A DNA stretch of 64,000 bases from NCBI GenBank assembly GCA_965222605.1, contig OZ244960.1, forward strand, positions 1,536,001-1,600,000, written 5' to 3'. The notes beneath the pieces were generated by a model. The model ran no database searches. It saw only the letters and a program-made list of their open reading frames with translations, and was not told where the DNA came from. Position 1 is the first letter of the stretch, and the number at the start of each line of letters is the position of its first letter. This document shows positions 1-64,000 of the stretch, piece by piece. Source of the DNA: Candidatus Latescibacterota bacterium (GTDB taxonomy: Bacteria; Latescibacterota; UBA2968). Position numbers and translations under genes: made by a program.

Positions 1-2
1 CC

Positions 3-164
3 GACGCCCATTTTATTGACGATCTGGGTGCAGACTCGCTCGACACAGTCGAACTGGTCATGGCTTTTGAAGAAGAATTTGACATGGAAATCTCCGACGA
101 AGACGCCGAGAAGCTCGAAACAGTTGGCGATGCCATCGCATACATAGACGAACGTCTGGATTAA
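3..164 (+). CDS. acpP: acyl carrier protein (5'-truncated by window edge)
   Basis: Manual frame 3 translation gives [53 protein letters not shown], with the DSL phosphopantetheine motif; lies upstream of fabF. Confidence 0.97.
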
Positions 165-249
165 CTCGGAAACTGGAGGCTGGAGATAGACCCTCGATCC
201 ATTACCAATGGGTGTAGGAACAACTCTCAAGTCTCCAGGAGGTCATTTA

Positions 250-1500
250 GTGAACAGACAACGCAGGGTGGTCATCACCGGCATGGGCGCACTTGCCCCC
301 AATGGCAATACCACAAAAAGCTATTGGGAAGCATTGTGCAACGGACAAACAGGTGTTGGCCCCATAACAAAATTTGACGCCACCGATTTCCGCGTGCAAT
401 TTGCCGCCGAAGTCAAAAACTTTGATCCAGAGCACTTTGGCATTGACCGTCGAAGCCAGCGGCGCATAGATCTTTTCGCGCAATACGCCATTGCATCGTC
501 TGTTCAGGCCGTCGAACATGCAGGTCTCGACATCAGTGCCAAACAAGCCGAACGCATCGGGGTTGTATTTGGCTCGGGCATTGGAGGTATCAAAACCTTT
601 GAAGACCAGCACGATGCCTACCGCAAAGGTGGTCCACGGCGCATCAGCCCGCTTTTTGTGCCCATGATGATCCCCGATATGTCCTCGGGTCAAGTATCCA
701 TCCATCTCGGTGCCAAAGGCCCCAATTATACCATCGTCACAGCCTGCGCCTCGGCAGCCCATGCCATTGGCAATGCAGCCCGCGAAATTTGGGACGACGA
801 AGCCGATGTCATGATCACAGGGGGAGCCGAAGCCGCCATTACCCCAATGTCAGTCGGTGGATTTGCCTCGGCGCGAACGCTTTCAACGCGCAACGACGCC
901 CCAACGCAAGCCAGCCGCCCTTTTGATGCAGACCGAGATGGATTTGTAATTGGCGAAGGTGCCGGCGGGCTTATTCTGGAAGAACTCGAACACGCAACAC
1001 GACGGGGGGCGACTATTTATGCCGAAGTGGTCGGTACGGGATATACCGGCGATGCCTACCACATTACCGATATGGCACCTAACGGCGAGGGAGGTGCCCG
1101 CGCCCTGTGCCGTGCCATGCGACAGGCGCAGATCAATCCAGAAGACGTATCTTATATCAACGCACACGGCACATCAACACCTGTGGGCGATCTGGGAGAA
1201 ACAGCCGCCATCAAATCCGTATTTGGCGACTATGCCAAAAAACTCGCTGTCAGTTCCACAAAATCCATGACCGGACATCTTCTGGGCGCTTCGGGTGCGA
1301 TTGAAACCATCGCAGCAACCCTATCAGTTTACCACAATGTAATACCGCCTACGATCAACTATGAAACACCCGATCCAGAATGCGACCTCGATTACGTGCC
1401 CAACGAAGCCCGGGAAATACCCGTTGAAATAGCCATCAGCAACTCCTTTGGCTTTGGCGGTCACAACGCAGTCCTCATCCTGCGTAAGTTTCGCAACTAA
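250..1500 (+). CDS. fabF: beta-ketoacyl-ACP synthase II
   Basis: RRVVITGMG, TACASAAH (catalytic Cys), YINAHGTST, KSMTGHLLG, NSFGFGGHN; GTG start after GGAGG. Confidence 0.97.
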   Translation: MNRQRRVVITGMGALAPNGNTTKSYWEALCNGQTGVGPITKFDATDFRVQFAAEVKNFDPEHFGIDRRSQRRIDLFAQYAIASSVQAVEHAGLDISAKQAERIGVVFGSGIGGIKTFEDQHDAYRKGGPRRISPLFVPMMIPDMSSGQVSIHLGAKGPNYTIVTACASAAHAIGNAAREIWDDEADVMITGGAEAAITPMSVGGFASARTLSTRNDAPTQASRPFDADRDGFVIGEGAGGLILEELEHATRRGATIYAEVVGTGYTGDAYHITDMAPNGEGGARALCRAMRQAQINPEDVSYINAHGTSTPVGDLGETAAIKSVFGDYAKKLAVSSTKSMTGHLLGASGAIETIAATLSVYHNVIPPTINYETPDPECDLDYVPNEAREIPVEIAISNSFGFGGHNAVLILRKFRN

Positions 1501-1511
1501 CGAGACCATAT

Positions 1512-2288
1512 ATGTTACGCGAATTGAGAGGGGGCGGTCTTATCCGACTCGGAACCGTCTTACAAACGATCAAACGCTGGTCCGTAGGCAGCAGAGCGCG
1601 TTCTCAAGAAGAGCTTCAACGCAAACTCGGTTATACCTTTTCCAATACTGCTTTGCTCGAACAAGCACTCAAACACCGGTCTTATGTTTACGTCACTCAG
1701 GAAGGCAGTATTGCTTCTAATGAACGCCTGGAATTTTTGGGCGATGCCGTGCTCGATCTCATTGTGACAGAATATCTCTACAATCGGTTTAAAAACAAAA
1801 GAGAAGGTGAACTCACGCAGATCAAGTCTCTGCTCGTCAGCAAGGTGGTCTTGGCCGAAAAAGGTCGCAACATCCGACTCGGAGAATATCTCTATTTGAG
1901 CAAAGAAGAAATCTCATCTGGCGGGCGCCAACGCACCTCGATCATCGGCGATGCTTTTGAAGCGCTCTTAGGTGCGATTTACCTCGATGGCGGGCTTGAA
2001 GCTGCCCGCTTATTTGTCGAACGCACAATTCTAACCAATGTTGACGAAATCCTCTCCGATGGCAACTATCTCAACTTCAAAAGCCTGCTTCTCGAACACA
2101 CGCAGAGTACAGGCAAGGGCCATCCGCGATATCAGCCCATATCCGAGGAAGGTCCAGATCACCGAAAAATTTTCTTTATTGAAGTAACCCTTCAGGGCGA
2201 TCGATTGGGCGAAGGACAGGGACGCAGCAAAAAAGAAGCCCAACAGATGGCCGCAAAAGACGCGCTCAGACATTTGGGCCTACACTAA
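1512..2288 (+). CDS. rnc: ribonuclease III
   Basis: NERLEFLGDAVL signature, DAFEALLGAIYLD, C-terminal dsRBD (GPDH, GRSKKEAQQ). Confidence 0.96.
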   Translation: MLRELRGGGLIRLGTVLQTIKRWSVGSRARSQEELQRKLGYTFSNTALLEQALKHRSYVYVTQEGSIASNERLEFLGDAVLDLIVTEYLYNRFKNKREGELTQIKSLLVSKVVLAEKGRNIRLGEYLYLSKEEISSGGRQRTSIIGDAFEALLGAIYLDGGLEAARLFVERTILTNVDEILSDGNYLNFKSLLLEHTQSTGKGHPRYQPISEEGPDHRKIFFIEVTLQGDRLGEGQGRSKKEAQQMAAKDALRHLGLH

Positions 2289-2290
2289 CC

Positions 2291-3130
2291 GTGACAAAAT
2301 GCAATCCACCCACATGGCGTTTCCTGAATACCCAACAGGGAAACGCCTTTTTTAATATGGCAGTAGATGAAGCCCTCGTGCGCTCGATCGCAACAGGTGC
2401 TCGGCCTGCCTTTCGCGTTTACGGGTGGCAACCGCCCGCGGTCTCCTTTGGGTATGCACAGCGCATCAGTCGCGAAGTCGATGCCCAAAAAGTTCGCGAG
2501 CGCGGTATCGACATTGTCCGCCGTCCCACCGGTGGACGCGCTGTCTTGCACTGGAACGAACTGACCTACAGCGTTGTCTGCCCTGCCGACAATCCCGTGA
2601 TGGGGGGCAATATCAACGAAGCCTACCGCAAAATCAGCGAGGGCCTTTTGGCGGGTATTCGCGCGCTTGGTGTTGATGCAACCTTTGAATCCCGCCGCCA
2701 AACACAGCCCTCGCCGCGCGGCAAAGAACTCACCTCGCCCTGTTTTACCAGCACGGCGCAATACGAAGTCACATTCAAAGGGCGCAAACTCATCGGCAGC
2801 GCGCAACAGCGCATCGGCACAATGCTCTTGCAGCACGGATCACTCCTGCTCGGCCCAGAGCACAAACAAATCGCCGATCTTCTGCCCAGCGACAAACCTG
2901 GCCTGAAAGAGCGTTTTGCACGAGAACTCAACCGCCACACTACCTCGCTCTCTGAAGCTCTCACATACCCCATCGATTTCGACACGGCGGCCACATCCAT
3001 CCGGCAAGGTATTCAAAACACCTTTAACATCCAACTTGTTGAAGCTACACTCAGCAAAACCGAAATCGCCGAAACCCAACGCCTCATCGCCGAGAAATAC
3101 GCAACCCATGAATGGAACGACAAATATTGA
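2291..3130 (+). CDS. lipoate-protein ligase A / LipM octanoyltransferase family
   Basis: NMAVDEAL, VRRPTGGRAVLH, KLIGSAQ, LLQHGSL. Confidence 0.9.
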   Translation: MTKCNPPTWRFLNTQQGNAFFNMAVDEALVRSIATGARPAFRVYGWQPPAVSFGYAQRISREVDAQKVRERGIDIVRRPTGGRAVLHWNELTYSVVCPADNPVMGGNINEAYRKISEGLLAGIRALGVDATFESRRQTQPSPRGKELTSPCFTSTAQYEVTFKGRKLIGSAQQRIGTMLLQHGSLLLGPEHKQIADLLPSDKPGLKERFARELNRHTTSLSEALTYPIDFDTAATSIRQGIQNTFNIQLVEATLSKTEIAETQRLIAEKYATHEWNDKY

Positions 3131-3536
3131 CTCTTCAAAGACCTGGACCTCACATCCCTTGCGCGAAGAGCCTTTGGCAAAATCTGTTTTACTCGTACTC
3201 ATTATCCTGAGCGTCGCGCTTATTGTCGGCATGAGCTTTCAGAGCATCACCTTCGCCTTTCTTTCACTCGTATTGCTCACCGCGGCGATGTCCCGTTATT
3301 TTTTTACAACGCGCTATGTTCTCGACAATCGAGGTTTTACCATTTCACATATCGGTACGCGCAAGTACCTGTGGACAAATTTTCGCCGCGCTACAATCCA
3401 TCCCGACGGCATCTTCTTAAGCCCTTTTGCCAAACCGCACCGCCTCGACACCTTTCGCGGTCAATTCCTGCGCTCGAAAAAACCCCCTGAGATATACCAT
3501 GTCGTCCAAAAACACATCAATATTGACCCGACTTAA
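3108..3536 (+). CDS. hypothetical membrane protein (2 TM plus bPH-like tail)
   Basis: Two hydrophobic helices followed by a soluble segment; overlaps both neighbours. Confidence 0.7.
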   Translation: MNGTTNIDSSKTWTSHPLREEPLAKSVLLVLIILSVALIVGMSFQSITFAFLSLVLLTAAMSRYFFTTRYVLDNRGFTISHIGTRKYLWTNFRRATIHPDGIFLSPFAKPHRLDTFRGQFLRSKKPPEIYHVVQKHINIDPT

Positions 3537-3852
3537 GAATTATTGCGCCCATGCCTTTGCCGTCTCCCCGCCTGAAAGCGCCATCACTGAAGACGATGAA
3601 ATTCTCGCCGAAAAAACCGCCGCCTTCATCGTGAGGCGCAGACTCACAGCACCAGCTATTATGTTACTTGAAACCGGGCGACCCTTTAACTATATTGGCA
3701 GCCAACTTTTGACTTTCTTATCGCCCTTCGTATCTATCATCTTTTCCTCAACAACTGAGTTTGATCGCTTCACGCGCTTTCTCGAAAAGCGAGAAAGCAT
3801 TCCCTGCCTCATTCGCCACATTGAAACCCTGGAAAACAAAAGCCATGGATAA
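3499..3852 (+). CDS. hypothetical protein of the GlmL-like operon
   Basis: RRRLTAPAIMLLETGRPFNYIGSQ; overlaps the start of the next gene. Confidence 0.7.
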   Translation: MSSKNTSILTRLKNYCAHAFAVSPPESAITEDDEILAEKTAAFIVRRRLTAPAIMLLETGRPFNYIGSQLLTFLSPFVSIIFSSTTEFDRFTRFLEKRESIPCLIRHIETLENKSHG

Positions 3853-5632
3853 ACTCGATGTCGTCATCGCTACCGATTGCGGCAGCACCACGACCAAAGC
3901 CATCCTGATTGAAAAAAAGGACGATGTCTATCGCCAGACCTATCGGGGCGAAGCACCAACCACGGTTGAAGCCCCCTATGAAGACGTCACGCGCGGCGTT
4001 CTCAATGCTATTCAAGAAGTCGAAGAACTCTCAGGCAGGCAAATTCTCGATGGCGAAACCATCATCACACCCGCAGAAGACCATCGCGGAGTTGACATCT
4101 ACATTTCTACCAGCAGCGCAGGCGGCGGCCTGCAAATGATGGTTGGCGGCGTCATCCAGACCATGACCGGCGAAAGCGCGCAGCGTTGCGCGCTCGGCGC
4201 AGGTGCCATTGTCATGGACATCCTCGCATCCAACGATGGGCGGCTTCCCCACGAAAAAATCGAACGCATTCGCCAGTTGCGTCCCGATATGGTTCTCCTT
4301 TCGGGCGGCACAGATGGCGGCACCATTTCGCACGTCGTCGAACTGGCTGAATTTATCTCGGCAGCCGACCCCAAACCGCGATTTGGCTCGGGATATCAAC
4401 TCCCCGTCATTTATGCCGGAAACAAAGATGCCGCGCAGGAAATCGAACGCACCCTGGGCGACAAAACAGCCCTCACCATCTCGGAAAATATCCGCCCCAC
4501 GCTCGAGGCAGAAAACCTCGGTCCCGCCCGCCACGTAATCCACGACCTCTTTCTCGAACACGTCATGGCGCAAGCACCGGGCTATCGAAAACTCATCTCC
4601 TGGACAGGGGCGCCCATCATGCCCACGCCCGGCGCGGTTGGCCTCATGATGCAAACCGTATCCAAACAACAAAATATCAATGTCGTGGGCGTTGACATAG
4701 GCGGCGCCACCACCGACGTATTCAGCGTCTTTGAAGATATTTTCAACCGCACGGTATCGGCCAACCTCGGCATGTCCTACAGCGTATCCAACGTACTCGC
4801 CGAAGCGGGCCTCGACGATGTCATGCGCTGGGTACCTTTCAAAATCGACGAAGCCGACCTGCGCGACCGCATCAAAAACAAAATGATCCGACCCACCACA
4901 ATTCCGCAAATGCTCGAAGAACTTCAGGTCGAACAGGCCATTGCCCGCGAAGCCCTCCGTCTGGCCTTTGTACAGCACCGCGCACTCGCCGTAGGTCTCA
5001 AAGGCATACAGGCCGAACGCACCCTGTCCGATGTATTTGACCAATCCGCAGGCGGCGAAAGCCTCATCAAAATGCGCGACCTCGACCTCCTCGTCGGAAG
5101 CGGCGGCGTTTTATCTCACGCCCCGCGTCGAATGCAAACGGCCGCCATGCTCATCGACGCCTTCCAGCCCGAAGGCATCACGCGCCTGGCCGTTGACAGC
5201 ATCTTTATGATGCCACACCTCGGCGTGCTCTCATCGGTCAACGAAATTGCCGCCACACAGGTTTTTGAACGCGACTGCCTCATTTACCTCGGCACGTGTA
5301 TCGCGCCCATCGCCCAGGGCAAACAGAGCGCATCCTGTACGCAATACGAAATTGACCTTCCCAGCGGAACCCAATCGGGCACCCTGAATATTGGCGACTT
5401 TCTGCACTTCCCGCTCGAATCCGATGAGGAAGCACACCTCATTTTACAACCCGAGCGCAACACAGACGCAGGTGCCGGAGCGGGCCGAGAACTGAACACC
5501 ACAGTCAATGGGGGCACCGTCGGGCTGATCCTCGACGGACGCGGTCGCCCCATTGTATTTGCCGAAAATCGATCCGAACGCGCCGATCAAATAAGCCGGT
5601 GGAGCGAGGTTCTCGATCTCTATCCCCGGTAA
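3845..5632 (+). CDS. GlmL (glutamate mutase L)-like ASKHA-fold ATPase
   Basis: Phosphate-1 DCGSTTTK, phosphate-2 VDIGGATTD, adenosine GSGGVLS, SSAGGGL, LSGGTDGG. Confidence 0.85.
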   Translation: MDKLDVVIATDCGSTTTKAILIEKKDDVYRQTYRGEAPTTVEAPYEDVTRGVLNAIQEVEELSGRQILDGETIITPAEDHRGVDIYISTSSAGGGLQMMVGGVIQTMTGESAQRCALGAGAIVMDILASNDGRLPHEKIERIRQLRPDMVLLSGGTDGGTISHVVELAEFISAADPKPRFGSGYQLPVIYAGNKDAAQEIERTLGDKTALTISENIRPTLEAENLGPARHVIHDLFLEHVMAQAPGYRKLISWTGAPIMPTPGAVGLMMQTVSKQQNINVVGVDIGGATTDVFSVFEDIFNRTVSANLGMSYSVSNVLAEAGLDDVMRWVPFKIDEADLRDRIKNKMIRPTTIPQMLEELQVEQAIAREALRLAFVQHRALAVGLKGIQAERTLSDVFDQSAGGESLIKMRDLDLLVGSGGVLSHAPRRMQTAAMLIDAFQPEGITRLAVDSIFMMPHLGVLSSVNEIAATQVFERDCLIYLGTCIAPIAQGKQSASCTQYEIDLPSGTQSGTLNIGDFLHFPLESDEEAHLILQPERNTDAGAGAGRELNTTVNGGTVGLILDGRGRPIVFAENRSERADQISRWSEVLDLYPR

Positions 5633-5736
5633 GTGAAAGAGCAAGGCAATGATCTTCGGAAATATTTGATTTATTTTTCTTGTAAAGTAGCCCTCGCATT
5701 GTATATTCCGTTACCCGTAACCCCAGGTATTACTCT

Positions 5737-6855
5737 ATGGCACACGCATATACACCCGGCCTCCGCGTTACCCCACAGACCCTTCTTCAACGCCAGCGCC
5801 AACTTCCTCTCAAAGGTGAGGTCGTCGTTTCACAAGGCGATAGCGTGACGCGCGATCAGGTCGTTGCCCACACGCACCTGCCCGGCAACGTCACTACCCT
5901 CAACCTCGTCAACATCTTGAGCTGCACACCGGAAGAACTGCCCAATTACATGCTCAAACGCGAAGGCGACCCCGTCGAAGCCGGTGAACCCATTGCCGAA
6001 ACCCGCCCCTTCATCAAATGGTTCAAAACCACCGTTAAAGCACCCATCAGTGGCACCCTCGAAAACATCTCCAAAATCACCGGGCAAGTCATCTTTCGCG
6101 CGCCCCCGCGCCCCGTTCAGGTCCAGGCATACATAGATGGCAACATAGTTGAAATTCTGCCTGAAGAAGGCGTCATTGTCGAAACCACAGGCGCTTTTAT
6201 ACAGGGTATCTTTGGCATAGGCGGTGAGACCTGGGGACCTCTGCACGTCATCTCCAAAGAGCCAGAGCAAATTTTAACCCCCGATCAAATCGACGACTCG
6301 TGCACGGGTAAAATCGTCGTAGGCGGCAATTTGCTCACCCTCGATGTAATCGACAAAGCGCGGGAAAGCGACGCCGTTGGCATCATTGGAGGCGGTATCC
6401 GCGATTCCGATTTGCGCGAGTTGCTCGGTTACGACCTCGGCGTAGCCATCACCGGCACCGAGAATATTGGCCTCACCGTCATTGTCACCGAAGGCTTTGG
6501 CTCCATCGCAATGGCGAGCAAAACCTTTGACATCCTGAGTGAAAACAATGGTAAAGAAGCCTCGATCTCTGGAGCCACCCAAATTCGCGCTGGCGTTTTG
6601 CGTCCCGAAATCATCATTCCAGCATCCAACATCGGCGAGCAAGTCCAAGAATCCGATCATCCTGGCCTCGTCGAAGGGGCACTCTTGCGCGTGATTCGCG
6701 CACCCTATTTTGGTCATGTGGGCAAAGTCACTGCCCTACCATCCGAATTGCAAACAGTCGAATCCGAAACCCATGTGCGCGTACTCGAAGTCGAATTTGA
6801 CAATGGTGACCGCGCCATTGTCCCGCGCGCCAACGTCGAACTCATCGAAGAGTAA
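5737..6855 (+). CDS. hypothetical protein with barrel-sandwich hybrid (biotinyl/lipoyl-like) motifs and C-terminal KOW/SH3-like domain
   Basis: VSQGDSVTRDQVVA, REGDPVEAGEPIA, VKAPISGTLENI, AYIDGNIVEI; C-terminal RVIRAPYFGHVGKV...VPRANVELIE. Confidence 0.75.
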   Translation: MAHAYTPGLRVTPQTLLQRQRQLPLKGEVVVSQGDSVTRDQVVAHTHLPGNVTTLNLVNILSCTPEELPNYMLKREGDPVEAGEPIAETRPFIKWFKTTVKAPISGTLENISKITGQVIFRAPPRPVQVQAYIDGNIVEILPEEGVIVETTGAFIQGIFGIGGETWGPLHVISKEPEQILTPDQIDDSCTGKIVVGGNLLTLDVIDKARESDAVGIIGGGIRDSDLRELLGYDLGVAITGTENIGLTVIVTEGFGSIAMASKTFDILSENNGKEASISGATQIRAGVLRPEIIIPASNIGEQVQESDHPGLVEGALLRVIRAPYFGHVGKVTALPSELQTVESETHVRVLEVEFDNGDRAIVPRANVELIEE

Positions 6856-6877
6856 ACGACCCATCGGGAGATTGCGT

Positions 6878-8077
6878 ATGAGATATTGTTCAATCTGCAT
6901 CATACTGGTGCTTTGCGCGGCACAGGTGTACGCACAACAACCCACCGGTGTCAAAGCCGGAGACACCCCCAACGACTCGGGAGGCAGCATCACCGTCACT
7001 TGGGTCCCCCCAGAAATCTCCGAGGGAATCAAATACACAATTTTAATCAGCGAATCTGAAACAGGTCCTTTTCATTCTGCCAAGATCAACGCGGGTGATT
7101 TGCAATCCAGTGATCCAGCCACCTTTGGGCATGGCGAAGAAACATTCCACAAGTTCTTTGCCAGAATCGCCAAATATGTTGATCCCGCCGACTCATCTAA
7201 AAAAATCGCCATAGAAAATGGTAAAACCTATTATGTACAGGTGATATCCATCTCCCCCTCTGGCGAATCATTTCCCTCTGCAGTCGCAAGCGCAGAAGCA
7301 TATGAAAATCTCTTCAACACGACAAAAACCAACAACTTCGTTCTCGGCACGATCTTCTCTCTCATCATTTTAGGCAGCATTTTTCTCGCGCAAAAACGCG
7401 AACTCTTCATCCGGCGCATCGCTGGCCTTGAAGCCCTCGACGAAGCCCTCGGCCGCGCCACGGAAATGGGCAAGCCCGTGCTCTTTGCACACGGATTGGC
7501 GTCTATGGGCAGTGTTTCTACTATTGCGGCAATCAATGTTCTCTCTCGCGTGGCGCACCGTACAGCCGAATTTAATACCGAATTGCGCGTGGCCAACAAT
7601 GACCCCGTAGTGATGGCCGTGAGTCAAGAGGTCGTCAAAGAATCTTATCTCAACGCCGGTCGTCCCGATGCCTACTCAGAAGACTCGGTCTTTATGGTCG
7701 CCACCGAGCAATTCAGTTATGCCGCAGCACTTGACGGCATGATGGTGCGCGACAGACCAGCCACCAACATCATGATGGGTTACTTCTACGCCGAATCTCT
7801 ACTTTTAGCAGAAACCGGCGCATCCATAGGCGCAATCCAAATCGCAGGCACTGACTCCTATACCCAATTGCCCTTTTTCATTACCACCTGCGACTATACG
7901 CTCATGGGCGAAGAACTCTATGCAGCGAGTGCGTATCTCGCCCGAGAACCCAAATTGCTGGGCAGCCTCAAAGGGCAGGACATCGGCAAAGCAGTGCTCT
8001 TAATCGTCATAATTTTTGGCACGCTTCTCGCAACCCTCGGAAATCAAACACTCACGCATATTTTTACCGCATATTAG
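6878..8077 (+). CDS. signal peptide + FN3-like domain + DUF6754-like membrane protein
   Basis: N-terminal signal, DTPNDSGGSITVTW...YYVQV, TM helix, FIRRIAGLEALDEALGRATEMGKP, GEELYAASAYL. Confidence 0.8.
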   Translation: MRYCSICIILVLCAAQVYAQQPTGVKAGDTPNDSGGSITVTWVPPEISEGIKYTILISESETGPFHSAKINAGDLQSSDPATFGHGEETFHKFFARIAKYVDPADSSKKIAIENGKTYYVQVISISPSGESFPSAVASAEAYENLFNTTKTNNFVLGTIFSLIILGSIFLAQKRELFIRRIAGLEALDEALGRATEMGKPVLFAHGLASMGSVSTIAAINVLSRVAHRTAEFNTELRVANNDPVVMAVSQEVVKESYLNAGRPDAYSEDSVFMVATEQFSYAAALDGMMVRDRPATNIMMGYFYAESLLLAETGASIGAIQIAGTDSYTQLPFFITTCDYTLMGEELYAASAYLAREPKLLGSLKGQDIGKAVLLIVIIFGTLLATLGNQTLTHIFTAY

Positions 8078-8091
8078 CAGGGGATTCTTTT

Positions 8092-8751
8092 ATGCTTTTT
8101 TTAAGACGGACATTTCCGCTGATCATCGCCTTTGTAACGGGTATGATTGGCATTCTCGTTTTCTATATCCCACACAGCGGTGCTCAAAGTCTCGAACAAG
8201 AATTGACAAAATGGGATCGCATTGTCGCGGCCTTTGCCATGGTGTTGGGGATTTACAGCTTGATGCGCTTGCACTGGAACCGCGTGCGACGGCAGCAAGC
8301 CGCCTGGGGATATAGTTTTCTCGTTTTTGCCGGTTTCGCAGTCATGTTTATTTTAGCCATCTACAACGATGGGCAAGGCCCCCACAAACCCCAGGTAATA
8401 GATTCGGGTCCTTTTGTGTGGATGTTTGATAATGTACAGGTACCTGCCGATGCCACCATGTTCTCCATTCTCGCTTTTTTTATCGCCTCGGCGGCCTACC
8501 GCACCTTTCGCGCACGCACACCCGAAGCGGCAATCCTGCTCATAGCCGCCATCATCGTGATGATCGGTCGCATACCCATTGGTGCCCTCATTTCCGATTG
8601 GGTGCCATGGCTTTCCCAATGGCTCATGGCCGTGCCCAACCTGGCAGCCAAACGCGGCATTTTGCTCGGCGTCAGTCTTGGCGCTGTCGCCACAGCATTG
8701 CGCATCATCTTTGGCATCGAACGATCCTATCTCGGCGGAGGTGAAGAATGA
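8092..8751 (+). CDS. multi-pass membrane protein of the GlmL-like operon
   Basis: About 6 TM; TMFSILAFFIASAAYRTFRAR, RIIFGIERSYLGG. Confidence 0.8.
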   Translation: MLFLRRTFPLIIAFVTGMIGILVFYIPHSGAQSLEQELTKWDRIVAAFAMVLGIYSLMRLHWNRVRRQQAAWGYSFLVFAGFAVMFILAIYNDGQGPHKPQVIDSGPFVWMFDNVQVPADATMFSILAFFIASAAYRTFRARTPEAAILLIAAIIVMIGRIPIGALISDWVPWLSQWLMAVPNLAAKRGILLGVSLGAVATALRIIFGIERSYLGGGEE

Positions 8752-9578
8752 AAGGGCTTTTGCTCAATATCGACCGCCGCATCATCTTCGTTTTTGTCGC
8801 GCTCGGCGTCATCATTCCCGCGCTCACTTCCTTTAACCTGCCTATCAATCCCACTCCAAATGTGCAATCTATATACGACACAATTGAAGAAGTGGGAGCA
8901 AAAAACGGTAGCATCCTCATCTCCTTTGATTACGGTCCTGGATCCTTTCCCGAAGTACAGCCCATGGCCCTTGCAGTTTTGCGCCACTGTTTCAAGCGCA
9001 ATGTCAAAGTAGTGGGCATGTGCCTTTGGCCCCAGGCGGTGGGGCTGGCCCAACAAGCCCTCGATACAGCCTCAAAGGAACTGGGGGCAGAATATGGCAG
9101 CGACTATGTCTTTCTCGGATTTAAAACGGGATATCACTCGCTGGTTATCAACATGGGCCACGACTTCCACGGCACTTTCCCACAAGATTTACATGGCAAC
9201 AACACCACCGAATTACCTGTCACAAAAAATATAAATGGATTGGCAAACTTCGACTACGTGCTCTGCCTGGCAGCGGGCAACACGCCAGATGGTATCTGGA
9301 TACCCTACGGACAAGAACGCTACAAATTTAAATTTGGCCTCGGATGCACGGCTGTTATGGCACCCGATCAATTTCCCTACTTACAGTCGGGTCAAATGAA
9401 CGGCATGATGGGAGGATTGGCCGGTGCCGCCGAATATGAAACCCTCGTGCAAGCTTCCGGTACTGCTACTGAAGGCATGCGCCCCCAATCTGTTGTGCAT
9501 CTCATTATCATCGCCTTCATCATCCTGGGCAATGTGATGTACTTCCTCTATGGTCGGCAGAAAGGAGGGGCGCAATGA
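8748..9578 (+). CDS. membrane-anchored protein of the GlmL-like operon
   Basis: N- and C-terminal TM helices; PYLQSGQMNGMMGGLAGAAEYE; ATGA overlap. Confidence 0.8.
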   Translation: MKGLLLNIDRRIIFVFVALGVIIPALTSFNLPINPTPNVQSIYDTIEEVGAKNGSILISFDYGPGSFPEVQPMALAVLRHCFKRNVKVVGMCLWPQAVGLAQQALDTASKELGAEYGSDYVFLGFKTGYHSLVINMGHDFHGTFPQDLHGNNTTELPVTKNINGLANFDYVLCLAAGNTPDGIWIPYGQERYKFKFGLGCTAVMAPDQFPYLQSGQMNGMMGGLAGAAEYETLVQASGTATEGMRPQSVVHLIIIAFIILGNVMYFLYGRQKGGAQ

Positions 9579-10306
9579 GCCGCGATCAGATACTTTTTAT
9601 TGCCTTCTTGCTCGTCTTTGTCGCCATCAATATTTACCTTTTCGGCTCAAGTAGCCTATCCGTGGATTGGACCGGCTTTGGCACGTTTATCGCCGCTGGC
9701 ATTACCCTATCGCTTTACAGCTTTCTCTATAAAGACAATCCCCTCTTCAAATTTGCTGAAAACCTCTATGTAGGTGTAGCAGCAGCATACTCGCTCACCC
9801 AGGTTTGGTACACCGTTCTTTTGGCTGATGTCGTAAATCCCCTCTCCGAACTCAACGGGGAAAGCCTGAGCAATTTGTGGCTCATCGTGCCCACATTGCT
9901 CGGCCTCTTTATGCTCACCCAACTCTCCTCGGCGAAATTTAGCTGGCTCAGCCGAATTGCATTCGCATTTGTGGTCGGCCTGGGTTCGGGACTGGCTATT
10001 CCACGCGTCATTGCGGCCAATGTTTTGGCCCAACTGGAACCGACTATGCGACCTATAACAGCTACCTGGGAGGGATTCGATCTGCTTATTATTCTGGTCG
10101 GCGTGGTTACGGTACTCGTGTATTTCTTTTTCTCTGTCGAACACACCGGTCCCGTAGGTGTGGCGTCCAAAATTGGTATCTGGTTCCTCATGATCTCGTT
10201 TGGCGCGTCATTTGGCTACACCATCATGGCACGTCTTTCACTGCTAATCGGGCGCGTCGGGTTCTTGCTCGAAGACTGGCTCGTGCTCCCATTGCCTTAT
10301 TTTTAA
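9575..10306 (+). CDS. multi-pass membrane protein of the GlmL-like operon
   Basis: About 7 TM; YSFLYKDNPLFKFAENLYVG, FGASFGYTIMARLSLLIGR; ATGA overlap. Confidence 0.8.
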   Translation: MSRDQILFIAFLLVFVAINIYLFGSSSLSVDWTGFGTFIAAGITLSLYSFLYKDNPLFKFAENLYVGVAAAYSLTQVWYTVLLADVVNPLSELNGESLSNLWLIVPTLLGLFMLTQLSSAKFSWLSRIAFAFVVGLGSGLAIPRVIAANVLAQLEPTMRPITATWEGFDLLIILVGVVTVLVYFFFSVEHTGPVGVASKIGIWFLMISFGASFGYTIMARLSLLIGRVGFLLEDWLVLPLPYF

Positions 10307-10407
10307 CTTGGCGAGCAGTTGGGACTGGGGGCTACTGACCGCTGACCGCTCATTTGAAAAAAACCGGGAACGTTCAACCCTTATAGAAGTCCAAAGAAAA
10401 ATCGTAC

Positions 10408-11370
10408 ATGCCCAATTCCGTGCTGACAGTTGACAATCTCCAAACGCATTTTCATACAGACAGCGGAACAGCGAGGGCGGTAGATGGCGTATCATTCACG
10501 CTCAACAAGGGCGAAACCTATGGCCTTGTTGGTGAATCGGGGTGCGGGAAAAGTGTCTCTTCGCTGTCAATCATGCGATTGGTACCTCATCCTGGTCGCA
10601 TTGAAGGTGGGCATATTTTTTTTGAAAACCGAGACCTGGTATCCCTGTCAGATACCGAAATGCGCGACATACGCGGCAATGACATCGCCATGATCTTCCA
10701 AGAACCCATGACCAGTCTCAACCCGGTTTACACCTGTGGGTTCCAAATTGATGAAGCCGTAAGGCGGCACCAGGGATTAGAAAAAAAAGACGCGCGCAAA
10801 AAAACAGTTGAAATGCTTCACCTTGTGGGCCTTCCAGATCCCGAGCAACGCGCAAACGAATACCCGCACCAATTATCTGGCGGCCAACGCCAGCGCGTGA
10901 TGATCGCCATGGCCCTCTCGTGCAACCCCAAAGTGTTGATTGCCGACGAACCCACAACAGCACTCGACGTCACCATTCAAGCGCAAATCCTGGACCTATT
11001 GCGCGATTTGCAACAACAACTCGGCATGGCCGTCCTGCTCATCACACACGATTTGGGTGTTATTGCCGAGGCCGCCGATCATGTCGCGGTTATGTACGCA
11101 GGCAAAATTGTAGAAACCGGTCCAGCAGACGCGATCTTTCACAATCCCAAACACCCCTACACACAGGGGTTACTCGCATCAGTACCCCGTCTGGATATCG
11201 CGAACAATCGCCTCAAAACCATTCCGGGCACGGTACCCGAAGCCACGCAATTCCCATCGGGATGTCGATTTGCAGATCGATGCGAAAAGGTCGATTCAAT
11301 TTGCAGAGAAACCATCCCACAACTGCAAACAATTAACGGCGATCACCAGGCCGCGTGTTGGATGGCGTGA
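10408..11370 (+). CDS. oppD: oligopeptide/dipeptide ABC transporter ATPase (OppD/DppD)
   Basis: [40 protein letters not shown]-terminal Cys cluster. Confidence 0.92.
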
Positions 11371-11392
11371 GAGGTGAACATACTATTGATCC

Positions 11393-12343
11393 ATGCTTCT
11401 TAAAGTTCAAAATCTAAAAAAATACTACCCCATTTCTCAGGGACTTTGGGGACGCGACGCCGGGCATGTCAAAGCAGTAGATGACGTGAGTTTCGATATC
11501 TCTCCCGGCGAAACCCTCGGCCTGGTCGGCGAATCCGGATGCGGAAAAACCACAACCGGACGTGCTATTTTGCGCCTTATTGATGCGACATCAGGCACCG
11601 TGCGATTCAAAAATACCGACATTCTCTCCCTGGGAAAAAAGCAACTCCGCGCACTGCGCCGGCACATGCAAATCATCTTTCAGGACCCCTACGGATCGCT
11701 AAACCCCCGCCTCACCATCGGCGGCATCCTCTCGGAACCCCTGAAAATCCACGGCGACAAAACAAAAGATCGAGTCGCCGACCTGCTCAACACAGTGGGC
11801 TTATCTCCCGATGTCGCGCGCCGCTATCCCCATGAATTTTCCGGCGGACAGCGACAGCGCATTGGCATTGCACGCGCATTGGCCGTAAAACCGCAATTCA
11901 TTGTCGCGGATGAACCCGTGTCTGCACTCGACGTATCGATTCAGGCACAAATTGTAAACTTGCTCCAGGATTTACAGGCTCAGTTTGGCCTCGCCTATCT
12001 CTTTATCGCACACGACTTGAGCGTGGTCAAACACATCTCCAACCGCGTGGCAGTCATGTACCTGGGCAAAATTGTCGAACTGGCCGAAAGCCAGGAACTC
12101 TACGACAATCCGCAACATCCCTATACGCGCGCATTGCTTTCGTCAATTCCCGTGCCCGACCCGCGCATCAGAGGATCGCGCACCATTTTAACAGGTGATG
12201 TGCCCAGCCCGGTCAACATCCCTTCGGGCTGTGCATTTCATCCGCGCTGTCCCGAAGCAACGCCGGACTGCGCCCACCACAAACCAGCACTCTTAGACAT
12301 AGAACCCGGCCACAGCGTGGCCTGTATCTTGCGACACAATTAA
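11393..12343 (+). CDS. oppF: oligopeptide/dipeptide ABC transporter ATPase (OppF/DppF)
   Basis: [42 protein letters not shown]. Confidence 0.92.
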
Positions 12344-12397
12344 TACGCCGGCGCCGAACCTGCGTACCTAACCACCCATTATTTTAAGGAGTCATAA

Positions 12398-15300
12398 GTG
12401 AAGGTCTTAAGAATATTAACGTTGCTGTGTCTCATCGGCCTCATATCCCACACCGCTCAGGCACAGCCCCCCTCTTTAGGCCCTGCCAAAGCCATTGGGG
12501 TTGACCTGGCCAATACCCTGCTGAACCGTCCGTCTCCCGATCAAAAAAGCTACACCTATTGGAAACCCGAAACAGCCGACGGCTTTTTCCCATCGCTTTT
12601 GGGACTGCGTACGGCTGGCGCTCAAATGATCCGCACCAGATATTTCAATATCTACTTCTCTACTGCCGAAAAAACCGCTCGTCACATTGCCGATTTCTGC
12701 GATGAAATTCTATCGAATCTCATGCGCCATTACCCCACCTTTGTCGATCGCATTGCACCCATCCACGTCGTCGTTGACGATCAAGCGGATTATTTGGGCA
12801 ATGCCTTTGCTGTGTACAGCGCCAATTACATCCACTTTTGGACCAATCCCATCGACTGGGAAATCCGCGGCACCAGCGACTGGGTACGCAATGTTTTTGT
12901 CCACGAACTCACCCACATCGTAACATTGAAAGCCGCCTATAAGGGCCTGCCATTCCAAATTGGCATCATCAACGCCTCTCGCGCCAATGAAAATCCCGAT
13001 TTCAGCTTTACACTCGGCCTGTATCACCTCGCCGTCAGTTCGGGTTTTGCCGAAGGCATCGCACAATACGAAGCCTCCCAATACGGCGACGACCGCTGGG
13101 ACACACACCGCGATATGCTCCTGCGCATGGCCGCGCTCGAAAATGATCTGCTCTCCCTACCCAGCATGGGGCAACTCGGCGGCAAGGGCAATTATCACGG
13201 CGAAATGGTCTATAATCAGGGATTTGCCATGCTCAACTACATTGGCGAACGCTTTGGACCCAATGTTGTCAGGCAAATTTTTGAACACAGACCCATTATC
13301 AACTTCAACTCCTCACTCAAAAAAGCCACAGGCGTATCGGCCAAACAACTCTATCGCGACTGGAAAACGCAGATTGGAGAACAATACAGCGCGGTTCAAA
13401 GCGACATCCAGGAAGCCGGCGAACGCGAAGGCGAATTGATCGTCGATAGGGGCAATTTGGACTATCACCCGGTCTATTCCCCGCAAGGCGATAAGCTGGG
13501 CTTTATCTCCAACGACGACAGCGACTATTTCATCACCGAACTCAAAGTGATGGACCTGACCACAAAAAAAATTAAAAAAATAGCCGACCGCGTCGATAAT
13601 CGCTTTGTCTGGACAGCCAGCGGCGACAGCCTGATGTACATCAAAGCCGTAGGTGCGCGTTGGGACATCTTCACGTATGACCTAAAAACCAAAAAAGAAA
13701 GCCGTGTCACCGTGGGATTGCGCGGCAAAGACCCCACCCTCTCACCCGATAGCAAACAAATCGCCTTTGTAACCATGAGAGACGGCACAGCCAACATCGG
13801 CCTTGTAAATATCGACGGTACCGATGTGCGATACCTCACACATAACAACGACGCCACACAGTATTTTGGCCCAAAATGGTCGCCCGATGGCAAACACCTG
13901 CTCTTCAGCGTATTCCGCACGGGCGAAGACCGCGACATTGCCATCATCGACGTGGATGCCACAACCTGGAAAAAGAAAGAGGGCAGGCGTTCGCTAAAAA
14001 AAGAAGAAGTTGACACACAACTCGACAGCCTCCAGCAAGCAAAGGCCGACAGCCTTAAAGCATTCCCCGACAGCCTCGCCTATGCCAACAATGCCAACTT
14101 CAAAGCCATCGTACACTCCACAGCCGACGAACGCGATCCCGTCTGGCTACCCGATGGCAGCGGATTTGTCTTCAGTTCAGACCGCACGGGCATCTTCAAC
14201 CTCTACACCCACGACATGGCGACCGGCGAACAAAAGCAACTGACCAATGTTGTGGGCGGCGCGTTTTTGCCCACTATTTCTCCAGATGCACAGGATGTGA
14301 TCTACGTGGGGTATCACGCAGCGAACTACAACCTCTATAGCATACCCCTGTCCGAAGCCATTGCCGTTGATCCCCCCGAAAGTGTTGAGCGAGACTATGC
14401 CGAGATTTATACCGGCAAATCCATCACCGACCTTCACGACATCGGGCGGTATTCCACGCGCCTCGTCTCTTACGGGATCACCCCCATCGCATTGCTGGGG
14501 CCCACATTTATCGGCAACCGATTCGGCCTGGATCAAATCAGCGCGGGTGTTCAATGGGCCTGGGGCGATCTGCTCGGCAACGACGTCTTTGTATCCACCG
14601 CCCTGATCGGCAAAAACTTCAAACGACAACAAGACTTCAACTCGGAATTTGCCTTCTTTTACCAGAACAGCCTCACCCCCATTCTATCTGAACAAAGCGC
14701 GTATGTCCCCCGCATTTTCTTTGGAGGCAGCAGGCAAACCATCAACAGCATCGTGGATTTGGGTACTGTCCAGGTCGTGCGCGATACACTCAGCGGCACA
14801 CTGATCACCCAAAACGACGAGGGGCAACAGGTTCTGATTCCCAATGTTACGCAGCACTTAGACCTCACGGTTACAGAAGAAGACGATTTTAAGGATGTAT
14901 TCTCCGACTTTACGATAGGCGCCGAAATGGGGGCAGGCCGCGGACACTATTTCAGCCTGGCTTATGGCTACCGCAAGTATTCTGAGAACCTGCACGCCGT
15001 CCAGGTCCTCCACGACAGCTCTCGCGTCTTTCAGACCAATTTGGGGACCGGTGATATTGAAGACATCACCGATCAGATCCCCGGTCCGGGCTATGCATCG
15101 CAAGAAACCATTCTCGACGACTTTCTCTATAAAGAACTCGATTTCTTCAAAAGTAACGAATGGATGGCCGGTTGGAGCTACATCACCCTCAAACCCGCAA
15201 CGGACCTCTACATCAACCCATCGGGCGGGCGCGCATTGTCCTTCCGCTATCGGCGCATCAATGCAACCGTGATAGATTCACTGGCCCGCACGCCAGATCT

Positions 15301-15973
15301 GAATGCGGATTTTACCCCAGACCCCATCGGCGAAGACCTATCACCCGCATTTTTCCGAGGCGATAAAGTCAATGTGGGATACAACGAATACATCGCCTCC
15401 CTCAACGAATTTATCCCGCTCGTCGGCCGCTCAACACTCGCCCTACAGGTCTTTGGAGCCTACAAAGACAGCTATGTCAAAGAAGTACAACAAGAAGGCG
15501 GCACATTCGAAGGCGTATTCTATTATCCCCTGCGCTATTATCTCGGTGGTCTGGGCACCTTGCGCGGCTATCCATATTTCACAATCTCAGGCGGCAAAGC
15601 CCTCTTTGGTCGGACTACGCTAACCCTGCCCATCTTTAAGCACATCGGCGCGGAACTGCCGCCCATCTTTTTCGACAAAGTTTACGCCTCGCTCTTCTTT
15701 GAGTTTGGAGGCACATCCAATGCCGCCAGCATCGGCGATATTTTTGACGTAAATGAAGAAGTACACAGTGGGCGATGGGACAAATTCAAAAACTCTTTCC
15801 TATTCGACTACGGCGCCGAAATCCGATTCCAGATATTTTCATATTACCGCTTACCCATGTTCGGCTATTTCATCGTCGCCCGTCCCACCAAACTCGAAGT
15901 CCCAGCCCGCAATGCCCCTGACATCATCGAAGAGGTAAGTGGGATGCGATTCTATTTTGGCCTGTCATTGTAA
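12398..15973 (+). CDS. exported protein: HExxH peptidase-like domain + PD40/TolB propeller + probable C-terminal beta-barrel
   Basis: Signal peptide; VHELTH...EGIAQY; repeated PxxSPDG units; GGLGTLRGY and terminal RFYFGLSL. Confidence 0.75.
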   Translation: MKVLRILTLLCLIGLISHTAQAQPPSLGPAKAIGVDLANTLLNRPSPDQKSYTYWKPETADGFFPSLLGLRTAGAQMIRTRYFNIYFSTAEKTARHIADFCDEILSNLMRHYPTFVDRIAPIHVVVDDQADYLGNAFAVYSANYIHFWTNPIDWEIRGTSDWVRNVFVHELTHIVTLKAAYKGLPFQIGIINASRANENPDFSFTLGLYHLAVSSGFAEGIAQYEASQYGDDRWDTHRDMLLRMAALENDLLSLPSMGQLGGKGNYHGEMVYNQGFAMLNYIGERFGPNVVRQIFEHRPIINFNSSLKKATGVSAKQLYRDWKTQIGEQYSAVQSDIQEAGEREGELIVDRGNLDYHPVYSPQGDKLGFISNDDSDYFITELKVMDLTTKKIKKIADRVDNRFVWTASGDSLMYIKAVGARWDIFTYDLKTKKESRVTVGLRGKDPTLSPDSKQIAFVTMRDGTANIGLVNIDGTDVRYLTHNNDATQYFGPKWSPDGKHLLFSVFRTGEDRDIAIIDVDATTWKKKEGRRSLKKEEVDTQLDSLQQAKADSLKAFPDSLAYANNANFKAIVHSTADERDPVWLPDGSGFVFSSDRTGIFNLYTHDMATGEQKQLTNVVGGAFLPTISPDAQDVIYVGYHAANYNLYSIPLSEAIAVDPPESVERDYAEIYTGKSITDLHDIGRYSTRLVSYGITPIALLGPTFIGNRFGLDQISAGVQWAWGDLLGNDVFVSTALIGKNFKRQQDFNSEFAFFYQNSLTPILSEQSAYVPRIFFGGSRQTINSIVDLGTVQVVRDTLSGTLITQNDEGQQVLIPNVTQHLDLTVTEEDDFKDVFSDFTIGAEMGAGRGHYFSLAYGYRKYSENLHAVQVLHDSSRVFQTNLGTGDIEDITDQIPGPGYASQETILDDFLYKELDFFKSNEWMAGWSYITLKPATDLYINPSGGRALSFRYRRINATVIDSLARTPDLNADFTPDPIGEDLSPAFFRGDKVNVGYNEYIASLNEFIPLVGRSTLALQVFGAYKDSYVKEVQQEGGTFEGVFYYPLRYYLGGLGTLRGYPYFTISGGKALFGRTTLTLPIFKHIGAELPPIFFDKVYASLFFEFGGTSNAASIGDIFDVNEEVHSGRWDKFKNSFLFDYGAEIRFQIFSYYRLPMFGYFIVARPTKLEVPARNAPDIIEEVSGMRFYFGLSL

Positions 15974-15997
15974 AGCCACCTGTCTTACTCGCAATCC

Positions 15998-16033
15998 AGT
16001 GCTCCGCCTGTGTTATAAGGCGGGGCACTTTTC
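15998..16033 (+). terminator. probable intrinsic terminator
   Basis: agtgctccgcct-gtgttata-aggcggggcact stem followed by a short T run. Confidence 0.55.
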
Positions 16034-16048
16034 GCTATTTTAACGCTT

Positions 16049-16915
16049 ATGTTGCAACTCATCCACGCGATGCGCCCGCGCGAATGGGTCAAAAATGTCT
16101 TTGTGCTGGCCGCACTCGTTTTTACCAAACGCATTTTTGAACCCGACGACCTCCTGCAAGGCAGCCTGGCCTTTCTCTGTTTTTGCCTCATATCTGGCGC
16201 AGCGTATCTTTTTAACGACATTCGAGACAGGGAAAACGACCGCCAGCATCCCCTGAAACGCCATCGCCCGATAGCCTCGGGTGCGTTGCGTATCTCCGTC
16301 GCCGCCATCGCAGCTGTCCTCCTCGCCCTGAGCGCTCTGATCGGGGGATTTTATGTGCATCCCCATTTTGGCCTCGTTCTTCTGATCTATGCAGTACTGA
16401 ACATCGCCTATACGCTGTACCTGAAACACATCGTCATCCTCGATGTCATGATCATTGCCGCGGGATTTCTTCTGCGCGCCATCGGCGGTGCAGTGGCGAT
16501 TCAGGTCGCCATCTCCTCCTGGTTCATCCTCTGTACCATGCTACTGGCTCTTTTTCTTGGCTTTGCCAAACGCCGGCATGAAATCGCCCTGCTCGAAGGA
16601 GATGCCAGCACCCACCGCCGCATCCTCGAAGAATATTCCCCACAATTTCTCGACCAGATGATCGCCATCGTCACAGCCGGCGCACTGGTATCATACGCGC
16701 TTTATACCATGTCGCCCGAAGTCATTGAAAAACTCGGCACCAAATACCTCAACCTCACCATACCCTTTGTGGTCTATGGTATGCTGCGCTACCTCTATCT
16801 CATCTACAAAAAAGATGGAGGCGGCAATCCCACCTCCACCGTATTGGGTGATTTCCCTCTTCTGACCGCTTGCGCGCTGTGGTTGCTAACTTTGGGTGTA
16901 ATACTCTACGTTTGA
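16049..16915 (+). CDS. UbiA-family prenyltransferase (decaprenyl-phosphate phosphoribosyltransferase-like)
   Basis: MRPREWVKN, YLFNDIRDRENDRQHPLKRHRPIASG, KRRHE. Confidence 0.9.
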   Translation: MLQLIHAMRPREWVKNVFVLAALVFTKRIFEPDDLLQGSLAFLCFCLISGAAYLFNDIRDRENDRQHPLKRHRPIASGALRISVAAIAAVLLALSALIGGFYVHPHFGLVLLIYAVLNIAYTLYLKHIVILDVMIIAAGFLLRAIGGAVAIQVAISSWFILCTMLLALFLGFAKRRHEIALLEGDASTHRRILEEYSPQFLDQMIAIVTAGALVSYALYTMSPEVIEKLGTKYLNLTIPFVVYGMLRYLYLIYKKDGGGNPTSTVLGDFPLLTACALWLLTLGVILYV

Positions 16916-16991
16916 TCGCACTTGAGAAAGTCGGGAAAAGGATTTCCCTCCTACTCGATGACGCGATACGCAGATCAGAAAAATGACGCCA

Positions 16992-17011
16992 TTGGAGCGG
17001 CATCCTTGCCG
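16992..17011 (+). repeat. REP-like 20-mer (inverted copy at 44997-45016)
   Basis: ttggagcggcatccttgccg is the exact reverse complement of cggcaaggatgccgctccaa at 44997. Confidence 0.6.
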
Positions 17012-17039
17012 CAATCACAACTCGGGTTATCGCATACAA

Positions 17040-17086
17040 CCGATGACTGGCCTGGACATCAGCCAGTTCATCGGCTTTTGTTTTTT
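17040..17086 (+). terminator. intrinsic terminator
   Basis: ccgatgactggc...gccagttcatcgg stem (one bulge) followed by cttttgtttttt. Confidence 0.65.
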
Positions 17087-17178
17087 ACCCCCTGCACGCG
17101 GGCATTGTGAAAAGACCTGGTATTTTGTATTTTCAATTCGCTGATCGTTTTTAATCTCTTCACACAAGGAGTTCCCGA

Positions 17179-18747
17179 ATGGCAGAGCGACCAAATATCT
17201 TGCTGATTATGAACGACGATATGGGCTATTCTGATATTGGATGTTACGGAGGTGAGATCCACACGCCAAATTTAGATCGACTTGCTGCCAATGGGTTGCG
17301 ACTCACCCAATTTTACAACACAGCGCGGTGCTGTCCCACGCGGGCATCGTTGCTCACGGGATTGCATCCTCACCAGGCCAGTGTAGGGCACATGATGGAT
17401 GACCGGGAATACGAAGGTTATCGGGGCGATCTAAACTTTAGAAGCGTAACCATTGCCGAAGTGCTCAAAACAGTGGGATATGCGACCTATATGAGTGGCA
17501 AATGGCATATCACGCGGCATACAGATGCGGATGGCCCCAAACACAGTTGGCCCTGTCAGCGCGGATTTGATCGCTTTTTTGGCATCATTACCGGTGCCGC
17601 CAATTATTGGAAGCCGCAAACACTCACGCGGGACAACGAGCAAATTACAGTGGATGAATTTCCAGAAGATTTCTTTTTCACCGATGCCATCAGCGATCAG
17701 GCGGCGGATTATATCCGCGAACACGTGCAGGCAAACGGGGATCAGCCATTCTTTTTATACACCGCATATACCGCACCCCATTGGCCCTTGCACGCGCATG
17801 ATGAAGATATTGCAAAATACAAAGGTCGATTTGCCGGGGGATGGGATCAACTGCGCGAAGAGCGTTTGGCGCGCATGCGCGAAATGGGCATATTGAAACC
17901 CGAATGGGGATTGAGCGACCGCGACCCCTCTCAGGTGCCCTGGGAAGAAGCCGATCACAAGGCGTGGCAGCAGCGGCGCATGGAGGTTTATGCCGCGCAG
18001 GTTGACCGCATGGACCAGGGAATTGGGCGCATCGTCCAATCCCTCGAAGAGACCGGGCAACTGGACAACACCCTGATCGTATTTTTGGCTGACAATGGGG
18101 GATGTGCCGAAGAACTGGGAGGTAGCATGCGACGCAGCGCAATTGCACCGCCCACCACGCGCGATGGTCGCCCAGTCCAACGCGGCAACGACCCAAACAC
18201 AATGCCGGGTGACGAAACCACGTATCAAAGCTACGGCGTACCCTGGGCTAACGTATCCAACACGCCATTTCGCCTGTACAAACACTGGGTTCACGAAGGC
18301 GGCATTTCAACGCCCTTTATCGTACATTGGCCCGATCGCGTAACAGACGGCGGCGCATTGCGCGAGCAACCCGGCCAGCTTACCGATGTCATGGCAACCT
18401 GTCTCGATGTAGCGGGCGCCGAGTATCCCGAGACCTATAATGGACACTATATTTTGTCGCTGGAAGGCACGTCGCTAACGCCGATCTTTGACAACCGGGA
18501 CAACGGCAAAGAATATCTAATCTGGGAACACGAAGGCAATGGCGCGGTTCGCAAGGGAAAATGGAAACTGGTAAAGCGCTACCCGGGCGATTGGGAGCTA
18601 TACGATATTGAAGCCGACAGATCGGAACTCGACGATCTGGCAAATGAAAATCCCGATGTAGTATCCGAACTCGCGGCAATTTACGACGCCTGGGCAGAGC
18701 GTTGTGGGATAGAACCCTGGGATAATATCCTCGCAAAGCGCGGGTAA
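17179..18747 (+). CDS. arylsulfatase (Cys-type FGly sulfatase)
   Basis: PNILLIMNDDMGYSD, RCCPTRASLLTG, GKWH. Confidence 0.95.
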   Translation: MAERPNILLIMNDDMGYSDIGCYGGEIHTPNLDRLAANGLRLTQFYNTARCCPTRASLLTGLHPHQASVGHMMDDREYEGYRGDLNFRSVTIAEVLKTVGYATYMSGKWHITRHTDADGPKHSWPCQRGFDRFFGIITGAANYWKPQTLTRDNEQITVDEFPEDFFFTDAISDQAADYIREHVQANGDQPFFLYTAYTAPHWPLHAHDEDIAKYKGRFAGGWDQLREERLARMREMGILKPEWGLSDRDPSQVPWEEADHKAWQQRRMEVYAAQVDRMDQGIGRIVQSLEETGQLDNTLIVFLADNGGCAEELGGSMRRSAIAPPTTRDGRPVQRGNDPNTMPGDETTYQSYGVPWANVSNTPFRLYKHWVHEGGISTPFIVHWPDRVTDGGALREQPGQLTDVMATCLDVAGAEYPETYNGHYILSLEGTSLTPIFDNRDNGKEYLIWEHEGNGAVRKGKWKLVKRYPGDWELYDIEADRSELDDLANENPDVVSELAAIYDAWAERCGIEPWDNILAKRG

Positions 18748-18769
18748 GTACCGCTAAAAGGAAAAAATC

Positions 18770-19519
18770 ATGACACCAACAGATATCACAGATGAAATGC
18801 TGGCAACATACCGACGCGATGGCGTGATAAAAATTTCGCAGATTATCTCGCCGGATGAAGTGGCGAAATTCCGTCAGGCATCGCTGGATATACTGGAGGC
18901 AATGCCAAAGGATCCAAACCGGCCATTTAATCAAAAAGTGAATGTATGGCGGGAAGACGAAGTATTGAGAGAATTGACGCAACACCCGAACGTCGCCGCA
19001 GTCGCAGAGAAAATTGCGGGTGTGCGTTTGCGGATCTGGCACGATCACATTTTGGCAAAAATGCCAGAACTCGAGGTGCCAACGGCATTCCATCAAGACC
19101 TGGTGAAATGGCCCTATAATCGCAATTCCAATGCCCTATCGGCGTGGGTCGCGCTACAGGATACACCTGTAGAGATGGGGTGTATGTCATTTGTACAGGG
19201 ATCGCACGAAATGAAAGATGTGCCGAACATGGCGACAAATAATCAAGAGGCATGGCGGGAATTCGCGCCAGAAATTGCGTGGCGTACCCGAGTAACGCAT
19301 CCGCTTCAGGCGGGGGATTGTACATTTCACCACGGAATGACATTTCACACCGCGGGGCCAAATCAAACCGATGATTGGCGGGTGGGATACGTGATTATTT
19401 TTATCGATGCGGCAGCGAAATACACTGGGAAAAAGCATGTAGTCACAGATCCCCTGAGGCTGGCCCCCAATACATTGCCACCAGATAATTATTTTCCACC
19501 CGTAGTTTATGGAGGCTAA
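18770..19519 (+). CDS. PhyH-family Fe(II)/2OG dioxygenase
   Basis: FHQD, WVALQD, GSH, TFHHGMTFHTAGPN. Confidence 0.92.
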   Translation: MTPTDITDEMLATYRRDGVIKISQIISPDEVAKFRQASLDILEAMPKDPNRPFNQKVNVWREDEVLRELTQHPNVAAVAEKIAGVRLRIWHDHILAKMPELEVPTAFHQDLVKWPYNRNSNALSAWVALQDTPVEMGCMSFVQGSHEMKDVPNMATNNQEAWREFAPEIAWRTRVTHPLQAGDCTFHHGMTFHTAGPNQTDDWRVGYVIIFIDAAAKYTGKKHVVTDPLRLAPNTLPPDNYFPPVVYGG

Positions 19520-19524
19520 AAAGA

Positions 19525-20949
19525 ATGAGCACCCCCAATATAATTTTAATGATGTGCGACGACCTGGGATATGGCGATGTGGGATTTAACGGAAATGAAG
19601 TGATTAAAACCCCAAATTTGGATCGGCTGGCGAACAATGGGATCCGATTCAAGCGATTTTATGCGGGAGGACCAGTGTGTTCCCCCACGCGGGGGACGTG
19701 TTTGACCGGACGACATTATTTTCGATATGGCGTAACACACGCCAATCGCGGGCACTTACCCGCACAGGAAATAACATTGGCGCGGATGTTGAAATCCTTC
19801 GGCTATGCGACCGGACATTTCGGCAAATGGCATCTGGGAACGCTGGACCCAAATTTTTCGGGCAAGCCCGGTCGCAATCCAGCGCGCAATTACGCCCCGC
19901 CGTGGGAGCGAGATTACGATGCATCTTTTGCCACGGAGTACGCAGTTCCCACATGGGATCCAACCCTGGACATCAATCAAAAGACCGGAAAGCGTTTGGA
20001 CCAACCCTGGGCATCTCCGTATTACGAAAATGGAAAACTGGCAACGGAAAATCTGTCGGGATGCGATTCCCGGGTATTGATGGATCGCGCAATTCCATTC
20101 ATTGAACAGGCTGTTGAAAATGGCGAACAGTTCCTTACGACAATCTGGTTCCACGCGCCGCATACCCCGGTCGTTGCCGGTCCAGAGTATCGGGCGATGT
20201 ACGCCGAATACAGCGAAGATGAGCAACACTATTACGGCTGTATCACCGCGATAGACGATCAGGTAGGGCGATTATATCATACTCTGGAAGCATGGGGCGT
20301 AGCCGATAACACGATGATCTGGTTCTGTTCGGACAACGGGCCAGAAGGCCGCACGGGTCAAGATGGTCGTAACCGGGGATCAACAGGTGGCTTGCGCGGG
20401 CGAAAACGGTCTCTATTTGACGGCGGCGTGGGCGTACCCGCGCTATTGCACTGGCCGAATCATGCAGGCCCCGGGCGCGTGGTGGAAATGCCGTGCAGCA
20501 CACTGGATTACTTCCCAACAATCGCCGAGGTCATGGGATATGAAATGCCCGATGATCGACCAATTGACGGAATCAGTCTGCTACCGGTGATTGAAGGAAA
20601 TATGACAGAACGTCCCGTCCCCATCCCATATCGGTTCATCAGCCCAAAAGCCGCGATGTTTGACGCCCCAACCATCTCAATGATCGACAATCGGTATAAA
20701 TGTTTGACCAACCTATCGGGCAATGGCAGCGAAGATTTGTGTTTTGATATGATTGAAGATCGCGCAGAAACGACAAATTTGGCGAATGAGCAACGCGAGC
20801 GGATGGGGCAAACGCGCGAGACCCTGCGCCAATGGCTCCGCTCCTGCGAGGCCAGCCACAACGGTGGGGATTACGACGAGGCTTATGAACCGGTTGCGCC
20901 ATTTGAAGAAGTCTCCGGAGATTGGCCCTCAAGAAGAAATAGAAATTAG
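19525..20949 (+). CDS. sulfatase (Cys-type)
   Basis: DDLGYGD, VCSPTRGTCLTGR, GKWHLG, SDNGP. Confidence 0.95.
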   Translation: MSTPNIILMMCDDLGYGDVGFNGNEVIKTPNLDRLANNGIRFKRFYAGGPVCSPTRGTCLTGRHYFRYGVTHANRGHLPAQEITLARMLKSFGYATGHFGKWHLGTLDPNFSGKPGRNPARNYAPPWERDYDASFATEYAVPTWDPTLDINQKTGKRLDQPWASPYYENGKLATENLSGCDSRVLMDRAIPFIEQAVENGEQFLTTIWFHAPHTPVVAGPEYRAMYAEYSEDEQHYYGCITAIDDQVGRLYHTLEAWGVADNTMIWFCSDNGPEGRTGQDGRNRGSTGGLRGRKRSLFDGGVGVPALLHWPNHAGPGRVVEMPCSTLDYFPTIAEVMGYEMPDDRPIDGISLLPVIEGNMTERPVPIPYRFISPKAAMFDAPTISMIDNRYKCLTNLSGNGSEDLCFDMIEDRAETTNLANEQRERMGQTRETLRQWLRSCEASHNGGDYDEAYEPVAPFEEVSGDWPSRRNRN

Positions 20950-20958
20950 AGGTAGCGA

Positions 20959-22197
20959 ATGGCAACTCAATTTGGCGATGAACGCGATTGGTTTTTGGAA
21001 AAGCGATTTGGTCTATTTGTGCATTGGGGAATTTACGCGATCCCCGGATGGCAAGAACAGCACCAGTGGCGCGGACGTATGCCCGCAAATGAATACGTAA
21101 AATTGGCCGAGCAGTGGAATCCCACAAACTTCAATCCCGATGCGTGGTTAGATCTCGCAGAAGAAGCCGGGATGCAATACATCATCGTCACGACCAAACA
21201 CCACGATGGATTTTGCTTGTGGGACACATCACATACGGCATTTAACACAATGAATACGCCGTACGGAAAAGACCTGATGGCAATGCTCGCCGATGCGTGT
21301 CACAAGCGCGATTTCCCACTGGGCTTTTATTATTCAATTGCCGACTGGCACCACCCCAATTACCCCAATCAGGGACGGCATCACGAACTGCCTCAACCCA
21401 AGCCGGGAGATGATCCCGATTTGATAAAATATCTGAAATTTCTGAAGGCGCAGGTGTGGGAGTTGTGTACGCATTACGGAAAATTGCACGCATTCTGGTG
21501 GGATATGAATGTGGATGAACTCTTCGATCCATCCGTCAACACGATGATTCGGTCGCTACAACCTGCGGCAGTAATCAACAATCGGGGATTTGATCCCGGT
21601 GATTTTGGCACGCCCGAGCGCGATTACGAACAAGGCATAGATACCCAGCAGTCATTTGATCGGCTGACCGAAGCGTGTCAATCCGTGGGAAGCGAAAGCT
21701 GGGGCTATCGGGTAGATGAGGATTATTATACAGATCGCCATTTGATACGGAGCATCGATCGGTATCTCGCGCGCGACGCAAACTATTTGCTCAACGTAGG
21801 CCCCAAATCCGACGGAACGATTCCAGAGACAGCGCAGCTCATTTTGAAGCGCATTGGAAAATGGTATCGCGCAGTAGAAGAAGCGGTTAAAGACGTAGAA
21901 CCCGCGTCGCACTTAACGCGCAATCGCGATATATTATTGATGCGCCGAGACAATGTGATTTATGTACATCTGGTAAACGATCCGCGAACAAGCGGCGTAA
22001 AACTCGACCCAATTGCAATCGCACCAGAGAAAGCGACATTGCTAAACACAGGTGAACCTGTGGATTTCACAGTGGATTTGGTGCCGACCAATCACATAGA
22101 GCACAAACCCTATTTGCGGTTGCAAAACCTGCCAGTGAATGAACTAACCAACACCGTAATGGTAGTAAAACTCGAATTTGACAGAGCACCTGAGTAG
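20959..22197 (+). CDS. GH29 alpha-L-fucosidase
   Basis: FGLFVHWG, TTKHHDGF, WWD nucleophile, NYLLNVGP. Confidence 0.92.
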   Translation: MATQFGDERDWFLEKRFGLFVHWGIYAIPGWQEQHQWRGRMPANEYVKLAEQWNPTNFNPDAWLDLAEEAGMQYIIVTTKHHDGFCLWDTSHTAFNTMNTPYGKDLMAMLADACHKRDFPLGFYYSIADWHHPNYPNQGRHHELPQPKPGDDPDLIKYLKFLKAQVWELCTHYGKLHAFWWDMNVDELFDPSVNTMIRSLQPAAVINNRGFDPGDFGTPERDYEQGIDTQQSFDRLTEACQSVGSESWGYRVDEDYYTDRHLIRSIDRYLARDANYLLNVGPKSDGTIPETAQLILKRIGKWYRAVEEAVKDVEPASHLTRNRDILLMRRDNVIYVHLVNDPRTSGVKLDPIAIAPEKATLLNTGEPVDFTVDLVPTNHIEHKPYLRLQNLPVNELTNTVMVVKLEFDRAPE

Positions 22198-22238
22198 AAC
22201 GATCCGCAACTGAAGATTTGAAAGGTTTAAGGAAAATC

Positions 22239-22964
22239 ATGTTTGAAGAAATCCGAAATAAAAACGGTGAAAAACTGGATTATGCTTTTCCCTGTGGAAA
22301 TCCCGAAAGCAAACACATCGTCGTCTTAGGCCATGGCGTAACCGGCAACAAAGACAGGCCATTTTTAGTCGCGCTATCACAGGCATTGGAAGCCGAAGGA
22401 TTCAATGTTCTGCGCTTCTCTTTTGCTGGCAATGGGGACTCAGAAGGTCGGTTTGAGGATGCGACCATAACAAAAGAAGTAGATGATCTGGGTTCAGTCC
22501 TGGACGCATTAGACGGATATACAATCTGTTACGCCGGGCACAGTATGGGAGGTGCCGTAGGCGTATTGCGGGCGGGCACAGATGCGCGCATTCAGCATCT
22601 CATCTCTCTGGCGGGCATGGTAGATACAAAGGGATTTGCACAGCGCGAGTTTGGAGATGTCACCCCCGACAAAGGCAACATGTGGGACGACCCGGATTGC
22701 CCGCTATCCAGCGCGTATATGGACGACTTAACGGCGATTGACACTGTCGTAAATCGCGCATCTCAAATCTCGGTTCCATGGTTACTCGTACACGGCACAG
22801 AGGACGACGTGGTGCCCATTGAGGATTCTCAGGTGATCTTTGAGCGAGCCAACGAACCAAAAGAACTGGTCATCCTGAACAGGGCAGATCACGTATTCAG
22901 CGATGACGCAACACCCGCCATGATTCAGACCGTTATCAATTGGATTGCGAAACAGGAGTACTAA
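22239..22964 (+). CDS. alpha/beta hydrolase
   Basis: GHSMGG nucleophile elbow, HGTEDDVVP, ADH. Confidence 0.9.
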   Translation: MFEEIRNKNGEKLDYAFPCGNPESKHIVVLGHGVTGNKDRPFLVALSQALEAEGFNVLRFSFAGNGDSEGRFEDATITKEVDDLGSVLDALDGYTICYAGHSMGGAVGVLRAGTDARIQHLISLAGMVDTKGFAQREFGDVTPDKGNMWDDPDCPLSSAYMDDLTAIDTVVNRASQISVPWLLVHGTEDDVVPIEDSQVIFERANEPKELVILNRADHVFSDDATPAMIQTVINWIAKQEY

Positions 22965-24001
22965 TGTCTTCTAAAACATACCGAGCCGCGGTAATTGGTC
23001 TGGGGATGATCGGCGGTGCTGATCAGGTTTCAGGTGATGTATTGGGTCAGCGCGTGGACAGTATGGATGGCACGCATACCTTTGCGTATCAGAACCATCC
23101 GCGTATCGACCTCGTGGCCGGTGCAAGCCGCGACCAGGGGCGACGCGAGCGCTTTGAAACACGCACGGGTGCTATAACTTATGAGAGTTGGCGTACAATG
23201 ATCGCCAACGAAGCACTCGATATTGTCAGTGTAGCGACCTATACTCCTACCCACGCGGAAATTGCCATAGCCTGTGCCGAACACGGAATTCCCGTCATCT
23301 ATTGCGAAAAACCCGCGGCAACCACGGTGGTAGATGCCCAGCACATGCTCGAGGCTCAAAAGCACGGGTTATTGGTCTTTAACCATCAACGAAGATTTGA
23401 TCCCAATTACCGCCGACTTCGTGCGCTAATTGCCGATGGAGAACTGGGCACGCTTATTTCCGCTACCCTTCAATGGCCGACGGGGCGATTGGGCAATGTG
23501 GGGACACATGTAATTGACGCGCTCTTAATGCTTACCGGGCATCGCGTCCAATCGGTTTCTGCAACGCTTGATCTGGCGGGAAAGCCAGATTGCCGCGGCG
23601 AGACATTTCGCGATCCGGGCGGTTCGGGTGTGATGCGTATGGACGGCGGGCTGATGGTGACAGTGAGCGCACCCGATTATTCCGCAGCACCACCGCGAAT
23701 GGAAATTAACGGGCATAAAGGACGAGCAATTATTGAGGCAAAAGGCGTCACACTTGAATACTGGACTGGTGAGACAGAACAATGGCCGCCTCATGAAGAT
23801 GGCGTTTCGGGAATGGATCGCGCCGTATCGGAAATCGTAGCCTATCTGGATGATCGCGCGCCATTTCCCTACAATGCCGAAGAAGCCATTCATACACTCG
23901 AAGCCATTGTCGCTTTCCACGCTTCTCATAAACAGAACGCAGCCTGGGTTGATCTCCCCTTGTCGGGAAGCGACCGCGAGATTGTCGTGCTAAGCGGATA
24001 A
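22964..24001 (+). CDS. Gfo/Idh/MocA oxidoreductase
   Basis: VIGLGMIG, CEKP, HQRRF, GTHVID. Confidence 0.9.
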   Translation: MSSKTYRAAVIGLGMIGGADQVSGDVLGQRVDSMDGTHTFAYQNHPRIDLVAGASRDQGRRERFETRTGAITYESWRTMIANEALDIVSVATYTPTHAEIAIACAEHGIPVIYCEKPAATTVVDAQHMLEAQKHGLLVFNHQRRFDPNYRRLRALIADGELGTLISATLQWPTGRLGNVGTHVIDALLMLTGHRVQSVSATLDLAGKPDCRGETFRDPGGSGVMRMDGGLMVTVSAPDYSAAPPRMEINGHKGRAIIEAKGVTLEYWTGETEQWPPHEDGVSGMDRAVSEIVAYLDDRAPFPYNAEEAIHTLEAIVAFHASHKQNAAWVDLPLSGSDREIVVLSG

Positions 24002-24013
24002 TGAAAGGAATCT

Positions 24014-25195
24014 ATGCCGACCATTGGAACACCGCTTTCACCAACTGCGACCAGAGTACTTATGTGTGGCTCTGGCGAATTGGGAAAAGAAGTTGTAATT
24101 GAACTACAGCGCTATGGCATTGAGGTAATTGCCGTAGATCGCTATGCCAATGCGCCCGCAATGCAGGTAGCGCATCGGTCGCATGTAATCACCATGCTGG
24201 ATGGGGATGCCCTGCGCGAAGTCATAGAAAAAGAACAACCCGACTTAATCGTGCCCGAAATTGAGGCAATCGCCACAGACACACTCATCGAATTGGAAAA
24301 AGAAGGATTCACAGTAATCCCAACAGCCAGAGCAGCCCGACTGACAATGAACCGCGAGGGCATTCGCAGATTGGCCGCCGAGGAACTGGGATTAAAAACA
24401 TCGCCTTACCGATTTGCGTCGAATTTAGAAGAATACCGCGCAGCAGTCCGAGAAATCGGCGTACCGTGTGTAATCAAACCAATCATGAGTTCATCGGGCA
24501 AAGGGCAAAGCACCGTCAAAAACATGGCCGACGCTGAAAAATCGTGGACCTATGCACAAGAAGGTGCGCGAGGGGGTGCAGATGCAGTCATCGTGGAAGG
24601 CTTTGTGGATTTTGACTACGAAATTACACTATTGACCCTGCGCCACGAAGGAGGCACGAGTTTTTGCGCGCCAATAGGACATCGACAGGTAGATGGCGAC
24701 TATCACGAATCCTGGCAGCCACAGCCAATGAGCGAGGCGGCACTTGCAGAATCACAACGGATGGGCAAGGCCATCACCGACGCGCTGGGTGGACGCGGCA
24801 TTTTTGGAGTGGAGCTATTTGTAAAAGGCGACGACATCTACTTCAGCGAAGTATCACCTCGCCCACATGACACGGGCATGGTAACCATGATATCGCAAGA
24901 CCTGTCTGAATTTGCCCTGCATGCGCGGGCAATTTTGGGATTGCCAGTTCCAAATATCAAAAACCACGGCCCGGCAGCTTCGTATGTCATCCTGGTGGAA
25001 GGGCATTCGCAACAAGTGAAATACGGCAACCTGGGCGCATCACTCACCGCACCGGATACACAGATCCGCTTATTTGGCAAACCCGAGGTACAGGGAGAAC
25101 GGCGAATGGGAGTCGTCCTTGCGAGAGGCGCGTCACTACAAGAAGCACGCAAAAAGGCAAAAGCGGGGGCAAAGGCGGTCAGTATCGCGCTTTGA
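24014..25195 (+). CDS. purT: formate-dependent phosphoribosylglycinamide formyltransferase
   Basis: [41 protein letters not shown]. Confidence 0.97.
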
Positions 25196-25549
25196 GAGAC
25201 TCTTTTGGTTTTTCCAGATGGAAAGTAAGAAGCAATCACAGGTGGGAGAGGTCCGAAGATGTAAGATACCTTAATCTGCGTGAACGGCACTTTTTTTAAA
25301 CATCTATGGAAAACTGTTCACAGTATTGCAAAGGGAAGTATAGAGATAATCCAACCACATTAAAAAATGAACACTGGGACAAATTTTGAATGTTAGGACA
25401 AACTTTTGGGGTTGCAACGTCAGAGCAATAGTATTATTCTTTAATTTTGGAAAATTACCAGTAGATTCAAGTCAATCATTGACGTTACGGAATTTATTAT
25501 ATTATCTTTAGACGTGCTTAATTGATTCCAAAATTCCAAGGAGGTTACT

Positions 25550-26056
25550 ATGTTCGGAAATATTCAAGGTGTAATAGCACTACTTATCATGGCAAGGTTG
25601 GCATCGTGTGGTGCTGATGGCTGTTCCGTTGGAAAGGTGGTAACTCCAGAGACAACTGGGAAAAATGGAAACTCATCGCTTGTAAGCGAAAACAGGGCAC
25701 AGGCTATTATGAACGTTACTGTGCGACAAGGTAACACGCCCGTAAGCGGTATAAGAATAGAGTTTTCGCGTTCTATTGTAGGGCAGGCCGCAAATTATGA
25801 ATGGTCTGCGACCACTGATGAAAATGGTCACGCGCGAATAGAGATTGCGCCGGGCAAAAATGTGTCAGCTTATTATCTTGCAAGAGCTATTCAGAACGGT
25901 AGCCAGATTGGTTCATGGTCAAGTATTTTAATTAAAGAGGGTTACGAAGTAATGTTCGACTTGCCTATCGGTGGTGAGGCACAGATCACGAGTTCATCCA
26001 TCCTGCCGAATCCAAACATTACTGTTAGAGGGGAGAATATACTTTTAACTGAATAA
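25550..26056 (+). CDS. putative exported or lipoprotein with Ig/carboxypeptidase-regulatory-like beta domain
   Basis: Strong RBS aaggagg; hydrophobic N-terminus with LASC; NVTVRQGNTPVSG...TTDENGHARIEI. Confidence 0.6.
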   Translation: MFGNIQGVIALLIMARLASCGADGCSVGKVVTPETTGKNGNSSLVSENRAQAIMNVTVRQGNTPVSGIRIEFSRSIVGQAANYEWSATTDENGHARIEIAPGKNVSAYYLARAIQNGSQIGSWSSILIKEGYEVMFDLPIGGEAQITSSSILPNPNITVRGENILLTE

Positions 26057-26183
26057 CTCTTATTCGCTATTCGCAATCAATAATCCTCTAAAACCGACTG
26101 TTAAAAAAGTCTGGCGTCTTAGGAGATTTTTTAAGTAATATATGGGATGATCCAGATCGTCTTTTGCCCATAGCTTATGTTGG

Positions 26184-26215
26184 AAAACTGCCGCGTTTAT
26201 TGCGCGGCAGTTTTT
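26184..26215. terminator. bidirectional intrinsic terminator
   Basis: Perfect 12-bp stem aaaactgccgcg/cgcggcagtttt between convergent genes. Confidence 0.8.
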
Positions 26216-26217
26216 GT

Positions 26218-27423
26218 TTAAGACAGAATCAGTTCGGCAACAGCGTCTTCATTAAGAGTAATACCGAGACCGGGTTTTTCTGTGAAAGTAATATGCCCGT
26301 TTTCAAGCGACAAAGGTTCTACAAGAAGGCAGTTGCCAAAAGGACCGCGCGCAAAACCGCTGGGACATTCAGAGATAAAGCAATTGGGGGTAGCAGCGCC
26401 AACATGCAGACCCGCCATAAGGTGAATAGGAGTACTGGTACTCACATGGGACGCCCATGACACGCCAAAAACATCGGCTAATTGTGCGATACGCAAAGTT
26501 TCAGAAATACCCCCAGCCCGGCAGACATCGGGAAGAACGAGATCGCACTCTTTATTCAGCAAACGATCTCGCACAACATAGCGGTTGCAATCTGTCTCCC
26601 CCACAGCGACTCGAATAGAAGTCGATTGGGTCAGCTGTCGATACCCCTGATGGTCTTCGGGAAGCAGTGCATCTTCAAACCATTCTACATTGCCGAGATC
26701 CTCAAGCAACCGGACAAAGCGGAGGGCGTCTTTAATATCGTACCCGCCATGCGCGTCAACCAGAAGCCTGCCGCGATCTCCAACAGCGCGGGACATCTCG
26801 CGGACAACGTGCATTTGTTCGTCTATCGTCCCGCGACCACAGGACGTTTTCACAACAGAAAAACCATCGTCCAAAACCTTTCCAATCCCCTCGCAACGAG
26901 ATTCAACAGTCTGGCCCGGCGTACCCGACGAATACACGGGAATTTGCAAGCGGTAAGGACCGCCAAGCAAACAATAGATAGGTTCGTTGTAGTATTTGCC
27001 GCGTATATCCCAAAGTGCGATATCGACCCCCGCAATCGCCTCCAGCGTAAACCCCTGCGTATGGGAGCGCAGGCGCATCGTCGAAAACATGCGTTCCCAC
27101 AAAACGTCCTGTGAGCGCGGGTCCTCCCCGATGAGAACAGGGCTTAACAGATCTTCTACAATCGTTTTGACAACGCGAGGCGCAGCCGGGGCGTGGGCTT
27201 CGCCAATGCCCTCAATACCGTTATCTGTACGCACGCGAACAAGCGCTGTCGATCGCCCCGAGGGATAGACACACAGGTGTCGCGTATCGGCTCTGCCGGA
27301 AAAGACCTGTGTGGATTGGGGCGCGACTTGCGGAAATTTTAATCCAACGGTATCTTCATATCGCGTCGCACCCTGCTGGTGAGCGGTAGAGAGAATATCG
27401 CAGGTAATAGCCGTGATTTTCAT
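26218..27423 (-). CDS. mandelate racemase/muconate lactonizing enzyme family enolase
   Basis: GIEGIGE, AIAGVDIALWDIRGK, LVDAH, WFED, GE, PGLG. Confidence 0.92.
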   Translation of the reverse strand: MKITAITCDILSTAHQQGATRYEDTVGLKFPQVAPQSTQVFSGRADTRHLCVYPSGRSTALVRVRTDNGIEGIGEAHAPAAPRVVKTIVEDLLSPVLIGEDPRSQDVLWERMFSTMRLRSHTQGFTLEAIAGVDIALWDIRGKYYNEPIYCLLGGPYRLQIPVYSSGTPGQTVESRCEGIGKVLDDGFSVVKTSCGRGTIDEQMHVVREMSRAVGDRGRLLVDAHGGYDIKDALRFVRLLEDLGNVEWFEDALLPEDHQGYRQLTQSTSIRVAVGETDCNRYVVRDRLLNKECDLVLPDVCRAGGISETLRIAQLADVFGVSWASHVSTSTPIHLMAGLHVGAATPNCFISECPSGFARGPFGNCLLVEPLSLENGHITFTEKPGLGITLNEDAVAELILS

Positions 27424-27526
27424 TTGTGCCTCTTGGGGTGTGTTGTAAAAAAATACGGATAGATATGAAAATAGGGTGGAAACTTGCTATTTGCAAATTT
27501 CTATCAACACTGTGTAAGAGGATTTG

Positions 27527-27871
27527 ATGAATACGATTGAAGCCCATATTGACCGAGCCACCATCCAGGCCATAACGCGACTGATTGTCGAACGCTTTGA
27601 TCCGGAGCTAATCATTCTCTTCGGCAGCCATGCACGCGGAGAGGCTAACGAGCACAGCGATTTGGATCTGCTGGTCGTGATGCATGCAGATACAGGACGA
27701 CGCCAGCACGGCAATCCTATTCGTCGAGCAATTGCCGAGCATTTCGTGTTGCCCGTTGATGTAATTATTCGCTCTCCTCAAGTCTTTGCCGAACAGCGCA
27801 ACAATCCATACTCCATGATTCACAAGGTGCTGGAAGAAGGAGAAGTAGTATATGAACGGCGAGTCGCCTGA
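27527..27871 (+). CDS. minimal nucleotidyltransferase (MNT/MntA-like antitoxin)
   Basis: IILFGSHARGEANEHSDLDLLVV (GSx10DxD), PVDVII, EEGEVVYE. Confidence 0.9.
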   Translation: MNTIEAHIDRATIQAITRLIVERFDPELIILFGSHARGEANEHSDLDLLVVMHADTGRRQHGNPIRRAIAEHFVLPVDVIIRSPQVFAEQRNNPYSMIHKVLEEGEVVYERRVA

Positions 27872-28697
27872 ACAGGATTGGTTTGAGAAGGCAGATCAAG
27901 ATGGAGAATGTAAAGTGAATATAAGAAGACCAGAAAAGGAGGAATGCTTAGAACTGCGGAAAAGATTGCAAAAGGCAAGATATCAGGTCTTGGAAGACGG
28001 AGAAAACTGGTTAGGAATAGCGCAGGCAATTGAGGCAGTGGGAAATGCAATAACGAAAAACGAGAAAAAGGTCGGAACAGGACTGAGAAATGTGGAGGCA
28101 GAACTTCAACAATTTGTAAAAAAATGTCACCCAACAACAGGCCAAGGACAATATGAGGCAGAAGAGGGGCCCTTTGAGAGCACATTTGAAAACCTCTTGG
28201 AAGAGGTAAGAAAAGCGAGAAACGACGAGGCACACACGGGAGTGACAGCACGGGCAGCAGCGAGAATAGCAGTCGTAGTAGGAATCTATCTGGAGGACAC
28301 CCTGATGGCAGCAAGCGGTGCAGAGAAGGACGTGAAAGCATATATACAAGAAGAGGTAGTACGAACCTACAAATGGCAGAGGCTGGGAGAGTGCAGGCGA
28401 CTGATGCTGACACATTCTTTCTCATACCTACCCCTAAAAATAGAAAATGAATGGAAAATGTTAGCAGACGCGGACTTAGCAGAATATTTGGCGAACACAG
28501 GATGGAAGGGACGGAAGGAGACAGTAGAAGATGCAATAGCCAAAGTAGCCAATAAACTGAAAATAAAAAAAGCAGCCATAGTGGAACTAAACGACAGCAA
28601 AAAAAAAGCTCTAAACAAAATGGAAGGAAAAGCAGCAGTTGTTATAAATAAAGAAAGAGACCTCGTGGGTATCATAACCCCATTTGACTTGCTTTAG
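27852..28697 (+). CDS. HEPN-like (RxxxxH) + CBS-pair protein; alternative start GTG 27915
   Basis: N-terminal DWFEKADQD (HEPN toxin start), ARNDEAH, C-terminal FSYLPL and LVGIITPFDLL. Confidence 0.65.
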   Translation: MNGESPEQDWFEKADQDGECKVNIRRPEKEECLELRKRLQKARYQVLEDGENWLGIAQAIEAVGNAITKNEKKVGTGLRNVEAELQQFVKKCHPTTGQGQYEAEEGPFESTFENLLEEVRKARNDEAHTGVTARAAARIAVVVGIYLEDTLMAASGAEKDVKAYIQEEVVRTYKWQRLGECRRLMLTHSFSYLPLKIENEWKMLADADLAEYLANTGWKGRKETVEDAIAKVANKLKIKKAAIVELNDSKKKALNKMEGKAAVVINKERDLVGIITPFDLL

Positions 28698-28834
28698 AGG
28701 AGGCACGCAGAAGCAGCAGGGGACGGGGATTCATTTTACAAACAACTTGCTCAATATCGCTTGCAAATTCGGTAAATTGGTTTCTAATCCCTAATCAACA
28801 AACTTACAAGAAAATTTTTAACAGGAGGCAAACA

Positions 28835-30196
28835 GTGGTTCATCAATCACATTTATTAAACGACGAGGCGATATTGCATTTTATTGCGCGGGGATATTGC
28901 GTAATCAAAACAAATGTCGCGCCGCATATCCACGCACAAATTTTGGCAGATGCAAAAAAGGCGACAGCAGAGGGAAACCCGGGCAATGACATATTGCACG
29001 CCGCACCGGGCTTGCGCGAAATTTTTGACGACGAAGCAATGGTCGGCGCACTATCGAGTCTCCTCGGCGATTCCTATGTCATGCACTGCCACAGACATTG
29101 CCATCGCAATCCCGCGGGCACAGAAGGCCGAACATTTCATCAGGACGGTTCAACGCGCCGATTTGCCGGCTGGAGCCGACCGTGGCGGCGGCACCATCGC
29201 CCGCGAACCGTAATGGCGATTTGTTATCCGCACCAAACACCGATTGAAATGGGGCCCACTGGCGTAATCCCCGGAACGCAATATTACAGTGCGAAACCAA
29301 AAAATGAGTTCGATTACGAGTTCCCATTTGCGGTTGTCGATCCCGGCGATGTCTTACTCGTACATTTTGATTTATTTCATCGGGTATCCAGCAATACGAG
29401 TGACCGTGACCGGTATATGATGAAATTTTTATTCAAACGCACCGAAGAGCCAACAGCCCCGAGTTGGCATGCCGCATCGGAATTTGACCCCGATTTCGAC
29501 ACCCTTGCACACCGGATAGAACCCGACCATCCATCCGACGTATTACTGCGCCATCCCCACGTATGGGAATTTATGTGGCGCTGGATGCGCGGTGAACCCC
29601 TGCCCGAATGGGGGGATGACGCGCCCGTCTCTATAGACGATATGATGCACGAATTGAACAGCGACGATCCAGGTGTCGTGCTAAATGCGACATACTCGCT
29701 GGGACGATTGGGCAAACGCGCAGTACCCGCATTGATGGATATATTACTGGGGCCAGATGAAGCACTTCGAGAGCGGGTTCCCGCAGCACTATCAGCAGCA
29801 GGTGGGCACGCCGTAGATGCGCTCGTCCATACATTAACACACTCTGACGACTGGGTGCGCGCAACCGCTGCAGATACCCTGGGCGATATTGGTCTGCCGG
29901 CTCTTGACGCGCTACCCGCTATTCGCAACGCACTTTCAGACCGCGACGACTGGGTGCGCCACAATGCCACGCGCGCATTGACCATCTGGAGCAAAGCTGC
30001 TGAAATCGCCCGCAATGATTTGCTCACAGCACTAAAAGACCAGGAGCCTTTTGTCGGCTTCAACGCGCTAACTGCTCTGGAACACATGAACTGTGTTGAC
30101 GATACACAGGTACTGCCATTGTTAAAAACAATGCAAAACCACGAGCACAGCCGATTGCGCTACCATGTGAACGAAATGCTACAGCGCGTCGCCTGA
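28835..30196 (+). CDS. PhyH dioxygenase fused to HEAT repeats
   Basis: FHQDG, MGPTGVIPGT, HFDLFH; repeats DDWVRATAADTLGDIG and DDWVRHNATRAL. Confidence 0.85.
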   Translation: MVHQSHLLNDEAILHFIARGYCVIKTNVAPHIHAQILADAKKATAEGNPGNDILHAAPGLREIFDDEAMVGALSSLLGDSYVMHCHRHCHRNPAGTEGRTFHQDGSTRRFAGWSRPWRRHHRPRTVMAICYPHQTPIEMGPTGVIPGTQYYSAKPKNEFDYEFPFAVVDPGDVLLVHFDLFHRVSSNTSDRDRYMMKFLFKRTEEPTAPSWHAASEFDPDFDTLAHRIEPDHPSDVLLRHPHVWEFMWRWMRGEPLPEWGDDAPVSIDDMMHELNSDDPGVVLNATYSLGRLGKRAVPALMDILLGPDEALRERVPAALSAAGGHAVDALVHTLTHSDDWVRATAADTLGDIGLPALDALPAIRNALSDRDDWVRHNATRALTIWSKAAEIARNDLLTALKDQEPFVGFNALTALEHMNCVDDTQVLPLLKTMQNHEHSRLRYHVNEMLQRVA

Positions 30197-30216
30197 CCGA
30201 ATGTTGAGGAGGTATA

Positions 30217-31044
30217 ATGTATTCCAAACGCGAGCAGTTAATTCAAGATGGATTCTGTGTATTTGAAAATGTGCTCACCCCCGAGATGGTTGAGCGCACA
30301 AACGAGGCATCCAATCGCCTGTTAGACGCGCAAGATGCCGAATACTTTGAAGCACAGAAATCCACGGGAAGTTTGATCAGCATTTACCAGGACGACTTTT
30401 TTGCCGAACTGGTCACCTGGCCAAAAGCACTCAATGCTCTGCGAGAGATGGGCTTTGACCAACCTACTTTCTCATCCGGTTTTGTAATTAGCAAACCCCC
30501 ACACAGCCCACCCCTATTCTGGCATCAGGATTGGTGGGGATGGAATGATCCCGTGAGCTACGAGCCCCTACCACAACAGGTGTTTTTAATGTATTATCTC
30601 GTAGATACCTCGCGTGAAAACGGATGTCTGAGATTAATCGAAGGCTCGCACTTAAAACGACATCCCCTGCACGACCTCGCCCCCGAAGCACATACCGAAG
30701 ATTTGCGGCGCGTATCCGACCCAGACCATCCGGCCTATCAGTCGTATCCCGACGAGCGAGATGTTCCCGTGCGCGCTGGCGATCTGGTCATCGGTGATTC
30801 GCGGTTATTGCACAGTGCACGCGCCAACAAAACGGATCAGCGGCGGACAGTGATCACACTATGGTATCACCCGATATATAACGAACTGCCCGAAGCCATG
30901 CGCGCCCGCCTGGCGAACCGACACCCGATTCCAGATCACTGGTCTGAAGACGCGGCGCAAAAAATCGCGCCATTGATGCCCATTTACGAAGGCGAAGGCG
31001 AAGAACTCGAATGGAACCGCATTCCCGGACCTGCATTGGTGTGA
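30217..31044 (+). CDS. PhyH-family dioxygenase
   Basis: FWHQD, ENGCLRLIEGSH, LLHSARAN. Confidence 0.92.
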   Translation: MYSKREQLIQDGFCVFENVLTPEMVERTNEASNRLLDAQDAEYFEAQKSTGSLISIYQDDFFAELVTWPKALNALREMGFDQPTFSSGFVISKPPHSPPLFWHQDWWGWNDPVSYEPLPQQVFLMYYLVDTSRENGCLRLIEGSHLKRHPLHDLAPEAHTEDLRRVSDPDHPAYQSYPDERDVPVRAGDLVIGDSRLLHSARANKTDQRRTVITLWYHPIYNELPEAMRARLANRHPIPDHWSEDAAQKIAPLMPIYEGEGEELEWNRIPGPALV

Positions 31045-31064
31045 TAGGAAGAAAAGACAAAAAC

Positions 31065-32117
31065 ATGAAAATCGCCGTTCTCATCTCCGGTGGTGTCGAT
31101 AGTTCAGTGGCTTTGAACATATTAAAAAATGAAGGCCACGACCTGACGGCATTTTACCTAAAAGTATGGCTCGAAGACGAACTCACTTTTTTGGGGGAGT
31201 GTCCCTGGGAAACAGACCTGAAGTTTGTCCGATCCGTATGCGATCAACTCGATGTACCACTACAAGTAATCTCCCTGCAATCGGAATATCTCGAGCGCGT
31301 GGTATCTTATGCACTCGACGAATTGCGCGACGGACGCACACCCAGTCCAGATATATTTTGCAATCAGCGGATCAAATTCGGCGCATTCTTTGACCACATA
31401 GACAGCAGTTATGAAAAAGTGGCAACCGGACACTACGCACAGATTTCACAGCGCAACGGGACTTTTCATCTAAAACGCGCACCCGACCCCGTCAAAGATC
31501 AGACCTACTTTTTATCCGGCATGTATCAATCACAAGTCGCGCGGGCATTATTTCCCATCGGCAACATGATGAAACGCGAAGTGCGCCAACTGGCACGGGA
31601 TTTTGACCTGCCAAATCAAGCGCGAAAAGACAGCCAGGGAATATGCTTTTTGGGCAAAATCAGATATCCGGATTTTATCGCATTTCACCTGGGCGAAAAA
31701 AAAGGCGATATTATCGACCGAGAAACCGGACAAATTCTGGGACCCCATCGGGGCTACTATTATTACACAATTGGACAGCGGTATGGCCTGGGATTGAGCG
31801 GAGGACCCTGGTACGTCATAAAAAAAGATATCGAGCGCAATATCATCTTTGTATCCCACGCCACGAGACACAAAAATACATCGCGGAACCAATTTGTCGT
31901 GACAAATCCCAATTGGATTGCAGAACCACCTGAAAAAACTGCCCTGCAATTAAAACTGCGCCACGGCCCAGAATTGATCAACTGTGAAATCGAAGCAATG
32001 GATAACGACCAATTATCCGTAACCATGCAAGAAAAAGATTCCGGCATTGCGCCCGGACAATTCGCCGTATTCTACGATGGCGACCTCTGCCTCGGCAGTG
32101 CGGTAATTGATCACTGA
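31065..32117 (+). CDS. mnmA: tRNA 2-thiouridylase
   Basis: SGGVDSS, TPSPDIFCN, ATGHYA, KDQTYFL, DSQGICF, APGQFAVFY. Confidence 0.96.
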   Translation: MKIAVLISGGVDSSVALNILKNEGHDLTAFYLKVWLEDELTFLGECPWETDLKFVRSVCDQLDVPLQVISLQSEYLERVVSYALDELRDGRTPSPDIFCNQRIKFGAFFDHIDSSYEKVATGHYAQISQRNGTFHLKRAPDPVKDQTYFLSGMYQSQVARALFPIGNMMKREVRQLARDFDLPNQARKDSQGICFLGKIRYPDFIAFHLGEKKGDIIDRETGQILGPHRGYYYYTIGQRYGLGLSGGPWYVIKKDIERNIIFVSHATRHKNTSRNQFVVTNPNWIAEPPEKTALQLKLRHGPELINCEIEAMDNDQLSVTMQEKDSGIAPGQFAVFYDGDLCLGSAVIDH

Positions 32118-32142
32118 AACGAAAGAGCATAGGAAACCCAAC

Positions 32143-33087
32143 ATGAACAAAGTAGGACTGGTTCAGCATCCCGATTTTCAAAAACACGACACGGGAGGCG
32201 CGCATCCCGAGCGACCCGAGCGATTAAAAACACTGCATGCCCATCTGGATGCAACGGGCCTGACAAAAGACCTCATAACACTCGAACCCAGACACGTCGA
32301 TACCTCCTGGTTAGAAAAAGCACACACGACCGAGCATATTGCAAATGTAAAAGCGCGATGTACGCAAGGCATCACATATATGGATGATTTCGACACCAGG
32401 ATTTGTCCGCTATCTTTTGACATAGCCCGACTCGCTACTGGCGCTACATTTGAAGCGATTGACGCGGTTATGGACGCACGCGTACACACGGCTTTTTGTG
32501 CCGTGCGCCCTCCCGGGCACCATGCCGAACGCGATCACGCAATGGGATTTTGTCTGTTTAGCAACGCGGTCATTGCCGCGCGATATATTCAAGAAACATA
32601 TTCCCTGGAACGCATAGCAATTGTAGATTGGGATGTACATCACGGCAATGGCACACAGCACATTTTAGAAACCGATCCCTCAGTATTCTTCTTCAGTATC
32701 CACCAATACCCCCATTATCCCGGCACGGGATGGACTGACGAAACCGGTATTGGCGCAGGAGAAGGATTCACATTAAATGCACCCGTGCCCGCAGGCAGCG
32801 ATGACGCAGTGTATTTGCGCATATTCGACGACGTATTTTTACCCGCCATGCACGCATTTAAACCGCAATTTGTCATTATCTCCGCTGGATTTGACGCGCA
32901 CCGGTCCGACCCCTTGTCGGCCACTCAAGTGACAGAATCTGGTTTTGCCGAAATGACAAAGCGCGTGATGGCTGTCGCAAAAGATCACACAGATGGAAGG
33001 CTAATTTCTGTCCTGGAAGGTGGTTATGATCTCGGCGGCCTCTCGCGCAGCGTCGAATCCCATATAAAGGAGCTAATGAATGGGTGA
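32143..33087 (+). CDS. histone deacetylase family protein
   Basis: HPERPER, RPPGHHA, DWDVHHGNGTQ, SAGFDAH, LEGGY. Confidence 0.95.
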   Translation: MNKVGLVQHPDFQKHDTGGAHPERPERLKTLHAHLDATGLTKDLITLEPRHVDTSWLEKAHTTEHIANVKARCTQGITYMDDFDTRICPLSFDIARLATGATFEAIDAVMDARVHTAFCAVRPPGHHAERDHAMGFCLFSNAVIAARYIQETYSLERIAIVDWDVHHGNGTQHILETDPSVFFFSIHQYPHYPGTGWTDETGIGAGEGFTLNAPVPAGSDDAVYLRIFDDVFLPAMHAFKPQFVIISAGFDAHRSDPLSATQVTESGFAEMTKRVMAVAKDHTDGRLISVLEGGYDLGGLSRSVESHIKELMNG

Positions 33088-33970
33088 TACAAAAAAGATA
33101 ATAGTAGCATTTCAAGGGGAACACGGTGCATTCAGTGAAATGGCCGCGCGTTCGTACTTTGGCAAAGATGTCGAAGTCGTACCGCAACGCGATTTTTCAG
33201 CCCTGTTCGCGGCTGTCGCACAAGGAGAGTGTACGCACGGCATGGTACCAATTGAAAATTCATTAATGGGCAGCATTCACGAAAATTACGATCACCTATC
33301 GGCCCACCATTTACAGATCATCGGCGAACTGAAATTGCGCATCGTACACAATCTAATTGTAAATCCAGGAGTGAAATTAGAAGACATCCGCCATATCTAT
33401 TCCCAGGCACCTGCACTGGCTCAGTGTACAAAATTCACGGCATCTCTATCGCAGGCCGAAACGGTTATGACCTCCGATACCGCAGGAGCCGTGAAGGCAT
33501 TGAAAGCATCGGGCGCACGCGATGCGGCTGCTATAGCGAGTGCCCAGGCGGCCTGGGATTACGACCTGGAAATTTTGCAGGCGGGTATTGAAGACGACCA
33601 TCAAAATTACACGCGATTTTTGGTCGTCACACCCGAAGCGCTATTACCTGAAAACCCAGACATCCAAATGCCTGCAAAAACATCAATCGTATTCGCCATG
33701 AAAAATGTGCCCGGCGCATTGTTTAAAAGTCTGAGCGTATTTGCATTGCGCGACCTCAATCTGCTCAAAATCGAATCCCGCCCCCTTGCGGGCAAACCCT
33801 GGGAATACGCCTTCTCGCTCGACTTTGAGGGCCATATCCGTCAAGAACCCTGCGCTCGCGCCATTGAACATCTGCGGGAAATCGCCACCTTTGTAAAAAT
33901 TCTCGGTTCTTATCGACAAGGAGACATGGTCGAAGGCAAAGTTTGGAAACGTACAAAAAATAAAGTGTGA
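33080..33970 (+). CDS. pheA: prephenate dehydratase
   Basis: FQGEHGAFS, PIENS, NYTRF, ACT domain with KIESRP. Confidence 0.93.
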   Translation: MGDTKKIIVAFQGEHGAFSEMAARSYFGKDVEVVPQRDFSALFAAVAQGECTHGMVPIENSLMGSIHENYDHLSAHHLQIIGELKLRIVHNLIVNPGVKLEDIRHIYSQAPALAQCTKFTASLSQAETVMTSDTAGAVKALKASGARDAAAIASAQAAWDYDLEILQAGIEDDHQNYTRFLVVTPEALLPENPDIQMPAKTSIVFAMKNVPGALFKSLSVFALRDLNLLKIESRPLAGKPWEYAFSLDFEGHIRQEPCARAIEHLREIATFVKILGSYRQGDMVEGKVWKRTKNKV

Positions 33971-33981
33971 AAGGATTTTAC

Positions 33982-36108
33982 ATGGCAAGCCAAAGATACG
34001 AAAACCTGTATGCTCAAATAGAAACAGCACTGCGGGAAAAACCAAGACGCACGCAGCTTTACAACGCAGTCAAACGGGCGCGAGATGCACGGCGCACGGC
34101 AATTGATATTTTGCCACAAGGAGAGGCATTTCGAAAAGAAGTCCGCGAAATCAAAGTGCGGTGCCTGCACAAGCTGGACGACCTGGTCAATCAATTTGCC
34201 GCGAAAGTTGAATCGCGTGGGGCAAAGGTCTTTCTCGCAAAAGACGGTGCTGCTGCGATTGACTATATCTTAAAACTATCAGCAGAGAAAAACGCCGGGA
34301 CAGTGGCAAAATCAAAATCGCTAACAAGCGAAGAGATCGAAGTCAATCACCCGATGGAAGACGCGGGCTTAGAAGTAATTGAGACCGACCTCGGCGAGCT
34401 TATTATCCAGAAAGTCCACGAAAAACCATTCCATCTGGTATTTCCCGCTGTGCATAAAACCGCAGTTGAAGTGGCCGATATTTTCAAAAAAGCAACAGGT
34501 GAGGATGTCCCCAGCGATGTGGATGCGATTATGAAAATCGTGCGCAAATACCTGCGACCGATTTTTCTCAACGCCGATATCGGCATGACAGGCGCGAACG
34601 TGGGCGTTGCCGAATCGGGCACAATTCTGATCGAGACCAACGAAGGCAATGCCCGTCTGGTATCGAGCATTCCAGATGTACACATCTGCATTATGGGACG
34701 CGAAAAAGTAGTGGAAACAGTAGATGATGCGTTGCAAATGATGTTGGCACATCCCGTCAGCGCAGTCGGTCAACATACGACAACCTATGTAACGTGGATG
34801 AGTGGCAGGTCGCCTTTGGGGCAGGGCGAGGGACGAGCACCGCGAGAATCGCATATCATTATCCTGGACAATGGTCGCACCAGGATGCAAGAAGACCCCC
34901 TGTTTTCGGACGCACTCAACTGCATCCGCTGCGGCGCCTGTATGAATATCTGCCCGACCTACGGCGTGGTCGGTGGCCATGCATTTGGGTACATATACCC
35001 CGGGCCGATTGGCATACCCTGGACGGCTGAAGTTCACGGCTTAGATAAAGCAGGCGACTTCGCCCCGCTGTGTATTTCGTGTGGGTTGTGTAAAGAAATA
35101 TGCCCGGCAGAAATCGATATCCCGATGATGATTGCCGGGGTAAAAGACCGCGACAGCGAAGTGAATCCGCATCCGCGCGTCAATAAAATGCTGATGGCCG
35201 CTGAAAAAGCCGCAAAAATGGGCAGTTTGACAGCCCCCATATCCAACTGGATGATAGGCAATGGGCTGGTGCGATGGGTAATGGAAAAAGCAATGAGCAT
35301 TGATCGGCGGCGCCAGCTACCCAAATTCAGCCGAAAAACACTCGTGAAACGCTTCGCAAAACGCGGGCCGTCTCCCGTATCGAACCCCGTTCGCAAAGTG
35401 GCCTTTTTTACAGACCTATTTGCCAATTACAACGACCCCGACCTGGGAATGGCGGCAATCGAACGCCTGGAAGCACTCGGTTGCGAGGTCATCATCCCAC
35501 CTCAGAAAAGCAGCGGATACCCCTATATCGGCTACGGCGACCTGAAAAATGCGAAAAAAACTGCGCGCGAGAACGTGGATCTCCTCTTGCCCTATATACA
35601 GCAGGGCTATGAAGTAGTTGCAACAGAACCCACGGCAACGTATTGCCTGAAAATTTCATACCCCAAATTGCTCGATAAAGCAGACGATGTCGTTTCTGTC
35701 GCCAATCACACGTATGAATTCTTCGAGTTTTTATCCCTGCTCGAAAGCGATATTGCAGATGGTGAGCAGGATACTCTGCGCGGACGAGCATTTGGATTCC
35801 ACATCCCTTGCCACCAGCGTCCTCTGGGTGAAGGGGAACACGCAATGGCATTCTTGCGCCAGCGCGGTGCAGACGTCGCCCTCATCGAAACAGGCACCTG
35901 CTGTGGTATGGCGGGAACATTTGGCCTGAAAGTCGGACCCCTCGGTTACGAACTCGCGCAGGCTGTTGGAGAACCACTCTTCGAAAGTTTTCGCGAAGCC
36001 GATGTAGAAGCCATCATAACAGAAAGCAGCGTGTGCGCCATCCACCTCTCAGAAGGAACCGATCTCGCAGTCTGGCATCCGTTGAATCTGCTTCGTCTCC
36101 TGAAGTAG
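33982..36108 (+). CDS. LutB-like LUD + 4Fe-4S protein fused to CCG (GlpC-like) domains
   Basis: KSKSLTSEE, ETDLGE, TNEGN, CIRCGACMNICP, CISCGLCKEICP, HIPCH, CCGMAGTFG. Confidence 0.85.
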   Translation: MASQRYENLYAQIETALREKPRRTQLYNAVKRARDARRTAIDILPQGEAFRKEVREIKVRCLHKLDDLVNQFAAKVESRGAKVFLAKDGAAAIDYILKLSAEKNAGTVAKSKSLTSEEIEVNHPMEDAGLEVIETDLGELIIQKVHEKPFHLVFPAVHKTAVEVADIFKKATGEDVPSDVDAIMKIVRKYLRPIFLNADIGMTGANVGVAESGTILIETNEGNARLVSSIPDVHICIMGREKVVETVDDALQMMLAHPVSAVGQHTTTYVTWMSGRSPLGQGEGRAPRESHIIILDNGRTRMQEDPLFSDALNCIRCGACMNICPTYGVVGGHAFGYIYPGPIGIPWTAEVHGLDKAGDFAPLCISCGLCKEICPAEIDIPMMIAGVKDRDSEVNPHPRVNKMLMAAEKAAKMGSLTAPISNWMIGNGLVRWVMEKAMSIDRRRQLPKFSRKTLVKRFAKRGPSPVSNPVRKVAFFTDLFANYNDPDLGMAAIERLEALGCEVIIPPQKSSGYPYIGYGDLKNAKKTARENVDLLLPYIQQGYEVVATEPTATYCLKISYPKLLDKADDVVSVANHTYEFFEFLSLLESDIADGEQDTLRGRAFGFHIPCHQRPLGEGEHAMAFLRQRGADVALIETGTCCGMAGTFGLKVGPLGYELAQAVGEPLFESFREADVEAIITESSVCAIHLSEGTDLAVWHPLNLLRLLK

Positions 36109-36138
36109 AAACAAAAAGTGCAATCCATTAAAAAAAAC

Positions 36139-36175
36139 TTGCATTTTAACACAAGTGTATTATATTAGTAATACA
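36139..36175 (+). promoter_or_regulatory. sigma70 promoter with overlapping GntR/YtrA-type palindromic operator
   Basis: TTGCAT-16-TATATT; operator TGTATTA-tattag-TAATACA at 36156-36175. Confidence 0.7.
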
Positions 36176-36201
36176 GTAATTCACCTATAAGAGAATACCT
36201 C

Positions 36202-36597
36202 ATGTTGATCTCGATTGACCATCATAATGGCATCCCCGTTTTCCGTCAGATTATCGACCAGGTGAAATTTCATGTGGTCAGCGGGCTGCTCGCGCCGGGT
36301 GACGAGTTGCTCTCAACCCGTGCATTATCGGGGCGACTGGGACTCAACCCAATGACAGTGAGCAAAGCGTACAGCCTGTTGGAAGCAGAGGGATTGGTCG
36401 AGCGGCGGCGCGGGCGACCTTTGACTGTAAAACCCTTACGAGATCAGACCGTACACGCTGAAAAACTGGCACAACTCAAACCACAACTCACGCAATTGGC
36501 AACAATGGTTCGACAGTTAGGGGTTGATCGGGCGGAAGTCGTGGATCTTTTCATCTCCATATTAAATGCCCTGGAGGAAGATAATCATGATACCTGA
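36202..36597 (+). CDS. GntR (YtrA subfamily) regulator
   Basis: PVFRQIIDQ, STRALS, NPMTVSKAYSLLE; short C-terminal domain. Confidence 0.93.
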   Translation: MLISIDHHNGIPVFRQIIDQVKFHVVSGLLAPGDELLSTRALSGRLGLNPMTVSKAYSLLEAEGLVERRRGRPLTVKPLRDQTVHAEKLAQLKPQLTQLATMVRQLGVDRAEVVDLFISILNALEEDNHDT

Positions 36598-37477
36598 CCA
36601 GACATCTGTATTTGAAGCCACATCTTTGACCAAAAAATTCGGTGACACCATAGCTCTCAATTCCGTAACGCTCTCTCTTGGGGCGCATCGAGTAATTGGA
36701 TTGATCGGACGAAATGGCGGAGGCAAAACCACCTTAATCCGGCACATGATTGGCCTGTATTTGCCCACAGAGGGAACGTGTAAAACACTGGGACGCGCGT
36801 GCGATCAATTGGGAGCAACCGAGCTTTCGCGCATGGGTGTGGTACACCAGGAAAATCAATTTTTCGAATGGATGACCGTCGAACAGCATCTGCACTATGT
36901 AGCCTCGTTTTACGAGGTCTGGGACCGCGATCTAGAAGCGCATCTGCTGCGCGAACTCGAACTGGAAACATCCGCGCGCGTGGGCAACCTGTCTTCGGGT
37001 AACATGCAAAAACTGGGCATTATTCTGGCAGTGTGTCATCATCCCGAGCTATTGATCTTAGATGAGCCAGCCAGTGGCCTGGATCCTATCGCGCGAGAGA
37101 CATTGTTGAAATTTTTGATGACACTTTTGGCTGAGGACGAAAACACAATTTTGATCTCCTCGCATATTCTGCGAGACATCGAAAAAATCGTGGATTGGGT
37201 CGTATGTCTCGACGAAGGTAAGGTCAAAGCCGACAAATCGCTGGACGATCTGCACCAGACCTATGCGAAGTGGACAGTAACGGGAAGCAATTTGCCCCAG
37301 CGATTTTCTGAACCTTATATCCTGTCGCAAACAGTGAACGGGGTACAAGCACATTTGATAGTCAATCAAGCACTGGGCAATGCAGATCAATTCAAGCAAA
37401 CTCATCGGGCTGATATCACCAGTCAGGCACTGAACCTCGACCAACTATTTCCCATCCTGATTCGAGAGGGTATGTAA
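36587..37477 (+). CDS. ABC-2 type transporter ATPase (YtrB-like)
   Basis: GRNGGGKTT, LSSGNMQK, LDEPASGLD, ISSHIL. Confidence 0.92.
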   Translation: MIPDQTSVFEATSLTKKFGDTIALNSVTLSLGAHRVIGLIGRNGGGKTTLIRHMIGLYLPTEGTCKTLGRACDQLGATELSRMGVVHQENQFFEWMTVEQHLHYVASFYEVWDRDLEAHLLRELELETSARVGNLSSGNMQKLGIILAVCHHPELLILDEPASGLDPIARETLLKFLMTLLAEDENTILISSHILRDIEKIVDWVVCLDEGKVKADKSLDDLHQTYAKWTVTGSNLPQRFSEPYILSQTVNGVQAHLIVNQALGNADQFKQTHRADITSQALNLDQLFPILIREGM

Positions 37478-38943
37478 TGGGCATTCTTCCATTTTTCACA
37501 TTTTTGCGAAGCCCTGTTTACATTCTCATCGCACTTTTTGCATATCTGTTGCTCGCCTATGTCTTGTCGTCTTCCCAAGCAGATCGGATCTCTGTATTCG
37601 TTTTGTTTTTCTTTATTGAATTTTGGGGCGGGACTATCGGCAGTATGGTAGGAGAGAACCAGTATCGGATGCTCACATGGACCCTGCCGCATTTTCGCAA
37701 GCGTCTGCTAATCTGGTCGGCAATAGTCGGACTATTTTCCATTATAGCGTGGACGGCTGCGCTGACGTTTGCACCCCTCAATGCGTCCTGGTCAACGATT
37801 TTGCTATTGAATCTGAGCCTCTTTTGTATCGGATTTGCCTTTTCAGGAGGTTGGAGCTTTGGTATCCAGCACCTCAGATTGGTTTCCATGTGCCGGACCT
37901 TCATCGTGTTCCTGGGGCTGGCATTAGCCTATTGGTGGCAAGAGGTACTCGCTTTTGGAGAGCAACAAAAGTTGGGGTTGGCTCTCATCGCATCCGCTAT
38001 CGCAATTGGAGCTTATTATTTCGCCTTTAACCAGACAACTTTTCGGAGGAAGCCATTTTTTTTCGTTCTTCCACTGCGCTTAACCCTTTTTCCTCAAACC
38101 CGAGAGATTTGGGAAAAAAATAGATTGAACAGGCGAAAGGTGAGTACCAGGGTATGGCATCTCGATCACATCGGTACAGGCATCTTCAATTGGCTGCGTG
38201 CTGGGCGGTATGAAAGTTCTGGTCTGGGTGGGTGGAGATGGCCTCTTTCCGCGTTTACTGCAGTATTGGCAATGGTGTTTTTCTTCATTGGCATGATAAC
38301 GTCTATGTTCGGGTTGTCGGATCGGTCTCCGTACGATTTTGAGACGCTATTAAAAACGATTTATCACATGATTTTTTATTTTGAACAGTTGGACTCCAAG
38401 GTCACAGGGGATATATTCGGCGCAGTGTTTGTCGGCATTTGTATGTATCTCTTTATTCCTCCTATTTCATTAAACAAAGGGTACGTCTATCCGCTTTCTC
38501 GCACCCAGCGGATGTGGATTCGGTATAGCAGTTTGCTGCTGCAAAATATTTCTTTTTTTGCAGCATCTATTCTGGTATTGGGTGTTCTGGGCATCCTGGC
38601 GGGAGCAAAGATCGGGTTTGTGTCTGAAGGAGATATTTCCCTGAGAATACTTTGTGTCCTTGGGTGGTGGGTCGTTCTGTTACCGATGTTGCAGTGGTTA
38701 CAAGTCAAATATGACCTGTATGAATTTCAAAGAACTCGGCGACAGATATGTGGGATGGCTTTTCTGCTCCTGGTCATGATTTTGTCTTTTGGAATCGCTG
38801 GTTTTACCAGTCTGATGCGTACCCGATATCCCGATTTGATGTTGACCTATGAAGCGCCGATCCTTTTTGTCTGTTTTATTTTTCTGCAATGGTTCCTATT
38901 GAGTCGGCTCAAACGGTATTATGCGACACAGGATCTGGTTTAG
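37477..38943 (+). CDS. putative ABC permease, copy 1 (about 12 TM)
   Basis: Two blocks of hydrophobic helices; coupled to the ATPase stop (TAATG). Confidence 0.8.
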   Translation: MGILPFFTFLRSPVYILIALFAYLLLAYVLSSSQADRISVFVLFFFIEFWGGTIGSMVGENQYRMLTWTLPHFRKRLLIWSAIVGLFSIIAWTAALTFAPLNASWSTILLLNLSLFCIGFAFSGGWSFGIQHLRLVSMCRTFIVFLGLALAYWWQEVLAFGEQQKLGLALIASAIAIGAYYFAFNQTTFRRKPFFFVLPLRLTLFPQTREIWEKNRLNRRKVSTRVWHLDHIGTGIFNWLRAGRYESSGLGGWRWPLSAFTAVLAMVFFFIGMITSMFGLSDRSPYDFETLLKTIYHMIFYFEQLDSKVTGDIFGAVFVGICMYLFIPPISLNKGYVYPLSRTQRMWIRYSSLLLQNISFFAASILVLGVLGILAGAKIGFVSEGDISLRILCVLGWWVVLLPMLQWLQVKYDLYEFQRTRRQICGMAFLLLVMILSFGIAGFTSLMRTRYPDLMLTYEAPILFVCFIFLQWFLLSRLKRYYATQDLV

Positions 38944-38981
38944 TAACCAGGTGGTTTAACTTTATCAGGAGGGAATGTGAA

Positions 38982-39845
38982 ATGAAACGTATAATTCTTT
39001 TTTTGGGGGCATACCTGTTGAGCATTCATGTGGCAGTAGCCCAGGATACAACACAGGAAACACAAAATATATGCCAGCTTAATTTTCACAATTTCGAAAT
39101 TGAAGATAGCAAAAAAGAAGAGATAGAACGCGGCGTACGAATGATGATCAAGATTTACAAAAATGTCTTTGATTTCAACGTATCTAAAAATTTTCAGATT
39201 GCGTTTCAGATATTTGGTGACCGTAACGATTATATCAAATATCGAGATGAAAATAGTGGTTCGAGTTCTGGGGTAGGATATTATGCTGTTGGAGAGAAAA
39301 AGGCAGTGATCGGACAATATTGTGATCGTTGTAATTGTTACATCAAGACCATATATCACGAAGCAAGTCACGCGATCTTGCATGAGCATTTATGGCATCC
39401 CAAATGGCTGCAAGAAGGCATAGCAGAGTATTTTGAGATGATAGAGGTATATGACGATAAAGTGGTTATTGGTTTTTCACCCGATCGTGACAAGGCGTGT
39501 CAAGAGTGGCTGGAAGAAGATCAATTGATGCCATTAAATGATCTCTTAACCCTGTCTAAATCTCAGTTCAACAAACAAAATTCCAAAATGCGGTCCCAGG
39601 CATGGTCATTTATTTATTTTCTAATGTCATCAAAAGAGGGGCAAAGCATTCTCAAGAATCTAATCTGGGAGATGAATCAGGCAGCGGGGGCGAAACCGAG
39701 TATATGGAATAGGCTCAGATTTAATTTCCTTTACGATAATCGGGAAATCGTGGAACGCGCAATACCACAGGGGATTGAGGCTTTGGATCAAAAATGGCGG
39801 GCATGGATACCACAGCAACGAGAGAAACAGGAGTTTCTTTTTTAG
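38982..39845 (+). CDS. secreted gluzincin metallopeptidase (DUF1570/peptidase MA-like)
   Basis: Signal peptide ending AVA-Q; YHEASH...PKWLQEGIAEYFE; AWSFIYFLM. Confidence 0.8.
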   Translation: MKRIILFLGAYLLSIHVAVAQDTTQETQNICQLNFHNFEIEDSKKEEIERGVRMMIKIYKNVFDFNVSKNFQIAFQIFGDRNDYIKYRDENSGSSSGVGYYAVGEKKAVIGQYCDRCNCYIKTIYHEASHAILHEHLWHPKWLQEGIAEYFEMIEVYDDKVVIGFSPDRDKACQEWLEEDQLMPLNDLLTLSKSQFNKQNSKMRSQAWSFIYFLMSSKEGQSILKNLIWEMNQAAGAKPSIWNRLRFNFLYDNREIVERAIPQGIEALDQKWRAWIPQQREKQEFLF

Positions 39846-39918
39846 CGTTCAGTAAACTCACATTGGGAGATTGAGATGGCGTATCCAAATCTAAAGCAGT
39901 CTATTTGGCTGCTGGTAT

Positions 39919-40013
39919 TGAGGACGAAAACACAATTTTGATCTCCTCGCATATCTTGCGAGATACTAAATCTCGACCAGCTATTTCCCATCCTGATTCA
40001 GGAGGGTATGTAA
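39919..40013 (+). pseudogene. internally deleted remnant of a duplicated ABC ATPase 3' end
   Basis: 39919-39963 matches 37132-37176 and 39965-40013 matches 37429-37477. Confidence 0.8.
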
Positions 40014-41497
40014 TGGGCATTTTTCCATTTTTCACATTTTTCCGAAGCCCTGTTTACATTCTCATCGCACTTTTTGCATATCTGTTGCTCGCCTATGTCT
40101 CGTGGACTGCCGACAGAGATCAGTTCTTTGTGTTTCTCGTATTTCTGTTGTTTTTCTTCAGTGGATTTTGGGGCTATACTATCGGCGGTATTATAGCGGA
40201 GAACCAGCATCGCATGCTCACCTGGACCCTGCCACATTTTCGCAAGCGTCTGATGGTGTGGTCAATAATTGTCGGACTATTTTCCGTTGTAGCGTGGACG
40301 GCTGCGCTGACGTTTGCTCCCCTCAATGTGTCCTGGTCAACAATCTTGCTAATAAATTTGAGTTTTTATTATTTCGGATTTGTCTGTACAGCGGGTTGGG
40401 ATTTTGGTGTTTATCATTCTATGTTGATCCAGGCAGGTCAGACCATGCTATTTTTTTTATTTCTCGTATTGGCTTTTTTTTGGCAAGAGGTGCTCGCCTT
40501 TGGAGAGCAACAAAACTTGGGGTTGGTTTTCATCGCATTTGCCATCACAATTGCGGCTTATTATTTTTCGTTTAAGCAGACAACTTTTCGGAGAAAGCCT
40601 CTTTCCTTGTTATGGTCACCGAGATCGGTTTTTTATCCTCATATCTGGGAGATGTGGAAAAGGGATGCGATGAAGAGGCGAAAGGCGAGTACCAGGGTAT
40701 GGCATCTCGATCACATCGGTACAGGCATCTTCAATTGGCTGCGTGCGGGCCGGTATGAAAATAGTGGTGGCAAGCTATGGCTATGGCTGCTTCCCGGGTT
40801 TAGTGCAGTATTGGCAATGGTGTTCTATTTCATTGGCATAATGACGCATGGATTCGGGATATTGGATCGGTCTCCTTACGATTTTGAGACGGTATTGAAA
40901 ACGGTTTATCACATGACCTTTTATTTTGACCAGTTGGACTCTAAAATCGCCATCAATATATCTCTTTCAGCGTTTGTCGGCATTTGGGCGTATATGACGT
41001 ATATTTGGAGTCATCCTTTTTTTCTAAAAAAAGGGTATATTTATCCGCTTTCTCGCACCCAGCGGATGTGGATTTGGTATTGTGGTTTTCTGGTGCAAAA
41101 TATTTCTTTTTTTATAGTATCTATACTGGTGTTGGGCGTTCTGGGCATCCTGGCGGGGGCAAAGATCGGATTTGTATCTGAAGGGGATATTTCCTTGAGA
41201 ATACTTTGTGTTTTTGGGTGGGCAGTGGTTCTTTGGCCGATGTTTCAGTGGTTACAAGTCAAATATCACCTGTATGAATTTCCAAGAACGCGGCGACAAA
41301 TATGGGGAGTGGCTTTTCTGCTCCTAATCATGATTTTGGCTTGTGGAATCGCTGGTTTTGCCGCTCTGATGCGTGTCCGATATCCCGATTTGATGCTGAT
41401 CTATGAAGTGCCGATTCTTTTTGTCTGTTTTATTCTTTTGCAATGGTTCCTATTGAGTCGGCTCAAACGGTATTACGCGACACAGGACCTGATTTAG
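40013..41497 (+). CDS. putative ABC permease, copy 2 (paralog of 37477-38943)
   Basis: Near-identical termini and internal blocks, e.g. STRVWHLDHIGTGIFNWLRAGRYE. Confidence 0.8.
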   Translation: MGIFPFFTFFRSPVYILIALFAYLLLAYVSWTADRDQFFVFLVFLLFFFSGFWGYTIGGIIAENQHRMLTWTLPHFRKRLMVWSIIVGLFSVVAWTAALTFAPLNVSWSTILLINLSFYYFGFVCTAGWDFGVYHSMLIQAGQTMLFFLFLVLAFFWQEVLAFGEQQNLGLVFIAFAITIAAYYFSFKQTTFRRKPLSLLWSPRSVFYPHIWEMWKRDAMKRRKASTRVWHLDHIGTGIFNWLRAGRYENSGGKLWLWLLPGFSAVLAMVFYFIGIMTHGFGILDRSPYDFETVLKTVYHMTFYFDQLDSKIAINISLSAFVGIWAYMTYIWSHPFFLKKGYIYPLSRTQRMWIWYCGFLVQNISFFIVSILVLGVLGILAGAKIGFVSEGDISLRILCVFGWAVVLWPMFQWLQVKYHLYEFPRTRRQIWGVAFLLLIMILACGIAGFAALMRVRYPDLMLIYEVPILFVCFILLQWFLLSRLKRYYATQDLI

Positions 41498-41734
41498 TAA
41501 CCGCGAGTTTTTAAGTAGATTGATAAATCAATCGGATGGTATAGTGATTGCGATGCGTTCAACTCGAATCTCGTAGGACTAAAGGCATAATTTTGGTATA
41601 ATTATGCATATAAGCATTTGTTTTCTCATAGATTTTTTAATTTTTTATACACGTTAATAGCGTTTAAGATTTTGGAGAGGGTTATCCATTCTTTTACAAA
41701 CGTATGTATCCCCATACCTGAAAAAATAACGTGT

Positions 41735-44700
41735 ATGTTTAAAAACGGCACCATTCTCGACAAAAGATATCAAATCCAGGCGCACCTGGGAACCGGGGGC
41801 ATGGGCGAAGTTTATCGGGTTTTAGACCTGGATCAAGGCCAGGCGTGCGCGCTCAAAATTTTGAATACAATGGTGGATCAGAAGGCTGTGCATCGCCGTT
41901 TTCACAGAGAGTTTCAAGTGTTGAACCGATTCCAGCACCCGCGCCTGGTCCGCACATACACCTGGGGCTTTGCCGAAGATCGTCCCTATTTTACAATGGA
42001 ATATTTGCCCGGAAAGACATTGGAAAAAATAATTGCCGATCAAGCACGGTTAGGGCAATTCCGAGCGTCTCACTTTTTTGCTCTGGTACAACAACTTGCC
42101 GAGGGATTGGCTTATATCCACACGCAGGGGGCGGTGCATCGCGATCTCAAACCATCCAATATTATGGTTTTGGAAACAGAAGAGGGGATTGAGACCACGA
42201 TCCTGGATATGGGACTGGCGAAACTCAGGCATCTACATAGCGTTTCCATTACGCAAACGGGCGCGGCGATTGGTACCGCCGAGTATATGTCGCCAGAGCA
42301 AGGTAAGGGTCTCTGGGTGGATCATCGGTCAGATTTGTACTCATTGGGCATAATTTTATATGAGATGCTCACGGGCGCGCCGCCATTTTCTGGACAAAAC
42401 CCAATATCTGTTATTATGAAGCATATTCGAGAGTCACCCCCACCAATGGGTCAAGTCAATATCGCTGTTCCCGAACAGACGCAACAAATTGTGCTGAAGT
42501 TGCTGGCAAAAGAGCCTGTTGATCGTTATCAGTCGGCAGAGGAGGTGTTACATGCCTTACCATCGGAGGTTGTGTTGCCGGGTGATGAGCTGCGCGATGT
42601 GCGCAGGAAAGTTATGCGGCCACAATTTATCGGGCGCGAATCCGAAATGAAGACGTTGCGCGCAATGTTGCAGGATGTACAGGCTGGCAAACAGCGCGTA
42701 GTGCTGATCTCTGGTGAGGCAGGGGTGGGCAAATCGAGATTGGTCGAAGAACTATTGGGCGACGCTCTGATCCATGACTTTCTGTGTTTGAAAAGCGCAG
42801 CTCAGGAAGAGGGCAGACAAATATACGGTGCGTTGATTGATGCTTTTCAGCGAGTAAAAACGACGGATTTGGTGGGAAGGGAAACAGACAAGTTTTCTGT
42901 TATGGAGCGTTGGTTGCAGTTATTAAAAAGTCTGCGACAGAAACAGCCCATTGTGTTGTGTTTGGAAGATATTCAATGGCTTGATGAATTGACCCTGGAA
43001 TTTTTACAGTACGCGATCCAGAACCGTGCCCGTTTTTGTTATGCCTGACTTGCCGATGGTCTAACCTGGAACCCCTTTCAGAGGAAATTGAAAAATTTAT
43101 ATACAGTAATGAATTTGCCGAGACGACCCAGATGCAGTTGGGAAATCTGTCACAAGAAGCGTCGGGATATTTAGCGGCGTCGATGTTTGGGGAGCGAGCC
43201 ATACCGTTAGATGCATTGCAAACCCTGTTCAGAGAAACAGGTGGGCTACCCCTGTTTGTCGTGGAGGCTGTGAGGACACTGGTAAATGCCGATGTGGTTC
43301 GGCAGAATGCGTTCGGCGATTGGCAGTGGGGAGAATTTCCCGAAACTTTGTTGTCCGATGATTTTGCAGAGGTTTTGTACAGGCGCATAGTTGCCCTGCC
43401 TGCTGTGCAACAGCGGGTGCTGGAATACGCCTGTGTTTTTCTGAGTGATTTTCCTTTTGAATTATTGGCTGCTATCTGGCGCGGCGATGAGTTGGAACTG
43501 TTGGATGTACTGGATGAATTGATTGCAGAAGGGCTTTTGACAGCTTGTGGAGAGGATGAAGATCGATATCGATTTTCACAGGCGTTGTGTCGGCGTGCAA
43601 TTTACGATCACATGCAAAATGTGCGGCGACGTCTGCTGCATCGAGAAATTGGCAGTGCTTTGGAAAAGATGGAGGATGCAGAAGAACTGACGGAAGAATT
43701 GGCGGATCATTTTGCGGCGGCAAAAGAACAAGATAAAGCTGTGAAATATACACGCCTATCAGGCAAAAAAGCATTGGAGGTACAAGCCTATCGCCAGGCA
43801 TTGAGACGGTTTGAGGCTGTGCGAGACTGGGCAGCGGATGACGCTTTTGAATCACCTGCAGATGTAATTGACTTTTTGTGCGATTATGCAGATGCGTTGC
43901 GCAATTGCGGTCAGCACAATAGCGCACTGGAACTTTTAGATGAGGCACAGGCGTTATTGCCCGATGATCGGAACGATTTGAAGGCACGTATTTTGAGGAA
44001 TATAGGTGGTATTCATACCGTACTTCAACAGGGAAAAATTACAAAAAAATATATGTTGGAGGCATTGCGACTTTATCGAGAACTGGGTGATTTTGAGGGT
44101 GAAATTCAAACGTTGGGGAGTTTGGCTTATTTGTACGACATGTCTGGACGACACGAAGAAGCTATTGCATATATGCGTCGGGAAATAGAGAAACGTCGTG
44201 CGCTACGAGAACCACAAAACAGAGCTTTTATACAGGGGCGAGAAGGTCAAGCAGCATTGGTCGGATTTCGATTTGAGACAGCTAAGGGGTATTTGGAAAC
44301 TGCTGTAAAGGCCTTTAAGCAACCTGGTCTGGAGCACCATCGCATTTGGGCACTTAATTTTCTTCCAAGAGTTTATTTCTATCTAAATAATTTTAATCGT
44401 GCAGAAGCCATTTGCCACGAAGTCATTGGTGAGTGGCAGAAGCGAGGGGTTGTGTACTGGGAAGCAGTGAATCTTCTCTGGCTTGGGGAATTGGCTCTGG
44501 AACGCGGTGATTTTGCCGAGGCATTGGAATATGCCGAGACCTCAGCAGAGCGTTTTTTGGAAACACCGAGAAGAGATTATGTCTATCGCGCTTATGCAAT
44601 AGCGGCAACAGTTGCTGCGAGAATGGGAGATGCAGAAGTAGCACTTGAATGGGCAGAAAAAGCCAGTGAAGGTACGCAACAAACATCGGGTATGTACACG

Positions 44701-46533
44701 GGTATATTGCCCCTGGTGTATTGTGGTATTGGTGTTGCTTTTGCTCAAGCAGAGCGGATTTCTGAGGCTGAAGAGGCTTTTGAGCAGGCTATTGAATGCC
44801 GAAGAGAATCCAAAGGCGATCACTGGGCACGTGCGTTGCTGATGGCAGGGGAGTTTTATCTCGAGCGCGATGATATGACAAAAGCTCAAGAGTATCTCGA
44901 AGCGGCACAACAGGCTTTTGGAGAAATGGAAATGTCCTATTTTTTGGAGAAAACAGAGGTGCTATTAAATCAATTATCTCGCGACAAAGATGGTCACGGC
45001 AAGGATGCCGCTCCAACCCCCAGTTCTGAGATTTCAGTCGATACGTTGTCTGTTGATCGCTTGCGCTTGCTTTACGATGTGAGCAGGGAATTAACCACAG
45101 AGCGCGATGTCAAAGTGTTATTGGATCGAACTTTGGGTAATTTACTGGCTGTTTATCCCGCAGAGCGAGTACTTATTGCGGTGAAAAATGAGGCTCCAAA
45201 AGGCTTTGTGGTTGATGCGGTACGTTACCACAATGTAGAAGCTGATGATGCAGAAGCACTGAGTCGGAGTATTATTCGCCGCGTTATTGAAACAAATGAA
45301 CCGGTTTTGAGCGTTGATGCCCAGGCAGATGGAAGACTCAATCGGTATCAAAGCGTGATGGACTACAACATTCGGTCTGTATTGTGCGTACCCCTATTTC
45401 ATGTTAAGGAAGGTGTGATGGGTGCCCTATATGTGGATCATCGCGGTATCGGCAACGCATTTTCTGAAGCAGATCAGACGTTTTTACAAGCATTTGCGAA
45501 TCTGGTGGGGGTAGCACTGGTCAATGCGAGGATGTACGAACAATTAGAAGATAAAACGCGATATTTGCAGCAACAGATCGAAAGGCGGTACCAGCTTGAC
45601 GATCTGGTTGGGCAAAGTGATGCGATGCAGGCCATCTACTATCTTATCGAACGCGCTTCACAAAGTGATATACCCGTACTTGTGCAGGGCGAAACAGGTA
45701 CAGGCAAAGAATTGGCTGCGCGTGCCATACACTACAATAGCAGACGCAAAGACCAGCCATTTTTGTCGCAAAATTGCGCTGCACTTTCACCAGAGTTGTT
45801 GCAGAGTGAGTTGTTTGGGCACAAAAAAGGGGCGTTTACTGGCGCGACAGCAAATCACACTGGGATTTTTGAAGCGGCCAATGGCGGTACGGTTTTTTTA
45901 GATGAAATCGCTGATGCTTCACCACAGTTGCAAAGGAGTTTGTTGCGGGTGTTGCAAGAGGGTGAGGTGCGGCGCGTGGGAGAAACAGTGGATCGCGCAG
46001 TGGATGTGCGCATTATTGCAGCGACCAATCGAGACTTAAAAAAAGAAGTAGAAAACAGCTCCTTCCGCGAAGATCTGTATTACCGGTTGCATGTGATTCA
46101 GATCAATATGCCGCCTTTGCGAAAACGCATTGAAGATGTGCCATTATTGGCTGAACATTTGCTCATTCGGGCAAAAGAAGATGCAAACAAGTCGGTTGGG
46201 GGGCTGACAGTAGGTGCGATAAAGACCCTTGCAAGTTACAACTGGCCTGGTAATGTACGCGAGTTAGAAAATGAGATTCGGCGTGCGGTTGCATTGGTAG
46301 AAGAAGAGGGTGAAATTACGCCCGATTTGTTTTCAGAAACTGTCGGGTACACAGTGTCAGATGTCCCTGTCGAATCCCAGGAACGTTTACAAGACCGTGT
46401 CCAGGAGTATGAAAAACGAGTGATTCGAGACGCACTCGAGAAATGCGAGGGCAATATTACCCATACGGCTAAAGAACTGGGGATAACGCGTGCTGGTTTA
46501 CAGAAAAAGATCAATCGTTTGGGATTGAGATAG
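41735..46533 (+). pseudogene. Ser/Thr kinase-STAND ATPase-TPR-GAF-sigma54 AAA+-Fis HTH regulator, split by a frameshift near 43012
   Basis: GTGGMGEVY, HRDLKPSN, YMSPEQ; GEAGVGKS, LCLEDIQW; after the frame change ETGGLPLFV, TPRs, GAF (SVLCVPL), GETGTGKE, GAFTGA, WPGNVRELEN, HTH. Confidence 0.8.
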
Positions 46534-46544
46534 TCGGTGAACAG

Positions 46545-46664
46545 GTGCATCCAACTGTATGCAGTGCATCCTGTCGGATGCACTTTACCTATTCTTATAT
46601 AATTCAAATATTTATGTTGGTTTTCTTTAAATAAGCACTTATAGGTGCATCCTGTCGGATGCAC
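46545..46664. promoter_or_regulatory. palindromic upstream activating sequences (bEBP binding sites)
   Basis: GTGCATCC-tgtc-GGATGCAC identical at 46564-46583 and 46645-46664; degenerate GTGCATCC-aact-GTATGCAG at 46545-46564. Confidence 0.75.
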
Positions 46665-46773
46665 TTGCGCCAGAATCTCGCAGGTGTAGCACAAATAATC
46701 CTTAAATTTTATCTCTTTTATTTTCAATCACTTGAGAATCTTCAAGTGCTTTTTTTGTTCTGAGGACGGTTTC

Positions 46774-46789
46774 AGGCACGCCTTTTGCG
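46774..46789 (+). promoter_or_regulatory. sigma54 -24/-12 promoter
   Basis: aGGCACG-cctt-TTGCg with GG(46775-6)-N10-GC(46787-8), about 60 bp before the peptide ORF. Confidence 0.8.
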
Positions 46790-46846
46790 GTATGAAAAGG
46801 GCGAGACAGTGACAATATGGGATTTTCGCATCGTAAGGAGAGTAAT

Positions 46847-47026
46847 ATGGCAACGCGACGCAAGTTGGATCTGATCAATGGAACGATAGATACAGAAGGT
46901 GGTATTCTTATGTATCGGGCTACGAACAGTTTTGAGGTTGGCTGTATGCCTGGTGATATAGCCGTTCCCCCCCTGCCCTTTCCCAATGACGATGACGATT
47001 GGGACAATTTTGAGCAAGCTAAGTGA
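46847..47026 (+). CDS. putative RiPP precursor peptide (59 aa, single Cys)
   Basis: RBS AAGGAG at 46835; MATRRKLDLINGTIDTEGGILMYRATNSFEVGCMPGDIAVPPLPFPNDDDDWDNFEQAK; 24 bp upstream of the rSAM gene. Confidence 0.75.
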   Translation: MATRRKLDLINGTIDTEGGILMYRATNSFEVGCMPGDIAVPPLPFPNDDDDWDNFEQAK

Positions 47027-47050
47027 TTTCGATTCTCAGGAGTGCTTGAC

Positions 47051-48487
47051 ATGCTATGCATTCAGAAATGTGACATGCATCTTTTTCAAACAGAAGAGCA
47101 AAAACAGCCTGTTGTCTATCAGGTTGAGACGGGTCTGTTTTTTACACTGGATCCCCTTTTGCAGGCAATTTTAGCGTGTTGTGAGGGGATATCTGCTTCA
47201 CAGGTTGTTCAGATGTTGGCTGATCAATACGAGGCAGAAGAAATCGTGGAGGCTATCCAAGAATTGGCTCAGGTGGGTTTGATTTCGGATGGTGCTCTAC
47301 CTGTGGTATCCGATGTACCGACGACAGAAGGGGTGGCAGCCTGTGGGGTATCGCAGACAGATCGTTTGCAGGTGTCGTTGCACGTTTCGCATACGTGCAA
47401 TATCCAATGCGCTTATTGCTTTGCCCACGGCGGGGATTATGGCGGTAAGGCCATGCTGATGCAATCAGACGTTGCCGAGCAAGCCATACGATGGATTGTC
47501 ACCGAGGCTCAGACATTGGGGCGGTGCCAGATTGATTTTTTTGGCGGGGAGCCGCTTTTGAATTTTCCACTGATGCGCAAGCTTGTCCCATTTGCCAAAT
47601 CCCAGGCAGCGCGATTGGGTGTGCAGGTTGGTTTTGGCATTGTGACCAATGGCACGTTGTTGACTGACGAGATGAAGCAGTTTTTAGTTGATGAAAAGTT
47701 TCAGATTAAGGTCAGCCTGGATGGTGGGCGTGCAACACAGAACCGCATTCGCAAGTTTCACAATGATTCAGGTACTTATGATGTTGTGGCAACGAATGTA
47801 AAAAAGCTGACTGCTGAGGTACCTGAGCGCGTGTATTTGCAGGCTGTTATGACAGCGTATGATATGGATGAGGATCAGATTGCCGATGCGTTGCGTTCTC
47901 TGGGTACTGAAAACGCGCTGGTTGGCCCGGCGGTTGTCTCCCCCGATAAACCTTATGCTATTCGAGAAGAACACATACCCGCATTGAAGCAACAAATTCA
48001 CAAGCGGAGCCGGCGTGCGCTCAAAGCCATTTTAAGTGGTGAAAAGGGTGAAGATGAAGAGTTTGATCCGAGGATTCAAAAACTTTTGACACGCAAAAAA
48101 TCTTGTCACGGGTGTCTCGGTGGCAAGCAGTATTTGGCTGTTGCAGCAGATGGGTCAATTTATTTTTGCTCGAGTTTGGCCGATGCGCCCGAGTTTAAGA
48201 TGGGTGATGTGTTTGCGGGTATTGACCGCGAAAAACAGCATTATTTTGACGCGCAGTTCAATGTGAATAATCGTCCTGAGTGCAAAACGTGCTGGGCGCG
48301 CAACTTATGTGGTGGCGGATGTCTTTGGGAGGCGCGGACGACGACGGATGATCCGATGTCTCCCAACCCGGTTTATTGTGAGCAGACGCGCTATCGTTAT
48401 GAACTGGCAATGGAAATGTGTATGGAAATTGCAGAAGCAGATGCGTCTTTGTTGCAGCGACGTTATGATCTGGAAGTGGTATCATAA
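47051..48487 (+). CDS. radical SAM/SPASM peptide maturase with N-terminal RRE-like domain (CteB/QhpD-like)
   Basis: CNIQCAYC, FFGGEPLL, VTNGTLL, VSLDG; SPASM GCLGGKQYLAVAADGSIYFC...CKTCWARNLCGGGC...YC; about 80-aa N-terminal extension. Confidence 0.9.
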   Translation: MLCIQKCDMHLFQTEEQKQPVVYQVETGLFFTLDPLLQAILACCEGISASQVVQMLADQYEAEEIVEAIQELAQVGLISDGALPVVSDVPTTEGVAACGVSQTDRLQVSLHVSHTCNIQCAYCFAHGGDYGGKAMLMQSDVAEQAIRWIVTEAQTLGRCQIDFFGGEPLLNFPLMRKLVPFAKSQAARLGVQVGFGIVTNGTLLTDEMKQFLVDEKFQIKVSLDGGRATQNRIRKFHNDSGTYDVVATNVKKLTAEVPERVYLQAVMTAYDMDEDQIADALRSLGTENALVGPAVVSPDKPYAIREEHIPALKQQIHKRSRRALKAILSGEKGEDEEFDPRIQKLLTRKKSCHGCLGGKQYLAVAADGSIYFCSSLADAPEFKMGDVFAGIDREKQHYFDAQFNVNNRPECKTCWARNLCGGGCLWEARTTTDDPMSPNPVYCEQTRYRYELAMEMCMEIAEADASLLQRRYDLEVVS

Positions 48488-48548
48488 GCAGAGAAGTGAG
48501 GAATGCATAAAATTTTAGACTTCAATTGCATGGAAAGGAGCAATTGCA

Positions 48549-49466
48549 ATGAAAGCGATCTTGTATGTGGCTATGGTGCTGTTTCTTACAGCCAGTTCTG
48601 GCATGGCAGAGCGAAAGACGCTCGACAAAATACATCGTCAAATACCCGTTGGCGCGTCAGAAGTGCTTGTGCCGAACCCAAAACGACAAGATGGTTACGA
48701 TCAGATTATAAAAAATCATGAGTTAAAATACGATAAGAAGACAGGGCTTTATACCTATCGATATTGGCAGACAGATAGCACGTATGTCGATTTGCTTTAT
48801 GAACCCTCCAACCGGCTTGATGTGACGGTTGCATGCTCTGTGGTCTATGATGGAGAAACGGACGAATACACCTATACTTATCACATCCTAAATAGCAAGG
48901 AGAGCTTACAACCTTTGTGGATATTTGCTTTAGATATAGACCGCAGCCTGGTACTTCGTACTGAAACACCTGAACCATGGTATTATTCTTCTACTCATGA
49001 GCCTCCGCCCGGCTCACCTCGATGGGCATTTTGGGGATCGTTAGGCAGGTATGTGCCCCCAGGCGAATCTATTTCCTTGAAGCTTGTGAGCAAACACGGT
49101 CCGATCATCGCTACCTGTTACTCCAAAGGTCGTGCTCGAACTTTTGATCATCCTGTTGTTGTCGATGCTTTGACTTCTCATCCACCAAATAAAGAGGGTG
49201 TTACAGGTCAGACGCTCGCGCCTGGTATTCTGAATGCTGAAAATGCACAAGCACAGATTGAGGCATTTCTCCAGACTGCTCAGACCTGGGGGTGGGTCAG
49301 CACAGAGAAGAAAGGTGCGGCACTTGTTCACCTTTCCAAGGGATTGGATAGAAATACCTTCAACGCCTTAAAAAACGAACTGAATCCCAATCCTGGTGAG
49401 GTTGAAAGTGAGATGGCTGCGTTCTTAGAGCACTTTGCCAATAAGCAGGGATTTGTGGATGATTAG
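48549..49466 (+). CDS. secreted hypothetical protein
   Basis: RBS aaaggag; signal peptide MKAILYVAMVLFLTASSGMA; Tyr/Thr-rich beta strands. Confidence 0.8.
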   Translation: MKAILYVAMVLFLTASSGMAERKTLDKIHRQIPVGASEVLVPNPKRQDGYDQIIKNHELKYDKKTGLYTYRYWQTDSTYVDLLYEPSNRLDVTVACSVVYDGETDEYTYTYHILNSKESLQPLWIFALDIDRSLVLRTETPEPWYYSSTHEPPPGSPRWAFWGSLGRYVPPGESISLKLVSKHGPIIATCYSKGRARTFDHPVVVDALTSHPPNKEGVTGQTLAPGILNAENAQAQIEAFLQTAQTWGWVSTEKKGAALVHLSKGLDRNTFNALKNELNPNPGEVESEMAAFLEHFANKQGFVDD

Positions 49467-49487
49467 CATCTTCTGCATTGGGGCAGC

Positions 49488-50635
49488 ATGCCCCCTCTCG
49501 CAGCAAAATCAAGCCAGCACAGAAAGGCACTGAAGAACGCTATTATCGAATATTTGCTTAAAAACGGCATCCAAATGGAGAGCACCCCGTTAGATGCCGT
49601 TTATTTTACTTTTCTGGTGTGGGATTCTCGACAGATTGTTGGTGATGGGAGGAATATATCACTCAAAAATCCGGCCTCGATAAATGGCCGCTCATTGGAC
49701 AGCACCCCTCACTCTTAGACGTACAAAAGCGCGCGTACCGCGTGGCGAATAGCGAATTGCCCGTCAACATCAGTGGAGAGACTGGCACAGGCAAGGAATT
49801 GCTCGCCCGTTATATTCACGGAATTAGCCACCGCAACAAGGGACCTTTTGTAACCGTTGACTGCGGCCTACTCTCTTCTGAAATGGCGCGCAGCGAGTTA
49901 TTTGGACATGTTCGAGGTGCTTTTACCGGCGCCAGTCAAACGCGCACCGGACTGGTTGAATCTGCCCAAGGCGGTACGCTATTCCTCGATGAAGTGGGCG
50001 AATTGCCTGCCAACCTCCAGTTGCAATTGCTTCGCCTGGCACAGGAACAGGAATTTCGCCGCGTAGGCGACGCACCCATGCGCCGATCCAACGTGCGCCT
50101 GATCACTGCGACACACTGCAATTTGAAAAAAATGATGCGAACAGGAACTTTCCGAGAAGATCTCTATTACCGCTTAAATGTCGTACCCCTGCATTTGCCA
50201 CCCCTGCGGAAGCGACTGAGCGATTTGCCACTTTTGGTCACGCATTTTTGCAAAAGTATGAAAGGATACACGCGCGCGTTTTCCCCCGAAGTAATTCAAA
50301 GGATGTCGCATTATGCCTGGCCTGGCAATGTTCGAGAATTACAACACGAAGTCGCCCGATTGATGGTCATGAGCGAAGGTAAAATTATCCGTGTATCCGA
50401 TCTGAGCCCTCGCATTCGAGGGTCCAAAGCAGAGGTTGATGTATTTGACCTCCCGTTTAAGGAAGCCAGACAACTGGCGAATAGCCGGTTTATGCGGGAG
50501 TATCTCCACAGAGCTTTACAGCGAACACAGGGCAATGTATCACAAGCAGCGCGAGAATGCGGGATTGGCCGACAATATTTCCAGTTGCGTATGTCCGAAC
50601 ACGGTCTAAGGTCGGCATTTTACAAGGAAAAATAA
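49488..50635 (+). pseudogene. sigma54-dependent activator (AAA+ plus Fis HTH), apparently frameshifted near 49646
   Basis: GETGTGKE, SELFGHVRGAFTGA, WPGNVREL; the frame extends upstream as WEEYITQKSGLDKWPLIGQHPSLLDV to a TGA at 49643 and overlaps ORF 49488 in another frame. Confidence 0.7.
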
Positions 50636-50725
50636 TGCCTCTTCCGGCTATGTATTAAACGATAAAAAACGTCAATGAAAAAACCCATTGACGTTTTTCT
50701 TTGCAGGACTTTTCTTGAGCTTATC

Positions 50726-53700
50726 ATGCAATACATCGCCGACATACACCTGCATTCGCGTTTTGCCCGCGCAACCAGCAAAACCTTGAACCCCGAAAAT
50801 CTGTATCGGTGGAGCCTCATCAAAGGTCTAAACGTGGTAGGCACTGGAGATTTCACCCATCCCGTATGGTATGAAGAACTGCGCGACCAACTCGAACCAG
50901 CCGAAGAAGGGTTATATCAATTGCGATCAGACCTCAGGCGAGGTATCGACGCCGAGTTGCCGCCAGCCTGCCGCGGACAAATGCGGTTTGTGCTCTCCGT
51001 CGAAATCAGTCTCATCTACAAAAAAAACGACAAAACCAGAAAAATTCATCACGTCGTTTTAATGCCAAATTTTGACGCCGTAGCGCGTTTGAACGCGCGA
51101 CTCGGTGCAATAGGCAATCTGAAATCGGACGGACGCCCCATCCTGGGCCTGGACAGCCGGGACCTGGTGGAAATTTGTCTGGAAGCGTGTGAAGACGTAC
51201 TCTTTATACCCGCACATATCTGGACCCCTCATTTTGCGGTCCTGGGCGCGAGTTCCGGGTTTGACACCCTCGAAGAGTGTTTTGAAGACATGCTACCCCA
51301 CATTTTCGCCGTAGAAACCGGCCTGTCTTCCGACCCACCGATGAATTGGCGGCTATCCATGCTGGACAACTACGCAATCGTCTCCAATTCAGACGCGCAT
51401 TCTCCGCAAAAGCTGGCCCGCGAAGCCACCTGCTTTAATACCGAATTATCCTTCCGCGGAATGTATAACGCATTAAAAGACCGCGACCCAACGCGCTTTA
51501 CGGGCACACTGGAATTTTATCCCGAAGAAGGCAAATATCACTTCGACGGACATCGAAAATGCGATATATGCTGGAAACCCGGACAAACCCTCGACGCAGA
51601 CGGAATCTGCCCGGTATGTGGCCGCAAATTGACCGTTGGTGTATTGCACCGCGTTGAAAAACTCGCAGACCGCGCAGAAGGCGATCGCCCCGACGTGACA
51701 ATGCCCTTTGAAAATCTGATCCCACTGCCAGAAATCATCGGCTCAGTCCTCCAGGTGGGACCTGCGAGCAAACGCGTACAAACCGTGTACGAGCAAATGC
51801 TTGCAACACACGGGGCAGAACTAAAAATATTGCGCCAACTACCCATCGAAGAAATCGCAAAAACCGGAGACCCCCTCATCGCCGAAGGCATTCGACGCAT
51901 GCGCGAAGGAACGGTTCACATCGCCCCGGGATACGATGGCGTGTACGGAAAGATTCAAGTCTTCTCCGACGAAGACCGCGCACTAATAAGCGGCCAGGAA
52001 TCGCTGTTTCACATACCAGCCGCGGAGCCTTCAAAAGAGAAAGCAGAGAACGCGAGCCAGGACAAAAGCACAAAAACCGCGCCGGACAAAGATTCTCCCT
52101 TCACACTTCCTCCTTCTCCCATCTCACTTCACACTTCCCACTTCACACTTCTCACTTCACATCAGCAAGCAGCCGTAACCATGGACAAAGGTCCTATCAT
52201 CGTAACCGCGGGACCAGGCACAGGAAAAACCCGGGTACTCACCCATCGCGTAATCGACCTGATTCAAAATCGCGGCATATCACCCGCTTCTGTAATGGCC
52301 GTAACATTCACCAACCGCGCCGCGGCTGAAATGTGGGAACGCATCGTATCACTATCCTCGGGAGGCGAAGAACTGGTACCCATGCGCGTGGGCACGTTTC
52401 ACCGATTGGCACTGGACCTCTTGCGAGAACACGCCCCCGATCGACTGGGCGCAATTGCCGATCGCGGAGAAGCCCGTGCCGTCTTGCAAGAAGTAATCGC
52501 CGATATCGATACCAAAATACCAGTCGATGACGCGCTCTCCCAAATTTCGCTATGCAAAGCTGAGGGACAGGAACTATCCGATATCGCCCCCCCTGAACTC
52601 CAAACCATATATACAAATTATCAACACCGCCTGACCGCTTATGGACTCATGGACTTTGACGATATCTTGCTCATCCTCCACGATGTACTCTGCGGCGATA
52701 TTCTGCGGGCAGTGCAAGCGCGTTTTTCCCATGTACTCGTCGATGAATTTCAGGATGTCAACGCCGTACAATACGCCCTAATTCAAAAATTAGCCGGAGA
52801 AGGTTCGGGACTATTCGTCATCGGCGACCCCGATCAGGCAATCTACGGTTTTCGAGGCGCGAGCGCGGGATATTTTGCACAATTAAAAGCGGATTTTCCC
52901 GGAGCAAATGAAATAATCTTACAACGCACATTTCGCTCCACCCCTCAGATCATCTCCGCAGCATCCAGCCTGCTTCGCGGACGATCGTACGTTCCCGTGC
53001 GAGAAAACGGCCCAAACCTGAGAGCCTTATCCACACCGGGCGAAATCGGCGAAGGCATCGCCATCGTAGATGAAATCTCCCGAATGGTCGGCGGCGCAGA
53101 CTTATTGCAAGCCAACGAAGAGGGCAAACGCAGCCTGGACGATTTCGCCGTCTTATTCCGCACCGGACGCCAGGCCGACGCCCTGGAAACGTGCTTCTTA
53201 CAGGCCGGAATCCCCTATCGTGTCGTCGGACAGAAAAATTATCTGGAAGCGGCTTCAGTACAGTACGCACTATCGTTTTTTAAGTATGCCTCGCGGGATG
53301 ATATTTCCACAGACGCCCCATCCACCAGCGAAACCCACGCCTTAATCGACCTTCTCTCCATCCCCGCATTTGACCCGGGCCGAGAAGCCCGCGCATCAAT
53401 ACGCCAACAAATTCAAAATAACGCGCTATCAGACACTGTGCAGGAAAAGTTGGACGCCGCGATGGAAGCTGTGAATCGCTTCCGCAATGAAATATCGCAC
53501 CTATCGCCCTCGGAACTCATAGCGAAGTGGACAGACGAATTTGCGACATCAGACGATATCGATATCGAGCGATTGGGCCTTTTGGCCCAAGGCGTGGATT
53601 CCATCGCAGAATTATTGGAAATCGTCACCCTGGGACAGGATGGCGACTTTGTGCGTCGTGGAAAAATTGCGCGTCCCGAAGCCGTCACACTCATGACCTT

Positions 53701-53992
53701 GCATGCGTCTAAGGGCCTGGAGTTCCCCGTGGTATTTATCTGTGGGGTTGAGGAGGGATTGATACCACACGCCGAAGCGGATATCGAAGAAGAAAGGCGG
53801 CTATTTTTTGTCGGCATAACGCGCGGACAAGACGAAGTAATCTTAACCCGCGCCCGAAGCCGCAGACGGTTTGGCGAACGCATCGCACCCGAAATATCGC
53901 GCTTTGTAGCCGACATTCCCGAAGACGTAATCGACTTTGTCGATTTGCGAACCGAAAGACGCAAACCCGCCGAGCAATTATCCCTATTTTAA
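50726..53992 (+). CDS. endonuclease Q (PHP/YqxK-like) fused to UvrD/PcrA-type SF1 helicase
   Basis: ADIHLHSRF, GTGDFTHP, PAHIWTP, SNSDAHS, GKYHFDGHRKC, CPVCG; AGPGTGKT, VDEFQD, GDPDQAIYGFRGA, TLHASKGLEF, EERRLFFVGITR. Confidence 0.9.
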   Translation: MQYIADIHLHSRFARATSKTLNPENLYRWSLIKGLNVVGTGDFTHPVWYEELRDQLEPAEEGLYQLRSDLRRGIDAELPPACRGQMRFVLSVEISLIYKKNDKTRKIHHVVLMPNFDAVARLNARLGAIGNLKSDGRPILGLDSRDLVEICLEACEDVLFIPAHIWTPHFAVLGASSGFDTLEECFEDMLPHIFAVETGLSSDPPMNWRLSMLDNYAIVSNSDAHSPQKLAREATCFNTELSFRGMYNALKDRDPTRFTGTLEFYPEEGKYHFDGHRKCDICWKPGQTLDADGICPVCGRKLTVGVLHRVEKLADRAEGDRPDVTMPFENLIPLPEIIGSVLQVGPASKRVQTVYEQMLATHGAELKILRQLPIEEIAKTGDPLIAEGIRRMREGTVHIAPGYDGVYGKIQVFSDEDRALISGQESLFHIPAAEPSKEKAENASQDKSTKTAPDKDSPFTLPPSPISLHTSHFTLLTSHQQAAVTMDKGPIIVTAGPGTGKTRVLTHRVIDLIQNRGISPASVMAVTFTNRAAAEMWERIVSLSSGGEELVPMRVGTFHRLALDLLREHAPDRLGAIADRGEARAVLQEVIADIDTKIPVDDALSQISLCKAEGQELSDIAPPELQTIYTNYQHRLTAYGLMDFDDILLILHDVLCGDILRAVQARFSHVLVDEFQDVNAVQYALIQKLAGEGSGLFVIGDPDQAIYGFRGASAGYFAQLKADFPGANEIILQRTFRSTPQIISAASSLLRGRSYVPVRENGPNLRALSTPGEIGEGIAIVDEISRMVGGADLLQANEEGKRSLDDFAVLFRTGRQADALETCFLQAGIPYRVVGQKNYLEAASVQYALSFFKYASRDDISTDAPSTSETHALIDLLSIPAFDPGREARASIRQQIQNNALSDTVQEKLDAAMEAVNRFRNEISHLSPSELIAKWTDEFATSDDIDIERLGLLAQGVDSIAELLEIVTLGQDGDFVRRGKIARPEAVTLMTLHASKGLEFPVVFICGVEEGLIPHAEADIEEERRLFFVGITRGQDEVILTRARSRRRFGERIAPEISRFVADIPEDVIDFVDLRTERRKPAEQLSLF
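52097..52159 (+). repeat. nine degenerate 7-bp tandem repeats (CACTTCH) in the interdomain linker
   Basis: cccttca cacttcc tccttct cccatct cacttca cacttcc cacttca cacttct cacttca, 63 bp and frame-preserving. Confidence 0.8.
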
Positions 53993-55291
53993 AATATCGA
54001 GCATCTCGTGTACAGCATTGTGAATGCGGTCTTCTGTATCTGCCACAAACGGACCCGTGCGTTTCCAGTGTTGCTGGTTGAACCAGACCTCGTATCCCCC
54101 TTCTGGAATCTGGCGTTTGACGGGGATATAACCGACAATATCATTTGTATAAGCCGTCACCAGAAGATTGTCAAAATAAGGCGCCAATTCTTTCTTCAAA
54201 CGCAGCCCATGCTCCACGTTCATCTCACCGGCAAGCCCGACAATAGCCAGCGCATTGCCAAAACGCACCGTCTGGATCTCAAACGGAAAGCTGGTAGCGA
54301 CGGGAATATTGTTTTCAACGCTCTCGAACAAATGTCGCGCCCATGCCTGTACATATCCCGGACCTGCGTCCAGGCTGGACTTGACGAGATCCATATCAAT
54401 GGGTTCAGTCTCTATATTCAGCACCGTCTGAGCAATAGAAATCGGACCGCTTATGGGCCGCAGGGCATCCGAGGCGAGTACCCGGGTAACGGATTCACCC
54501 AATTCGGTGCCAATATCGCGGATCTCATCAACCTCCCGCGGTATAAAAGTACCTGACATCGGATCAACGGGCTTCGTCTTCTGATCTCCGGCACAACCCT
54601 GCAAAAAACAAGTCGCGATATCGGGATACATCGCTTCAATATGGTCATATGCAAAACACACGTAATCCCCCCCAATAAGCGTTCCGCTGCGGCTGGTGGG
54701 GTGACAGGCATAAGAAAAAATAACACATCGCAACTCGCCTTCAGGAGATTCGACTGCGATAACCGGAACATCGTGGTCGTGAGGCGCATTCAAAGTGGGT
54801 ATCCACTCTACGCCGCCTTTTCCATCTGGCTTTCGACGAGATACCGCGATATCACAGTTCCCCACACCAAAACTAAGACGCGCGGGAGATCGTGCCTCCC
54901 AGGCTATTTTTGCACAGCGCGCGACTTTTTCAAAGAGATCTTCGAGATAATCGTCGTCCAGTTCCCCATGCCGCTCCCTGTCCATTTCCCGGATACAGGG
55001 ACCGCAATGGGTATGCGAGCCATTGAGAATAATACGCGCCGGATCAATACCCGTAACCGCGTTAATTCTGCTTCTCACCGCTTCCGTGCGTTCGTAAAAA
55101 CCCAAAATCTCGGCACCGACAATAAGCAGCGGCGTCTGACCATCATCTATCGCGACCGCCGTAGCCTTCAGAGGATGATAAACTTCAGTAGAAGGCTCTT
55201 GCCGCGCCGCGAAACCAGCCAGATAAATCCCCACGGGCGGGGTAATATCGACAGTGCTAACGCCGACCTGATAGATATTATTCGATGACAT
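53984..55291 (-). CDS. neutral/alkaline ceramidase-like amidohydrolase
   Basis: VDITPP, GSHTHCGP, YACHPT, QGCAGD, GYIP, EGGYE. Confidence 0.8.
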   Translation of the reverse strand: MSSNNIYQVGVSTVDITPPVGIYLAGFAARQEPSTEVYHPLKATAVAIDDGQTPLLIVGAEILGFYERTEAVRSRINAVTGIDPARIILNGSHTHCGPCIREMDRERHGELDDDYLEDLFEKVARCAKIAWEARSPARLSFGVGNCDIAVSRRKPDGKGGVEWIPTLNAPHDHDVPVIAVESPEGELRCVIFSYACHPTSRSGTLIGGDYVCFAYDHIEAMYPDIATCFLQGCAGDQKTKPVDPMSGTFIPREVDEIRDIGTELGESVTRVLASDALRPISGPISIAQTVLNIETEPIDMDLVKSSLDAGPGYVQAWARHLFESVENNIPVATSFPFEIQTVRFGNALAIVGLAGEMNVEHGLRLKKELAPYFDNLLVTAYTNDIVGYIPVKRQIPEGGYEVWFNQQHWKRTGPFVADTEDRIHNAVHEMLDILK

Positions 55292-55303
55292 GTCATGTAT
55301 TCC

Positions 55304-56458
55304 TTATGAAAATCGCGTAATTTGATAGGCATCAATACCAGTCTCGAGATCTCTCCCCAGAACGAGATCCGCGATAAGTTTGCCGCTATAGGGACCGAGT
55401 TGCAAGCCAGTGGGACCGTGTCCTGTTGCGAGATAAATATTTTGAATACTGGGCACCTGCCCCAACACCGGCAAATGGTCCTCCGTGTAAGGACGCAACC
55501 CAACCCGGATCTCTCGGACCTCTGCCTGCGCCAGACCCGGCGCAACCCGCAGGGCTTCTGCGAGAACCTCGAGCACCCCCGCGGCAGTCGTGCGAGCCTC
55601 AAAACCGGATCCAGTTTCCCGGGTAGCCCCCACAACCACGCGGCCATCCGGCCAGGGAACCATATAATGACCCCGCACAGCACTGATAATGGGCCAGGAC
55701 GACGTATCCGTATCGCCCAAACCCAGATGAATAATCTGACCGCGCTGAGGCTCGACCGGGATATGAACGCCAAGCTGATCCCCGAATGCCTGCGACCATG
55801 CCCCACCCGCGATAACGACTTTACCGGCGGAGATCGTTTCTCCGTCTGTTATAACACCCGTAACCGAATCATCCTGGATACATAGCTGATCAACCCCAGC
55901 GTATTTAACCGCCAGTCCCTTCGCCTCCGCAGCCCTGTGCAAAGCAGCCGATAAAAGCCGACCATCCACGCGAGCGGCATCGCGGTAGTAAATAGCACCG
56001 CGCACATCCCCCAGAGCGGGAAAGCGCCTGCGCGCCTCATCCGATGAAATCTCGTACAGATCTTCCTCAGCCGGTTCACCGCGTTGATCCCGGCGATTGA
56101 AAATATGTTGTCGCGCAATAGCAAAGGATTCTATCTCATCGTACGAAACAGCGACGAGTAGCATACCGCAAGTTGCAAAACCCGTATCCCCATCCTGTTC
56201 CGCCTGCAAATTCTCCACCAATTGCGGATAATATTCAAAAGCAAACGCGGCAAGACGCAGCCAGGGATCCGGATCGCGGGTATTACTGGCGTTGTGCTTC
56301 GCGTGGGTAGCAGGCGAAAGAATACCCGCCCCTGCATCCGTAGCGCGCCCAGCATCCCTCCGGTCAATAAGCAGGGTCTTCGCGCCGTCACACACCAGAT
56401 GATACGCGGTAGAAATCCCGACAATACCGCCGCCGATAACAATAGCGTCATAGGTCAT
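55304..56458 (-). CDS. FAD-dependent oxidoreductase (DadA/ThiO family)
   Basis: IGGGIVG, AGAWS, PQRGQ, GLRP, ATGHG. Confidence 0.92.
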   Translation of the reverse strand: MTYDAIVIGGGIVGISTAYHLVCDGAKTLLIDRRDAGRATDAGAGILSPATHAKHNASNTRDPDPWLRLAAFAFEYYPQLVENLQAEQDGDTGFATCGMLLVAVSYDEIESFAIARQHIFNRRDQRGEPAEEDLYEISSDEARRRFPALGDVRGAIYYRDAARVDGRLLSAALHRAAEAKGLAVKYAGVDQLCIQDDSVTGVITDGETISAGKVVIAGGAWSQAFGDQLGVHIPVEPQRGQIIHLGLGDTDTSSWPIISAVRGHYMVPWPDGRVVVGATRETGSGFEARTTAAGVLEVLAEALRVAPGLAQAEVREIRVGLRPYTEDHLPVLGQVPSIQNIYLATGHGPTGLQLGPYSGKLIADLVLGRDLETGIDAYQITRFS

Positions 56459-56511
56459 TGTGCACTCAAAATCGAAGGCATCTCACGCAAAAACGCAATG
56501 GTAAATTCGCC

Positions 56512-57654
56512 CTATAAGCTGGCATAGAGCAACCCCAGCACGGCGATGATGCCTGTGGAAATAAGGCCCAGTGTAAAGGGTTGAATCCCTCCGGTCTTGA
56601 GGGCGCGAAATTCGGTGATGAGACCGACGCCAGCCATCGCGCAGGTGATGAGCCATTTACCGGCGGTACCCAATAGGACAGCCAGGTTCAGGGTGCGGTC
56701 GCCGCCGCCAAAGATGAAGCGATCGGTCATGTGCAGGGTGATTTCAGGCAAAAATCCGGTGGTTCTCAGAAAGGCCAGACCGAGAAAGAAGATGACAAAC
56801 GTGGGGATCAGTTTGGCGTAGTTGACAGTCTGCCCCACAAAGGCTTCCTGCTTGCGGCGCTGGTGGGCATAGACGGCACTGAAGATAAAGATGGTGGGGC
56901 CGAGCAGAGAAATACGGGTAAGTTTGACAACGGTGGCGATCTCGCCTGCGGTCTGGCCGTTGGTAGAATGGGCAAAGCCAGCGGCGATGACCTGCGGGGT
57001 GGCGTGGATCGCCAGGCCGCACCATTCGCCGTAGATCTCGGGAGAGAGCAGGAGGAACGCGCCCAGGATAGGGAAGAGCAGCATAGCCAGTACGCCGAGC
57101 AGGTTGATGGTGGCAATGGCAATGGCGATGTCTTCTTCTTCGGATTGGATGACGGGTGCAGCGGCAACAATGGCGGAACTACCGCAGATAGCGGTACCGA
57201 TGCCGATGAGCAGGGAAAGCTGGTTTTTGACTTTTACAAATCTGGAGAGATACCGGGTCGTCAGGATGATGAAGGCGATGATGAAAGCAGCGCCGAGCAG
57301 AACGCGCAGGCCCACCTCAAGCAGGTTGTAGAAGTCCAGACCCGCGCCAAGAAGGATGATGCCCAACGGCAGGATTCTTTTGATGACAATATCTACACCG
57401 GGTTTGAGCTGTGCGGATGACGGCACGAGGTTGCGCAAAATGAGGCCCAGGAGCAGGGCGAGCAGGACAGCACTGACAGGGTGCTGGTTGTTGGATAAGG
57501 TAAACGGTGGAAAGGGCGCGTTGTGAAGGTAAAATGCAATCCACGTGAGCGCCGCGCAAACGATGATACCCGGCCAGTGACTGGCCTGATCCCACATGGC
57601 GAGCTTTTTTCGGAACTGCCTTTCAAATGCCTGTTCTCGGCGGTTCAGGTCCAA
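56512..57654 (-). CDS. YeiH/UPF0324 putative sulfate exporter family
   Basis: GIGTAICGSSAIVAAAP, VKLTR, MAGVGL; about 10 TM. Confidence 0.88.
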   Translation of the reverse strand: MDLNRREQAFERQFRKKLAMWDQASHWPGIIVCAALTWIAFYLHNAPFPPFTLSNNQHPVSAVLLALLLGLILRNLVPSSAQLKPGVDIVIKRILPLGIILLGAGLDFYNLLEVGLRVLLGAAFIIAFIILTTRYLSRFVKVKNQLSLLIGIGTAICGSSAIVAAAPVIQSEEEDIAIAIATINLLGVLAMLLFPILGAFLLLSPEIYGEWCGLAIHATPQVIAAGFAHSTNGQTAGEIATVVKLTRISLLGPTIFIFSAVYAHQRRKQEAFVGQTVNYAKLIPTFVIFFLGLAFLRTTGFLPEITLHMTDRFIFGGGDRTLNLAVLLGTAGKWLITCAMAGVGLITEFRALKTGGIQPFTLGLISTGIIAVLGLLYASL

Positions 57655-57685
57655 GGGTCTTGTTCTCCTGCGATTTCTTTCCGGG

Positions 57686-58639
57686 CTATAACAGCACGCC
57701 AGTGTTGTATTCCTTCTCCTGTTTGAAATATTCTTCTACGCTGAAATAGCGTGTCCCGGTGTCGCAGAGAATGGTCACGACGTTCTGATCGGGGGAGAGG
57801 CGTTCGGCAACTTGACGGGCGGCAACCACGGCAGCGCCAGAGGAGATGCCAACCAGAAGGGATTCTTCTCTGGCCAGGGCTTCGGTCATGTTAAAGGCGG
57901 TGCGATCTTCTACGGCGATGACATCGTCGATGATGTCCAGGTTGAGGATGGCGGGTATGAATCCGGCGCCGATGCCCTCGATAGCATGGATGCCGGCAGA
58001 TTTTCCGCTGAGGATGGCAGAGGCAGCTGGTTCGACGGCGACAATCTGGATATTCGGGATTGCATTTTTCAGGACTTCACCCGCGCCGGTAATGGTGCCG
58101 CCAGTGCCTACGCCAGCGACAAAAGCGGCGATATTGCCGTCTGTGGCCTGGAGGATTTCGGGACCGGTGGTTTGACGGTGAATTTCGGGGTTGGCCGGGT
58201 TTTCAAACTGGCGGAGTTCAATGCAGTTGGGGTTTTGTTCGACGATTTCCCTGGCTTTTTTTACAGCACCTGCCATGTCCTGATCGCCGGGAGTAAGGAT
58301 GACTTCTGCGCCGTAGCGGGTGACGAGGGCGCGACGCTCAAAACTCATGGTTTCGGGCATCGTGAGGATGAGGCGGTAGTTGAATCGGGCGCAAATCATT
58401 GCCAGGCCAATGCCGGTATTACCGCTGGTGGCTTCGACAATGGCCATACCGCGTTTTAACCTGTGGGATTTTTCAGCGTCCTGGATCATGCTTAAGGCGA
58501 TGCGGTCCTTAACGCTACCACCGGGGTTGAGGTATTCGAGTTTGCCCAGAATCGTGGCGCCGCCGGGTGGCGAGAGATTGTCCAGACGCATCATCGGGGT
58601 TCTGCCAATGAGTTCGGCGATCTGGTTGCGGATTGCCAT
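57686..58639 (-). CDS. cysK: cysteine synthase A
   Basis: NPGGSVKDRIA (PLP Lys), EATSGNTGIG, QFENPAN, GVGTGGT, GISSGA. Confidence 0.95.
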   Translation of the reverse strand: MAIRNQIAELIGRTPMMRLDNLSPPGGATILGKLEYLNPGGSVKDRIALSMIQDAEKSHRLKRGMAIVEATSGNTGIGLAMICARFNYRLILTMPETMSFERRALVTRYGAEVILTPGDQDMAGAVKKAREIVEQNPNCIELRQFENPANPEIHRQTTGPEILQATDGNIAAFVAGVGTGGTITGAGEVLKNAIPNIQIVAVEPAASAILSGKSAGIHAIEGIGAGFIPAILNLDIIDDVIAVEDRTAFNMTEALAREESLLVGISSGAAVVAARQVAERLSPDQNVVTILCDTGTRYFSVEEYFKQEKEYNTGVLL

Positions 58640-58665
58640 GGAGTTGCTCCTAAAAAACATAAAAA

Positions 58666-58783
58666 CACCACAGAACCACACGAAAAGACGATGGACGGCA
58701 AATACCGTCTTTCTTTAAGTAAGCAACAGGATAGCGAGAAAGCTGGGGGGTGTCAACCCATCTGAAAAGCACCACAGAACCAC
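58666..58783 (-). promoter_or_regulatory. cysK sigma70 promoter flanked by 14-bp direct repeats
   Basis: Minus strand TTGACA(58756-51)-17-TATCCT(58733-28); CACCACAGAACCAC at 58666-79 and 58770-83. Confidence 0.65.
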
Positions 58784-58812
58784 TTAGAAGGGTATTTTGG
58801 GCTGTGAACGGG

Positions 58813-59655
58813 TCATCCCGATAGACCCCATATCTCAGCCGCGGTACCGCCCAGAATGCGTTCTACATCCCCCTCCGTCAAAAAAGAAAGCCCCTCGCGA
58901 ATAAAGCGAAGTTCGTCAGCAAGCGTGGGCCATTTGTGTAAGACCCGGTGATGCCCGGGGTAACCAGTTCCCCAAACCGTGCGCTGTGCAGTAAAAACCT
59001 CCAGCGCTGCCACAATATAGGGATGTACATCTTCGTACGGATGAATTTTTTGCGAACGCCCAGCGACATCCGAGAGTTTAAAAAACACATTGTCAAAACG
59101 CGCCAGATCAAGGATAGGCTGATAATCGGCAAGCGGACGATCTATTTGCGGGTACCCCATATGGTCTAAGATGAGAACAGTATTCGGATACCGCTGAGCA
59201 ATCGCAGCGACCTGGTCGGCATCCTCAGGCCGCAGGTGAAATTGGATCACAGCGTCGAGCGCGGCGATCTCCTCCCACATCGGACCATTCTGTTCGGTAA
59301 GCAGAATCTTTTCATCGAGATAGTACATCGGATGCAGACGAAACCCAACCAGACCGCGCTCCCGAACCCAGTAGCGCACCTGCTCGGCATTGTCGGGATC
59401 CTGGGGATCAACAAGACCATGCCCGACAAACCGATCCGGGTATCGAACAACAGAATCCGCGATATAACCGTTGTCCCAGGTGGACCAACTCGTCTGCACA
59501 AGCACTGTCCAATCCACCCCCTCGGCATCCATCTCGACCAAGAGTTCCTCAGCAGTGCCCGGTTCATCCGGATAGCTATTCCACGTCGGCGCAGTGGGAC
59601 CAATGGGATACTTATCTGAAATTTCCCAGATGTGAACGTGCGTATCGACAATCAT
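58813..59655 (-). CDS. amidohydrolase_2 family metal-dependent hydrolase
   Basis: IVDTHVHIW, GFRL, LDHMG, FKLS, WGT. Confidence 0.9.
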   Translation of the reverse strand: MIVDTHVHIWEISDKYPIGPTAPTWNSYPDEPGTAEELLVEMDAEGVDWTVLVQTSWSTWDNGYIADSVVRYPDRFVGHGLVDPQDPDNAEQVRYWVRERGLVGFRLHPMYYLDEKILLTEQNGPMWEEIAALDAVIQFHLRPEDADQVAAIAQRYPNTVLILDHMGYPQIDRPLADYQPILDLARFDNVFFKLSDVAGRSQKIHPYEDVHPYIVAALEVFTAQRTVWGTGYPGHHRVLHKWPTLADELRFIREGLSFLTEGDVERILGGTAAEIWGLSG

Positions 59656-59695
59656 AAAGAAGTCCTATCTTTTTTATCATCACAGGAGGATGATC

Positions 59696-59902
59696 ATGCA
59701 ACATCAAAACTGGAAATGCCTGAAATGTAACCACACAGATTTTGAAACCGATGAATTTCGAGCAACGGGTGGAATATCGAGATTCTTTGATATTCAAAAC
59801 AAAAAATTTACAACGGTAATATGCTCGCGATGCAACTACACAGAAATCTACCGCGCCGACTCCTCAACCATAGGCAACATATTCGACTTTTTCACGAGCT
59901 AA
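59696..59902 (+). CDS. small zinc-ribbon protein (DUF2082-like)
   Basis: CLKC...ATGG..SRFFDIQNKKF...CSRCNYTEIY...IFDFF; RBS aggagg. Confidence 0.85.
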   Translation: MQHQNWKCLKCNHTDFETDEFRATGGISRFFDIQNKKFTTVICSRCNYTEIYRADSSTIGNIFDFFTS

Positions 59903-60231
59903 ATGGAATGACTCATTTGTAGTTTGTTCTCTCGTGTTTCTATCGAAAATTTAAATCCTAATCCATATAGAATTTTGCCCATCGTGTTGAGTTGCGGATT
60001 TCCATTCTCAGAAAGGGCTTTATAAAGTCCCTCACGGGTCAGGCTAACGCGCTCGGCTAACTTAGACATGCCACCTTGCGCCTCTGCGACATCTCTCACT
60101 GCCAGTAAAAACGCCTCTATATCCCCATTTTGCTCATAATCCTCAAGCGCAACGGAAAGATATATCTTCGCGTCCTCTGGATCGCGTAGTTGCTCAATAT
60201 GATAGTCCTTGAAGTTTCTATAGTTACTCAT
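59899..60231 (-). CDS. addiction module antidote HTH protein (HI1420-like), no toxin adjacent
   Basis: YLSVALE...FLLAVRDVAEAQGGMSKLAERVSLTREGLYKALSENGNP. Confidence 0.88.
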   Translation of the reverse strand: MSNYRNFKDYHIEQLRDPEDAKIYLSVALEDYEQNGDIEAFLLAVRDVAEAQGGMSKLAERVSLTREGLYKALSENGNPQLNTMGKILYGLGFKFSIETRENKLQMSHSI

Positions 60232-60266
60232 TTTTTGACTCTTTTGAATTAGGCTCTGTAAAACAA

Positions 60267-60297
60267 AAGCCCGATAGATAATCGTTCCATCGGGCTT
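60267..60297 (-). terminator. intrinsic terminator after rpn
   Basis: aagcccgat...atcgggctt stem followed by a T-rich run on the minus strand. Confidence 0.6.
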
Positions 60298-60330
60298 ATT
60301 CATATATGTACATAATTCCATATAATCGCG

Positions 60331-61224
60331 TCATGCATCCAACGCTTGCTGAAATGCCTCAAGGCTGGACACCTGGATCGCCGCGCGATGCAACTGCTTA
60401 AGGCGTTGCAAATCGTCAATGGCGGCAATGCGAGTAGATAGGGGATGCGCTTCGCTCAGGCCAAATCGAATCTCCAACACTTCGAGGATATCTTCGAGCG
60501 TGCTTTTTCTTTCCCCTTGCTCAATGCCTTGCTCAATACCTTGTTGCTTAATGTATTGTGCAAACGATGATTCGCGCATAATTGCATCCATAAGACCCTC
60601 CTGTGATAGAATACGATTGATTAGTGTTGGATCATACTCTAACCCACTCAATATCATCAACCTGCCCAAAAAGTCAACCTTTATTGATTCATCCACCGGC
60701 AGCGCATTCGTCGCGTCAACACACGCACGCAACCACGCCTCTGAATCTATTCCAACAGGACGTTTCATCAAGGGGGCAAACGGAAACAAGCCCGAAGGCC
60801 CGCCATCAATAATGTCCTGTCCTTCTATCTCACTGAGCCGAATCACTGTGTATTCTATCAAAACGCGATGGCCGGGCAAATCCTGGATATAATACCCCGG
60901 ATCGCGCCGACCTACACTGCGCCGTAAATAGATCACACTGGAATAAATCGGCAGGTCGTGATGCTCAATCGCACGTATAATATAGCCAGCCATGCGGAGC
61001 GGCATAGACGGATCGTCAGTCGTTTGAAACTCGTGATGTATCAATGCCTCCTTGCCCGCGATATTGACGCGGATGAGGCTATCGGTATGTCGTGTTTCAA
61101 CCGTGGGTTGCTCTGTGTCGAGTATGTCGAGGACTTCTACATCCTCATGTCCAAGTGTGAATTGGATGAAGTCTTTGGGATAGGTCTGGATGAGATGTTT
61201 GGAGATGGTGTCGTATTCGGCCAT
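60331..61224 (-). CDS. Rpn/YhgA-like PD-(D/E)XK nuclease
   Basis: DSLIRV...HHEFQT..DPSMPLRM; C-terminal QQGIEQGIEQG repeats, LEIRFG. Confidence 0.88.
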   Translation of the reverse strand: MAEYDTISKHLIQTYPKDFIQFTLGHEDVEVLDILDTEQPTVETRHTDSLIRVNIAGKEALIHHEFQTTDDPSMPLRMAGYIIRAIEHHDLPIYSSVIYLRRSVGRRDPGYYIQDLPGHRVLIEYTVIRLSEIEGQDIIDGGPSGLFPFAPLMKRPVGIDSEAWLRACVDATNALPVDESIKVDFLGRLMILSGLEYDPTLINRILSQEGLMDAIMRESSFAQYIKQQGIEQGIEQGERKSTLEDILEVLEIRFGLSEAHPLSTRIAAIDDLQRLKQLHRAAIQVSSLEAFQQALDA

Positions 61225-61509
61225 GTGGGATGCCCTGGGTCTGATAGGTGAATTTTACATGCAACAGTCAGACTCTGAGCAAATATCAAGCCAACGCCAC
61301 AGAATTGAGCGATGAATTGTATGGACAGAAATTCAAGAACCCTCATCATGCTTTTAATATGCTGTATTGCGACCTTAACTTGAATGTAAGGATCGCCTTT
61401 GGAAGCACATACAAACCGAACCCGCCGGGATGCAAAAGTGTACGTTTTGATCCATGAATAATGGGGTATCGTGAAAGATTTTTACATTTGGGAAAAAATA
61501 GCGGTCTGC

Positions 61510-61584
61510 CTAAGTGAAATGACTCATTTGCAGTTTGTTTTTACGTGTTTCTATCGAAAATTTAAATCCCAGTCCATTCAGAAT
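61510..61584 (-). pseudogene. 3' fragment of a second addiction-module antidote gene
   Basis: 75-bp ungapped diverged match to 59899-59973 including the stop codon. Confidence 0.8.
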
Positions 61585-61586
61585 CA

Positions 61587-62018
61587 GGAAAAATACCCGT
61601 CGCTGGTGTCAAGAATAGACAGACCAAACAGGTTCAAGCCATTGTGATCGACGAACCCGGCGAGAAAACTCTGCACGAGTTTATCAATGATCGTGTTGAG
61701 GATGGGACGACTGTGTACACGGATGGGTCATAAGTCTATAACGGACTCTTAGGATACGAACACGAAAAAGTCATTCACTCGCGGGGGGAATATGTGCGCG
61801 GAGATGCACACACCAACAGGATTGAATCATTCTGGTCAATGATAAAACGTGCCATTATGGGCGTCTATCACAAGATCAGCCCCAAATATTTGTGGCGATA
61901 TGTCGTCGAGTTCGTTGCTAGACAGAACATGCGGATACGTGACACCATTGACCAGATGAAAATAATTGCACAGAAGTTTGAAGGCAAAAGACTCAAATAC
62001 TGCGAATTGATTACTTAA
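61587..62018 (+). mobile_element. IS1595-family transposase remnant (5'-truncated, internal stop at 61731)
   Basis: GKIPVAGVKNRQT...TVYTDGS*VYNGL...HSRGEYVRGDAHTNRIESFWSMIKRAIMGVYHKISPKYL.RYVVEF. Confidence 0.88.
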
Positions 62019-62236
62019 GTGGACGTGTCTGGTTTGTTTCGGTTGTCATGTTCCATGTGATCAAAAGACTTGTGTCTTAAAATCACCATAATAGTTTCTT
62101 GGCCTTTTGTATTGATTGCTATACCTGCGTGTTTCACGCGGTATCCCGACTCATACAGTCGATTTATGTTTTGTTCCATTTCTGCAGCACTGTTCCGAGT
62201 AATGCACATATAAGGGGCAAGTGGTGGTTGAACCAT
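62015..62236 (-). CDS. small hypothetical protein
   Basis: RBS aaggag upstream of ATG; 73 aa. Confidence 0.5.
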   Translation of the reverse strand: MVQPPLAPYMCITRNSAAEMEQNINRLYESGYRVKHAGIAINTKGQETIMVILRHKSFDHMEHDNRNKPDTST

Positions 62237-62772
62237 ATTAAAACTCCTTTTTATCAAGTTTGGACAACGCGGATGTAAGCCATTCCCAATTAGTCTCATA
62301 AGGATTCTCGCCTATGGGAGTGTAAGGTTTTCCCCCACAGGCTTGTAACAAGCTCGCTCTGACTCATTGACTTCTGGCCTTAATTGTGGTAAATTCATAA
62401 CACATTTTCTTAAGGAAATTGTTTGGGTTTGAAGAACCGAGTCGCGGCCATGCTTCTCGGTTCTTCGCTTTTGTAGGGGAAATCTACCAGATTCAAGGAT
62501 TCTGAACAAGCGAAACATGCTGGCCGTCACAATGGAACCTGTGGCCGACGGCGGGCTTTGTGAGTGGCCCCGGCGTTGGGATTTCTTGTGATGTCGTATC
62601 AACGACATAACCAATATCGGCCATTTGAGGTGCGCCCCAAAAGTTGAACCGGTATAAAGGCTATCGCGGATCCGCAGGTAGATGCCTATGTTGCGGGCGA
62701 GTTAGTGAGGCTCCAGAAAGCCCCCTTTGAGGCGTATCGACGCTTTGTGAAAAAACGAAAGGGGATAAAGAC

Positions 62773-63021
62773 ATGAATCAGACCAAGAAATGCAAATTCC
62801 AAATTTTCATCGGTGACGACAAAGAATTTTGGTGGCGGTTTGGAATTGTCGGTGCTAGCGGGAAAATTGTAGAAATTATTGCAGTTTCTGGTGAAGGGCA
62901 TAGGCTGGTAAAGGACTGCCATAGAGATATTGCCATTATCAAACAATTTGTCCCTAATGCCCCCATAGACGAACCGAGTTCAATGGCACAAGCCCTTATT
63001 ATGCGACAAAGGGGCACATAA
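62773..63021 (+). CDS. YegP/DUF1508-like protein
   Basis: KFQIFIGDDKEFWWRF...IIAVSGEGH...C..DIAIIK. Confidence 0.65.
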   Translation: MNQTKKCKFQIFIGDDKEFWWRFGIVGASGKIVEIIAVSGEGHRLVKDCHRDIAIIKQFVPNAPIDEPSSMAQALIMRQRGT

Positions 63022-63160
63022 TAAAAGCCTAAAAAAGCTCGGTTTCACCATCGAAACCAGGCTTTTACTTTATCCTTTCATGGCCACTATTCTACATAAT
63101 TCCCTATTTTTGATAAAATTTTTCGGCCTTAGCCTCGAGCCATTTCCGTAGCCTATCCAT

Positions 63161-64000
63161 CTATTCGTCTTCCTCATCACTCAAAATCTCCAAAAAGGTA
63201 TTAATGTCTTCATAGTTATTGTCAGCGGAGATCGAAATGATTTGCATATTATAGTCTTTCCTCCAACGGTTACGTTCAGTGACCCCCGTAGTTTCGTGTG
63301 TCATAAGGGCGTAGTGTGGTATCCCCCCTTCGGGAAACGCAGCATTAATATAGTTTAAAAGTAATTTCAGTTCGGGATCTTGCAAGGAGCACCCAACGAA
63401 TATTACCGAATACATTGTAAATATTGATTGCAATGCACTCTGATAGCCCGGTTCCTGATACAGGAGCCGTCTATAGTCCTTATCGGTTAAAACAATCTTT
63501 TCCGCCGCTGTTTGTGCATCACCATGTGCTTTCAATAGGAAAAACTTTCGATTGTAAAGCTGGCTCTGGATAGCATGCGCTTCATAATATTTATATGCTG
63601 ATTGATATTTTTTTTGATTTACAAATGCTTTCTCAATCAACAGATCATAGTTGGTCGTAATAATGAAGTTGCTGCGTTTGAGACTAACCAAGAGGTCATG
63701 CGTTGGGCTTGGGGTAACATCCTCCCTTGTATAGGCCTCTTCAATAAAGGTCTTAAAGCCTACACCTCCCAAGACATCTTTCATTTCCTCCGCAAGCATG
63801 AGGTATTTGCCTGGATCTTCGGCAAGTTCACGGCACTCATTAGCACGGTCATGTGCAAAGGCGTAATCCGTTTCCGCTTTTTGGATAAGTCCTAACAGTA
63901 ACTCTTGCCAGGCAGGATATCCCGCAGCTTGAGAAAGACCCGCACCTACGAAGAAGCCACATTTCTTATCGATATAGCTCCTTATCAATTCTCGTGGAAT
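63161..64000 (-). CDS. SIR2-like (SIR2_2) domain protein, start lies beyond the window
   Basis: FFVGAGLS...YPAW, IITTNYD, LKAHGD, IFVGCSLQDP; frame stays open to the window edge. Confidence 0.88.
   Translation of the reverse strand: MPRELIRSYIDKKCGFFVGAGLSQAAGYPAWQELLLGLIQKAETDYAFAHDRANECRELAEDPGKYLMLAEEMKDVLGGVGFKTFIEEAYTREDVTPSPTHDLLVSLKRSNFIITTNYDLLIEKAFVNQKKYQSAYKYYEAHAIQSQLYNRKFFLLKAHGDAQTAAEKIVLTDKDYRRLLYQEPGYQSALQSIFTMYSVIFVGCSLQDPELKLLLNYINAAFPEGGIPHYALMTHETTGVTERNRWRKDYNMQIISISADNNYEDINTFLEILSDEEDE

Follow-up and report, generated by a model that had tools for sequence, protein, structure and literature searches.

A sigma-54-switched cassette of a precursor peptide and a radical SAM maturase recurs in Latescibacterota bacteria

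Does a 59-amino-acid reading frame that lies between a sigma-54 promoter and a radical SAM/SPASM gene encode the substrate of the neighbouring enzyme, and if so, what might that enzyme make of it? The question arises from a 64,000-nucleotide stretch of a Latescibacterota genome (hereafter the window), in which a first-pass annotation had pointed out such a reading frame, with its own ribosome-binding site; all of the features that it described are present, and the gene arrangement is real. We found that the arrangement belongs to a recurrent, self-regulated unit in Latescibacterota bacteria (that is, a sigma-54-switched peptide/radical SAM cassette of approximately 7 kb), in which an activator gene is followed by the gene for the precursor peptide and then by that for the maturase. 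The features of the cassette and its downstream flank in the window are as follows.

41618..46533, plus strand: activator gene, directly upstream of the precursor gene (NCBIfam and Pfam domains)
46545..46664, plus strand: three palindromic candidate activator sites (sequence and an alignment of 33 upstream regions)
46729..46756, plus strand: terminator-like hairpin with an 8-pair stem and a T-run after it (retained across the aligned upstream regions)
46775..46788, plus strand: sigma-54 promoter core, GGCACGCCTTTTGC (that is, GGCACG-N4-TTGC; match to the -24 GG / -12 GC pattern)
46847..47026, plus strand: precursor peptide, 59 aa (ORF, family alignment and dN/dS)
47042/47051..48487, plus strand: RRE-radical SAM/SPASM maturase (profiles, Cys motifs, fold and tree)
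48503..48526, plus strand: remnant of a methyltransferase-like gene, comprising a ribosome-binding site and the first 8 codons, MHKILDFN (comparison with other cassettes)
48549..49466, after the maturase here: gene for a 305-aa secreted protein, unrelated to the methyltransferase-like gene

A recurrent precursor–maturase pair

A homologous small ORF sits directly before the enzyme gene in 33 of 33 close loci, and each of these loci has GGAG ahead of the precursor ATG (in the window, AAGGAG 6 nt upstream) and a sigma-54 motif 43–65 nt upstream of it (58 nt in the window). Given this constancy and the low dN/dS values on either side of the variable loop described below, the arrangement stands above chance and, judged by sequence, the 59-aa ORF and the RRE-radical SAM/SPASM gene are a genuine precursor–maturase pair. 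The window precursor has a single cysteine (C33) within the motif NSFEVGCMPGD, followed by PPLPFP and the tail NDDDDWDNFE, and the family shares a layout of a leader with KL-x-L-I-N-G, Cys33, a six-residue loop, VPPLPFP and an acidic tail. Residues M1, K6, L7, L9, N11, G12, C33, V40, P41, F45, P46 and D49 are invariant in the 33 close copies, and the leader (dN/dS 0.35), the VPPLPFP segment (0.12) and the tail (0.13) are under purifying selection, whereas the loop after Cys33 (MPGDIA in the window, EPGWPS in the second copy of this genome) is hypervariable, with 29 distinct six-residue sequences among the 33 copies and a dN/dS of 0.95 compared with 0.12–0.35 in its flanks. A second, non-conserved cysteine occurs in 8 of the 33 precursors.

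The pairing extends beyond the close clade, as 13 more distant loci also have a short upstream ORF, the product of which shares one conserved cysteine and, in its leader, the motif N-G or N-R. Six of them, in which the enzyme is approximately 50% identical, have precursors of the form C-x-W-P-x-F-P-x-L-P-P-P, and the other seven, with enzymes approximately 43% identical, have precursors with L-S-C; across all 46 precursors read, the cysteine is the sole invariant core residue. Carrier genomes have 2–3 diverged cassette copies each, and a scan of metagenomes gained only 6 further family loci. Sample labels and record titles point to sponges and corals. Several of the representative precursors taken from public data appear frameshifted.

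The precursor matched none of the NCBIfam and Pfam models, and our full-text literature search found the cassette described nowhere; the supplementary lists of PMC10288494, which hold thousands of predicted precursors, might include it. The precursor family is undescribed and the enzymes form a clade of their own. We consider the term 'new family' to be warranted, whereas the 'new RiPP class' proposed earlier goes too far before the chemistry is established.

Downstream of the maturase, the cassettes differ. A methyltransferase-like gene (a weak assignment) directly follows the maturase gene in 13 other cassettes. The 305-aa secreted protein encoded in the window was rejected as part of the system, given that the other cassettes lack it, apart from a single distant match at the outer edge of locus L002; it matched no Pfam, NCBIfam or PADLOC family. 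PADLOC returned only generic domain matches for the cassette (PD-T4-6 for the kinase, RtcR-like models for the AAA+ domain and pVip for the radical SAM core), which do not support a reading as a defence system.

A maturase outside the named families

The maturase gene starts at GTG 47042 (481 aa) or at ATG 47051 (478 aa), the latter, nine nt after AGGAG, being the likelier start. The enzyme has the features of the radical SAM/SPASM superfamily, that is, the radical SAM motif CX3CX2C (C119, C123 and C126) and seven SPASM cysteines (C358, C376, C414, C417, C423, C427 and C446), all invariant in 33 members; in the alignment, each of the seven pairs with one SPASM cysteine of CteB. The Pfam model Radical_SAM gives 50.6 bits (gathering score 29.5), and Pfam SPASM, at 18.2 bits, falls slightly below its gathering score of 21.5. 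The 33 close copies are all intact, with a mean pairwise diversity of 0.093, and diversity in the catalytic core and SPASM region amounts to 0.01–0.06 compared with 0.71 in the precursor loop.

The first-pass annotation had suspected an RRE in the N-terminal extension, and a PqqD-like leader-recognition fold is indeed predicted there. The N-terminal 83 residues are modelled as strands (residues 6–9, 12–15, 24–27 and 33–35) plus three helices (38–46, 52–59 and 65–77), with pLDDT 74–95 across residues 1–80; this domain aligns with the N terminus of CteB by both profile and fold, and Pfam PqqD scores 22.3 bits, slightly below its gathering score of 23.4. A model of the leader–enzyme complex scored 0.72 (0.70–0.74 in three runs) compared with 0.00 for the best control, a mark attained by 58 of 80 solved complexes and by 2 of 110 mismatched pairs. 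The runs had at least 42% of contacts in common (partner pLDDT 47–52) and placed peptide residues 4–14 on enzyme residues 31–37 and 71–78 (that is, the RRE strand and helix); confident contacts were confined to peptide residues 4–14 and 18–26, and the core was left unplaced. As a CteB–leader complex has already been solved (5WGG), this result may reflect likeness to that complex rather than provide independent support.

Profile, fold and tree together place the maturase within the CteB/QhpD/PapB superfamily of thioether-forming enzymes, but in none of its named families. CteB (5WGG) is both the top profile match (314.7 bits, residues 9–456) and the top fold match (E 7.8e-32, TM 0.70/0.76), with anSME next among the structures (E 5e-21). 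Every one of the top-scoring NCBIfam models describes a Cys-thioether maturase, and the enzyme scores below the cut-off of each: QhpD TIGR03906, nominally the top model, 264.9 bits (cut-off 453); SCIFF maturase TIGR03974, 264.5 (425); nif11-like radical SAM TIGR04064, 261.9 (518.7); and PapB NF047865, 225.2 (340). In a 62-row tree, the family forms its own starred clade (support 99), which neighbours those of the SCIFF, QhpD and nif11-like enzymes (each 100) without falling inside any of them. The claim of a RiPP-type pair, in which a precursor accompanies an RRE-radical SAM/SPASM enzyme whose nearest characterised relatives make Cys thioethers, is supported. Two outcomes that the first-pass annotation had named as counting against its reading, the lack of a conserved small ORF upstream and of a predicted RRE fold, did not occur.

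A dedicated sigma-54 activator

The activator gene lies directly upstream of the precursor gene in every locus with enough flanking sequence. Its product combines a Ser/Thr kinase, an AAA_16 (STAND) NTPase, a TPR/MalT-like region, GAF, a sigma-54 AAA+ domain and a Fis-type HTH, and in other copies it is one ORF of approximately 1600 aa (in 24 close loci, the ORF is uninterrupted and spans 1400 aa or more). The sigma-54 pattern occurs twice in the window compared with 0.23 matches expected from shuffles, of which 1 in 100 gave two; no sigma-70-like site was found on the plus strand upstream of the precursor ORF, and the genome encodes rpoN (424 bits, cut-off 277). Promoter, activator with its candidate sites and rpoN together suggest a sigma-54-dependent operon.

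The first of the three palindromes reads GTGCATCC-N4-GTATGCAG (46545–46564) and the second and third read GTGCATCC-TGTC-GGATGCAC (46564–46583 and 46645–46664), at a position conserved across the 33 aligned upstream regions. The half-site covaries with the recognition helix of the activator HTH: TRAGLQKK goes with GTGCATCC in 13 of 13 loci, TRVGL[HY]KK with GTGTA[TA] in 10 of 10 and ARISLYRK with GTATCA in 3 of 3, these loci being kin and not independent of one another. The hairpin between the activator sites and the promoter probably ends the activator transcript.

In the window, the activator gene (probable true start, ATG 41735) is split into overlapping ORFs (41618–43048 and 43036–46533) by a 7-bp deletion, and hence a frameshift, between 43011 and 43012, so that this copy may be silent. 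We regard it as quite conceivable, although on balance we lean the other way, that the window holds a decaying cassette with peptide and enzyme genes that are intact and no longer switched on. The deletion is missing from all five other aligned copies, and disrupted activators also occur in L004, L015, L021, L025 and L027, which brings the tally to 6 of 30 assessable loci including the window. Rescue by the second cassette of the genome is unlikely, given that its recognition helix and half-site are both different, and the reduction of the methyltransferase-like gene to 8 codons, together with the seemingly frameshifted public precursors, would fit decay as well. Yet the precursor and enzyme retain every invariant residue, TPR-GAF-AAA+-HTH remains encoded in the ORF that starts at TTG 43036, which could give an active activator that lacks the sensor, and the deletion may be an assembly error; the only DNA-run contig over the site is from the second cassette copy. 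As for expression, contigs from RNA libraries of three studies hold parts of the enzyme gene only and, at approximately 90–95% identity, derive from relatives; none of them covers the precursor, such libraries can hold DNA, and the contigs are neutral as to whether this copy is transcribed or silent.

What the enzyme may make

Our best explanation, which we hold with moderate confidence, is an activator-switched precursor/maturase cassette with an enzyme that closes one thioether macrocycle at Cys33, the window region being the output end of the cassette. The giant kinase-STAND-TPR-GAF activator would bind the three upstream palindromes and open the sigma-54 promoter, giving a transcript from which both the precursor, of 59 aa, and the maturase would be made. 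The RRE would then grip the leader (K6-L7-x-L9-I-N11-G12) as an added beta-strand, and the catalytic domain, with CteB-like auxiliary iron–sulfur clusters, would bond the Cys33 sulfur to a carbon atom further along the peptide by way of a radical derived from SAM, which would yield a single thioether macrocycle. The thioether we infer from relatives at 28–33% identity to an enzyme that lies below every curated cut-off, and which residue accepts the sulfur and what the product might do are likewise proposals; what speaks for the ranthipeptide class is homology to ranthisynthases.

The first-pass annotation had placed the ring between the cysteine and an Asp at +4, which we rejected given that the position is not conserved: among the 33 copies it is W in 11, S in 6, D in only 3, T in 3, P in 3, A in 2, V in 2, R in 2 and G in 1. 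The loop has no conserved position for Asp, Glu, Thr or Asn in these copies. As the loop changes freely and the enzyme barely does, the acceptor would be expected either in a conserved part of the peptide or at a loop carbon independent of the side chain. We favour an Asp of the acidic run after VPPLPFP, at approximately +14 to +17 from the cysteine; the close clade has an Asp after the Pro-rich segment, and all six precursors of the 50% clade have a Thr at +12 to +14. Such a Cys-to-tail ring, of approximately 15–18 residues, would be larger than the rings known from the substrates of CteB, PapB and QhpD. In PMC13692751 and PMC9389541, Asp is given as the acceptor for PapB and QhpD and Thr as that for CteB; PMC9389541 also describes an NxxcB acceptor at which several side chains are tolerated, which offers a precedent for an acceptor within the variable loop. 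No peptidase or exporter gene is conserved with the cassette among the recurrent downstream ORFs of 28 loci, which leaves the release of a mature product unexplained.

Other radical chemistry seems to us unlikely but deserves weighing: a C-C or C-O cross-link among the aromatic and Pro-rich residues that follow the cysteine, epimerisation, or oxidation of the cysteine of the kind that anaerobic sulfatase-maturing enzymes carry out on Cys side chains, in which case the cysteine would bind a cluster or serve in recognition and would form no bridge. The rank of anSME among the structural relatives and the scores below every thioether-family cut-off would be consistent with this, as would the aromatic residues that are common after the cysteine (11 of 33 copies have W at +4, and all six members of the 50% clade have C-x-W-P-x-F-P). 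SPASM enzymes of related clades form C-C and C-O links, according to PMC9389541. However, in the characterised clades that lie closest (SCIFF/CteB, QhpD and a group of Paenibacillus loci taken to be PapB-like) the sulfur donor is always Cys, the cysteine is the one core residue that never changes in the 46 precursors, and no aromatic residue after it is invariant: MPGDIA has none, and W52 is replaced by Arg in 5 of 33 copies, which also argues against the cyclophane at WDN that had been offered as the alternative.

An assignment as a QhpC-like subunit or precursor of a peptide-derived cofactor, in which a QhpD-type enzyme would serve a redox enzyme, is highly improbable and appears to be largely refuted: QhpD is nominally the top NCBIfam model and the tail has Asp and Trp, as noted earlier for QhpC, but the score is far below the cut-off, no protein of this genome reaches 453 bits, true QhpD (8 labelled rows, each of at least 557 bits) forms a separate clade with support of 100, the Trp is not invariant, and a hypervariable loop and 2–3 diverged copies would be unexpected for a cofactor precursor. 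No quinohemoprotein or dehydrogenase gene adjoins the pair among the window ORFs and their NCBIfam and Pfam matches, the neighbours being a regulator, the secreted protein of no known family, an enhancer-binding protein and a PHP-UvrD fusion; the supposed echo of QhpC is thus not supported. QhpD was likewise not found in the control genomes.

Implications

Returning to the single thioether macrocycle as the preferred reading, the cassette would add a new precursor family and a distinct clade, from an uncultivated lineage, to the thioether-forming radical SAM maturases. It is unusual for the enzyme superfamily in its single conserved cysteine, its nearly unconstrained loop and its dedicated 1600-aa kinase-STAND-sigma-54 activator, as well as in DNA sites that diverge in step with the helix that reads them. 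The free variation of the loop beside enzymes that are approximately 90% identical between copies suggests a naturally loop-tolerant macrocyclase, a property that, if true, would lend itself to peptide display or engineering. As the cassette is essentially two genes and a promoter, the chemistry is directly testable by co-expression.

A bolder idea, which we put forward as speculation and consider rather improbable, is that each cassette is a private signalling or recognition circuit. The cross-linked peptide would present its hypervariable loop on a Pro-rich macrocycle and act as the ligand for the variable TPR/STAND sensor in the activator of that cassette. If so, the 2–3 cassettes of a genome would be insulated from one another at the level of DNA (through helix and palindrome) and at that of the ligand, and uncultivated Latescibacterota, some of them from sponge-associated samples, would have a set of RiPP-based autoinduction loops that are orthogonal to one another.

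Comparison with known systems

The closest known counterpart is CteB with CteA (thermocellin) of the SCIFF family (structures 5WGG and 5WHY), which has the same layout of RRE, radical SAM and seven-Cys SPASM domains, a precursor gene directly upstream and a leader on the RRE strand, as modelled here. The maturase described here is 28% identical to CteB, forms its own clade and scores below the SCIFF cut-off, and whereas the SCIFF precursor has six cysteines, the present one has one conserved cysteine, a hypervariable loop, a Pro-rich segment and an acidic tail; unlike CteB/SCIFF, the cassette also has a dedicated sigma-54 activator and several copies per genome. QhpD is a homologous RRE-radical SAM/SPASM enzyme, which forms Cys-Asp and Cys-Glu thioethers and uses its RRE according to PMC13692751, and the precursor here has an Asp-rich tail; the substrate is, however, a 59-aa peptide with one cysteine and an enzyme of a separate clade, with no dehydrogenase genes beside them. 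The superfamily also includes PapB of freyrasin, a ranthipeptide maturase for which the abstract of PMC9413430 names Asp as the acceptor, but NF047865 does not match the N-terminal 110 residues of our enzyme, and the precursor lacks repeated Cys-x3-Asp units.

The premise that substrates of such enzymes always hold several cysteines proved too strong, given that KgrA (PMC10288494) and the NxxC family (PMC9389541) are described as single-Cys thioether RiPPs. One cysteine and one thioether are what they share with the system proposed here; their maturases, streptococcal and enterococcal RaS enzymes, belong by description to other clades, and their precursors and regulation are unrelated.

On the regulatory side, the AAA_16 and TPR sensor module is shared with LAL/MalT- and PknK-type STAND regulators, and the output module of GAF, sigma-54 AAA+ and Fis-HTH with NifA-type enhancer-binding proteins. 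In the activator, which we presume to be comparable to LAL and PknK regulators, both modules are fused behind a Ser/Thr kinase in a protein of approximately 1600 aa that is tied to a two-gene peptide operon.

A conserved precursor and its maturase

The small ORF to which the first-pass annotation had attributed its own ribosome-binding site, one Cys (C33), a PPLPFP segment and an acidic, aromatic tail was confirmed, and a homologous small ORF lies immediately upstream of the enzyme in 33/33 close copies (enzyme identity 87–93%, this genome's second copy included). Precursor and maturase are a real pair.

Features of the window around the precursor and maturase genes
41618–43048 and 43036–46533: the two ORFs of the activator
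46729–46748: terminator-like hairpin, with a T-run, upstream of the precursor
46775–46788, + strand: sigma-54 promoter GGCACGCCTTTTGC, fitting the −24/−12 consensus
46847–47026, + strand: precursor ORF, 59 aa, with AAGGAG six bases before the ATG
47042 (GTG) or, more likely, 47051 (ATG, nine bases after AGGAG) to 48487: maturase gene, CX3CX2C plus SPASM
48503–48526: remnant of a methyltransferase-like gene
48549–49466: 305-aa protein with a signal-peptide-like start
49742–50635: short sigma-54 enhancer-binding protein, 297 aa, without a sensor domain
50675–53992: 1105-aa PHP–UvrD-like fusion

Aligned precursors are invariant at M1, K6, L7, L9, N11, G12, C33, V40, P41, F45, P46 and D49, with dN/dS and pairwise diversity of 0.35 and 0.35 in the leader, 0.95 and 0.71 in the loop (that is, the six residues after the Cys; 29 distinct loops among 33 copies), 0.12 and 0.13 in the VPPLPFP segment, and 0.13 and 0.24 in the acidic tail. 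The enzyme is intact in all 33 copies (mean diversity 0.093, and merely 0.01–0.06 in the catalytic core and SPASM domain). The precursor matched no Pfam or NCBIfam model, and the close-precursor profile found just 14 proteins at E ≤ 0.001 among 1.84 billion representatives, several of which look frameshifted. Six of these public proteins (P0126, P0128, P0129, P0132, P0133 and P0134) have the conserved leader followed by unrelated sequence, as in frameshifted copies; in P0133 the reading then comes back to the conserved tail.

Screening one genome for each species gave 44 family loci. Approximately 60 enzyme relatives have at least 39% identity, nearly all encoded in metagenome-assembled genomes of Latescibacterota or Gemmatimonadota; below these, identity falls to approximately 33% (SCIFF-type and other maturases). 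In the distant loci the short precursors are different ones, but a single conserved Cys and a leader motif containing Asn recur in them; six loci at approximately 50% enzyme identity have C-x-W-P-x-F-P-x-L-P-P-P and seven at approximately 43% have L-S-C.

Affiliation of the maturase

The top NCBIfam models for the enzyme are all Cys-thioether maturases, each scoring well under its curated cut-off: QhpD (264.9 bits, cut-off 453), SCIFF maturase (264.5, cut-off 425), nif11 rSAM (261.9, cut-off 518.7) and PapB (225.2, cut-off 340). With scores under every cut-off, membership in the SCIFF, QhpD, PapB or nif11 families was ruled out. The family profile matched CteB (5WGG) with 314.7 bits across residues 9–456, aligning all seven SPASM cysteines, which, alongside the CX3CX2C motif, are invariant in 33 relatives. 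The RRE-sized N-terminal extension noted in the first-pass annotation is predicted to adopt an RRE fold, residues 1–83 of an AlphaFold2 model (mean pLDDT 87.8) forming a domain of strands and three helices; Foldseek with this model placed CteB top (E 7.8e-32, TM 0.70/0.76) and anSME second.

A quick, unrooted IQ-TREE tree was built after 59 outgroup matches had been labelled by NCBIfam. Its 62 rows comprised the window, 19 family members, 10 SCIFF maturases, 8 QhpD, 8 nif11-like, 6 unassigned, 5 Paenibacillus/Lysinibacillus loci presumed PapB-like and 5 'second rSAM' genes. The window and family form a starred clade (99); stars in 'quick' trees are less reliable than those in 'careful' trees, and flags fell on several long rows. 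SCIFF, QhpD and nif11-like sequences form separate clades (100 each). The enzyme forms a distinct clade and has CteB-like cluster ligands and an RRE fold. The distant cassettes have another radical SAM/SPASM gene, 25–31% identical, after the first (L034 8361–9665, L038 8860–10167, L039 6159–7538, L041 1189–2502 and L043 7596–8954). Given that this second enzyme is the sister of the family clade (99), the tree suggests an old tandem duplication, the second gene having been lost from the window's clade.

Leader recognition was modelled from the enzyme and precursor alignments with three 4Fe–4S clusters and SAM. The complex scored 0.72 (runs 0.70–0.74) against 0.00 for the best control, a mark met by 58/80 solved complexes and 2/110 mismatched pairs; the runs had at least 42% of contacts in common and a partner pLDDT of 47–52. 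In the model, peptide residues 4–14 pair with enzyme residues 31–37 and contact 71–78 (that is, the canonical RRE strand and helix), and the core is left unplaced. As a CteB–leader complex has already been solved, the modelled docking shows likeness to CteB rather than independent proof.

Proposed chemistry

We infer that the enzyme would join the Cys33 sulfur to a carbon, closing one ring. The Cys-to-Asp(+4) ring proposed previously is not supported across the family, as Asp occupies +4 in only 3/33 copies. Since the loop varies freely but the active site is constrained, two kinds of acceptor would fit: a residue conserved farther downstream, or a carbon abstracted independently of its side chain. 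The acceptor we prefer is an Asp in the run that follows VPPLPFP. The acceptor is Asp for PapB and QhpD in excerpts of PMC13692751 and Thr for CteB in excerpts of PMC9389541, and Thr occurs at +12 to +14 in 6/6 precursors of the 50% clade; NxxcB, described in the latter excerpts as tolerant at the acceptor position, is a precedent for a side-chain-independent acceptor.

Proposed regulation by a dedicated activator

The sigma-54 promoter called ahead of the precursor was borne out: it matches the consensus, its core occurs in 33/33 copies, 43–65 nt ahead of the ATG, and the genome encodes rpoN (424 bits, cut-off 277). The pattern has 2 matches in the window against 0.23 expected, and the + strand ahead of the ORF showed no sigma-70-like site. 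When 45 loci were searched by tblastn with the proteins of the window, a kinase/AAA_16 gene and a TPR–GAF–sigma-54–HTH gene preceded the precursor wherever the flank was long enough, the 50% clade included, and a sigma-54 activator was also found in three of the 43% loci. Both activator pieces are a single ORF of 1600–1690 codons in 24 close loci.

The upstream regions of the 33 copies align, with five common elements in fixed order: three palindromes, an A/T-rich stretch, the terminator-like hairpin, the sigma-54 core and the ribosome-binding site. The palindrome half-site varies in step with the activator's C-terminal recognition helix: TRAGLQKK with GTGCATCC (13/13), TRVGL[HY]KK with GTGTA[TA] (10/10) and ARISLYRK with GTATCA (3/3). 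No palindrome passed the filter used in three VRASLYRK loci, L011 or L035. Activator diversity is highest in the TPR region and the HTH, and this genome's two cassettes differ in both helix and half-site. As the loci are kin, we read this match as covariation along a family and not as a statistical test.

Flanking genes, distribution and integrity

After the maturase, 13/28 compared cassettes, including this genome's second copy, have a protein of approximately 300 aa with a class-I methyltransferase-like motif (for example, L083 11715–12608 and L001 7587–8495). It matched nothing in Pfam, and its weak matches are Atlas clusters with Methyltransf_24 at 0.90 and the PDB O-methyltransferase 2gpy (E 0.0033). 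The window retains just the ribosome-binding site and first 8 codons, and the protein may be a tailoring enzyme lost from this copy. In its place stands the 305-aa protein, which is not conserved with the cassette (tblastn, 45 loci), has no family match in Pfam, NCBIfam or PADLOC, and has only one other match, 83% over 146 residues, at L002's far end. The enhancer-binding protein and PHP–UvrD-like genes flank the cassette in 12 loci (88–95% identity) and mark one of 2–3 chromosomal sites that it occupies.

Distribution is patchy, multi-copy and accessory. At E ≤ 1e-100, the enzyme occurs in 14/20 other genomes of the genus (2–3 matches each, some fragmentary; none in 6/20), 0/4 other genera of the family and 3/16 of a second family of the order (approximately 50% identity). 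This genome has two cassettes, and a search of it for orphan precursors found none.

In the assembly, the window's activator is 7 bp short between 43011 and 43012 relative to 5/5 other copies, an apparent loss that splits it into two ORFs. Lesions affect 6/30 assessable activators, the window's included: L025 has a 1-nt loss within a T-run, L004 and L015 internal losses, and L021 and L027 frameshifts. A DNA run gave a contig identical to 46671–47144; over the deletion site, only the second copy was represented. Contigs in the RNA libraries of three studies, all from relatives, reach only parts of the enzyme gene; they are weak evidence, and none for the window's copy. One of 1102 nt (run X19, record 17) fuses the 3′ part of an activator gene to the maturase (45922–46045 joined to 47226–48189), omitting 1180 nt with the activator end, promoter region, precursor and the maturase's first 180 nt; either a relative's deletion variant or a chimeric assembly could account for it.

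Comparison with known systems

No description of the cassette was found in the full-text literature, the supplementary precursor lists of PMC10288494 lying outside its coverage. We conclude that this is a real, undescribed RiPP-type cassette. In its apparent working it resembles ranthisynthase–precursor pairs. Unlike the SCIFF, QhpD, PapB and nif11 families, it combines a single conserved Cys and hypervariable loop with a Pro-rich, acidic follower and a dedicated giant activator whose DNA sites are private to it, and it occurs in multiple copies within a genome.
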